Positions 1 through 64,000 of a stretch of 64,000 nt of DNA are shown here, in pieces (position 1 is the stretch's first letter; every line of letters starts with the position of its first letter). The notes beneath the pieces were generated by a model. That model ran no database searches. It had not been told where the DNA came from and saw nothing but the letters and a program-made list of their open reading frames with translations. The DNA lies in assembly GCA_951406725.2 (NCBI GenBank), contig OX597815.1, positions 168,702,001-168,766,000 of the forward strand. The letters are read 5' to 3'. Source of the DNA: Octopus vulgaris. Its lineage: Eukaryota. The position numbers and the translations under genes are program-made.

Positions 1-199
1 AGCATTCACCAACTTAAACAAGGAGATCGGCCAAAAGAGTTGCAGGACATTCCGAAGTCGTCTGGAGGCCGTGGTTGAAGCCAATGTCGATTTTATTGAA
101 TAAATTTACTCTTTAGTTAGTAAATATATGTTAAAATGAGATGTCGGTGTTGGTTTCATTTTTGCGTAACTTAGACGACAGTTTATTTGCCACACCCTG
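1..199 (+). mobile_element. 3' end of Tc1/mariner-superfamily (maT/DD37D-like) transposon
   Basis: Frame 2 gives ...FRSRLEAVVEANVDFIE* (stop 101-103). TIR-like end GACAGTTTATTTGCCACACCCTG is followed by TA. Confidence 0.7.
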
Positions 200-225
200 T
201 ATATATCTATAGCTATGTATCTACA

Positions 226-226
226 A

Positions 227-311
<85 letters not shown>
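226..311. repeat. (ATCT)n microsatellite
   Basis: Direct reading. Confidence 0.95.
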
Positions 312-312
<1 letters not shown>

Positions 313-432
313 TTCTCTCTCCCTCTTTGTATATATATATATAGTTGCATATGTATACATATATAAGCCAACACTAATAGATCGACACATGCAATGACAT
401 ACATACATATGTGATATGTGCAAACACATATC

Positions 433-739
433 ACGTGATCACAAGACCGACCGGGCTATCAGATGTTGCTACACATCGCTGGTCACAATGCGCTTCGCAT
501 TGTTTTAGCCTTCAAATGACGCCACCCCGCTGGCTAAGCGAGCAGGCCAACAGAAGAAAGAGTGAGAGAAAGTTGTGACGAAAGAGTACAGAGGGATCGC
601 CCCCCCCTTCCTGCCGGAGCTTCGTGGAGCTTTAGGTGTTTTCGCTCAATAAACACTCACAACACCCGGTCTGGGAATAGAAACCGCGATCCTACGACCG
701 CGAGTCAGCTGCCCTAACCACTGGGTTATTGCGTCTCCA
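433..739 (-). mobile_element. tRNA-derived SINE family A (other copies 2469-2622 +, 16421-16730 +)
   Basis: Head with A/B-box-like motifs (TGGCCCAGTGG...GGTTTCGATTCCC); high identity to the 16421-16730 copy. Confidence 0.85.
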
Positions 740-1033
740 CGCAAACACATATATGCATGACAAACTAGTTGATATTGTCTGTATTCCAATGAAAGAACAT
801 TGTTTCTGGGTTGAAAATTATTCTTCACACCAATATGGTGAAACATATTTTTTAATACTGCCAGAACTAACATACATACATTACATATCACTTTATCACT
901 GTATCGACCAGACTATCGTGTGTTGCTATACACTGCTAGTCACAATGCAGTTTCTTGCATTGCTGTTGCTTTCTAATGAAGCCACCCCGCTTGGCTTGGC
1001 GGTTAGATCAACATTCCCTTTGAACAGAATACC

Positions 1034-1264
1034 TATTTCTTTACTACCCACAAGGGGCTAAACACAGAGAGGACAAACAAGGACAGACAAATGGATTAAG
1101 TCGATTATATCGACCCCAGTGCTTAACTGGTAGTTATTTAATCGACCCCGAAAGGATGAAAGGCAAAGTCGACCTCGGCGGAATTTGAGCTCAGAACGTA
1201 GAGACGGGCGAAATACGGCTACGCATTTCGCCCGGCGTGTTAACGTTTCTGCCAGATCGCCGCC
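1034..1264 (-). mobile_element. tRNA-derived SINE family C, full length, TSD TGAACAGAATA
   Basis: Head GGCGGCGA.CTGGCAGAAACG, B-box GAGTTCAAATTCC, central GCCTTTCATCCTTTCGGGGTCGA, tail CCCCTTGTGGG..TAAAGAAATA. More than 20 copies or fragments in the window. Confidence 0.9.
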
Positions 1265-1412
1265 TATGAACAGAATATCAGTTCATCGCAGGGTTAGTCA
1301 TGGGTAAACTGAAACAATGATAAATGAAGTGTTTCGCTCAAGAACACAACGCACCGGTATGCGAGTCGAAACTATGATCTTACGATCGTGAGGGCAACAT
1401 TGTAACAACCTT

Positions 1413-1444
<32 letters not shown>

Positions 1445-1921
1445 TGTATTATGTGTGTATTCTTAGGTATGTATACATACATGCATACAAAGGAACAGAG
1501 ATACATAAAAACCTAACTGCGTGAAATTTGAGACCGTCAGTACAAGCAGAAACAAGAACTGTCAGTTACGTATTAAAAATTCAAATTCAGATTAACACTA
1601 GGAAAGCGGAGAACGTTAAACTATTTATTTATGACCTTAACCCAGTCTACCAGACCTTCACCAGAACACAGACATACAGCGTCTGAGAAAATAAAAAGGA
1701 CAAAAATGATTGAAAAGCTTATCATATCATGATGAATGTAAGCAGTTCAACAAAAATATTAAAATATACATATTGAGGCTGGATTTACTGCCAAACATTT
1801 ATACTCATTCCAGACAAGAGAAGCGCTACAAGGCTATCAAAGACCTTTGTACCAGAACTGTAAAGTTGGGCTGTCCATAGATCCATGGTTCAAAGCTTAT
1901 CACCAGATAAAACTTTTTTGG

Positions 1922-2346
1922 GGATCTTTTCGGTTTGAACGGCAGTTTTTAACATAATTTCTAGGTAACTAAAAAATTTTAAACTTCGTATACTGGTAGA
2001 ATGTGTTTATAAAACATCTCTTTTTCTCTTGGCTTTATTGAGAAAATTCTATAGTTTGTAAGATATTTGTTGTTTTTTTTTTCTTCAATTTCTGCAATTT
2101 CAACCAATCAGTGACGTCTATTGAGTTAAAAAGCATTCTGTACCGTATGAATATGTACCTCGTTTAAGAAACAGATTGGGTTTATTTACATTTGTGAAGA
2201 AAAAAAGATACCCTTCCCCCACCCTAACCCTAACCCTAACCCTAAAACAGATTGAAATGCAATAGATCGATTCTAGGGTCATAATTATGGGTGACAATTT
2301 CATATGACACCGCTAGAAAAAACTGCCGTTCAAACCGAAAGGATCA
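1922..2346. mobile_element. MITE with GGATCTTTTCGGTTTGAACGGCAGTTTTT TIRs and internal (CCCTAA)n, copy 1
   Basis: About 29-bp TIRs. An uninterrupted paralogous flank exists at about 3550-3570. Confidence 0.88.
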
Positions 2347-2627
2347 CCTTTTTTTTACTGAAAACATGAGAAGTAGATTAAATGCACATTAAACAGTGTC
2401 GGGGAACATTATAAGAAACTCCCAAAAGTGCTAAATACCAGACAAATATTTTTTAAAAGGATATTAGTGGAGGCGCAATGGCCCAGTGGTTAGGGCAGCG
2501 GACTCGTAGTTATAGGATCGCGGTTTCGATTCCCAGACCAGGCGTTGTGAGTGTTTATTGAGCGAAAACACCTAAAAAACTCCACGAGGCTCCGGCAGGG
2601 GATGGTGGTGATCCCTGCTGTACAATA

Positions 2628-3036
2628 GGCGCAGGTGTGGCTGTGTGCTAAGTAGCTTGCTAACCAACCACATGGTTCCGGGTTCAGTCCCACTGCGTGG
2701 CACCTTGGGCAAGTGTCTTCTACTATAGTCTCGGGCCGACCAATGCCTTGTGAGTGGATTTGGTAGACGGAAACTGAAAGAAGCCTGTCGTTTATATGTA
2801 TATATATATATGTGTGTGTATGTCTTTGTGTGTCTGTGTTTGTCCCCCTAGCATTGCTTGACAACCGATGCTAGTGTGTTTACGTCCCCGTCACTTAGCG
2901 GTTCGGCAAAAGAGACCGATAGAATAAGTACTGGGCTTACAAAGAATAAGTCCCGGGGTCGATTTGCTCGACTAAAGGCGGTGCTCCAGCATGGCCGCAG
3001 TCAAATGACTGAAACAAGTAAAAGAATAAAAGAAAA
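2628..3036 (+). mobile_element. tRNA-derived SINE family B with internal (TA)n(TG)n
   Basis: Head GTGGCTGTGTG.TAAG...GGGTTCAGTCCC, CORE-like CCTTGGGCAAGT, tail ATGACTGAAACAAGTAAAAGA. Confidence 0.88.
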
Positions 3037-3109
3037 GAAAGAGTAAGGTAGTTCACATTTTATCGAAATCTTAATTTCCTTGTATGAAAGGAATATATGA
3101 CAGTAGGGT

Positions 3110-4018
3110 AAAAAATGGACCGAGTGTTGTTGTGGGATATGATTCTAGAACGGATAAAACAGATTCTTCTGATCAGATGATTGATCAATATTCAGCAGGT
3201 AGTAAGTTTGTGAAGTGTTGGAGACATGACCTAGTCCATTTGAGTGATTGGTGCTGTACAAATGCTCGCATTCTGTATGAGAAGAGCTCAGACATCCAAG
3301 GAAAGTAAGTTACTCTTCATTAGTTTTTAATTGAACATGTTTGATTGAACATGATGGAGGATATCAAGAGCCACGAAGTTTTGTTAATCTTAATAATGTG
3401 CATATTGAGGCTGGATTTACTGCCAAACATTTGCACTCATTCCAGACAAGGGAAGCGCTACAAGGCTATCAAAAACTCTTATGTAAAACCTTTGTACCAG
3501 AACTGTAAAGTTAGGCTGTCCGTAGATCCATGGTTTAAAGCTTACCATCAGATAAAACTTTTTTTTACTGAATTTTCAAGGAAAATTCAATATTTTGACC
3601 GGATTTTTCATTAAATGAATTCAGCAGTGGAAAGATTTTTTATTAGCGAACAAGCCTGTTTTAATGGAAATTGATCCTGTTAAATGATTGGGGTCATAAA
3701 TATAGATTACATTTTTCTTCTTTTTATTCGTATTTCAAACAAATGTCTCCTCAAATTTTTGTATAAACGCACTTGCAACCACCTTTGGTACTTTGATAAA
3801 AAAAAAAAATAATATTTTAAAGTGTAGATATTTAAATCAAAACTCTCTACGATAATTATATGTAAGAAATTTATAATCATAAATACCAGCTAAAGATATA
3901 GAAATAATTTGTTAAAAATTAATTATTTAACTAAATACAAGAGAATTCATGATTATTTTCAAAATTAATAGCAGCATAGGTGGTAAATTATAATAGAACC
4001 ATGGCTATGAAAGGCTCA
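3110..4018 (+). mobile_element. Decayed piggyBac transposase C-terminus and 3' end (fragment duplicated at about 1770-1919)
   Basis: DSSDQMIDQY…KCWRH..HL.D…NARILYEK and CKVRLSVDPWFKAYH resemble the piggyBac GGVDxxDQ/KWW region and the C-terminal Cys-rich CxVxLCxxPCFxxYH. Confidence 0.65.
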
Positions 4019-5470
4019 ACAGGATTGTTAAATTGTTGATAAGACAAAGAGACTGGAAACATGAGGAGCTGAGCGAATTCTCAATAGTATAATATTCGAC
4101 AGTACAGCTAGTCGCCCCACGACGAGTAAATATGGTTTGGTAGCATGTACTGTGCTTTCATTAACTGTTTTAAATGTCTATGCTGTCGCAATCGGACACA
4201 TACACCATTTCGGTAACCTCTCCCCAAATTGGTAAATATCAGACAAAGATTTTCTGAGGGAATATTCGTACATGTAATTCACATTCTAACAAAGTTTTTT
4301 AATTTCAATGTATGTAAAATATATGTTGCAGCCAGTTTCTCAAAGAAGATGTAAATTTCTGCTATCTTTCATTTATTTCCCTTCTGTCAACTTTACTCTG
4401 AAGAAGAATTCTATCTGTGCAAGTTGGATATTCCATTTCCACGGCAGTTTCACTGTAGTCTTCCTATCACCTTTTCCAAGTAACACAAGCCTTGCCAGAA
4501 CTATTACAAAGGTTTGTAATATTATTTTGTAATATTAATTCTGATGTCCTCACATCTCCCCTGACCCACCGTTACAGGCTGGTGCTTTTATATATCGATC
4601 CCAAGACGATGAAAAGCAATGTTGACTTCGGCTGTGCTTGATTGCAGAACGCAAAGTGCTTGACTAAACACCACAAACCATATCGTTTGACGTTCTGGCG
4701 ACCCAGCAAATTTGTCACCTTCTCAGAAAGAAACCAATAGCAAACAATTCTCGGTGTGGGAACATTCAGTAAAAAAAAATAAAAATAGAAATAAAATCAG
4801 TTGATCTTTGTTAATTGCTGATGAAACAGCAATATAGATAATCTGAGCATAGGAGCATGTCGGCTGTAGTCTATCGCCTTATGAATATGAACAGCATTAT
4901 ACAGATATGCTCTCGCGATAGTAACTGTATTTGTGGACATCGCATGGTTCTATTTAATGGACGCGCAGTGATCTGCAGATATTAATTTTGTCTTCTATGA
5001 GATTGAGTTGGTTTCATGGTTGGGTTTCTTTCTTTTTTCTTTCTTTCTTTCTTGTCAGTCACTCTCCTGGTGGCCTATTACAATGTTTATGACAATAGGG
5101 GGAAAAAAAGGCGGGAGAGAAAGAGAAGAAAATAGATGAATAGAATAAGTATCGTTTTATTTTATTAATGGAATAAATAATGTTCTTTACATGATTGCTC
5201 ATTGTTTTAGATTTCGTTAAGCTTTTGCTAATTTTTATCGTTGCTATTTTGAACTCGTCTGACCCACAAGCTTGTGTGTGTGTGTGTGTGCGTGCATGCG
5301 CGCGCGCGCGTGCGTGCGTGTGTGTGTGAGGGTTCGAGGCTTAGTCCCAGGGTGTTGCACTCGTGATCGTGAGATCACAGTTTCGATTCCATGGTTTCGA
5401 TTTCTTGACAGGATGGTGCGTTGTGTTCTTGAGCAAAACACTTGAAATTGCGTTGCTCAACAATCACTTC

Positions 5471-5542
<72 letters not shown>

Positions 5543-5544
5543 CG

Positions 5545-5575
<31 letters not shown>

Positions 5576-5748
5576 GCACACACACACACACACGCAAAAA
5601 CATCCACATACACACACATCCACTAACGTACACACACATACATCCACTGACATGCTCATATGTAATAATATGCTAGTTTTTGTGGATGTTTATATATGAA
5701 AACCATCAAACATTAACTCAAGGATCGTTTAATATATCTATGTATAAA

Positions 5749-5968
5749 GGCGGCGAGCTGGCAGAAACGTTAGCACGCCGCGCGAAATGCTTAGCGGTGT
5801 TTCGTCTGCCGCTACGTTCTGAGTTCAAATTCCGCCGAGGTCGACTTTGCCTTTCATCCTTTCGAGGGCGATAAATTAAGTACCAGTTACGCACTGGGGT
5901 CGATGTAATCGACTTAATCATTTTGTAATCGACTTAATCATTTTGTCTGTCCTTGTTTGTTCCTCTAT
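5749..5968 (+). mobile_element. SINE family C
   Basis: Same consensus; carries an internal 21-bp tandem duplication at about 5904-5945. Confidence 0.88.
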
Positions 5969-6120
5969 GAAATAAGAAACGTTAACACGGTGGGCGAAAT
6001 GCTTAGCCGTATTTCGTCTGCCGTTACGTTCTGAGTTCAAATTCCGCCGAGGTCGACTTTGCTTTTCATCCTTTCTTGTGCTGAACCGCTAAGGCACGGG
6101 GATGTAAACAAATCAATTAA

Positions 6121-6161
<41 letters not shown>

Positions 6162-6475
6162 CCTCCCTCTCTCTCCACACACACACATATATATACACCA
6201 TCTAAGGGATACGTGTATCCAATGAATCCGCTGGTGTGTTACCTATATTTAATCATGAGCATTGGTATTAATGCTCATAAATGATAGGTAATGACAAGAA
6301 TAAACCGAAGTTTATCAATATTCAAGGAAAGCAGAACATGGAGATCAAAGTAAAAGGCTTACGAAGTCAATAAACTGTTATTATTTAGTCCTATAACTAC
6401 CGGTATTTCTAATTATATTTTTTTACTTTTCATCTTATTTTTTTTACCTAACCAAATTGCTCATATAGTTATCTA

Positions 6476-6711
6476 TATTTTTTTTACTATCCACAAGGGA
6501 GGACAAACCACAGAGAGGACAAACAAGGACAGACAAACGGATTAAGTCGATTATATCGACCCCAGTGCGTAGCTGGTACTTAATCTATCGACCCCGGAAG
6601 GATGAAAGGCTAAGTCGACCTCAGCAGAATTTGAACTCAGAACGTAACGGCAGACGAAATACCACTAAGCATTTCGCCCGGCGTGCTAACGTTTCTGCCA
6701 GCTCGCCGCCT
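6476..6711 (-). mobile_element. SINE family C
   Basis: Same consensus. Confidence 0.88.
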
Positions 6712-7099
6712 CTTCATATAGTTATATATTTAACTCACACCTTCCACCCGTATATAGGAATGTACCACTAAATATCATAACTACCCCAGTTCTATTTCTA
6801 ATTCTAGTCGGTCGAAAATTTCCCGGTGGTTCTGCATGTAGCATGAATTGATTATCACTGTAGCCCCTTGTGGGCAATAAAGAAATATGAATTGATTATC
6901 ACTGTTCTCACTTTCTCCTTTTTCTTCTTTTTTGCTTTTATTTTATTTACTTTTCGCTCTGATGAAGTTCCGTGATTCAAATTGGTATAATTAATTACTT
7001 ACAATGATAACTGTTGTTGTCGTCGTTGTTGTTGTTGTTGTTGCTGCTGCTGCTGCTGTTGTTGTTGTTGTTGTTGTTGTCGTTTTTTCCTTCTTTCTT

Positions 7100-7500
7100 C
7101 AAAGTTCCTTTATTACTGTTTCGACATCTAATTCGATTGAACTTGACTTTACCAATTTTCCTTTCTTAAAAGTGGCTTTGGCACACTATTCAATGCCAAA
7201 CTCCATCCCGATATCATCACTGAATCCTTTTACAGTATGTAGTAGTCCTTCAAGCTCTTCATCATCTTTGCCATATAGTTTTAAGTCATCCATACAAAAT
7301 AGATGGCTTATTTTCCTGTTGTCAATTTTGTAGCCATACCCTGTTCTATTCAGTTCACTTGAGAGTGGTATTAGTGCTATGCAGAAAATTAGTGGTGAAA
7401 GCGAGTCACCTTGGAAAATTCCACAGTTTATGCTAATATTGTTTGAGCGCAATACTCTATTAGAATGATATAATTGGAGCTTCGTATTCCATAGTGACAT
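7100..7500 (-). mobile_element. R4/Dong-clade LINE reverse transcriptase fragment
   Basis: GIFQGDSLSPLIFCIALIPLS…ISHLFCMDDLKLY…FSDDIGMEFG; abuts an (ATT)n tract. Confidence 0.88.
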
Positions 7501-7518
7501 TATTATTATTATTATTAC

Positions 7519-7591
<73 letters not shown>

Positions 7592-7607
7592 TAATTATTA
7601 TTATTAT

Positions 7608-8326
7608 TACTATGAAGTTTTTCGGGGGATAAAACTGGCATCCAGTGATTTCTTCCAGAGATTTGCAAGAGGAGCTGCAAGTTGCTGTCTGCATTCCTTC
7701 AGGATTCTCATACAGTCCCAAAGTTTGCTGCTTCTTTGATTCCAAGGTTGTTATTTTTCTCGATTGGGAGTGATGCTGATTGTGGTATTTTAGAATATTT
7801 AATTTTTCGGGTTATTCTTTTTATTCTCCTGGTGAGCGCTTTTCTCTGTTTTAGAATATTGCATCTACTGTTATTTATGAGTTGTGAGGGTGTGTGTTTT
7901 GAGCATATGTGGGTGACCGTGTCCTCAAATAGTTGCCATGCATTTGTGTTTGCTGTGGTATTGGAGGAAGCAAGGGTGAAGGACCAGTCCACTTGCAATA
8001 AGTCTTGAGTAATCGCAGTCCAGTTTGACTTGTGTAAATATATATATATATTATTATTATTATTATTATTATTACGGAGATGTACTCGCATAGCAAGTGA
8101 TTTGATCTGAGATCGTGTGCTGAAACGAAAACAATTGTAGCGTGGAAGGTGTTTGTAAGCCATTTAAGAAACACACAAAAGCCATTCGATTTACTTCAAC
8201 ATTTAAGTTTAATTTGTCTGACAAATTAAACTTAAATGTTGAAGTGAATCAACATTTTGTGTGTTTCTTTGGCTTAAAACACCTTCCACGCTGCAATTAT
8301 TATTATTATTTTATTATTATTATTAC

Positions 8327-8362
<36 letters not shown>

Positions 8363-8964
8363 GATTATTATTATAATTCCTTTTTTCTCGATTGCTCTGA
8401 AACCCCTCTCTCTCTCTATTCCCCCCTTGCTTTTCTTTCTCTCTTTCCCCTTTTTTCCCCCCAAACCAAAAACAATATTACCCTCTTCTAAGCAAAGCAA
8501 TAGTTACGGGTATAAATCTGAACTTGTAACCTGGGTGGAGTAGCCGTAATTTTCTCAATGGTTCAACGTAAGTCTTTTCTTTCTCGTTGACCTTTAGCAT
8601 TATGTTGACATCCGCTAGACAAGTGATTTCTACTGAAGTACATAACTTCTCTCTTCGATCCCAGATCACTATGTCTGGTCTATTATGTTTGCATTTTATT
8701 GAGGATTTTACTGGGAAATTCCAGTAGTACTCGTTCGTATTATGTACATATACGTTTGCGCGCGCGCGTGTGTGTATGTGTGTGTGAGTGTGTGTGTGTG
8801 TGTGTATGTGTGTGTGTGTTTGTTTGTTTGTGTATTTTCTTTATATGCTTGAACCATTTCAACAAAGAAAAGTCTGGTTTCTAACAAAGAAACAAGGCTG
8901 TATTATTGGAACTCAGCAACAATAAGCAGTCATATTATGAAATGTACAAAAAACGTTGTTGTTG

Positions 8965-9028
<64 letters not shown>

Positions 9029-10032
9029 GAAGTTTTTCGGGGGATAAAACTGGCATCCAGTGATTTCTTCCAGAGATTTGCAAGAGGAGCAGCAAGTTGC
9101 TGTCTGCATTCCTTCAGGATTCTCATACAGTCCTACAGTTGCTGCTTCTTTGATTCCAAGGTTGTTATTTTTCTCGATTGGGAGTGATGCTGATTGTGGT
9201 ATTTTAGAATATTGATTTTTCGGGTTATTCTTTTTATTCTCCTGGTGAGCGCTTTTCTCTGTTTTAGAATATTGCATCTACTGTTATTTATGAGTCGTGA
9301 GGGTGTGTGTTTTGAGCATATGTGGGTGACCGTGTCCTCAAATAGTTGCCATGCATTTGTGTTTGCTGTGGTTTTGGAGGAAGCAAGGGTGAAGGACCAG
9401 TCCACTTGCAATAAGTCTTGAGTAATCGCAGTCCAGTTTGACTTGTGTAAATATATATATATTATTATTATTACGGAGATGCACTCGCATAGCAAGTGAT
9501 TTGATCTGAGATCGTGTGCTGAAACGAAAACAATTGCAGCGTGGAAGGTGTTTGTAAGCCATTTAAGAAACACACAAAAGCCGTTCGATTCACTTCAACA
9601 TTTAAGTTTAATTTGTCATTATTATTATCATTATTATTATTATTATTATTCCTTTTTTCTCGATTGCCCTGAAACCTCTCTCTCTCTCTCTCTCTCTATT
9701 TCCCCCTTGCTTTTCTTTCTCTCTTTCCTCTTTTTTACCCCAAAACCAAAAGCAATATTACCCTCTTCTAAGCAAAGCAATAGTTACGGGTATAAATCTG
9801 AACTTGTAACCTGGGTGGAGTAGCCGTAACTTTCTCAATGGTTCAACGTAAGTCTTTTCTTTCTCGTTGACCTTTAGCATTATGTTGACATCCGCTAGAC
9901 AAGTGATTTCTACTGAAGTACATAACTTCTCTCTTCAATCCCAAATCACTATGTCTGGTCTATTATGTTTGCATTTTATTGAGGATTTTACTGGGAAACT
10001 ACAGTAGTACTCGTTCGTATTATATACATATA

Positions 10033-10102
<70 letters not shown>

Positions 10103-10240
10103 TTTGTTTGTTTGTTTGTGTATTTTCTTTATATACTTGAACCATTTCAACAAAGAAAAGTCTGGTTTCTAACAAAGAAACAAGGCTGTATTATTGGAAC
10201 TCAGCAACAATAAGCAGTCATATTATAAAATGTACAAAAA
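7608..10240. repeat. Direct tandem duplication (units about 7608-8952 and 9024-10240) of a composite of LINE fragments and a PLE-type element
   Basis: Both units start ACTATGAAGTTTTTCGGGGG and end ATGTACAAAAAA. They contain CR1-like linker (HKSNWTAITQDLLQVDW) and R4 endonuclease (NRPDIVIWD…VEIT) fragments. Confidence 0.92.
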
Positions 10241-10603
10241 ATCGTCTGGCGTAATTTTACCGCTCCACTTACAGCTTAAACTGACTGAATACGAGAAAGA
10301 TCGCCGTTGTTATCGTTGTTGGTTTCCGAATTCCAGTGACGTAGCTTCTGTTTCTTTGTTAAAAACAGCTCCCTCCTTCGGGAAAGGATTCTTATAAAAA
10401 TGTGGAACATGCATTCATGCACCCGTACAAACAGATAGACAGGCAGACAGACAGACGACAGACAGACATCGTTATGCGGTGAACAGGCAACTGATTAAAT
10501 GGAATAGTAAATATATTTTCTATTCTTTGAGAACATAAATATAGAAACAAAAACACTCAAGTAGAACGATATATATGTGTGTGTATGTATATATATATAC
10601 ACA

Positions 10604-10741
<138 letters not shown>

Positions 10742-11006
10742 CCAATTATATACGTTTTTATTATTTTTTTGCAATTTACTTAATCATCGGTATTTTAATT
10801 TTAATATTTCTATTATTTGTAATTTTCTAGATAGTGTAATTTAATTGTTCATTTTGAATTGATAAAAGGTGTTTTTTTTTTCTAACTTTTATATATATAT
10901 TATATTGTGTGAAATTTGATTTAGTTTTTCTAAATTTAATTTTTTTTTCCTTGTAAGTTAGGATTAATATTCCCTCAAATAATAATAATTATTATATATA
11001 TATATA

Positions 11007-11251
11007 AAGGGTAAAGACCCCCTTCGGTCAGGCACTGACCATGGGTTTGCACCTAGAGAGATACCCTCTGAGGCACAAGTCTGGGCAAGGTTGTTTTATG
11101 GAAGACCAGCAGTCGCCCATGCATACCGGCCTCCCTCTCCACGTCACCGATGTTGTCCAAGGGAAAGGCAAGGGCCGATACAGCTTGGCACCTGTGACGT
11201 CGCAACTCATTTCTACAGCTGAGTGAACTGGAGCAACGTGAAATAAAGTGC

Positions 11252-11253
<2 letters not shown>
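11007..11253 (-). mobile_element. SINE 3' portion (family D; a related tail lies at about 39365-39465)
   Basis: CORE-like CCAGTTCACTCAGCTGTAGAAATG; the tail is shared with the inverted copy at 39.4 kb. Confidence 0.65.
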
Positions 11254-11325
<72 letters not shown>

Positions 11326-11329
11326 TCTT

Positions 11330-12358
11330 TTTCTAGTTTCAGCTCGAGACCTGCGGTCATATGCTGCAACCATGCTGGGGTACTGCTGTTTGCTTTGCTA
11401 CACTTTCATTAACCCTGCTCTGTGTGGGCATTTGGTGAATGAGGGAGTTTGATGTTGCTGCTTGGATCTGCGTTTCTTGCCGTAAGGTAGGTTCATCCGG
11501 AACTCTTGACAGAAAGAGATCAAGTTTATTTTGAAGACGCCTATATCCACCACATGTCGGTCTCTCAGGTTTTGTGAGAGGATATTGAAGAGCTATGGGA
11601 CCTTGAATTCCAAGCTGTTGTAGTATCTGGTCCTGTATCCTGATGGCAATGTTCGGATTTTTGGTACTATGCAGTGCGCCCCGTTCTGCTGTTTGTGTAA
11701 TTGACAATGCTAAAGTTTGGTACAAGTTCTCGCATTTTCCAGATGTATACTACTGCGTATATTCCCTGCCTTCGCCCTATGGAGTTTTAGCGCTTTCAAT
11801 CTCTTTCAGTAGCTGACATGTCGCATTGAAACGATCTTCTTTCGCTGGATTGCTTCGAGTTCCGTCTTTAATTTTACACTGTGTGGTGACCACAGTTGGG
11901 AGCAGTGATCCAAACGGCTGACGACGAACGTTCTCCAGAGGACCATCATGGTTTTTTGTTCTATCGTTCTGAAAGTTCGAAGGATCCATCCGGCCAACCG
12001 TCTGCCTTTTATTTCCAACTTAGTAATGTGCACCTAGAAAGATGCATCATTGGTCATGTCGATGTCCAAGTAACGTATTGATTTTGATTCAGGGATTGCA
12101 ATGCCTCTTGGGCCAGTGTATCTTGTCTGCTTTTCATTCAGTTTTGTGTGTTAATAGCGCAGGGCTTGGAATTTTCCAGCATTAAACTGCATGTTATTTT
12201 CTTCAGCCCAACTGTATATTTCGTCCAGTTCCCGTTGTAGATGCACAACACCTCCAGGGTTCTGTATCATCTGAGAGACTTTTGTGTCATCTGCATAGCT
12301 AGCAAGAGTGGTTATCTGAGCAGCTAAGGGCATATCTGAGAGGGCCACTATGAATAGC
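11330..12358 (-). mobile_element. 5'-truncated CR1/L2-group LINE (RT C-terminal half to 3' end)
   Basis: [10 protein letters not shown]…[25 protein letters not shown]…RLDHCSQLWSP…LEAIQR…KLDLFLSRVPDEP; frameshifted; (TA)n on both sides. Confidence 0.88.
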
Positions 12359-12398
12359 ATAATGCGTATATATACACACAACATACATATAAACATAT

Positions 12399-12476
<78 letters not shown>

Positions 12477-13933
12477 TCACAGGTATGTATGTATGTATGT
12501 ATGTATGTATGTATGTATGTATGTATGTATGCGTATAGAAAACAAGTAAACACAGCATAAATGTCCTATACCGAATTTAGTATCTTAAATGGCTTTTCTC
12601 GAGGGTCTTTCTCAACGAAGTCCAACCAAATTGCATTAAATTGTTGACATTGGTGGCCATCAGCTAAAAAATGTAGCAACGAATGTATACGACATGCAAT
12701 GAATGGATTAAATAGCTTAGGAAAACATTAACAACCCATATTTAAATGAAAACAACGAAAATTTTGAAGCAGAACATTAGCATTTCATACGAAAGATAAA
12801 AAAAACGTTTAACATGTGACTAACACTGTACCATAATGAATATTGTATTGTATCATTCTTTCAAACTGCAGCAGCCTCGCAAAACCTGAAGGTACACACA
12901 TAGACACACACACTCACATTCTCTCTACTTCATTCTCCTTGTCTCTCCTCTCTCAACATACATTGACGCACACATCCATACATACATTAACAAATACGGA
13001 CGGACGGACGGACGGACTGATAGCTGAATGGATCGATCGATCGATCTCAGTCGGTTCGAGGATGAGAATTCAGTCGTGCATTTAGTTAAATTATCTGCTC
13101 TTCAGTTAACGCGTAAATATTTGATACATGTCCAAATGTACCATTAACATAATTCTCAGGCATAACCAGATAAACCTAAATTTTAACTGTATAAGGTTAA
13201 TCAAAGGATTAACCTAAATTAAATTTAGGGTTAACCAAAGGATTATTAAGAAGAATATTATAACAAAAGGATAATCCTTTTGTTATAATATTCTTCTAAA
13301 TAAACCTTTGATTAACCCTAAATTTTAACTGTATACAACATAGCAACATTGTTTAAAATATTTAACTATAGTACTACATGATAAGATTTCCCCTCTTTCA
13401 TTATCAATGGTATTCTAGTGGCCGCCCCCTTAATTGGCAACTAACATCTTAATTTAAGCTTTCCTTTACCAAACCTCATGATATTGCTTCTAATAAATCC
13501 TGATTTTTATGACTATACCCACTATGATTTCTGTCTGCTCCCTCAGCCTAACAAACACTACCCTTACAAACACTTGTTCTCTTAGGCTTAGATATAAAAT
13601 GATTTGATAAAACTAGTCTATAAATTAAAACTGATCCCATAAAAAACAGTGACAAGCAAAAATCTGTAACAAGTCTTTCTTCCTGATACCTTAGTAGCTT
13701 CTAAGCTGAAGTGAAAGCAGTATGTCCTTTGTCTATCTCCTTACCTTCTTGAGGATTTTAGGTAAAATTATACTAATGTGTTCATCTGTTTTAATTAAAT
13801 TAAATTCTATGTTTTTGTGCAACTGAAGATTGCTCTGCATTTAAATTGATGCAATGATTGCATTGTTCAATTAAATGGAGTTGCATGAAACGATCGTACT
13901 GCATTACCTCTGGATATCCTTCTTTGCTTATTT

Positions 13934-13981
<48 letters not shown>

Positions 13982-14238
13982 CACTGCAGCAACGTGTAAT
14001 AAAGTTCAAGGACTCAACGATACAAGGATACAATGCGCTGACTGGTCTAGGAATTGAAACCCCGACTGATGACTATGACCTCAACATTCTACCCATTAGG
14101 CTCGGTACCTTCACACGTAAACATACATACGTATACTCACACATTGAATATCTATATATGTACATGTATACACACATACATATTCATAAATATGTATGTG
14201 TATAGATATACATACATATTATTTATATATACATATTC

Positions 14239-14269
<31 letters not shown>

Positions 14270-14290
14270 TGTATGTATGTATGTATGTAT

Positions 14291-14337
<47 letters not shown>

Positions 14338-14566
14338 TAAAAACGGTAAGATAACAAAAGAAAGAAAGAGACCTCAATATTATGTAAATTGAGGAAATTT
14401 ATCTGTAAAATAATATGTGGAAATTATTCAATAGCCAAGATAAAGCTCTGAGTTTCGGATGCCGAGGTGGAAATCCACAACACCATCCCTTCGGTTATCT
14501 GGGCATATTATTTTACAGATATATATATATATATACACACATACATACATACATACATACATACAT

Positions 14567-14599
<33 letters not shown>

Positions 14600-14635
14600 T
14601 ACATACATACATACATACATACATACATACATACA

Positions 14636-14669
<34 letters not shown>

Positions 14670-15027
14670 CATACATACATACATACGCGTAAATCGATAG
14701 TAGCCGTGAACCCGCAAATGTTAAACTTCTAATTGTAGAACAAAAAATAGAAATAGAAAAACTTCAACTCCGAAGCAAATAAAGGGAAGAATAAATAATG
14801 AGATGTTTGTTCATTGGTTTTCTCCGTGGGAGTGAACAATTTCAGATTTTCAGAGCAAAGAACTCATTTGATTTATTGTCTAGCAGTGTTTCTATTGGAA
14901 TGAGACGTTTCTGATTTAAACTATGTTGGCTGTGCATTTGTCTTTTAAACATCACAGGGGTTAATGAGAATATGCGGAGTATATACAATGCCATTAGGTA
15001 CAAATATGCTTCATATAAAAAAGAAGG

Positions 15028-15450
15028 GGATCTTTTCGGTTTGAACGGCAGTTTTTTCTAGCGGTGTCATATGAAATTGTCACCCATAATTATGACCCTA
15101 GTATCGATCTATTGCATTTCAATCTGTTTTAGGGTTAGGGTTAGGGTTAGGGTGGGGGAAGGGTATCTTTTTTTCTTCACAAATGTAAATAAACCCAATC
15201 TGTTTCTTAAACGAGGGACATATTCATACGGCACAGAATGTTTTTTTTACCTCAATGGACGTCAGTGATTGGTTGAAATTGCAGAAATTGAAGAAGAAAA
15301 ACAACAAATATCTTACAAACAATAAAATTTTCTCAATAAAACCAAGAGAAAAAGATGTTTTATAAAAACATTCTACCAGTATACGAAGTTTAAAATTTTT
15401 TAGTTACCTAGAAATTATGTTAAAAACTGCCGTTCAAACCGAAAAGATCC
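15028..15450. mobile_element. Telomere-repeat MITE copy 2, 8-bp TSD AAAGAAGG
   Basis: TIRs GGATC…GATCC; TSD at 15020-15027 and 15451-15458; internal (TTAGGG)n. Confidence 0.92.
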
Positions 15451-15703
15451 AAAGAAGGTAATTGCATGCGAAGTTGTGACTTTTATACGTTACCTAAGTG
15501 AATTAGTATCAGATGTGGGTAAAATAGTTCTAACTAGTTATTGGATCGCTGTTTCGACATGCAGGAAGCTTTCTGTTTTTGCTCTTCGCTCTTCCAGACA
15601 CTATCTATAGGTATAGGTATGGCGGTGTGGTTAAGATGCTCGCTTCCCAAACATGCGGTTTCGGCTTCAGTCCCACTGCGCGACACCTTGGGCATTTATC
15701 TTC

Positions 15704-15758
<55 letters not shown>

Positions 15759-15941
15759 GATTCTTATATATTTATATATTTTTATATGATGTTTATATAT
15801 TTATATATTAATATATTTTTAAACGTCGGACTTTATATCTGTTCTGTAGAGATAAATGAATAAATGTATGTGTTTGATCTTCCTGTGGATTTTGTAATGT
15901 TCCTTTAGTTGCTGCTCACATTGCCTCCCCTCGATTAAAAA

Positions 15942-15992
<51 letters not shown>

Positions 15993-16225
15993 TGCCAAAA
16001 CGACATTGAGAATGGTGATCGGAGGTTATCGGTGTGGCTGACCAAGTGATAGACAACGAAGAGCTTCATGAGAACCGAATATATTACACTCCATTATTTC
16101 CTCTAACCATTACACACAACATGACTACAAGAAATCGTCTCTGATAATTTATTTACATTTTTATAAAAATCCGGATTATATTTTCATTTGAAGCAACGAA
16201 AGGGTATTTTATATATATACATACA

Positions 16226-16261
<36 letters not shown>

Positions 16262-16304
16262 TATATATACATACATACATATATATATATATATACATAC
16301 ATAC

Positions 16305-16362
<58 letters not shown>

Positions 16363-16367
16363 CATAC

Positions 16368-16424
<57 letters not shown>

Positions 16425-16761
16425 GGCGCAACGGCCCAGTAGTTAGGGCAGCGGACTCGCGGTCGTAGGATCGCGATTTCGATTCCCAGACCGGGCGTTG
16501 TGAGTGTTTATTGAGCGAAAGCACCTAAAGCTCCACGAGGCTCCGGCAGGGGGTGGTGGCGATCCCTGCTGTACTCTTTCGCCACAACTTTCTCTTACTC
16601 TTCTTCTGTTGGCCTGCTCGCTTAGCCAGCGGGGTGGCGTCATTTGAAGGCTAAAACAATGCGAAGCGCATTGTGACCAGCGATGTGTAACAACATCTGA
16701 TTGCCTGGTCGGTCACAGTGATCACGGTGATATATATATATATACATGTGTGTGTGTGTGT

Positions 16762-16825
<64 letters not shown>

Positions 16826-16975
16826 GCGTGCGTGTTTTCTATCTACACTATAATGGAAAAAGCTGTTTATTAATTAGGTATGTAACAGTTGCTAAAAGTA
16901 CAAAAAGGAAGCAATTATTAAAGCTTTGTTGACCATCTGGAAATATTTTCATAAATTCATGTTTTAAGAAATTTC

Positions 16976-17364
16976 GGATCTTTTCGGTTTGAACGGCAGA
17001 TTTTAACATAATTTAAACATACTGGTAGACTGTGCTTATAAAACATCTTTTTCTCTTGGCTTTATTGAGAAAATTCTATGGTTTGTAAGATATTTGTTGT
17101 TTGTTTTTCTTCAATTTCTGCAATTTCAACCAATCAAATACATCCATTGAGGTAAAAAAACATTCTGTGCGTATGAATATGTCCCTCGTTTAAGAAACAG
17201 ATTGGGTTTATTTACATTTGTGAAGATAAAAAGCTACCCTTCCCCCCCACCCCCTAACCCTAAAACAGATTGAAATGCAATAGATCGATACTAGGGTCAT
17301 AATTATGGGTGACAATTTCATATGACACCGCTAGAGAAAACTGCCGTTCAAACCGAAAAGATCC
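16976..17364. mobile_element. Telomere-repeat MITE copy 3, 8-bp TSD GAAATTTC
   Basis: TSD at 16968-16975 and 17365-17372. Confidence 0.9.
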
Positions 17365-17771
17365 GAAATTTCCTATAATTTCGATTTCTCAAGTTTATTG
17401 AATTTTTTTTTTAACTCCAACTTCTCGCAAATTTAAATATTCACTGCGTTCAATTCATCACAAACTTAAATATTCATTGCATTCACTGCGGAGCATTCTA
17501 TTTTCATTTGCAAAGTTCCTCACTTTGTCTTTTAAGTTTTAATTTGCTATTAATGCATACGTAAAATAAAAACATTGTTTATTGAATGAAAGTTTTTTTT
17601 TTAAATACCCAAATAATTTTTGAACGTAGGATAGCTGTGAGAAGAGCCTAGAAAGTTAGGTAATTACTATTAGAAGACGAGGAGAAAAAACAAAAAACAA
17701 AACAAAAAGTTACTGACATGTAATCGAAACTTGCACCTTAATCACATTTTCCAAACACAACTTCAACAGTG

Positions 17772-17814
<43 letters not shown>

Positions 17815-17869
17815 AATATACACTCGCGCACACACACAGATATACATACGCACAAATGAAAGGCAATGA

Positions 17870-17954
<85 letters not shown>

Positions 17955-17974
17955 GCATCACGTTTGTGAAGTTT

Positions 17975-18021
17975 TGTCAGTGAACAGGTCGCGGTTTCAA
18001 AGCGACGAAAATATTTTGACA
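17975..18021 (+). ncRNA. Variant minimal hammerhead ribozyme (G3-C8 core GUGAACA)
   Basis: Stem I TGTCA/TGACA, core GTGAACA, stem II GTCGC/GCGAC, GAAA, palindromic stem III AATATT, UUU site. Confidence 0.6.
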
Positions 18022-18361
18022 CAAATGAAGTTTTACTGATGAAGGGAAACCAACGGCAATTATGTGTGCTTGAATGGTTTACAGACATCTTGCACGCTGC
18101 AATTGTTTTTGTTTCAGCACGCAATCTCAGATCAAGTCACTTACTATGCAAGTATATCTCCGTAATTCTCTGCGGCAGAAATAATATTTATATGTATGTC
18201 AAATAAAAAGCAAATTTGATCTAGCAAGAAATTGATATTGTTTCTTTTATGGAAATTATGGAGAAAGGTATATCGCAGAATATTGCTGATTTTTCAAGGG
18301 CTCAACTTAAAATTTGCTTCAGCTGAAATGATATCGAGAATACGACTAAGCAGAAGACAAA

Positions 18362-18610
18362 GTAAAGTTCCTTCCGAGTCATACACACTCGTAAGGGCCG
18401 GTTTCCCGGTTTCCATGGCGTATATATTCCTGACCTGGACGGGACGCAGGTCCGTCGCAGGATTATTCATTTTTGCCAGCTGAGTGAACTGGAACAACGT
18501 GAAATGAAGTGGTTTGTTCAAGAACACAACGCGTCACCCGGTCCAGGAATCGAAATTGCATTCTTACAATCATGAGTCCAACACCTAACCACTAAGCCAC
18601 ACGGGCCTCC
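18362..18610 (-). mobile_element. tRNA-derived SINE family E
   Basis: Head GGAGGCCCGTGTGGCTTAGTGGTTAG…TTCGATTCC, CORE-like CCAGTTCACTCAGCTG. A relative is split by SINE C copies at about 50540-51210. Confidence 0.75.
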
Positions 18611-18817
18611 ATAGCAGAAGATACTGCTGTGGAGGCGCGATTTCCAAACTATGAGGTGGTACGAAGACATATATTGCAAATAACCAACAACTGTTTCCAT
18701 ATTTGAAATGCTTTCATCGTACTATAAATACTGAAGCCCGAGAGTATAGCTCGTAATTGATCATGTCGCTTCACTTTGAATAAATTTAAGAAGAATATTT
18801 CAAGAGCACAACATACC

Positions 18818-19045
18818 TATTTCTTTATTACCCACAAGGGGCTAAACATAGAGGGGACAAACAAGGACAGACATAGGTATTAAGTCGATTACATCGACCC
18901 CAGTGCGTAACTGGTGCTTAATTTATCGACCCTGAAAGGATGAAAGGCAAAGTTGACCTCGGCGGAATTTGAATTCACAACGTAACGGCAGACGAAATAC
19001 CGCTAAGCATTTCACCCGGCGTGCTAACGTTACTGCCAGCTCGCC
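18818..19045 (-). mobile_element. SINE family C, TSD GCACAACATACC
   Basis: TSD at 18806-18817 and 19046-19057. Confidence 0.9.
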
Positions 19046-19245
19046 GCACAACATACCGAGCAGAAAGTAATTTATTTAGCATTGTTTGTTTATTCGCTTA
19101 TTTAAATCGTTCTTGCGGAGTATAAAATTCGTTGTGTAATTTAGAATTAAGTTTTTCCCATTACTATGAAAACAGAAAAAAAAAAAATATATTTATTTAT
19201 AACTCGTTATAGTAACACTGTCATTCATTAACAAACAATTTATAA

Positions 19246-19406
19246 GCGTAGGAGTGGCTGTGTGGTAAGTAGCTTGCTTACGAACTACACGGTTCCGGGT
19301 TCAGTCCCACTGCGTGGCACCTTGGGCAAGTGTCTTCTACTATAGCCTCGGGCCGACCAAAACCTTGAGAGTGGATTTGATAGACGAAAACTGAAAGAAG
19401 CCCGTC

Positions 19407-19462
<56 letters not shown>

Positions 19463-19578
19463 TTAATAAGGGTGAGAGAATTAGATACTAATTTAATAGT
19501 ATATCTATTCAACACCAAGTGGCCTAGTGCTCCGAGAAACCTGGATTATTATAATATTTTATAATATATTATAATATT

Positions 19579-19613
<35 letters not shown>

Positions 19614-19803
19614 GTTTGTGTGTCTGTGTCTGTCCCCCTAACATCGTTTGACATCCGATGCTGGTGTAACTTAGCGGTTCGGCAAAAGAGGCCGATAGAA
19701 TAAGCACTAGGCCTACAAAGAATAAGTCCTGGGGTCGATTTGCTCGACTAAAGGTGATGCTCCAGCATGGCCAGAGTCAAATGACTGAAACGAGTAAAAG
19801 AGT
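19246..19803 (+). mobile_element. SINE family B whose internal (TA)n hosts a PLE-tail fragment (about 19457-19580)
   Basis: Family B consensus interrupted by a sequence resembling the tails at 30790 and 43690. Confidence 0.82.
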
Positions 19804-19968
19804 AATTCGGATAGTATGATTCTTTCAGTGTTGATTAATTTTTAAAGTTTTTGCTACGTATTGCCACTGGATTTCCTACCTCTTGTTGATTCTCAACTAT
19901 TTCTCTCAACATATACGCGTACTTCAATGTGCTCGCGTGCCTACGCACTCGCGCGTATCTTGCACGCT

Positions 19969-19999
<31 letters not shown>

Positions 20000-21103
20000 C
20001 CGTACGTATGTGAATGCGTGCATGCATGCATTGCTACATGGTAATCTTTATGTCATCGTTGCTTGTATTTTCCACAATGGACTAAGCGGAGCAAGAGCAT
20101 AGACGACGACGGAAAGTACCACTGAAGAGGTCACAGATGTGTGACTAAAGATTTCCGGACAATGGACATGAGTTAAAATAAGAACAGTAATAAATGAGTG
20201 AAGAACGAATATATATTGCGTGTGTTTATTTGACAAAAAATAAATATATAGATGACCTTCCTGAAATACAATATCTACTTCAACACACGTTTTCACATCA
20301 GGAATCTTGCAACACAAATTCATAAACATTACGAAGTAATTTCTGATCTAAATTATATTCTTATCGTCGATTTTTTGGCCATGATGAACTTTTTAGAAAA
20401 GTTACCTTTTTTTTTTTTTTTAGAAATATTCTCTCATTCTGTTATAAGCACAAGGCCAGAAATTTTAAAGGAGAGGGTTAATCGATTACGTTGACCTCAG
20501 TGCTCAAGTGGTACTCATTAATCGATCCCAAAAGGATGAAAGTCAAAGTCGGCCACGTAGGAATTTGAACTCAGAACGTAAAACCAAAAGAAATGTCGCT
20601 AAATTTTGTGTCCACTGTGCTAACTATTCTGCCATCTCGCCGTCTAAGCAAGAGGAACAAGAAGAGGACATTTACTCCCAGGCACAGGCGTGAAAGAGTC
20701 CATAATTTCATCCTGGTCTACAATAGTTGTTAATTAATAATAATGCCCTCCCCACTAGGATATAGTCTACCGTCCTGCCTAAGGTTTACAAGTTATCTTA
20801 ATTCTGAAATTCAAAAGTAGCTTGCAAATTTCATTGTTACACCTATGCGAAATTATTATCAGAAATTCGAACAAACAAATACAGTCCCGGCTTTCTTATC
20901 CAGCTTCCAGACATCCGGCTTCCATACATCCGGCTTCCAGGCATCCGGCTTCCAGAAATCCTGGAATACTGTGCAATACTGTACCCTGTATTGAGTAAAC
21001 ACCCTGTTTTTGAAGTTGATTAATTTGCATACAGAGTGTTATAAACAGGTTTGTTTACATTATTCACAATCGACGGATATTTGTCATCATCTTGTTTATT
21101 GTT

Positions 21104-21149
21104 AACACAACGTTTCGGCTAATATACCCTCCAGCCTTCATCAGATGTC
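21104..21149 (-). ncRNA. Minimal type-I hammerhead ribozyme (PLE pLTR type)
   Basis: Minus strand: GACAT CTGATGA A GGCT..AGCC GAAACGTT GTGTT; canonical core, GUU site. Confidence 0.75.
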
Positions 21150-21999
21150 TTGGGGAAATTTCGAACCTGGATTCTCATTCCTAAGGTATTTTTCGATGTT
21201 GTTGTTGTTGTTGTTGCTGCTGTTGTAGTCGTCGTCGTCGTTGTTGTTGTTGTGGGCATATGGCGTAATGGTTTTGTTCTTTACTTTTTTAAGTGGGTTG
21301 ATAATGGTTAAATATAATCCGCTTTCTCCGTTTAATTTTCATCCTATATGTAACGGTTGTTGTTAAGGTATTGGTTGCCAGTATGCAAGAGGGAAGAAGG
21401 ACAGCGATCGAAGTTTAAGAAAATATTTATTTACCGTTACTTTGTATAATGTCTTGCCTCGACGGACAAGTGTGGATATCATATAAAAACAATAGAATCA
21501 TCTTCTCTTGTATGTTGCTGGTTATGTTTAGTCAACTGCTAACTGCCCAACTAGGAATTAGAGGAAGATAGAGTGAATGTTAAATGAAGGGAGTCGATAA
21601 AATGATACCTTCACGGTGCCTGACATTTAAACAGCAGTGGTGTTGTGATAAAACACTCTATCATAGTTGACATTCTCACTGGTAAGCCTTCTCTCAGATG
21701 AATTATCTCACTAATTGGATTTTGCCTGTGGTCGTCTCTCTGTCATCTTTTTGCCAATTAGGTTCTCACTAAATGATTTCTTTATTTGCTAATACATGAC
21801 TAACATAGAGGACACAGCACAAGGACAAAACAAAAACATTTAGGGACTGGGGTTATACATTAATTAGTCGGGGTAAAAATCGAATATAGTGAAGTCGAAA
21901 TGGTGAATCAATGAATTAAAATGAATTGAAAATTAAATTAAAAATTAATGATAATACATAGCTTTTTCCGGGTTTGTGACCAACCCGCCGGTTTTTTTC

Positions 22000-24900
22000 C
22001 CTCTTTATAATTGATAATTTTTCGTTCTTTTTTCTTCCGTTTTTTCCTTCTTTTCCTTCCAGACTGGTTACACTAGCGCGGCCCTATTCACTCTCTACTT
22101 CCTTACGACATTTGTCCATCTTTTCTCAAACGTTTTTTGAGACAGGCACATCTCCTCCAGACTGATCTTCCTGGATAGGTGGTAATTAAAAAAAACTAAC
22201 CAGCCCGTATCCGGAGATAAAGTTGCCTGTCTCAATTCCCCTTCGACGCGTCACCCATATTGTCTCTTTCGGTATGGCTACTATGCAGAAAAATGACGCT
22301 GCCTTTTCCTTGTTAAAAGAGGGAAGCGGTACAATCTTAATGATAGACTCAGTCCATAACCGTACTCTTTCCGTTTCCGACACCAGTTGTTCGACATAGG
22401 TTATCAATCACCTCAGTTCCTCACAATGTACGAAGGCATGCTTGACAGTTTCACTGACACGCTCGCACCTCGGACATGTGGGTTGGGTACCAACACCATG
22501 CCTTGACAACCTCTCTCGAACTGGCACGGCCGATCAGGCTAGGGATTTCTGGAAGTTGTCCAGATACCTCGGCCCGAATGTTCTTCCGAACAGGTTGACA
22601 AGTTGGTCTCATTCGAAGCCTAGAGTCTCCCCCAGGACGTCATCGGACATGTGCTCTACCAACCCGCTATAAAAATCCGCAGTGGTAGCCCCGCTGCCGG
22701 TATTGCTCGCTCGGGAGATCAGAGCGAGTGCATGTCTGCACTCCCTCTGTCATTCGCTCACTTTCGGTCTCCGCGTGATCCATGTGCCTACGTCCCGCAG
22801 GGACGTCAATTGTGGGAGGAACAACATGACATGCGGTGACCACACACGTCCACCATCCAGGTAGAGTCAGAGATGCCTCAGCCTCAGCGCATACTTGTGC
22901 ATCATCAGCCAAGGCATCCCTAACCCACCCTTTAACGGTTTCTGACAGCAGATGGAGCCCCTCACAAGTGGTGGTTTGCCATTCCACAAAAAAGTGGAAA
23001 AGGATTCGCTCCAGCTTGGGTCTTTCCTGATCAGTGTTACTACTCCCCGGCTCACAGATTTGGGAATTCTCCCGTTCTTCTGTCAGTTCGCGTATACACC
23101 GGCCAGTATGTTCCCGAACATGTCTGGCATACTCTTATAAAATTCTTAAGGAAGACCATCCAGTCCCGGTGATTTGTTCCCGAGGCACTCGGAAAGCTCC
23201 CTATGACATCCGCAGCTGTGATCAGCCCTTCATAGCGCTCCGCCTCATATGCCGAGAGACACGGGCCGCGCCGGCCAAGAAATCCCGAAGAGCATCCCCA
23301 TGGTCCAGCGTCCCCATCGAACAATGCAGCGAAATGCTCCTGAAAGGCCTTACACATCTCTTCCTCTTGTCCTTGGATCTCCTGTCCTTGTTCGTTTACC
23401 GCAGATCTTATCGTAGCATCTACACCATGTTGGGTTTCTACCGAACGAGCCCACCCGGCAATGTTGATACTCTCGCGACCCAGTGCACGTACTTTAGCCC
23501 AGACCCTGCAACCTTCGTGTTTGGCATTGAGGTGTCGGTCTAAGGCCGATCTCGCTGCCAAAACTTGGGGTGCAGAGCCTACTCTCAGCGCCTCTTCTAA
23601 CGCCTTAACTAGAGAACTTTCTACTCTAGCCTGCTCTAGACTTAACCGTTTGCTAAATCTAATAAACTCAAGTCGAATGGCTCTTTTGAGAGCAACCCAC
23701 CACCGTTTATTCAACACAGTGCCAGTGAGTGCCCTCATGACTAACTCCTTAATCTGGCTACGGGATGTTTCGCAAGCCAATAGGGTCTTGTTCAACTTCC
23801 AGTAACCAGATCCCTATCTATGGACTATCTATATGTACCTTACACGTCACTAATTTGTGATCCGTGTAGGATATATAAGTAAACTGTGGACAGCTAAAGG
23901 AAAACCTACTTCTAGTATTCACTACTATCCTGTCTATATAAGACATGAGAGATCCGTCGCGCTCAGATTCTCGAGTCTGTATCGATCTGCCAGCCTAAAT
24001 CGCTTCAGCAGATCGGTGAGGCGTGAGTTACTTTTCCTACCTGTTGAGCCAACGTTATCTAGGCGTGCATCTAGAAAAGCGTTAAAGTCTCCTAACATCA
24101 CATGACGTTACGAAAATGCCCTCCAGGTGTCGATAGAACTCATTCCGTTTGCCTGCTGTACAAGGCACGTAAATGCCGGTCAATCTGGAAGTCTTACCAC
24201 TGAAAGTTAGATCCAGATGGACCGAATTACCTTCTAGGTCTCCAAATATTGCACGTGTCTGCAGAGCCAAGCTTTTTCAGATCAGAACCACAACGCCCCC
24301 CTCTACCTGTCCGACTAGGAGACATGATTTTCTCATAGTCATTCAGGATGCTTGAGAAGGCCCGCACCTTGTCCAACTTGGTCTCTGTAGCAAACATAAT
24401 AACAATTTTATGTGACCTGAGGTCATCGAGGAAACAGGCTTGCTTCCACATCGAACTCAGGCCACGCATATTCAGACAGCCTACAAGTAGTGCAACCATG
24501 TCAAAAAAACGAGGAAAGAATGAAATCTACTTACCTTAAATCCAGGGGGATCGTTCTCAGTACCACTGAGACTGGAACTTAACCCTTCTATGGTGGGTTC
24601 TTCCGGCGGGTCAAACACCTTGGGTATATCTTTTGGTTCAATTATTTCTTTTGTGTATCTGTTTTTGTGATCCTCATAGAGTTCACGGGGGATTTTCGCA
24701 ACCTCTTGGGGTTTTTAACGTTACTTGTCCAATATATGTTGCTCTGTAAGTGGGGTTTAATTATCCCCATCATTGAATTATTAGTGTTTTTAAACACTAC
24801 TATAGTCATTTCCTTTTTATTATGTTTTATGACGTCATTTAGTGATTTTTTTTCTTTTCCTTCTTTTTTACCTCCTGGTTGCTTTTTTTTTTCCTCTCCT

Positions 24901-25500
24901 TGGTTTTCGGTGCCGCATTTTTGCTACGTGACTCCATTGCTTTTTTTTTTTTTTTGCCTTTTTCGCGACACTGTCTCGAAGTCCATTTCTTCTACTGACC
25001 GTGTCACTTCGGCTGGTTTTTATCTTGGTTCCAGTTCGACAGCCGCCCTCTGTGTAACAGCCTCCGTGGATGGGGCGCCGCCTCCTCTACACTTTCCTCT
25101 GTTCCTTTTCCTGCTCTTTCTCCTTTTGTGGAGGGAAGCATTTTGATCCCAGGTGCCCCTTCTTTCCACATTTGAAGCACCCGGGCTTCCTCCCCTCCAC
25201 GTGCACTGTTAATATGACGTCTTCGCCAAAGAAAATTTTCTCTGGTAGATTTTCCAGGTCCATCATTGTGGCTTGGACTAAGATCTCTAGAGTTTGTCTT
25301 CGCTAGTTTTGTGGGGCGTCTCTGGATATCTGTATAATGTTTATATTTTCCTCCCTCTCATAATGGAGTGTAGCCACAATCCACACAATTTCCACCTCAG
25401 GAGGGATATTTTTAATTTTAATCCGGGACGTTATACGTTCAAGATATAGCGAAGCATCACTAACTTTTGTTTGGGAATTTTCTTTATATATAATTATCGC
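22000..25500 (-). mobile_element. Tx1/L1-clade LINE, degenerate, RT core internally deleted
   Basis: ORF1 zinc knuckle CFKCGKKGHLGSKC (25139-25180). ORF2 APE (LNMRGL, ETKL, IYVP, GYWKLN), GVVTLIRK, FLWNGK…GGLGMP and a C-terminal CxxC…HxFxxC. Confidence 0.88.
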
Positions 25501-25720
25501 AAGATCGTGAGAAAGAGAGACATACCGTTATCCAAACAATGGGTATTTTAGGAGGTCTATTGTTCTGTCAATTTTACTCTCCACCGCATACAAAAAGGTT
25601 AGCAGAGGTCAAATGACAAAGACAACTTAATGCTGTCAACTTAATGTTTCTCTAAGGGAAAAGTCCATTGTACTGTTAAGTGAAATTTGGCGATTGAGGA
25701 TCGAATCCACTACACACACA

Positions 25721-25783
<63 letters not shown>

Positions 25784-26244
25784 ACACTTATATATACGAT
25801 ATACATTGTACAGTGTGATATATATTAAGAATTTTAAGTGGATTTCCTCTGCTCATATGAAATGTAATAAGTGTTTGTCGTGCGGTGGGATTATTTCTAT
25901 TGACTATATCACACCCTTAAGGATGTGTAAAGTCTTCTATGTTAAGAAATTATCAATGAAGCAGTGAGAACAGTTGATGACTGAAATAGCACAATATAAT
26001 AGCAAATGTCATATTTTTTAGCTGTTGGTCTCTCTCGGTTCTCCCATACTGAGGTATATAAATTAAGCGTAAATAATAATTTCAAATTTTGACACAAGGC
26101 CAGCCATTTTTTTGTAGTGGGGTGGGCTTTGTCGGTTACATCGACCCCTGTGTTTAACTGCTATTTCTTTTATCGACCCTAAAAGGATGAAAAGCAAAGT
26201 TGACCTTGGTATGAGCTGAACTCACAAACGTTAGAAGAAATGCC

Positions 26245-26472
26245 TATTTCTTTACTACCCACAAGGGGCTAAACACAGAGAGGACAAACAAGGACAGACA
26301 AGGGGATAAAGTTGACTATATCGACCCCAGTGCGTAATTGGTATTTATTTAATCGACCCCGAAAGGATGAAAGGCAAAGTCGATCTCAGCAGAATTTGAA
26401 CTCAGAACGTAACGGCAGATGAAATACCGCTAAGCATTTTGCCCGGCGTGCTAACGTTTCCGCCAGCTCGCC
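26245..26472 (-). mobile_element. SINE family C nested in an older C-like copy, TSD AGAAGAAATGCC
   Basis: TSD at 26233-26244 and 26473-26484. Confidence 0.9.
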
Positions 26473-26892
26473 AGAAGAAATGCCGTTAAGCATTTTGTCC
26501 GACTCGCTATTATCTTAGACAGCTCACTGCTACCTTAAATTTAGCATACACAATGTACTGGCACAGAATTAGCTTCGTACTTAATCAAAAATCATGCATG
26601 GCTCATAGAACAACACGGTGAATACATGGCGAGCCAGGTCTTCAACTAGTTTCACCTCTAAGTTTCATTCTATTTACGGCATTAATGACCCTGCCCAACT
26701 CAGAAAGCATGAAAGCCAAATTTCTAACATTTTCCCACCATAAAATTTTTTAAAATCTTTTATTTATTTTTATTTGCTGTTTTCTTCGAATTAGTTAAAG
26801 CAACCCTTCTCAGGTAATGTGATTATATCAAAGGATCATAAAAGGGAATTTGTACCAGAGTCGAAAAGGGTATATCATTAGCCATACAAAAG

Positions 26893-26931
<39 letters not shown>

Positions 26932-26961
26932 TATACATGCATACATATATACATACACACG

Positions 26962-27027
<66 letters not shown>

Positions 27028-27624
27028 TCAAACTCACACGCACACACACACATTTTAAAGCAAACGTTCGGTAGAGACAGAAACAAACAAACAAACAGTG
27101 TAAATATTCAAAGTCATTCAGATATATTTTCCTTTATTCAGTGAAATGTCATATCACGCTCTATTGATTCTTTTCAGTTTTTAAACCAAAAGACATTTTC
27201 CCACGATCCACTTCCTTATTTATGTCTAAAAGGGTGTAAATGTTGAATGATAAGCTTAATTGCCGATACTTCGTAAATTAATTTTCCTTATGATGATTTT
27301 TTTTTTCTCTGTTACTAGTATTTTACAGACATTTGAAATGACGAGCAAAAATAGTCCAAAAATGTATGAGGTTAAATTTTGTCGGTGAATGAATAAAGCC
27401 TACGAAGTCTGCAGAATAGTTCACGAATACTTGATAACTTGTAATCCTTGGACGGGAATGACAAAGATGAGTTCGGTAAGTTTGAGTCGAAAAAGGTGAG
27501 ACTCAGTCACTTAATCTGCGGCTGTGAACTTTTCTTCTAGCTTGCAGTCTTTGATTCAAAATTAGTAGCATGCCCCGAAAGTGAAATTACGAGTGTCTTA
27601 ATATAAACTGATGTTATAATGCTA

Positions 27625-28190
27625 TTGGGTTGTCCGGAAAGTTCGTGCCGATTTATAGCAGCTTACATTTCGACTTATTTTAGAACATGGTTGAGTCCAT
27701 AAAATAGGATTTGACTACACCTCCATTTAGAGCGCAGTTTAAGCTATCTTTTCGTGGAAGAAGGTTTATGTTCCTACAACATGTGTTAATTCTGTAACCC
27801 TTTAAAATGGAAGATAAGAAAGTTCATTTTCGGCACTTGATGCTTTGGGAACCAGACTAAAATTGCTGCAGCTCGGCTGGGATGTGTTACCCCACCCTCC
27901 ATATTCACCAGATATTGCTCCTTCGGATTTCCACTTATTAAAGTCTCTGCAGAATAGTCTTAATGGTAAAAATTTCAATTCCTTGGATGACGTAAAAAGA
28001 TACCTTGATGAATTCTTTGCTGTGAAACCACCTCAATTCTTGGAAGAGGGTATTTTCAAGTTAAAGGAAAGATGGAGACGCACTGTACAACAAAATGATT
28101 CATATTTAGTTGATTAAAAATGTAACGGCAAGCATTTATCGACCTTTTTCTTTCCTTTAAAAATCGGCACGAACTTTCCGGACAACCCAA
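27625..28190 (+). mobile_element. Internally deleted mariner (mellifera-like), TA TSD
   Basis: TIR TTGGGTTGTCCGGAAAGTTCGTGCCGATTT. MEDKKVHFRHLMLW is fused to LPHPPYSPDIAPSDF. Confidence 0.93.
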
Positions 28191-28609
28191 TAAAATGATA
28201 ATAAGGTACTAGGAAACATAAAAGTTAGAAAAAATCTTAAAGGAGTAATGCGAGCCTACGAGGGAAACTTTACTCAGCAGAACACAACAGATTTCTGTAT
28301 CCCTATGAGAAGTGGTGGTTCCTCACAGAATAAAGGATTTAAAGTCTAAATACAGCAAAAACTCTCAGTTTTACAATAAAAATAATGGCTTTACATAACA
28401 TTTTGAAGTCGTGGTTGTTTCTTATGCGTGGAAAAATATCGTTGTTATAGAATATGAATGCAGTAAACTGCTGATATAGTGTATGATTACGAAGCATAAA
28501 TTGAACGTAATGACTAATATCAGCCTTCCCGACTCAGTGTGATCACAGGTAAACTTTCATAAATGCATTTACGCACACACAAAGAGATAGAGGTGCACAC
28601 AAATACACA

Positions 28610-28669
<60 letters not shown>

Positions 28670-29479
28670 TACATACATACATGCAAACATTCACAAAAAC
28701 ACTAACACATGAATATACAGAATACATACATAGATTCATACACACACGCATACATACACACACACACACATACATACATACATACATACATACATACATA
28801 CATACATACATACATACATACACACACATGCATACGATGTACAAAAGGGATAGAGATGCAGGAAAAGCAGTAAAATGTGACAACCGATGCAGACTGTTCA
28901 GTTAACACGAAGATATCACCCACATCATAAACAGTTGTCCGAAAATGTCATCAGGAATTTATCTTTCGATGAGACATGATGTAGCTAGGACACTCTATAA
29001 TGAAATCCGTCGGAAGGACAGCCCCGAGGACAAAATAAATAAGAACCCACAGTATGGTAGAAGCCATATCCATTCATAATAAAAAGGAGTACTGGTGGGA
29101 TGTCTCAGTGAAAACCTCAATAAAATGTAAGCACAACAGACCTGATATAATGATTTGGGATAGGGAAATGTGTACATTCATTTTCTTAGCTTTTAAGCTG
29201 TAAAAGATCAGGCAATGCTAACTGAATGTCAGTAAGGTGAGATATAGAAGGTTTTATATTTTCAAGTCTGTTTGACTACCTTGTTTCTGAGCTGCCCTAT
29301 TGAGAACAACTTATGCGACTTCTAAGTAATTCCTATCGCTCAGGGCTAGAACTAATCAATTATTGTTTGAAATGCTTTAGGCCATCATGAGAAGTCTGGT
29401 GGATGACCCAGTAGGGTATCTCGGTCCTGGCCGCAGGAAGACGAAGAAAAAACAAATCATAAATCATTTGAACTGCTTT

Positions 29480-29720
29480 AAGTATGTTATGGCTTCCGGT
29501 ACCAAATCCACGAATCACTGTAGAAGGGGTGCCGACTTTGTCTAGCCGGTAGTGTTTGGCCTCCTCCATTAATTCCTGCTCTTTACCCTTAAGGGTTGTG
29601 ACATTCTAATTCACAGTCACTAATGGTTCTTCCCAAGTGGACCTGCTTCAAGATCCCGGGACATGCATTGTGCTCCCACCCACGCACCCCCAGAACAAGT
29701 CGCAAACTTATTGTTGGTTG
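29480..29720 (-). mobile_element. RTE-clade (Expander/Rex3-like) endonuclease N-terminal fragment
   Basis: NVTTLKGKEQELMEEAKHYRLDKVG..ST..RG.GT. Confidence 0.7.
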
Positions 29721-30712
29721 TACCGGCATTGGGTAGACATTGCAATGTATTTTTCAAACGGTTCTCACTACCTAAGATCCGAGTGCGACTCTTGTTAACC
29801 CGAGCGACGGACGATGCGATACGCTTATTCATTCGAACTCTTTCGAACTTTTTTCATAACGCAGCTTTTGGTGGTCTTATTCATATATACATTTTCTGTA
29901 AAACAATGTTTTTTGATTCCCCAAGATCTCCAAGTAGTTTGTTAACGTTAAGATTTGAAACTTGAAGACTGCATTTACAGACTCAGAATTCCTATAAACA
30001 TCGTAAGCAAAATAAAAATGAAGTTTATTGGCTTCGTCTTGAAAACTTGTAATTCGTTTCCTATTCAACAACTGATTTAAATATACCTTGGGATCTTTCC
30101 ATTACTGCAGGATTATCAAAAACATTTCTTTCTGACCAGCCAACGCTTCGTCCTTGAGTTGACGAATGTTTTGGTAGAATGTAATTCTGGTATTCCCCTT
30201 ACACACTTACTCTTATATTTACATGCGGACGTATGTTCGTGTTGATTGACACGCCATTACATTCATTATATATGTGTGTGTATACTGTATGTATGTATGT
30301 GTCTTGACGTCACGGAAGCCATGTTTTTTTTTCACCAAGAAATAACAAACAAAAATTGTGTGTTTAATCGTTTTCATGAATATATAGAGGTCCAAATATC
30401 ACAAAAATTTGAACTACACTGCTGAAAGTAAGTATGAAGATAAATATGAAGAACAAATTAAGATAACATATACTGAGATATTTCGGGAACACAGAAACAT
30501 CTCTATAGCTTTAGTATTATTAAGATTTGATGGTCTTCTGGAGTTTATGCTGTTGATTCAAAGTGTCTTAGTTCGTTGGCACTGCTCTACACGTGATAGC
30601 TTTCTTAATATCGCAGTGTCTTTGTAAGTATTATAACATCCTCGATAATATTACTAACAAAATAAAATCGAACTCAATATCTTTGTCGGGTATGTGTATA
30701 CATATGCATATA

Positions 30713-30779
<67 letters not shown>

Positions 30780-30784
30780 GTGAT

Positions 30785-31165
30785 TAATGAATATCAGGGT
30801 AGGAAAAGGTTTACAAATTTTTTACTACCAGTGGCTTAGCATGTAGAAAACTAGTCAATAGACTATATATTATTCATATAAATACAACGTACATTTAAAC
30901 ACATAAGAGGTAACCATCACAGAACACCTAACATGCTGGAAGGAATAGCCAGAATCCAAACCACTATTAGGGACAAATCTCGAAGAGAATGAAATATAAA
31001 AACATTTACCATCTATCTCCTGGACCATGGTTTCTAGCTCTATATTAGCAAATAAAATAATTTCCCTTCGAGATTTGTCCCTAATAGTGATTTTGGATTT
31101 TGGCTATTCCTTCTAGCATGCTAGGTGTCCTGTGATGGTTACCTATTATGTGTTTAAATGTACAC
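30785..31165 (-). mobile_element. Hairpin PLE-derived element in (TA)n (arms 30889-30985 / 31066-31163) with the 3' half of a hammerhead
   Basis: About 97-bp inverted arms. The loop carries GAAACCATGGTC on the minus strand (31023-31034). Confidence 0.75.
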
Positions 31166-31223
31166 TGTATATATATATATATATATATATTGATCAAAAT
31201 AAAAACATGATGCCAAGGATTCA

Positions 31224-31301
31224 GCGGTACATATGTTTCGGGCCTTTATTAGACAGATTTATAACAATGCATAATGTATGTCTGTGGCCTTCTTCAGCCG
31301 C
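31224..31301 (-). ncRNA. Hammerhead ribozyme in the inverted pLTR copy
   Basis: Reverse complement of the 34752-34829 motif. Confidence 0.78.
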
Positions 31302-32689
31302 GCACAACAACTTCCACAAGGACATGTGTTACATCAAAAATTTTGGTTGGGGATGCAAATCCTCTCATTCTCGTACGACATAATGCAGCAACAGCATAGA
31401 ATTGAAGCGTCCATCTCTTTCTTCTCTCAATGTAGAATGAGGAAATTTGGATGTTGAAGTAATGTAAATAAATTAATAAATAAATACATATATAGACGTG
31501 AAGGAACCTGGTAATAAGAGTAAATAGGGGTAAAGATGGAGGGGCGAGAATTTTACGCCGACCGTAAAACTCCCAATTATAATCGAACTCCGCACTCAAC
31601 TCATGCTAACGATAATTCTAATTTAAATTCTAAACAACGTATAGGAAATAGGTGAACTAATAGAATAGCACACAATAGTAACCCTCCCGACGAGAGCAAT
31701 ATAGATCCTATTAGGAGAAATAGAAGGGATAATAGTAGATTACGCAAATATATATGGTTCAACATACCATACAACTTAGCAGTTAGGGGTAAATTATGTA
31801 AGAGAATATTCTCTATCATTTCCAACAACTTCCCACCCACCCATAAGTATAGAAGTATCTTCTCCAACAAAACCATTAGGATTTCCTACTCTACCCTGCC
31901 CAACATGAGCTGCCTCATAGCTAAACATAACTATATTAATATTAGAACAGCTAGATCAAGAGCAAGCTATAGCGACCAACCGAACCCCCCTCATCCAGAT
32001 AGTAGACAATATAATCAGACTGGCAGCCATATTACCCAAACAGTTAGTAATAACACCCGCCAACACAACAGAGGCAATACCACACCAATCAACAACCATG
32101 AGGATATCAACGCCCCCACACGTAATGCAACACCTCCGCCTGGGATTAACAGCACACGACCGAGTAATGCAATGCACTGCAACTGCATATGTGCATCCGA
32201 GTGTCCGCTACAGGGCGCATGTAGGGCGAAAAACGTAATATATTCATGTGAGGTGAGTACCCAGTTTAACACACTCACCTACATAGGTTGCTCAACCTCC
32301 TGGAAATCCAGATACTACAACCACCGGTCCTCGCTGAAACACAGACATAAAGCTAACAGCACCTCCCTTTCTAAAAAAATATTTGGGAATTAAAAGACAA
32401 ATGCATAGGCTTCAAACTCAGGTGGTCCATCATCGGATCAGCTGCACCTTATTTAAATAATAGAGCAGGATGCCAACTATGTTGTGTAGAACTCCTGAAC
32501 ATCTTGAAATTCAAAGACAAACACAATCTTATTAACAAAAGGTCAGAGTTCAAACCATCCTGTATACACAAACTTATTAATACTTTCAAATACTACAAAG
32601 CTTAGGCTATTATACCAACTCCCCCATGCAATTTCCTCCCACCCGGTGCAACCTGTCGGCTCCAGCGCATCCCGCTTTCCTATATGTGC

Positions 32690-32721
<32 letters not shown>

Positions 32722-34751
32722 GTATATACATATATGTGTATGTATATGTATATATATATATATATGTGTGTGTGCGTGTGTGTGTGTGTATGTGCATATA
32801 TTTTTCCCTGCATCTTCCTCCTATATATACACATTTTGTCTCCCATATATATTCTTCCTATCTAGTCTCTTTATTTCCCTATATCTATACCTTTTCACAT
32901 TTCTAACTCGGATGTTGAACGCACACCGCCAAACTCCACTTCCCACCCTTCCAATTTTCAGTTCCCCCCGCCCGCCCCTACGTGGGCACCTTTAGCACAC
33001 ACCTTTAACTTTACACTTTCAACCACCTTTTATCTTTTCCTTCATCTCATGGGAAGCTTTACCAGATTATATTTTTATTTTACTTTATCCTATTCTATTT
33101 CGCTTTACCTTTATTCTTATTTTTATTTTCATTCCTTATTTTAATTCTTATAGTTCTTATAATTTTTATATTTTATTTCTAACTTTTATATTGTATTTCT
33201 TATTTTATATTGTATTTCTTACTTTTATTTCTAATTTTTATTCTTACCCTCATTCTTACCCCTAACTTATCGCTTTATATCTCTATATATGTCTATTTTT
33301 TTGCTTATCCCTTATTTACTTATCTATGGATCCGCTTTATCATTATACGTGCGTCCGTGTACGTATGTATACGTATACATATGTGTACATATGTACGAGT
33401 AAACATCTACGTCTGGATGTGCATACCCCGTTACTCATCTCTAATAATTTTCTTTAATAATTTTTAAAAATTTCTTACGTATTTCTTTACATTTTTTTAC
33501 ATGTTTTCGCAGATTTCTTATATGCATATGTTTACACATATTTGTATACATCCTTTAATATCTTATAGCTATACCTATACGCGCGTATGTCTCTGTGTGT
33601 GTATGTAAGTGTATATGTGCACGCACATATGGACACACAGCCGTGTGTGCGTGCACGTGTAGACGTGAGTGCGTGATTCTTTACATGTATTCTTATATAC
33701 ATCCTTTAATATCTTATATCTAAACCTGGATGTGTGAGCATCTGTGTATGTGTATGTAAGGATGGACGTACGTATGTATATATGGGTGTGTGTATATGCG
33801 TATGTATGTATGGGAATACATGTGCATATATGTATGCATGTGTGTATGTGTATATGTATATGTGTATGTGCGTGTGTGTGTGTATATGTATTTATATATA
33901 TATATGTACACGTATAATGTCCGGGTATACATGCGCATATTCTGTTGTATGTATGTATATATGCGCATGTGTGTGGGTGTATATGTGTTTATGTATATGT
34001 TTACACGTGAGTATGCTTATATGCTTGGAGCTGTGTATGCGCGCGTATATGTGCGCGTGTATATGGGTGTATGTATCCATGATGGTATGTATGTACAAGA
34101 TGACCACTTAATTCAAGGAGCTAGATTAACTGCTCAACAGCTCTGATTTACAATACACTAGGTCCCCAGACGCCCCTGTTGATTTATTGACACCCAAAGC
34201 TTCTACAACTAAATTTTGTCATTTTCCTGACCACCATGTTTGGTCCGTAACCTCTATACATCCCTTATCTTTATATTTTTTTAACATTTTTATCATTTTT
34301 ATTCCTATTTTTATTTTTTTAACTTTTATTTCTATTTCTATTTTTACTTTATAACCTTATGCCTTTATATTCATTTATATTTTTTTTATATTCTTTATAT
34401 CCCCTTTATATCTCCTTATATCTCTTTATATCTTTATACTCTACATTTTTATATTTTTCTATACTTACACTTTTTATATATTTTTTATCCTTCGTCCTGA
34501 ATTCTCGCCCCTCCATCTTTACCCCTATTTACTCTTATTACCAGGTTCCTTCACGTCTATATATGTATTTATTTATTAATTTATTTACATTACTTCAACA
34601 TCCAAATTTCCTCATTCTACATTGAGAGAAGAAAGAGATGGACGCTTCAATTCTATGCTGTTGCCGCATTATGTCGTACGCGAATGAGAGGATTTGCATC
34701 CCCAACCAAGAATTTTTGATGTAACACATGTCCTTGTGGAAGTTGTTGTGC

Positions 34752-34829
34752 GCGGCTGAAGAAGGCCACAGACATACATTATGCATTGTTATAAATCTGT
34801 CTAATAAAGGCCCGAAACATATGTACCGC
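34752..34829 (+). ncRNA. Minimal type-I hammerhead ribozyme in Penelope pLTR
   Basis: GCGG CTGAAGA AGGCC…GGCCC GAAAC ATAT GTA CCGC. Confidence 0.8.
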
Positions 34830-34949
34830 TGAATCCTTGGCATCATGTTTTTATTTTGATCAATTTACTCCACCACCTACACCACCAAACGGTATACACA
34901 GGTGCTTATAATTATCAAGTACTCACCCCGAATTTCTGTACTCAACTCA

Positions 34950-35051
<102 letters not shown>

Positions 35052-35135
35052 ATATATATATATATATGACCTCATGTGTACCGTTGGCGAATTTTTTCCT
35101 CTGTCTTCCCTTCTCTGGATCTTTCCTTCTCCTAT

Positions 35136-35170
35136 GTTTCCGACGAAGAGCTCCGCTCGAAACGTTAAAC
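35136..35170 (+). ncRNA. Ultra-minimal hammerhead-like motif (U4C variant) in a short pLTR-type element about 35067-35270
   Basis: GTTT CCGACGA AGAGC TCC GCTC GAAACGTT AAAC. Confidence 0.6.
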
Positions 35171-35266
35171 CCTCCTTCCTTCCTTCTTTCCTGAGCGTCC
35201 AATAATACTATATTTGTTCCACGTTCTCGCGTTGTTGTGTTTTTTTGTGCTTTCTTGTTTGGATTA

Positions 35267-35301
<35 letters not shown>

Positions 35302-35834
35302 GTATGTATATATGTATGTATGTATGTGTGTGTACGTGCGTCTGTGTGTGTGTGTGGACGATAAACAAAGAAACCTGTTTTAAATTTTTGATAATAATCG
35401 CTGTCGCGAGTTTCTTGGTGTTAGCTGATCATTGTGTGTTGCTGTTGCTGCCGCCCATTGGTTTCGTGTTGCGACAGCACTCTGGACAGCTGCTGGTTCT
35501 GTTATTGTCTGATTACAACCTTATGCTGTCTGCGTGTACTTTCCTCTGTTAGTGGCTAAAATCTGCTTAATATATAGTGGTGGTCTAGGCAAAAAAAAAA
35601 AAAAAGTAAAAATATGCACCAAAGATAAAATTGTTGTTACATCCCGTTCCACATGAAGACTTGAATTATCAGATTTTTTTTTATGACGTTGGTAGCATTT
35701 TAGCAAATTGCAATCGTATTCTTTAGCTGGTTTTTAAAATGTTATGTTTTAATGGGCTTTTGTTGCATCGGAAATAGTATTCCAAATTTGATCGCTAAAT
35801 ATTCTTGTATGTATGTATGCATGTATGTATGTAT

Positions 35835-36050
35835 GTGTAATTCGGCAGGAGGACTTAAACGACATGCAAAGGTACATGAAGCCCAGTTACAACTACAGCC
35901 GGCTATTACTAGTAAAGGTTTTAGTTGCCAATTTTGTACAAGACATTGTAGATCTTTAGCTGGGCTAAAAATTCACAATCGATCACAGCACCAGTAACAG
36001 TTAAGCTTCGTGCAATGGCCATACTCGATAACGAGGGGGCAGCCATAATG
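35835..36050 (+). mobile_element. RTE-type LINE 3' end (C2H2-like motif) within (ATGT)n
   Basis: FSCQFCTRHCRSLAGLKIHNRSQHQ*, short 3' UTR, then (ATGT)n. Confidence 0.7.
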
Positions 36051-36385
36051 TAATGTATGTATGTATGTATGTATGTATGCATGTATGTATGTATGTATGT
36101 ATGTATGTATGTATGCATGGATGTATGCATGTATGTATGCATGTATGTAAATATGCATGTATACATGTATGTATGTATGTATGTATGTATGTATGTATGT
36201 ATGTATGCATGCATGCATGTATGTATGTATGTATGTGCGTATGTATGTATATATGTAGGTAGTTAGGTATATGCAAGTGAACATTTACATACGTGTAATT
36301 CTGTGTTAGACGTGTATAAAAAAAAACGCGAGAACAAAAGCTATATACTCAATCGTTCTTTTTCATTTTATTTCATATATTCTCG

Positions 36386-36903
36386 TTAATTTTCACCATA
36401 TGAGCTTATAATCTCTTTCCATCTCTTCAAAAGGACTTCTTTTGGTGTCTTCCAGATTTTGCGAATCAACGGCCAGCCTTGAGCAGCAGTTGTCAGTGCA
36501 TACAAGTTTGTAGAATCTTGTTGATGTAGGTACCTTCCAATTGTCAATGACTTAGCAAGGCGACCACATATCAAAACAGGTAAAGCGTCAAGTTCCTCTG
36601 AATTCAATTTGATCTCCGAAAAGAAACCAGCTAGCATGTGACCACCAACATCTAATGAATCAATAATTTTGCTCTCGAGTGAGATGTAAGCAATAGAAAT
36701 TGCAACGTCATGAACTAAGTACGAGTATCTTGCGTGACCATAATCGATAATACCAGACACGCTATACGGCGACGAAGGTATTTTTCCAGCCATACCATTA
36801 ATGTTCGCCGAACAAAGTTTTTCGCTGCAATGCAGTGACTCGACTTCCTCATGTTTCTTTCTTACTATGATATTTATATGACTGTAGTCACCATGGACAT
36901 GAC
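36386..36903 (-). CDS. HYKK: HYKK terminal coding exon (catalytic HGDxxxxN, IIDYG, GGHMLAGF, TAAQGW; TAA stop)
   Basis: TTGCAG acceptor; 518 nt. Brenner motif HGDYSHIN and DFG-equivalent DYG present. The five exons total 1194 nt = 397 aa + stop with no frameshift. Confidence 0.93.
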
Positions 36904-37008
36904 CTGCAACGTTATAAATGTAAAAATTATCCAATTGAAATGAAATACAGACCAATGCTGGGATTAAATCGTTGAGTCACGCACAATTCCACGCACGCGC
37001 GCACGCAC

Positions 37009-37088
<80 letters not shown>

Positions 37089-38409
37089 CACAAGAATGTT
37101 TATCCCCACATCAATATGCTGTTCAGCGTTACTACCGTGTTTCACCCCAGGAAGAGCCTCCTCCAGCTGGTTATCGATGCTTCCTCCGGCTAGTATATAT
37201 TGGAAGCAGCGGAGAGAACCCCCACCATCTTCTAGCATACGACGGGATCACCAGACCGAAAGGTTTCGGACTATTTGTGCCTATCGTCAGTGGTGAACAC
37301 TCGGCCGCTAGAGACAGCAAGAATTTGCTCAAGGCCACAATATATAGAAAATGAAGTGACGATCAGTCACTTATCTTGCAACAAGTAATGTAGCTAGTTA
37401 CAAAATCTCTATAAGAGATGAAAGTAGTAACTATTATGGGAAGTAATGCTTCTCGCCTCATTAATATGGCTGTTCAACGGCGAGAGAATTAAGGATGGCT
37501 ACAAGTATCTGGGTACTTTGGAGTACAACAAAATCAAGGTCAAAATTAAACGTAAGTACACATGGTATAGAATATTAAAACAGAGAAATTAAATATAAAT
37601 ATACATGGCATTCTGTGATAGAGAAGGACTCCAAGAACCAATTGAGGAACCTAACCATCTTGCAGAGACGTTCGGTTCAGTCGGCTTCAGGTCCTGAAAA
37701 ACGAGTTGAATTTTTCAGCCATGCTCGGAGATATAGTTGATGGTGGTTGTATTGCGCCACAAAGGTGATAACGAATCACTGAGTCCTCTTGCTTTCATCC
37801 TTATATTGTGCTGTGTCTATTTTGAAGTATGAACTAATGACCAGAAGTGGTGCACTAATTTGGCTTGTCTCACCTCGCCTTCGGTATTGAAAACCAGCCA
37901 GGTTATTTCCATCAAAAGAGAATGCATTACCGTGCTCATCTGTCAGGACTTAGTTGCTCTTTTGAAAGAACATTGAATACTCTTCTGCATTTCCTGAACC
38001 AGACGCCTATCACTTTTCACTCTATTCTTAGTTCTTAGTTACATTTTTCAGGCAAGGAGCTACTGTCTTTTATAACACACTGCTTCCATTCTTCTTCTTG
38101 TGGAATTCGATTTTTGTCTAAAACATTCTCTGTATCCAGTGATACCCGAAAAAACTACTTCCATTGCCTCTAACGTTCTTACTCCAACATACAAACATTC
38201 AACTAATCTTTGCCATGCTTCCGTATGCAGTCGACTCGCATCTCTCATATTCTTTACTGAGAACAAGGAAGGCAGCCACAAGAAGGTATTTCTATTATGA
38301 TTTGGGAAAATATCCTAATATTTTACTAAGTCGAAATCAAATTTCTCATTATGGAGGCATTTTAGGGAGTCAGTTTTTGGTATTATTAGAGTTTCAAATT
38401 GGAAGTTAC

Positions 38410-38587
38410 CTTTCTGATATTTTGAGATATTTGGAAGAACTTCCTTTTTGAAAGTTTCAATGACCTCTTCGACTAACATTCGATCGTTTTCAATTTCGAT
38501 GAACTCTAAGTATTTAGTCAGTGTAGGTAGTTTCTCCAGATTCCAAATAAGTTGAGGTCTATTTTGGAAAAACGGATGAGAGAAATT
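38410..38587 (-). CDS. HYKK: HYKK coding exon 4 (NFSHPFFQNRPQLIWNLEKLPTLTKYL…FKKEVLPNISKYQK)
   Basis: Polypyrimidine-TTGCAG acceptor and G|GTAAC donor; 178 nt. IWNL..P.L.KYL and VI..FK.EV are HYKK motifs. Confidence 0.92.
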
Positions 38588-39750
38588 CTGCAATAAAAGA
38601 AAGGGAAATATATCTAGTTACATGACAGATATATTGTAGAAGACAAAAAAGTTGGTTTGAGATACTTGCCCTTTTCTAAAAGAGTCGTAGCATACTTGGC
38701 TGCTACAAAACAAATCTTTTGATTGAAAAGTGGAGATTTTGTATCCTATCAAAGATCCTGAAAACCGTTTTATAAATATGTGTATAGAAAGTTACAATTC
38801 ACCACTGAAAGTAGTGGAAATATAGAGTTATTGATGAATGTTGCTTTAACAGATATAACTGCACTTCATTTCTCACGTGATCGAAAGCCTAAAATAGGTA
38901 GGTTGTCTGCGAATAGTAATATCTCAAGCTTGTGACGTTATGAATATTTCCACAGAACATCTCTACAGAAATACAGTCTTCAGCAACAGGGATTAGTAAC
39001 AGAATAAAATAGTTTCTCAGAATTTCCGGCCATAAATTTTCAATAAGCATGATCGTACTGTATATTTAACAATGCTGATTAATAAAAGAAGAAAATAGCA
39101 GCAACACATAATCTCTGTTCTATATTAGATATTCGTATTTACTGAGAAATTAACCAGTTAGCTTGCTTGAAAAGCTCTAAGGCTCGGTGTGGGCAAAATT
39201 CGTTGGGTTAACGATTTGATAGGTGCAGTGACGACGTTAGCTTGATAAAGGCTAAGTTTGAAGATCAAAAGTGTTCGAGTGGAATATATATCGATCAGAA
39301 ATATCAGTAGGTTATGATATTAACAGTTGCAGAGCGTTCGGAATTGTAAAATATCCGGTTTGGGGGACTGCTGGTCTTCCATAAAAACAACCTTACCCAG
39401 ACTTGTGCCTCAGAGGGTAACTCTCTAGGTGCAAGCCCATGGTCAGTGTCTGACCGAAGGGGGTCACATCATCATTATAGTAGCGTGGGCATGGAAGGAG
39501 TGGAGAAAACATAAGTATTAAAGTCACTAAGAACGATGACTTTCTAGGATATTGTGAAATAAGTCTTCAATACAGGACGTGACGTGCAAATACTACCTGG
39601 CTGAGTTGAAGCTGGAATACAGAGTATATCAGGGTAGTATTTCTTTTTTAAGATTGTGGAGTGGATAGTTGATTAGTTTCAAGTAAGTTGACAGACCACG
39701 AAGAAACTTTCAGGGAAATGTGCATCTCTGAGAAATAGAATTTTACTCAC

Positions 39751-39899
39751 CTGTAATGACTTACTGATACGACCATGTAGCTTTCCAACATCATATAACA
39801 GAGATGGAACCAGAGGTACTGAACTTAACATTAATCCAGGAATGAAGGTCAAGAGAATAATCATATGACAATTCTTTGCTGAATCGGAGTCGTCTGTAT
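39751..39899 (-). CDS. HYKK: HYKK coding exon 3 (…HMIILLTFIPG…PLVPSLLYDVGKLHGRISKSLQ)
   Basis: TGTTTTAG acceptor and CAG|GTGAGT donor; 149 nt. LLTFIPG and LLYDVGKL match HYKK LLTYLPG and LLYEIGKL. Confidence 0.92.
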
Positions 39900-40245
39900 C
39901 TAAAACATTAAAAAACTTCATGTTTATCCATAAATACATAGAAAATAACAGTTCTTCAAAACGCACATGTGCATATCAACACAGCTAAACATTCATACAA
40001 ATTTCCCGTATGCATGTACACATTCATATATAAAAGAAATGGACCTCCGTCAATTTCGACGATAACTATTCAGTTGTTCAATCAAATGAAAAACTCTGCT
40101 TTAGCATGTGAAATAGATGACTATTCCACAAACACGTGTACCATTGACATAATCATCAGACAGAATCGGTATGACACAGCATGATACAAGGCTCGGTCTT
40201 TGAACTAAAGGTACAGCTGATTCAATGGGCTTCTATGCAGTTTCC

Positions 40246-40478
40246 TATTTCTAAACTGCCCACAAGGGGCTACACACAGAGGGGACAAACAAAGACAGAC
40301 AAACAGATTAAGTCGATTAGATCGACCCCAGTGCGTAACTGGTACTTATTTAATCGACCCCGAAAGGATGAAAGGCAAAGTCGACCTCGGCGGAATTTGA
40401 ACTCAGAACGTAGCGGCAGACGGAATACTGCTAAGCATTTCGCCCGGTGTGCTAACGATTCTACCAGCTTGCCGCCTT
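40246..40478 (-). mobile_element. SINE family C with 22-bp TSD, in an HYKK intron
   Basis: AATGGGCTTCTATGCAGTTTCC at 40224-40245 and 40479-40500. Confidence 0.9.
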
Positions 40479-41253
40479 AATGGGCTTCTATGCAGTTTCC
40501 GTCTACCCAGTTTCACTGACAAGGTTTGTGGTGAACCGAAGCTATGATAAAAGACATTTATCCCAGATGTAGTGCAGTGGGATCGAACACGGGAACTCGT
40601 CATTTACGAAGAGAATTTCTTAACTACTTGGCTTGTCTATGAATTTTCAGACTGGCCAAATGATTACATAGTGTAGTCTCAGTCGAGATTACACAATGAA
40701 ATCATTTGTGTGTTAAGCAAATAGTATTTTCACAAAGAAAAGACTTTCTTGTTTGTCTTTCTGTTGATCCACTTTTCAGTTTAGAACTCAGATCTCTGAC
40801 TCCATTTCCAACATCGAAACAAAAACAATTGCGAACAAACCTTGTCTGTGTCTCTGTCTTTCTTTCAAGCACACACCCATTATTAACTTTCACTTTCCTT
40901 TATTCAGTGTTTCTGTCTCTTTGTCCCCCCCCCATATCTCTCTCTCTCTCTCTCTCTCCCTTTCTCCCCTTTTTTCTCTCTCTCTCACACACAGAGGTCC
41001 ACTCCGGGATCTGTCTCAATAAAAAGTTCAAGAAAAGAGGATTTTAAAGCAAGCCATGCGAATGTCCGAACGTTACATTATTGAACGTTCAGAAAACTCT
41101 TACAGCTTTTCCCTCTGGAGAAATAGACCAAGCGCCGAAATCAAGCGAGGTACCAGCAAATCCCCCAGGTTGAAATTCACCAGTGACTTACCTTATAAAC
41201 GTACAATATTAATACAGAAAGAAAGAAAGAAAGAAAGGAAGGAAGAAACTTAC

Positions 41254-41361
41254 CTTTATATAATATTTCTCTATTCTGGAATTTACCATCAATTCTTTGT
41301 ATTCTTTCCGGGGCAGGAATATTATATTTTCGAAGATAGTCAACCATAGAATAACATCCAT
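41254..41361 (-). CDS. HYKK: HYKK coding exon 2 (DGCYSMVDYLRKYNIPAPERIQRIDGKFQNREILYK)
   Basis: TTTTTGACAG acceptor and G|GTAAGT donor; 108 nt, phase 1-1. Fills the segment equivalent to 'IIMFLKAAGFPTASV' of vertebrate HYKK. Confidence 0.85.
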
Positions 41362-41782
41362 CTGTCAAAAACAAGATGTGCATAGAATCAGTTTAAGATA
41401 ATGTCTCACACCATAGACCATATAATTTCTTTGTGTCAGCCTCATGCTGTTTTCTTTGTCAGCCTCGTGCAGGTTTTCTTTGGAACACAACTCCAGCCCA
41501 TAAATTCTAACTAATTACTTGGTTTATATTCATCAAAGCCTTTAAAATCTTTCTATTTCAGTAAAGGTCATAGAAGCAATTTATTGGTTTCAAATTTTGA
41601 CGCAAAGCCAGTAATTTTAGGGGAGGGGTAAATCGGTTGCATCGACCCCAGTGCTCAAATGGTACTTATTTTATCGACCCTGAAAGGACGAAAGGCAAAG
41701 TCGACCTCGGTGTAATCTGAACTCTGAACGTAAAGACTATAGAAGTACTGTTAAGCATTTTGCTCGGTGTGCTAACGATTCT

Positions 41783-42013
41783 TATTTCTTCACTGCCCGC
41801 AAGGAGCTACACACAGAGGGAACAAACAAGGACAGACAAACGGATTAAGTCAATTATACCGACCCCAGTGCGTAACTGGTACTTATTTAATCGACCCCGA
41901 AAGGATGAAAGGCAAAGTCGACCTCGGCGGAATTTGAACTCAGAACGTAGCGGCAGACGAAATACTGCTAAGCATTTCGACTGGCGTGCTAACGATTCTG
42001 TCAACTCGGCGCC
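41783..42013 (-). mobile_element. SINE family C inserted next to or into an older copy (about 41585-41780)
   Basis: Consensus match. Confidence 0.85.
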
Positions 42014-42440
42014 TTATTTATTTATTTGACACGTTGAGAACTATAAAAGTGTAGTAAACTTACAAATTATATACACGGTACCTACTACGTTTTAGCAAAA
42101 TGTTCACCATGTGGGACGGGGAAACAGAAACGTATTTAATATTCATATGATATTAATATACTTCTAACATATTTAATTCAACTGTGAAATAATATTTCAT
42201 CGCAAGACAAAATGGATGTTGGTTTCAAATTTTGGCACACAACGACAGCATTATTAGGGGAGGAAGTAAATCAATTACATCGTCCCCTGTACTCAGCTGG
42301 TACTTATTTTATCGACCACGAAGGATGAAAGGCAAATCCGACCTCGGGGGAATAAAGACAAAATATAAATATTATCTCATTACGTTATGAGCATTTTCGT
42401 ATTCGTGAGTGCGAGCGTGCGTGTGTGCGTGCATGTGTGT

Positions 42441-42489
<49 letters not shown>

Positions 42490-42648
42490 CGTGCGTCTCT
42501 ATGTGTACGTGCGTGCGTTTGTGTGTATTGGTGTCTGTGTGTGTGTGTGTTACTTGTCAGGGATGGAACGTGAGGAAGAAATTCTAAACAGTTCACTGAG
42601 TTGAAACATATATAATGTTCATAACATGTTAACATATGTATGTATGTG

Positions 42649-42746
<98 letters not shown>

Positions 42747-42762
42747 TGTGTGTACACATTTT

Positions 42763-42976
42763 TTTCTTGTTTTATTGGTTTCAGTCATTTGGCTGAAGCC
42801 ATGCTAGAGCATCACCTTGAAGGATTTTAGTCGAACAAATCAACACCAGAACTTATTTTTTAAGCCCTAGTACTTACTTTATTGGTTCTTTTGCCAAACC
42901 ACTAAGTTACGGGAACGTAAACACACCAACACCGGTTGTCAAGCTGTGATGGGGGAACAAATACAGACACAGACAC

Positions 42977-43053
<77 letters not shown>

Positions 43054-43200
43054 CAACGTGCTCCTTTCAGTTTCTGTCAACCAGATCCACTCACAAGGCT
43101 TTGGTAGATCGTGGCTATAGTAGAAGGTATTTGTCCCAGGTGCAGCACAGTGGGGCTGAACCCGGAACTATATGGTTAGGAAGCAAGCTTCTTACCACAC
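42763..43200 (-). mobile_element. SINE family B with internal (GATA)n
   Basis: Consensus match. Confidence 0.82.
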
Positions 43201-43689
43201 ACGTGTGTGTGTGCGTGTATGCGTGCGTGTGTGCGTGCGTGCGTGTGTGTGAGGGAGCATGGCCTAGTGGATAGGGTGTTGCACTCACGATCATAAGATC
43301 GTCGTTTCAATTCCTAGAGCGGGTGACGTATTGCGTTCTTGAACAAAACGCTTCATCTCAAGTTGCTCTGCCATCATTTCGACACCTGATGCGCAGCACA
43401 CCGTGCACCTGTCAAGACAAAGACGATTTGGTGGAGGGAGTGAACTAATGTGCAGCACGAACATTTGATCACTATAAGCAAATTATTTTAGTGCAGGTCG
43501 TTCGGCAAAAGCTCAACGATCATACGTCGTCTCCGACGGAAGAGTCCATGATGTGGGTGTGTGTACGCGTTTCTACTGAAGGTCTTGAGATCCTTCGATT
43601 TCATAGTTTCGTGCATTTAATCGAGTTATATTGAAATAGTTGTAGCGCTACAACCACCCATAAGGAGAATACCTTAAATAAATCTGTAC

Positions 43690-44298
43690 GGGATAGTCAA
43701 CCATTGGATTAGAAAGTGCAGGGAAATGGAATTTAATTTAAGTTAAAACATTCAATCAAAAATTACATTTCCAGTGGTCCAACGCGTAAAAAAAATTTAG
43801 TCAAAAAAGACTATATATTAGTCATACAAAATAGTGTATATTAAAATACATAGAGAATTCACTTATAGGGATTCTACGCGATAGAAAGAACAGCTAAGTT
43901 CTATAACCACCAAAAAAAATTGGGGATAAAATTCGACAGGAATAAATTTGGAAATTAAAAACATTTACCGTCTAGATTGCTGGACCAATTGGTTTCTAAT
44001 CTTCTTTTAGTGAGTCAGATCTCACAAGGTCTGATTTTCGTCAACAGGAACCAACCTATCTACACGAGACAAAATAGGTTATCTGTCCCGTGTACATACG
44101 ACCTAACTTTTCAGATTTTTCTGCGCAGGCGCAGACCATTTGTTGACTACAATACACCGTCAACTTTTAACCGAAAATTATCCAAACATTTGCAAATGTT
44201 TGGATAATTTTCGGCAAATTTTTGGTTATAGAACTTAGCTGTTCTTTCTAGCGCGTAGAATCCCTATAAGTGGATTCTCTATGTATTTAAATATACAC

Positions 44299-44304
<6 letters not shown>
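43690..44304 (-). mobile_element. Hairpin PLE-derived element with hammerhead 43975-44052 (-)
   Basis: Arms about 43828-43920 / 44216-44304. Minus strand: GGTTCCTG TTGACGA AAATC…GATTA GAAAC CAATTG GTC CAGCAATC. Confidence 0.75.
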
Positions 44305-44346
<42 letters not shown>

Positions 44347-44571
44347 TAAAAGCAATTAAGATTCAAGTGAGTTCTGTTGAATTCACATGAATGCGGTACT
44401 TAACTTAGATGCACCAGAAATATATATGGTATTAACCATAAGATAATGCGGGGTGATTATAAACAAGAAAAAAGCAACAAAAATGGATCAATATTTCGGT
44501 ACAATTGTTTCGTACGAAGACCACCTTTATTAAGGCTACACCCCTTAGATGTTTTGAGAACTCAGATGTTT

Positions 44572-44661
44572 TTTCGGCTGATGAGTACGGGTCACTTGTA
44601 TTTGCTGCAATATTTGCAGCCTTAATAAAGGTGGTCTTCGTACGAAACAATTGTACCGAAA
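44572..44661 (+). ncRNA. Canonical minimal hammerhead ribozyme in hairpin element 44343-44692
   Basis: TTTCGG CTGATGA GTACG…CGTAC GAAAC AATT GTA CCGAAA; 75-bp arms at 44463-44537 / 44618-44692; flanked by (TA)n. Confidence 0.85.
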
Positions 44662-44689
44662 TATTGATCCATTTTTGTTGCTTTTTTCT

Positions 44690-44756
<67 letters not shown>

Positions 44757-44774
44757 ACGTTCGTATATGTAAGT

Positions 44775-45378
44775 GACTGGATCTGCCTCAAACAATGCCT
44801 GATTTTCCTGTGACGTGATTATCCTGGTGCACTTTTGCTCATAAGTCAGAAGACGTGGCACCCACTGAGCAGATACTTTCGCCATACCAACCAGGTTCAT
44901 TGTGCAAAATATTCCCAACTCGCTCATGGGATATGCTAATTGATTTATAGTCAGTCGCCTGTCATCCATTACTATGCGGTGAACACGGTCAATGTTTTCC
45001 TTGGCAGGAGGTAGTTACAAAATGTCCAGATATTGATCATCTTCAAGACTCTCCCTTCCTCTCCTAAATTCAGCCGCCCACTTTTGTACAGTTGATAAAG
45101 CTGGAGCGTCATCTCTTAATATAGCAACGATGTCAGCATGAATGTCTTTGAGGACTAAGCGCATTTTGTTTTTGTTTTTGCAGGTACTTAATACCACAAC
45201 GATGCCAAATTTTGTCCATTTTTAAGAGACTAGTTAATTTTGAAGTTTTCTTTAAACAGTCAGATGTCAGTTTACCTCAAGAAACAATGTTATTAATAAG
45301 AAGGGTTGGAATTAATGTAATTAAGATTTCACAGCTTTAACATCACTCCTTCATAATCAGCCCATGAACTTTACAGCG
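44775..45378 (-). mobile_element. Mariner transposase N-terminal remnant (irritans-like)
   Basis: TVQKWAAEFRRGRESLEDD…DRRLTI…KVSAQWVPRLLT. Confidence 0.85.
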
Positions 45379-45420
45379 CTAATTATGTTGTAAGTTTAAT
45401 TTGATATATTAAATATGTGT

Positions 45421-45482
<62 letters not shown>

Positions 45483-45725
45483 CGCGCGCAGGCTTGTTTT
45501 TGTGTTTGTGTTTGTCTTCCCCACCACTTGACAACCAATGTTGGTTTGTTTATGTCCCGTAATTTAACGGTTCGGCAAAAGAGGAGACCGATAAAATAAG
45601 TACCAGAATCAAACATTTTTAAAGTTTTGGGTTCGTGTTGCTCGGGTTTAAGGCTGTGCCCCATTATGGCCGCAATTCAATAACTGAAACAAGTAAAAGA
45701 TAAAGAAAAAACAAAAGATCTGTAC

Positions 45726-45966
45726 CAAAATAATCTTCGTTCTCTGATTCTTCTCCGTTGAAGATTTTCAACACATAACCATGAGGTTTCACATCCTTGA
45801 TGAACGGATTTCTGTGTGTTTTCTTCACATTAACCAAATAATTTCGATCGATGTAACTTTCCATTTCAGTGAAGTTGATTACTTCCATTCCATAAAGTTG
45901 TGACATGATGTCATTTATCAAACCGTCTCGAACTACTGGTTTTGCATTGGTATCAACAAAATCCAT
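45726..45966 (-). CDS. HYKK: Hydroxylysine kinase (HYKK/AGPHD1-like), coding exon 1 (MDFVDTNAKP...SYIDRNY...YVLKIFNGEESENEDYF)
   Basis: Matches the HYKK N-lobe (KP..., SYxDxNF/Y, YVLKIxN). Acceptor TTTCAG lies just upstream (exon starts 45985), ATG at 45966, donor G|GTACAG at 45725; 241 nt, phase 1. Confidence 0.9.
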
Positions 45967-46719
45967 CTTAGTAGAAGTTGGTACTCTGAAATTCAATTCA
46001 GTTCAGTTTAGTACAATTTATCATCATATTCGTGTTTTTTTTTTAATAATTCATGATCTCAAAACTCCCACAAGTCCATATGAGATATTCTCTCAAACTA
46101 AATAACACAGTATTCTGTGTTCTAACACAACATCCACTTTTAGTGGGAGATTAATATCGGTTTCAAATTTTGGCACAAGGCCAGTAATTTCAGTGGAGAG
46201 AGTTAGTCGATTACATCGATCCCCAGTGCTCAATTGGTCCTTATTTTGTCGACCCTGAAAGGATGAAAGGCAAAGTCTACCTCTGCCGAATTTGTACTCA
46301 GAACGTAGCGACGGACGAAATGCTGCAAAGCATTTTGCCAGCTCGTCGCCCTAATGGGGGACAAAATATATTCTTTAGTATTATTACTGCTTCTGTCGCT
46401 GATGGCTATCTTTAAATAAGCCCACTGGCTATTTGCGACACCAGTTTCTGAATAGAAACTGAGATTCTATATATCACTGACTTGGGAATTTGACTGCCGT
46501 GTCTAACCGGACGTCTACCATTGAAAAGGCCAAGGAATGTGGAAATCACATGATGTGACAGCTCCGGCGGCCGTAGAGGACGGTTATCGCCCGTCAGCTA
46601 TATAATCACGAGTGCTTATATACACCATGGTAAATAATGCAATATTCTGTTTTCTAACGCAAAATCTACTTTTAGTAGGGAATAGATATTACCTGAGAAT
46701 AATGTTTTCTCATAGGTAT

Positions 46720-46920
46720 TCAGAATCTTGAAATAGAGGTCTAAAAAATGTGGCATCTAAAAACGACAACTGTACCTGTAATTATCGGAGCTTTGAGGAT
46801 AATACCAAATGGCACTCTTAAACACTACAGCCAAGTACCAGGAAAACTAAAAGTATCAAAGCTACAAGTAAATTCTTCTCGTGAGTATTGCAAACATCCT
46901 AAGAAAAATACTGTCAACCT
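46720..46920 (+). mobile_element. R4/Dong-type endonuclease C-terminal relic
   Basis: MWHLKTTTVPVIIGALRII. Confidence 0.6.
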
Positions 46921-47231
46921 GAGAATATCTGACTCACTTAATACTCTTTCAGAATCGAAGATATTACAAATTTAACAGAATCCTAGTTCTCAGATTCTAT
47001 TCTCATTACAAATCATAAATAATACTTAGAGTAAAACGGCCAACATTAACGAGGCTTTCAAGGGAAATTTGCAATGTAGGCCAAGATTACTTTCCCCCAC
47101 TCTCACCCAGAGGTCAACAAATGCCTTATGAGGGAATATGGCGGACATAAACTGGGTGCATGACCATCGCGCGTATGTGTGAGAGAAGGGGGGGGGCAAG
47201 AGATGGGCGAGAGAGTGGAGAGAGAGAGAGA

Positions 47232-47286
<55 letters not shown>

Positions 47287-47787
47287 AGAGACTTGCAACT
47301 ACTCTATAAAACAAAGTAACAACAACGAAAATAATAATAATCCTTTCGGCAGAATTTGAACTCGGAACGCAAAGACGGACGTAACGCCGCTAAGCATTTG
47401 CCGGCGTGCAAATGATTCGACCAGCTTGCTGCCTTTTCGATCATATTAATATTGGTTTCAAATTTTGGCACAAGGCCGGCAGTTTCCGGAGAGTGGGTAA
47501 GACGATTACATCGATCCCGGTGCTGTACTGCTATTTATTTTATTGATTCCGAAAGGATGAAAGGCAAAGTCGACTTCGGCGAAATCTGAACTCAGAATAT
47601 ATAGACAGACGAAATGCCGCTAAGCATTTCGTCCGGTGTGCGGACGATTCTGCCCGCGCGAAAGATGTGCATGACCACCTTTGGACGGTTTTGAATGACC
47701 AGAGAAAGTACGAGCCCTCTAACTGAAAAATTGTGGATTTGTATAATGGACACGCACACATACATTTTGCCGTTTATATATATAGAG

Positions 47788-47859
<72 letters not shown>

Positions 47860-47860
<1 letters not shown>

Positions 47861-48009
47861 ACATCCTTGCACTGCACACATCCTACGCAGAACACTTTCC
47901 ATACAATAACCATCAGAGCATCACAACAAATCACAGCACATACCCAAGGCACACAGAGCTGCGCTCGGTAGTGAAGTGAAAGCACGCTATAAAAATAAAA
48001 ATAAAACTA

Positions 48010-48012
<3 letters not shown>
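47860..48012 (+). mobile_element. Short 3' end of R4/Dong LINE embedded in (TAA)n
   Basis: Near-identical to the 3' UTR at 55408-55545 (reverse complement); (TAA)n on both sides. Confidence 0.88.
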
Positions 48013-48072
<60 letters not shown>

Positions 48073-48239
48073 CTTTTCTACTATAGGCACAAGGCCCGAA
48101 ATTTGGGGGAGGGAGATTACATCGTCCCCAGTATTCAACTGATACTTAATTTCATCGACCCCGAAAGGATGAAAGGCAAAGTCGACATAGGCGAAATTTG
48201 ATCCCAGAACGTAGCGATGGGCGAAATACCGCGAAGCAT

Positions 48240-48729
48240 TATGGAAGGAAAACTCATCATCCAACCTGTTTTGACGGGGAATCGGCTGACACCAAGGGAA
48301 GGCGTCTGTATTCTTGGCCCTCCAATCCTTCTGAATGTCATAACAAAGTGTCTGGAGACAAAGCTTGCGGGCTTGTCTAGGTTAACTGAAAGATTGCGCC
48401 TCATTGACGTGCACCCAGCCCTCTTCTTCTTGAGCAATTGCTTTGCCCTGCCAAAGCTCCTTTTCTTGCTACGCAGTGCACCATGCCACCTTCTCACAGA
48501 TCTCCTCAGAGATATCGATGACACCATCTGGCAGTGTGCTAAACTGATCTACAATGTCAGTTTTGACAGCACCAGTTGGCAACAGGCTAAACTACCTGTT
48601 AAATTCAGCGGCCTTGGCTTCCGTTCTGCATTGGACATGACCCTGCTGACCTATCTTTCTTCAATCTCCTCCAGTTGCACCCTCATCGGCGAGGCACTCT
48701 ACGAAATGGCTGAACTCGATGTAGCCAAG

Positions 48730-48730
<1 letters not shown>
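48240..48730 (+). mobile_element. CRE-clade non-LTR retrotransposon fragment
   Basis: ILGPPI…HPALFFLSNCFALPKLLFLLRSAP…WQQAKLPVKFSGLGFRSA. Confidence 0.75.
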
Positions 48731-48770
<40 letters not shown>

Positions 48771-49289
48771 CAGAAAATGGAGAAAACCTGAGATCAACAA
48801 ACGAAACAATTAGACCACATCTGTAGCTTATTATTTAATACAAAACATGACAACATTTATTTCATTCATTCTGTTGCTACATGTACTCTATGAGCATAGG
48901 GTGCCTGTATGCCCATGCCCAGAGATAGCACGGGTAACTGATACCGATGATATATATCCCTTAGGCGGTTATTGTAACCGCTAATTATATATATATATAT
49001 ATAAACACGTACGAACATACATACATACATACGTACGTACATACATACATACATACATACATACATACATACATACGTACGTACATAAATACATACATAC
49101 ACATACATATATACACATGCGTATAAATACTCATATTTATACACACACGCGCATATATATATGTGTATATATATATATATACACACACACAGACACTCAT
49201 CCATACATGAATATATGTATGTATATATGTATGTTTCTAAATATGTATGTATGTGTGCATGCATGTATATATATGTATATATATATATT

Positions 49290-49367
<78 letters not shown>

Positions 49368-49398
49368 CATATTCGTATGCATACATGCAAGCATATAA

Positions 49399-49429
<31 letters not shown>

Positions 49430-49997
49430 TGTATGTATGTGGCCCATCTTTGTCTTTGTACTTGTGTCTGTCCGCCTTACAAGTGTTGGTTCGTTTGTGT
49501 TCCGCAACTTAGCCGCCGGGGTCGAATTTGCCTTTCGCCCTTTCGGAGTCGAGAAAATAAGTATTAGTTCAGTAATGGAATCGGTGTAATTGAATAAGCC
49601 CCTACCCTGAAACTGTTGGCCTTGTGCCAAAATTTGAAACCAGTACTTCAATGCATCTAGTCGGCCCCTCCAACATTTTTTTTTTTAGTATCATGACACA
49701 TTATAGCACAATGACAATGCAGGGACAGTAAGTAATGCGTCAAATGCATACGATGCCATTATATATCATTACAATAACACGAATTACATCGACACATGCA
49801 AACGTCCATATACATATATTAGTAACATCACTACTAGAGAGCTGTATTCAGCTGTCTAATAGATGTGTGGGAAAATAAAAACTGTCCTTGAACTTATTTG
49901 TCTGGGCTGCAAGTGTATTTGCAGCGCCTAACGCACAAAAAGATGGTATCATGCATATGTATTTAACAGCTGATGTTGTAGTGGCTGTTATCTTAGA

Positions 49998-50380
49998 CTA
50001 GCAGTATCGCCCGGCGTTGCTCGGGTTTGTAAGGGAAATAACTATAAAGCATTTTTAGAGAGTTATAGCCACAAAATAGCCAAAAAATGGGGAAAAAAAT
50101 TATGGTAATTTTTTTTGAGAGTTAAAAAGGTCGAGTTGCGTCCCCTAGACAGTCTGTGGTTTGTGTTTCTAATTCTCGACCCCATGTCGAATTTATCGAT
50201 TTTTTTTCCGAACTGGGGGAACTTTTCAAAATTTTGGCTGCGTTAGTTTTGAATTATGACATTGGGCTATGTGTGTGTCAAGTTTCATCAGAATCGGTTG
50301 AAAGCCGTGGTCAGGGTGAGGATACAACCTAACAGACACACAGACACGCAGACAGACAAACTGTCGTTTATATAGAGAGA
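49998..50380 (-). mobile_element. Non-autonomous Helitron-like element
   Basis: Minus strand starts TC and ends with hairpin CCCGAGCAACGCCGGG then CTAG, inserted between A and T. Related 5' ends at about 47660-47789 and 60550-60661. Confidence 0.78.
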
Positions 50381-50637
50381 TGATAGAACCTTCAGACAAT
50401 AACCTGTTTGATCCATTTCAGAGAAATAAGTGGATGATCAGTTACTTTAAGGGATGTTTTTAAAAGCCTTTCCCCACCCCTTTCTTTCTTGTCTGTTGTG
50501 GAATATTTGCTGCAGTCTTAGCAAGTCTCCTGAATATTACTATTTTGAGTGTCACAACTCACTGGGCCGGATACCCGGTTTCCATGGCGTATAAGTGACC
50601 GAGATCAGAACATTCCTTTTGAACAGGTCACCGATCT

Positions 50638-51053
50638 TATTTCTTTATTGCCCACAAGGGGCTAAATATAGAGGGAATAAACAAGGACAGAAAAGGAGAT
50701 TAAATCGATTACATCGACCCCAGTGCGTAACTGGTACTTAATTTATCGACCCCGAAAGGATGAAAGGCAAAGTCGACCTCGACGGAATTTGAACTCAGAA
50801 CGTAACGGAAGACGAAATACCCATTTCTTTACTACCCACAAGGGGCTACACACAGAGAGGACTAACAAGGACAGACAAACGGATTACGTTGATTATATCG
50901 ATTCCAGTGCGTAAATGGTACTTATTTAATCGACCCCGAAAGGATGAAAGGCAAAGTCGACCTCGGCGGAATTTGAACTCAGAACGTAACGGCAGACGAA
51001 ATACCGCTAAGCATTTCGCCCGGCGTGCTAACGTTTCTGCCAGCTCACCGCCT
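50638..51053 (-). mobile_element. Two adjacent SINE family C copies splitting a family E SINE
   Basis: Consensus matches at 50638-50820 and 50823-51053. Confidence 0.85.
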
Positions 51054-51822
51054 TTCTGTCGTAGAGTTACTCATTTACAACTGAGTGGACTGGAGCCACG
51101 TGAAATAAAGTGTTTTGCTCAAGAACACAACGCATCGCCCGGACCAGGAATCGAAACGACGATCTTGCGGTCGTGAGTGCAATACCTTAACCACATAGCC
51201 ATGCGCCTTCACCTACTGCAGTGCAGCAGCAAGAGTCTTTCAGCTGTGCACTAGAAAATTGTTCGTTATTCGAAAGAATAGTTTCTTTACTTAAATAAAC
51301 ACAGCTTGCGGTCCGGAGATGGAAACCACGTTCTTGCGATTGTGTGAGCAACTCCCTAATCTTTAAGCCACGCACGTCCCTATACTGTAGTGCAACAATT
51401 TTTCAATTGTGCCCAGGTAAAATTGATGGTTACCCAAAAGAAAAGTGTCTATAAGTAAAATAAACGTTGCTAGTGAACCGGAAATCGAAACCACATACGT
51501 GTGATAAAGTGCGTAACACTTTCACATGCTATTGTGCAGCAACAAGAATCTTTCAGCTGTGCATTTATGAAATTGTTGGTTATTCGAATAAAAATAGATT
51601 CATTAGGTAAAATAAACGCTGCTAGCGAACCGGGAATCGAAATCAAGTACGCGTGATAGTCTGCCCCACCATCGCTTGACAATCGATGTTAGTGTGTTTA
51701 CGACCCCGTAACTTTGTGGTTCGGCCTACGAGACCGATAGAATAAGTACTAGGCTTACACAGAATAAGTCTTGGGGTCGATTTGTTCGACCAAAGGCGGT
51801 GGTGCAGCATCGCTGCAGTCTC

Positions 51823-52044
51823 TCTTTTACTCCTATACTCGTTTCAGTCATTTGACTGTGGCCATGCTGGAGCACCGCCTTTAGTCGAGCAAATCGGCCC
51901 CAGGACTTATTCTTTGTAAGCCTAGCACTTATTCTATCGGCCTCTTTTGACGAACCGCTAAGTTACGGGGACGTAAACACACCAGCATCGGTTGTCAAGC
52001 GATGTTGGGGGAACAATCACAGACACACAAACGTACACACACAT

Positions 52045-52106
<62 letters not shown>

Positions 52107-52268
52107 GACAGGCTTCTTTCAATTTCCGTCTACCAAATCCACTCACAAGGCTTTGGTCGGCCCGAGGCTATAGTAGAAGACACTTGTCCAAGGTGTCACG
52201 CAGTGGGACTGAACCCGGAACCATGTGGTTGGTAAGCAAGCTACTTAGCACACAGCCACTCCTACGCC
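51823..52268 (-). mobile_element. SINE family B (tail-to-tail with a + strand 3' half at about 51660-51820)
   Basis: Consensus match. Confidence 0.88.
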
Positions 52269-52462
52269 TATATAAATCTTTATAGTGTTCCAGCTTTAAA
52301 ACTGTGGTCATACTGGGGCACCACCGTTGTTTTCTCGAACACACAAGTGCAAACAAGGGAGATAGAGAAAGGCAGAATGCCACTTATATTTGAACACTAT
52401 ACAACTATTCCTTTAAAAAAACTTTTCTTTTAATTTTTCCAAATTTAATTATTTAATCGTTA

Positions 52463-52500
52463 CAGTTGAAAAGGTCTCAAAATGACCGAAACCGGTACTG
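52463..52500 (+). ncRNA. Variant minimal hammerhead (U3-A8 core UUGAAAA)
   Basis: CAG TTGAAAA GGTC TCAAAAT GACC GAAAC CG GTA CTG; lies upstream of a T-rich tail ending in (TA)n. Confidence 0.65.
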
Positions 52501-52548
52501 AAATGTTCTTTATAAAGTTATTTTAGCATTTTCTATTTTGACTTGTTT

Positions 52549-52596
<48 letters not shown>

Positions 52597-53418
52597 TTTT
52601 GCTTTTCACAACTTACCTGAAGATCCTGTGTGCCTACTGATGAAACTTAGCAAGAGGCCGACTCGACCAAAAGTAAAATATTTATCTCGACCATGGTACT
52701 GAGTACTCTTTTCTCCGACAGTTAATACTAAATGTGTACACACACACACACACATGGTAAAAAAAAAGTGACATATGTGAAGAAAAAGATGTGATTTCTT
52801 ATATTGGCCTCAGGCGATAAATGTGCTGGGTACCGATGTGTAACGAGCGTTTAAGTTGACTATCCATTCCCACATCGGGAAAATACAACATACGGCACAT
52901 CAAAAGCGCCGCCTTTACCGAATACCACCCATTGTCGACTTCCTTTCACGCCCCTTTTAGCGATATTGGCTGAAGTGAGGTTGGGGAGCAGTAGATTAAA
53001 TCAGAAACTTTGTAGACTCGTGAATAAACATTTTCTATCGGTGTTTTGCGGGATACTTGCGTGCCAAGTGTGGATCACGGGTGTATCAAACTTAGTCTGC
53101 ATGTGTGCTGCGTGCATTTAAGATTTGTAGAAAAATTGTAAGACATTTAGAAAACTTGAGTGGTGTTTGGTTTTTGTATTTGGTTTCCAAGATTTATTAT
53201 TTTTTTTTGTGAATTTGTGCGTTAAAACAGATTTTGCTGTATTTCGGGTGGATCATTATGCCAATAACAAACACACGCACAGGTTTTATATCTTTTTTAC
53301 CACCACCACCACCACCACCACCATCACCATCATCATCATCATCATCATCATCGTCGTCGTCGTCGCCGTTGTCGTCATCAACATCATCATTATCAAATAA
53401 TCAAGCAGAGTCGAAGTA

Positions 53419-53985
53419 TAGGGTTGTCCGGAAAGTTTGTGTCGATTTTTAAAGGACAGAAAAAGGTCAATAAATACTTGCCATTACATTTTTAATCAAC
53501 CAAATATGAACCATTTTGTTGCACAATGCGTCTCCATCTTTCCTTTAACTTGAAAATACCCTCTTCCGAGAATTGAGGTGGTTTCATGGTAAAGAATTCA
53601 TCAAGGTATCTTTTTACGTCATCCAAGGAATTGAAATTTTTACCATTAAGACTATTCTGCAGGGACCTGAAGAAGTGGAAATCTGAAGGAGCAATATCTG
53701 GTGAATATGGACGATGCGATAACACATTCCCGGCCGAGCTGCAGCAATTTTTGTCTGGTTCCCAAAGCATCAAGTGCCGAAAATGAACCTTCTTATCTTC
53801 CATTTTAAAGGGTTACAGAATTATCACAGGTTATAGGAACATAAACCTTCTTCCACGAAAAGCTAGCTTGAATTGTTCTCTAAATGGATGTTTAGTCAAA
53901 TCCTGTTTTATGGACTCAACCATAATCTAAAATAAGTCGAAAGGTAAGCTGCTATAAATCGGCACGAACTTTCCGGACAACCCAA
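53419..53985 (-). mobile_element. Second copy of the internally deleted mariner
   Basis: Same TIRs, TA flanks and deletion junction as 27625-28190. Confidence 0.93.
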
Positions 53986-54401
53986 TAGATCTGGGTAGAG
54001 AAAGCATGTCACTAATTAGGTCACGAATGCCAACAAAAGGACTCTGATCTAGTTGATCCATTGACAAACCGATTAAAATTGATTGTTTAAATGTGTAAAT
54101 GGTTAACTAGTTGACAAATAATAATAAAAGAATTGGTGTTTATTTTATGTATCATACCTGTATATTCCTTTGTGGCAAAGTACAATGTACACACCCATCT
54201 CTGCTTTAAAACAATTTTATTAGTCTTTTTTGAAAAAAAAATACAATAAAATTTATTAAAAGTCGATGATGTGCTGTAGCACTTTTAATGCATTATTCAA
54301 TGAGTCATGGGTCGAAAACGTCGAAAATCGTTTTTGAAGACCAAAGCTGGACTTAGTCATAGTGATGCTCTAAGCTATCGATCAGCAACTTTATTTTTAT
54401 T

Positions 54402-54436
<35 letters not shown>

Positions 54437-55358
54437 GGTGCAATGGTTCACTTTCGATTTTTTTCCTACTTGCCCACATGTGTATCATATTAAATCTAAC
54501 ATAAAAATAGTCTCACATTTCTATCTCGAAAGCTACCAGTTAATCAATGACCCACATACATCAATTAAATTATTTAAAAAGTTTAGGCACAAGCATAGCT
54601 GAGCGGTTAAGAAGCTCCTTTTGCAGCCACATGATGTTGAGTTCAGTTCCAATGTGCTGCACCTTTTTCTATAGCCTTGGGTCGACCAACGACTTACGAG
54701 TGAATTATCTTAACAAAGTCTGTGTGGAAACCCGTCGTATATATGTGTATATTTTTGTGATTGCATTTGTAACCCCACCCCACCGGTATCGGTTTGCTTT
54801 CATCTCAATGAGGGCAAAACAAAAAAGACTGATAGAATAAGTACAAAACTTTAAAAATACGTAAATACTCTGTTTTCGATTTGTTCAACAAAATCCTTCA
54901 AAGTGTTGCTCCAGCATAGCCGCTGTCCAATAACTGAAACAAGTAAAATATAAAAGTTCTGAGGTTCACAGAGATCATTTCAGCGGCTTACTTGTGGGTT
55001 GTGATTCATCTTGTTGCCAACCCTTTGTATATATGAAGCTCGATGGCTCATTGCTAAAAACAATTACACCAATAGATTTCACGAAAATTTGAAATACATG
55101 TTTAATTATTTTGTGATCCATGCTGAGTATGAAAGCCTTGATTAAATTTGGCTCTGCTCAAGCGACATAAATGATAATGGTGATTCTGCCGAAATCCGAT
55201 TATTTCGTCATCTGACATGAGACACGTCGTGCACCTGTACCGGTAATGTTGATTTGGTGGAAGTAGTGAGCTTGTGTGATCACAAAACACTTGATTACTA
55301 TAAACAAATCATCTGTGGTTGTTCAGCAAGCAAGAAATTGCAGAACCCTCGTCTATGA

Positions 55359-55407
<49 letters not shown>

Positions 55408-55410
<3 letters not shown>

Positions 55411-56495
55411 TAGTTTTATTTTTATAGCGTGCTTTCACTTCACTACCGAGCGCAGCTCTGTGTGCCTTGGGTATGTGCTGTGATTTGTTGTGATGCTCTG
55501 ATGGTTATTGTATGGAAAGTGTTCTGCGTAGGATGTGTGCAGTGCCTAGTAGTGCAATTTTCTGTATGTTATATGTGTTTGTAAGTCCTGGTGTTTTTGT
55601 TATGTATTTGTCTGAATATTTTTTATCATGCCTAATGCACCTACTATGATAGAAATTGTTTCTGTTTTCAGATTCCACATTCTAGTTACCTCTATTTCCA
55701 GGTCTTTGTATTTTGAGAGTTTCTCCATTTCTTTTAGAGACACGTTGTCATCTGCCGGTATTGATACATCAATTAGAAAGCATTTTTTTCTTCATGATCT
55801 CTGACAACTATATCTGGTCTGTTGGCCTTAATTTCTCTATCTGTGTGTATCGGCATGGTTGCTTTCTCGTTTTCTGTGACCTTTTCTGGTGTGTGCCTAT
55901 ACCATCTTTTTTCTGTTGTTATTCCATAATGTTGGCATAGCTTCCAATGTATGTAGGTTCCAACTCTGTCATGTCTGTGAATATATTCCTTCTTAGCCAG
56001 GACTGGGCAGCTAGAGATAATATGATTTATTGTTTCTTGTCCATCTCCACATATTCTGCAGTTACTTGTAATATTTCTTTTCATTACATGTTTTTGGTAA
56101 TTTCTGGTGGGGAGGCTTTGGTCTTGTGCTGCAATTAAAAATCCCTCTGTTTCTGCTTTGAGTCCTGAGCTTCTCAACCATTGCTGGGATTTTTCTTTGT
56201 CTATTTCTTTTGCGTTTAGTTTAGTGCAGTATTTACTATGAAGGGGCTTTTCTTGCCATCGTTTTATCATGGTTCGTTGCTGTTCTATTTTTAGTTTGGA
56301 TTTCATTTGTTTTATAGCTTTTGTTGTTTCTTCATCTTCTTCTTCTTCTTCTTCATGTTTATTATGTGGTATGATTTCTTGTTTGTATTTGTCAGCTTCC
56401 TTAAATACTGAGAACAGTTTTTTGTTTTGCTTGTGTTTTACCGCTATCTGGATCAGTTTTCCTTCCTTCTGAAGTAGATATTTTTGCAGTCCTAT
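55408..56495 (-). mobile_element. 5'-truncated R4/Dong LINE (CCHC + restriction-like endonuclease + 3' UTR) in (TAA)n
   Basis: LKAETEGFLIAAQDQSL…CRICGDGQETINHIISSC…RHDRV…NRPDIVV; (ATT)n on both sides. Confidence 0.92.
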
Positions 56496-56499
56496 GGTG

Positions 56500-56558
<59 letters not shown>

Positions 56559-56584
56559 CCAGCCAAAACTTGAAACCATTATTG

Positions 56585-56800
56585 GAGGCTGGGAACTGGC
56601 AGAATCGTTAGCACGCCGGGAAAAATGCTTAGCGGCATTTCGTCCGTCCTTACGTTCTGAGTTCAAATTCCACCGTGGTCGACTTTGCCTTTCTTTCCTT
56701 TCGGGGTCAATAAAATAAGTACCAGTAGAGTACTGGGATCGATGTAATCGACTTACGCCCTCCCTCAAAATTTAGGCCTTGTGCCTGTAGCAGAAAGGAA
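56585..56800 (+). mobile_element. SINE family C-related copy
   Basis: Head and central domain match. Confidence 0.8.
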
Positions 56801-57205
56801 TATTATTCAACTTGTCACACAGCATTTGTTACTGGTGGTGTAATACGGGTGCCAGTTGTCCACAACCAGTGGATTGAGGTAGCACCTTCAATTGTCAAGC
56901 ACATTTCAAAATATTCTAGCAGTTCCAATGAGAGTTGTTTTCTGTAAGTGCCCCACCCTGTTGTTGTCCCCGATTTTTTAAAAATAGTTTTCAATTCTGG
57001 TACTCACAATACCAAGCACCCTGACAACAACCGAGACCACCGAGACCTTTTCCACTGCCTACAAATGTTTTATCTCCCATGCTAGTAGTTCATATCTCTC
57101 GATCTTCCTCAATTCTTATTGTCACAAACCTTATTGTCAGCTGGACAAACCACATCTAGGATCAAACACTGTTTGTTGACTTTGTTGATCACCATTATAT
57201 CTGGG

Positions 57206-57777
<572 letters not shown>

Positions 57778-58549
57778 CAAACAAAGCAGTTACGTTCCAT
57801 TGAAAACTCAATTCAAAAACCTGAGGCTCTTGCTGCGGTTTATGAACTTGCATAATATTATTTTTGTAAGAGAAAGTTTTCCAGTTAAGTCTCACCCTAC
57901 TTACAGGAACAATAGCGTCAGACTTCTAGAGACATGTGCCGTGCCTTTTCTCTTGATTACTAAGCGTTATGACGTTATTAATCTATGTGACTATTGACAC
58001 ACGCCACCTGCTCGTGTTACTTTTTATAATTTCTTTCCTTCGTTTTAATGCATGCGAACACTTTGTTCTGAAACAAGATACCAGCTGCTGCAAACATCGC
58101 CGAACTGCTGCTTGTTAATCGTGTCATTATAATCAGCTATAATAACATTGCAAGAAAATTATTTAAGTATTTATTTATTTATTTATTTATTTTTAACAAG
58201 ATAGCGAGCGTACTTTCATGCTTGGAAAACCACTTACAAAGACCGCTAAGACACTTGTCGGTAATATAAAACTAGTTTCCATGTCCTTACACAGAAACAT
58301 CCGACAGATTTTACTAGGGCATTACAACAATATAATAGCTAACACAGTACCGAAGGCCATGAGGTTTTACTGTGTAACCCCAAAATACCAATTCAAATGA
58401 TTTTAATGATATATTCGATCTATGATCAAATACTAAAGCGCCAAAGAATGAGATATGTTGAGCATCGGAATGCGAGAGAATAATCTGTGTGTGTGTGTGT
58501 GTGTACATACATTAATATATATGAATACATATATATATATATATATATA

Positions 58550-58765
58550 TATTTCTTTATTGCCCACAAGGGGCTAAACATAGAGGGGACAAATAAGGAC
58601 AGATAAAGGGATTAAGTCGATTACACCGACCCCCAGTGCGAAACTGGTACTTTATTTATCGACCCCGAAAGGATGAAAGGCAAAGTCCACCTCAGCGGAA
58701 TTTGAACTCAGAACGTAACGACAGACGAAATACCGCTAGGCATTTCGCCCGGCGCGCTCACCGCC
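58550..58765 (-). mobile_element. SINE family C
   Basis: Consensus match. Confidence 0.88.
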
Positions 58766-58770
58766 TTTTC

Positions 58771-58881
<111 letters not shown>

Positions 58882-58895
58882 CTTCTTTTATCTTT

Positions 58896-59297
58896 ATCTT
58901 TTACTTGTTTCAGTCATTTGACTGCGGCCATGCTGAAGCACCGCCTTTAGTCGAGCAAATCGACCCCGGGACTTATTCTTTGTAAGCCCAGTACTTATTC
59001 TATCGGTCTCTTTTGCCGAACCGCTAAGTGACGGGGACATAAACACACCAGCATCGGTTGTCAAGCAATGCTAGGGGGACAAACACACAAACACACACAC
59101 ATACACATACACATATATATATATACATATATACGACAGGCTTCTTTCAGTTTCCGTCTACCAAATCCACTCACAAGGCATTGGTCGGCCCGGGGCTATA
59201 GCAGAAGACACTTGCCCAAGATGCCACGCAGTGGGACTGAACCCGGAGCCAAGTGGTTGATTAGCAAGCTACTTACCACACAGCCACTCATGCGCCT
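58896..59297 (-). mobile_element. SINE family B
   Basis: Consensus match. Confidence 0.9.
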
Positions 59298-59306
59298 ATA
59301 TATATA

Positions 59307-59815
59307 TATATTATATTAAATTAGAGATAAAACCACTATTAGGCAAATCATACAATGAAAAACTTAAGCCAATACATAAGATTATTTAATTTATATTATT
59401 TAAATATATAACAAAATTATTAAAAAAATATAATTAATATAACACTACGATCGTTTCATGGCTGTTAATTTCTTTAAATTTTCGAGTTACAGTCATTCAT
59501 CAGGTGGTTTAAATATTTAACTTGGCGAGGTTAAACCACCTGATGAATGACTGTAACTCGAAAATTTAAAGAAATTAACAGCCATGAAACGATCGTAGTG
59601 TTATATTAATTATATTTTTTTAATAATTTTGTTATATATTTAAATAATATAAATTAAATAATCTTATGTATTGGCTTAAGTTTTTCATTGTATGATTTGC
59701 CTAATAGTGGTTTTATCTCTAATTTAATATAATATAATATTTTACTATAAAATTGGATTCAATCCTAAATCTGATTTTTCCCTGTAAGTTTGGATTTATT
59801 CCCTAATATTTATTA
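59307..59815 (+). mobile_element. Palindromic PLE-derived element (206-bp arms, 18-bp spacer) with a hammerhead on each strand (59443-59506 -, 59537-59600 +)
   Basis: CAC CTGATGA ATGACTGT…ACAGCCAT GAAAC GATC GTA GTG; flanked by (TA)n. Confidence 0.85.
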
Positions 59816-60263
59816 TATATATATATATACATACATGTACATGCTTACATACATGACGTAATTAGGTAGTAAAAATACACCAGCATTTGCAGTAGAAACT
59901 GTCTTGTGATTTGTCTCCTGCTGGCAATGTACACAAGAATGTTTATATGCACCAAAAGATTATACACGGGATTCTCTCGTGTTAACTATCGCAGTATTCT
60001 GTGTTCTAATACAAAATCCCCTCTTCAGTGAATGTATGTGTGTGTATATCGTTGCTATTATGTTAAGCTGTCGTATGTCCAAATTTGGCCAAATGTTTTT
60101 TTTTTCAATATTTATTTTTGCTTGTAATAGCCGGTTCTTTTGGTCAAGCTATCGTATCTCCAACTGCTTCAGATACCAAGATGCTAAAATTGCCAAAGTA
60201 TAGTATACAACGGTTTTGCTTCTGAAAAAGTTTTGGACTTACGATACTTTTGCATAATAGCAA

Positions 60264-60313
<50 letters not shown>

Positions 60314-60420
60314 ACTCCACATTTTTCGCTTACATAACGCTGTTCTTCCTTTCCCTGATATCAATCACACTCACTCTGCTATTACATTTCCCTCAGACAC
60401 ACACACGCCGACACACACAC

Positions 60421-60451
<31 letters not shown>

Positions 60452-60994
60452 TATATACTTTTTGCACCCTTCTCATTTTATCATATAATTCGCCCAACCC
60501 CAGTAGGGGGCAATTATATATATATTTTTTGAAATCCAACAAGCCTATTATTGAACTGGATGTTCGTGTAACATGTATGCAAAGTTTCATGAATATTGGT
60601 TCGCTGATTTAGGCAGCAGGGTCGTAAAAGACAGACAAAAATTGTCATTTATATGTAAGATATCACGTGACCGAGTAGACTATCAGATGTTACGCAAAGC
60701 TGACCAGAATGAGCTTTGCATAGTTTTAGCCATCGTATGACACCACTCCGCTAGCTAAGCGCGCACGCGCGCGCGCGAGAGAGAGAGATAGAGATAGAGA
60801 GAGAGACCACCTTGAAGGGTTTAGTCGAACAAATTGCCCCTAGTACCTTTTTTACTTAAGTCTGATACCTTATTTAATCTGTCTCATTTGCTGAACCGCT
60901 GGTTACAGGGAGGTAAATAAACCAACACAGGTCGTCAAACATAATTGCAAAAACCACACACGCACACATACACACACATACACATATATGTATG

Positions 60995-61030
<36 letters not shown>

Positions 61031-61194
61031 CGTGTGTGTGTGTTGGCTGAGTGGTAAGAAGCTTGCTTCCCACCCACATGGTTCCGGGTTCAGCCCCACT
61101 GTGCGACACCTTGCGCAAGTGTCTTCTACTATAGCTTCAAGTCGAACAAAGCCTTGTAAGTGGATTTGGTTGTCGGAAACTGAAAGAAGCCCGT

Positions 61195-61485
<291 letters not shown>

Positions 61486-62229
61486 GTATATGTATATGTG
61501 TGTCTGTGTCGGCGTGTGTGTGTGTAGAAAACAAAGTTATTTTATTCCACACGAAGAGAAATATAGGAAAAATAGAAGTTGAAAATGCACTGAGAATAGT
61601 TAAAATGCTTTATTATATTATTATATTTATAGATTTAACTGGTTTCACAGTTTACACTGATTTTCAAAAGTGTTGAAATAGAAAGGCGTGGCTTATGTCG
61701 CACCTGTCTTATTTTGTTGTCGAAGTAGTCTTGAATTGTCCTCATAAAATTGGTGAGTATAGTTTCGATATTTAGGTGTTTGATTAATCGGTTGTAAATG
61801 GGGTTTGTGGGTTTTAACTTCTTTCAGGAATGGGTTAGCGGTAGAGTACTGTATAAGCCTACCGCACCCCCGATTTTCGGTCCCCTACGAGGGAAAAACG
61901 TGGGGGAAACCGGGAAATAACCTGGGCTAATGAAAAGGAAGAAATACGGGATGAATACAAACTTCAATTACAAACAAGTGTTTGAAGCTTTTTATAGGGA
62001 GTTCATAGCTCAAATTAGTATATGCTTTGAATAGGACTTGATTGGTAGAGGATAGTCACATGACCGGTCTAAGAAATTTTTGTAGGTTCCTCGCTACGTC
62101 TGTGTGTTAGTATCAAGTGACAATGCTTGGCATCGTAAGTTAAAGCTGACACGGTTGACTGAACATGTCTACTGACAATACCAAACAATCAATGCTCTGA
62201 ATATTTTCTGTCAAGTGTTTGTAGGGAAT

Positions 62230-64000
62230 GAACAGGTGGTTAAATTTAGAACCTTTTGTATGTTGTCTATTAATATTAATGGATATTGTCTTTTAAGTAG
62301 TATTTGTTTTAGTTCCTGGAGTCTTCTATTGCGAGTTTCAGGGTTTGAGACGATTGTGCAAATTCTTCTTGATAGATTAAATGGAATATTATTTTTCGTG
62401 TGTTTGGGATGGCATGAAGAGACCAGTAAGTATTGTTTAGAATCTGTTTGTAGTGAATTTCTGTTTCAATGTTTAATCTCCTTTGATGATTGGTATGTCC
62501 AGAAATGGTAGTTGAGTTTTATCGTATTCCATGGTGAAGTTGACATTGTTTATGTTTCTGATTAGGTTTTTAAAATCTATAAGTTGTTCAAATGTGTGCG
62601 TCCATAGGAAAACGTTTCCAGTTTTCTAGTAGATATTTGTAGAACTTCAAGCGATATTTTAATTTAGATTGTTCATATATCTGGACCGCCATGTATGCCA
62701 TAACTAGATTGGCGTAAGTTGGAGCAACTTTTGTCCCCATCACAGTCCCAGATATTTGTAAATATTGTCATCGAAGTCAAAAAAGTTGTTTACGGAGTTG
62801 AACTTTAATCCTCAGTGATGAAACCTTTCTCAATTCTGTCTGGAATTTCATGAGGGAATTTCTCAGGCCAGAAATTTATTGCCTCTAGCCCATAATGACG
62901 TGGGATTGTGGTATAGAGTTTACCACATCAAAAGATACAATAATGGTATCATTGTTTATAGATTTTGGGAGGTTGTTTAACAGGTCCAGGTTGTCCCTTA
63001 CAGGACTTGGTACGTATTTTAAAATAGGTCTCAGGAATAGATCTAAAAAGATGCTGAGTTTGTGTTTTCCACAGTTCGGACCTGCTACGATCCGTCTTAA
63101 TTTAAAGGTCGGCGAGATATTGTATGTTTATACTACTTGAAGTTAGTTCTTTACATGCATTCTTAATAGTTTGATTCTTATGGATTTTTGGGAGGCTGTA
63201 GAAGTAACTAGTCTTGCAATCAAAATGGATTAGGTAGTCACATTCATTGTTTGTTAAACATTTTTGATGTCTGTGAATGAGTGTGTTCAGTTTAGTCATT
63301 ATCTTTGATTTTTGGCAATTGTTTACCTTTTCGTAGTAAGTCGTATCTTGTAATATAGATAGCATATCTCTTTTGTAGAGTTCAGTATCCATAACTATAG
63401 CACTTCCTTTATCTGCTTCCTTAATTGTAATGTCGTTATTGTTTTTCGGCTTATGTATAATTTCCATTCTTTTCGACTGGTATTTGGGCTTGATTCTAGG
63501 GTGTGGCAGTTCTTGTAAGGGATGGCAGATATAAAATCACAAAATTTATCTAAATCTTTATTCTTACCTTTCGTAAGCTTGTAATCGCTCTTGTTTCCTA
63601 CAATTGATTCGTCCCTGTTTTTTTTATCGGACATTTCCTCTGTTAGGCGTAGTTTTCTAAAGAACTGTGAAATATCATTCTGTATTTTATTGGAGTTAGG
63701 GTGCTGTGGCGTTGGGGTGAATTTCAGGCCTTTTGACAAAATATTAATTTCTTCTACTGAAAGAGTTTTTTGGTTAGGCTAATATCTTCTGTTTCTCATC
63801 TTTGGTTTATACCATCTACTGTCGAGAACTCTGTCGGTTGGATCTAAAAAAACGCTTTTTCAAAGTTTTCTTTTTATTACTATTAATATTTCCGAAGACA
63901 TTTTCTCTGTTAATTTGCCCTCTTTTGTATCGATTCTGTCCATTTGTTGTTCTGTATTGTGGTTGTTTCTCACTGTAATTGTTTTTTATCCGTTGTGTAT
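62230..64000 (-). mobile_element. Degenerate Penelope-like reverse transcriptase
   Basis: SKGLKFTPTP…FFRKLRL…ITIKEADKGSAIV…FYSLPKIHK…VSFDVV…MGTKVAPTYANL…HPKHTK.NIPFNL.RRICTIVS; many frameshifts. Confidence 0.88.

Follow-up and report, generated by a model that had tools for sequence, protein, structure and literature searches.

A natural G3-C8 variant of the minimal hammerhead ribozyme in a family of Penelope-like elements

The 64-kb stretch of DNA analysed here (the window) carries a minimal type I hammerhead motif in which the tertiary pair between positions 3 and 8, central to the active hammerhead fold, reads G3-C8. Both the ribozyme class and the kind of element are known; the variant occurs naturally. 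The interpretation that we consider fairly probable from sequence comparison is that this motif belongs to the 5' leader of a Penelope-like element (PLE), within its pseudo-LTR (pLTR), that it likely cleaves itself weakly, as a dimer or with the protein of the element, and that the 5' ends of most inserted copies, likely derived from uncut, capped RNA, are not determined by it.

The motif, at 17975-18021 on the plus strand, was read from the sequence and found in descriptor scans of the window (Table 1). In stem I, TGTCA (17975-79) pairs with TGACA (18017-21), and in stem II GTCGC (17988-92) pairs with GCGAC (18002-06); the core letters GTGAACA lie at 17980-86, GAAA at 18007-10, and the cleavage triplet UUU, which conforms to NUH, at 18014-16, so that the predicted cut falls at 18016/18017. 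Stems, core and site are thus as given in a preliminary description of the sequence, from which one base was missing, the unpaired G17987 between A9 and G10.1; an unpaired base at this place is a hallmark of Penelope minimal hammerheads (PMC4209133). The motif has the three-way junction of a hammerhead with stems I and II paired, a Watson-Crick 3-8 pair, G10.1-C11.1, intact U4 G5 A6, A9 and GAAA, and A15.1-U16.1, along with the inserted base and the palindromic stem III of the PLE minimal hammerheads. The literal core CUGANGA is absent, the RNA reading GUGAACA, and an Rfam search of the window gave no hammerhead match at this place, even at E<=10. The predicted cofold of two copies has an energy of -28.2 versus 2 x -12.6 kcal/mol, with the AATATT palindromes paired. 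A pseudoknot between loop I and loop II, seen by eye in the Helitron-borne subfamily, was dropped, not being kept in the young subfamily.

Table 1. Coordinates of the features of the window discussed in the text
Feature	Position	Strand	Basis or detail
1.4-kb tandem duplication with both sister copies	7539..10241	.	7539-8218 vs 8956-9617, 95%; 8346-8953 vs 9618-10241, 93%
Young-family pLTR copy, long arm, without hammerhead	8072..8218	-	sequence comparison
Inverted short arm of the 8072-8218 insertion	8219..8298	+	terminates at the short 3' end of the family
Duplicate of the 8072-8218 insertion, without inverted arm	9470..9618	-	
Non-autonomous Helitron-like host carrying the pLTR	16841..18167	+	5' end (TC after A) near 16842; interrupted ~16976-17364; 3' part absent
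Pseudo-LTR piece	17972..18166	+	terminates at the long 3' end of the family; shares 83% identity with the young-family pLTR over 191 nt
Minimal type I hammerhead, G3-C8, predicted cut 18016/18017 (UUU)	17975..18021	+	sequence, descriptor scans, covariation versus sister families
Core GTGAACA (G3 = 17980, C8 = 17985) and unpaired G	17980..17987	+	sequence; descriptor scans; inserted base typical of PLE minimal hammerheads
Stem II (5 bp, G10.1-C11.1) and loop II	17988..18006	+	sequence; loop differs among subfamilies
GAAA, self-complementary stem III AATATT 18010-15 (predicted dimer helix) and U17	18007..18016	+	sequence; two-copy cofold pairs both palindromes
ORF start, first 31 codons, decayed copy, 57 nt after the predicted cut	18074..18166	+	continuation into ORF in L135, L145

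That the motif might be a chance look-alike in an AT-rich repeat is hardly credible. The lack of an Rfam match would agree with such an origin, as would the lowest-energy fold of 17960-18030, in which stem II is present and stem I is absent; however, both stems fold, in prediction, in the 53-nt motif taken alone and in the 5' leader of the young family. A descriptor accepting any Watson-Crick 3-8 pair has two matches in the window, this motif and, on the minus strand, one with a canonical core starting at 21144. Applied to 40 random sequences of 64 kb with matched dinucleotide composition, it gave one relaxed match and no G3-C8 match with both stems of at least 5 bp. A chance origin we count as already refuted by the homologues with canonical cores, since sister families share both position and scaffold, and the pairs covary, as described below.

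One such sister, family B, possesses C3-G8 on the same scaffold, located upstream of a similar N-terminus, and its RT is 60% identical to that of the family represented in the window (family A), the two being sisters (SH-aLRT 100) on a quick RT tree built without bootstrap and without reference elements. Family B (L265-L274) is a PLE of very recent age, its ORFs (~1,310 aa) being intact and 99% identical; its young copies carry the non-canonical C9, meaning that the core tolerates drift in this clade, and its older copies carry A9 and CUGANGA, the canonical-core matches, from these older copies, numbering 125 versus 0 in the control. Another example is family C (L363, L337, L362, and L364), likewise C3-G8 on the same scaffold, in which L363 combines stems I and II identical to those of family A with a canonical core; no ORF link was made to this group. 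Among more distant relatives from metagenomes, one (L306, 46% RT identity) encodes a U3-A8 core with C9 at 2490-2537 and one encodes C3-G8; hammerheads were found in only 2 of the 26 metagenome loci, most of the contigs being too short.

Covariation was assessed over 20 motifs, hand-picked as representatives from the pattern matches. The 3-8 pair holds in all 20 (16 C-G, 3 G-C, and 1 U-A), though the independent changes at this pair number only about two, the three G-C rows and most of the C-G rows being related. Double changes occur at 10 of the 13 pairs, a figure reached by none of 500 shuffles, with slid controls far lower, and 88% of all cells are paired (96% in stem II, 80% in stem I), in rows that are related and pattern-chosen, which favours pairing and overstates independence. 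Both G10.1-C11.1 and A15.1-U16.1 are present in 20 of 20. Because the 3-8 pair holds throughout and double changes are seen at so many of the pairs, the 3-8 swap is read from the alignment as a natural compensatory change, with C3-G8 as the most parsimonious ancestral state.

As to how common the swapped core is, in the genome of 2.8 Gb one shared pattern matched 5,816 times with G3 and 32 times with C3, the latter splitting into 31 C3-C8 and a single C3-G8; the G3 pattern left position 8 open, and C8 is found in 99 of the 100 matches listed. A reversed-pattern control gave 0 matches versus the 5,816. Copies of the young family possess G3-C8 in 76 of the 84 sampled (6 were not parsed) and the Helitron-borne copies in 25 of 30, and older subfamilies of family A keep the core unchanged while differing in loop II. 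G3-C8 is, then, the fixed state of family A. The preliminary description had claimed a natural, swapped hammerhead and had proposed that the consensus core be checked for GTGAACA; the claim is upheld by the state of the family and by the compensatory covariation with the sister families. One family A copy (L361, G000:C18:35457851) has an exact C3-G8, its inverted partner being G3-C8, probably a chance double mutation. A pattern seeking additional G3-C8 families in which N7 is not A matched 3 times versus once in the control, and none of the matches could be established as a family.

The identity of the parent element emerges from the young family, whose members are 99% identical and include the window's sister copies. 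Walking upstream from the pLTR leads through ~1 kb of UTR into a GIY-YIG domain, and the order EN, 3' UTR, motif-bearing pLTR is seen in 13 of 13 long loci, these having been chosen for long open frames. One locus, L135, has the arrangement pLTR-ORF-pLTR, and in L145 the reading frame of the pLTR continues into the ORF. In a frame of 1025 aa, Pfam matches GIY-YIG (E 1.8e-5) but not RT, the motifs of which were recognized by eye; the frame also contains a CxxC linker. As in PLEs, a single ORF combines RT, a linker Zn-finger and GIY-YIG, and the pLTR carries the ORF start and occurs in partial tandem and inverted copies with a 3' tail. The sequence evidence thus identifies the parent as an autonomous PLE with a C-terminal EN (C-terminal EN+), of the Neptune/Nematis type. 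A non-LTR retrozyme, in which units of 150-400 bp bearing a canonical hammerhead stand in tandem, does not fit, the copies being solo or inverted pLTRs of a coding element. Neither does Naiad, in which the GIY-YIG is N-terminal, whereas the EN here is C-terminal. An RT fragment upstream of L050, which had suggested Naiad, was rejected as the parent because 19 other copies of it are found without the pLTR; it belongs to another PLE, the insertion target. In L050 and L061 a family A piece lies inside the RT of another PLE that by eye resembles the Hydra clade. Four EN copies from among the most diverged (L230-L233) have no recognizable pLTR. By eye the EN looks like the Nematis rows in the supplement of PMC8557442, and the C-terminal EN+ PLEs with a Zn-finger linker described in the available parts of that paper (Neptune, Nematis; Craig 2021) share with ours the order RT, CxxC linker, GIY-YIG, the inverted and partial-tandem insertions and the targeting of (TA)n.

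Exact matches to an anchor number 4,506, and the ends of the copies were examined in the first 100, taken without regard to their 5' ends and representing 77 insertions, 23 of which are inverted pairs. The 3' ends cluster at +84-91 (33) and at +143-150 (51); an inverted pair usually has one end in each cluster. The 14 nt beyond the 3' end are (TA)n in 60 of the 100, (ATT)n in 1 and other sequence in 39, so the earlier assignment of the family to (ATT)n rather than (TA)n was wrong, (ATT)n being the local context only. Two 3' ends, (TA)n and inverted pairs make up the PLE tail signature, as in the available parts of PMC11167929 and PMC8557442.

The 5' ends tell against a model in which the ribozyme defines the retrotransposed RNA, as the preliminary description had proposed: the 3' cleavage product would be retrotransposed and copies would begin at TGACA. 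Half of the 100 ends fall at -62..-56 relative to the predicted cut, 14 lie further upstream, 32 at -55..-7 and only 4 at -6..+2, the anchor beginning at +3, so that ends at the cut are detectable and later ends are not, and ends inside inverted junctions being uncertain by a few bases. Per nucleotide this is 0.44 ends near the cut, 0.65 just upstream of it and 7.1 at -62..-56, with no enrichment near the cut over the adjacent stretch (binomial p=0.83). The 54 solo insertions behave likewise, 24 starting at -62..-56 and only 1 near the cut, and in a second, approximate set 3 of 29, the query excluded, start within -7..0. Full-length L135, moreover, retains the ribozyme and the upstream UTR in its 5' pLTR. 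For most inserted copies, therefore, the 5' end is not fixed by cutting. What speaks for the cleavage model is that the window's sister insertion does begin at the cut and that a few inverted copies (L038, L056, and L164) begin 3-5 nt upstream of it. We regard this model as very improbable, and as refuted for the main route, although a minor peak of a few percent could exist.

The window's sister copies themselves conform in part to the earlier account. The 147 bp downstream of the cut are 80% homologous to 8071-8217 and 82% homologous to 9470-9616, confirming the reported homology of about 150 bp, and TGACA at 8219 does open the fold-back inversion. However, both copies lie within one tandem duplication of 1.4 kb (93-95% identity) and so represent one insertion, not two independent ones; their ending at TGACA, taken for a family pattern, is atypical. 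Junction positions are spread continuously, and the sister insertion falls in the short tail of this distribution.

The prominent start at -59 has features of its own. The base preceding AGATG there is G in 12 of 19 non-template flanks, the template C/T in 7 and A in none, only 6 of the 12 extra Gs being independent and not explicable by an inverted arm; a further comparison adds three G and one A. As an untemplated 5' G has been read as a reverse-transcribed cap in LINE-1 and SVA (PMC4859970), a capped transcription start at -59 is likely on this analogy. A good splice acceptor also coincides with this position, with a branch-point, a pyrimidine tract and an AG directly at the putative start. 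No shared upstream exon or spliced joint was found in either the loci or the contigs, the joint, from an upstream GTAAG to the CTAAC...CAG acceptor, having been sought in all loci with two matches, both to unrelated sequence. In L082 (1875-1907) and in other UTR-bearing copies well-conserved acceptor-like sequence suggests a 5' UTR intron, as in the Penelope of D. virilis.

The copy in the window has reached its place in another vehicle. Together with its 29 closest fetched relatives (~85-90% identical), it lies mostly in an element of ~2 kb, the 5' motif of which is present in 16 of the 30 loci, 14 starting with TC and 13 of those after A, and the 3' GC-rich hairpin in 6, followed by CTAG before T in 4 and by CTAA before T in 2. 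A 5' TC after A, and a 3' hairpin with CTRR before T, are what we take to be Helitron ends. The likeness to non-autonomous Helitrons extends to a head-to-tail junction of two units in L010; here the element is a carrier of the pLTR. In 28 of the 30 Helitron-borne loci, the window copy not among them, stem I and the core have their complement in an inverted arm just upstream, and the whole motif is kept in only 3 of the 30, the window copy included. Conservation across the 30 loci is no higher in the motif region than in the flank downstream of it (majority share 0.92 versus 0.95), and the Helitron-borne motif copies are therefore likely neutral passengers, the window copy probably among them.

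For the parent element, the evidence suggests the following course of events. The transcript would be capped and would start ~59 nt upstream of the predicted cut; RT would prime on nicked (TA)n, starting internally at ~+89 or ~+147, within the ORF start, and reverse transcription would run back through the uncut ribozyme to the cap. The products would be solo or inverted pLTRs of 150-210 bp in (TA)n, a second inverted arm being often made. Cleavage, predicted for only part of the RNA and likely as a dimer via the AATATT palindrome, may be put to partial use, such as the processing of tandem read-through or cap removal.

How active such a ribozyme may be can be judged from related systems. In the available parts of PMC11167929, cleavage by PAc, a PLE hammerhead, needs protein and is dispensable for insertion in vitro, with no RNA ends at the cut, and an engineered C3G/G8C partly rescues cleavage, while PLE minimal hammerheads cleave poorly in vitro (PMC4209133); this poor cleavage and the only partial rescue of G3-C8 would weaken our explanation. 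A hammerhead that has lost all or nearly all catalysis, and that persists for its structure (as an RNP binding site, a promoter or a translation element) or is simply inherited, would agree with the templates being mostly uncut, with the dispensability of cleavage for PAc insertion and with both young families having left the canonical core (G3-C8 in A, C9 in young B, versus CUGANGA in older B), and amplification may even profit from a weakened core, since the RNA would stay capped and uncut. However, in a dead ribozyme one would not expect a second transversion to restore Watson-Crick pairing between 3 and 8, nor does death sit well with a core held unchanged across subfamilies of different loop II or with the keeping of the palindromic stem III and the UH site, and we judge it unlikely. 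A weakly cleaving ribozyme, bypassed in most copies, remains our preferred interpretation. The stronger statement, that this is the first natural, catalytically active G3-C8 hammerhead, fixed across the thousands of copies that a retroelement with recent activity has left, and missed by CUGANGA descriptors as well as by Rfam, we advance only tentatively, judging it somewhat more likely to fail than to hold.

Among known systems, the PLE minimal hammerheads (Cervera and de la Pena 2014, PMC4209133) are the closest, with the location in the pLTR, a stem I of 4-5 bp, a base inserted between 9 and 10.1, G10.1-C11.1, a tiny palindromic stem III and mostly solo copies. They differ in that only C3-G8 and U3-A8 are found in the available parts of that paper and in that their stem II is 7-8 bp versus 5 bp here. 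Natural U3-A8 variants are also on record (Perreault 2011, PMC3088659, and the Cercyon PLEs of Schistosoma, PMC4209133), presenting the same covariation of the tertiary 3-8 pair in nature; U3-A8, however, requires two transitions and keeps a purine at 8, whereas G3-C8 requires two transversions and places a pyrimidine there. PAc (Poseidon, Anolis; Frangieh 2024, PMC11167929) likewise has a hammerhead near the ORF start, two internal RT starts giving a "tail", an uncut template and a partly active C3G/G8C form; as far as described in the available parts, its core is canonical and the swap is a laboratory mutant, and in our element the ORF begins 57 nt past the cut and the 3' ends lie ~58 nt apart. 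In the literature searched (including PMC3088659, PMC6765202, PMC3884650, PMC13725137, and bioRxiv 2026.07.22.740005, in the parts available, some key hammerhead surveys and supplements lying outside the search) G3-C8 appears as an engineered variant only (PMC11167929, PMC3884650). Priority for a natural G3-C8 is thus not established, as surveys or supplements outside the search could list one.

The fixed natural G3-C8 of family A, with C3-G8 sisters on the same stems, provides evolutionary support for the 3-8 pair, and the family reveals a kind of core that current hammerhead searches overlook. Where the copies end bears on the role of the hammerhead in PLEs, pointing to mostly uncut and probably capped RNA, matching PAc in vitro (PMC11167929). 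If the stronger statement above is correct, one PLE clade has explored C3-G8, U3-A8, G3-C8, and C9 cores, offering a natural panel for asking whether PLEs weaken their ribozyme so that templates retain the cap, and swapped cores may be present in some PLEs recorded as having no hammerhead.

Some minor observations were made elsewhere in the window. The canonical motif on the minus strand (core start 21144) is a second minimal hammerhead, with CUGAUGA, and belongs to another repeat family. A long, near-perfect hairpin at 59467-59576, with CTGATGA in each arm, may be what remains of another inverted pLTR. Telomere-like (TTAGGG)n occurs as short interstitial arrays at 2221-2245 and 15129-15153.
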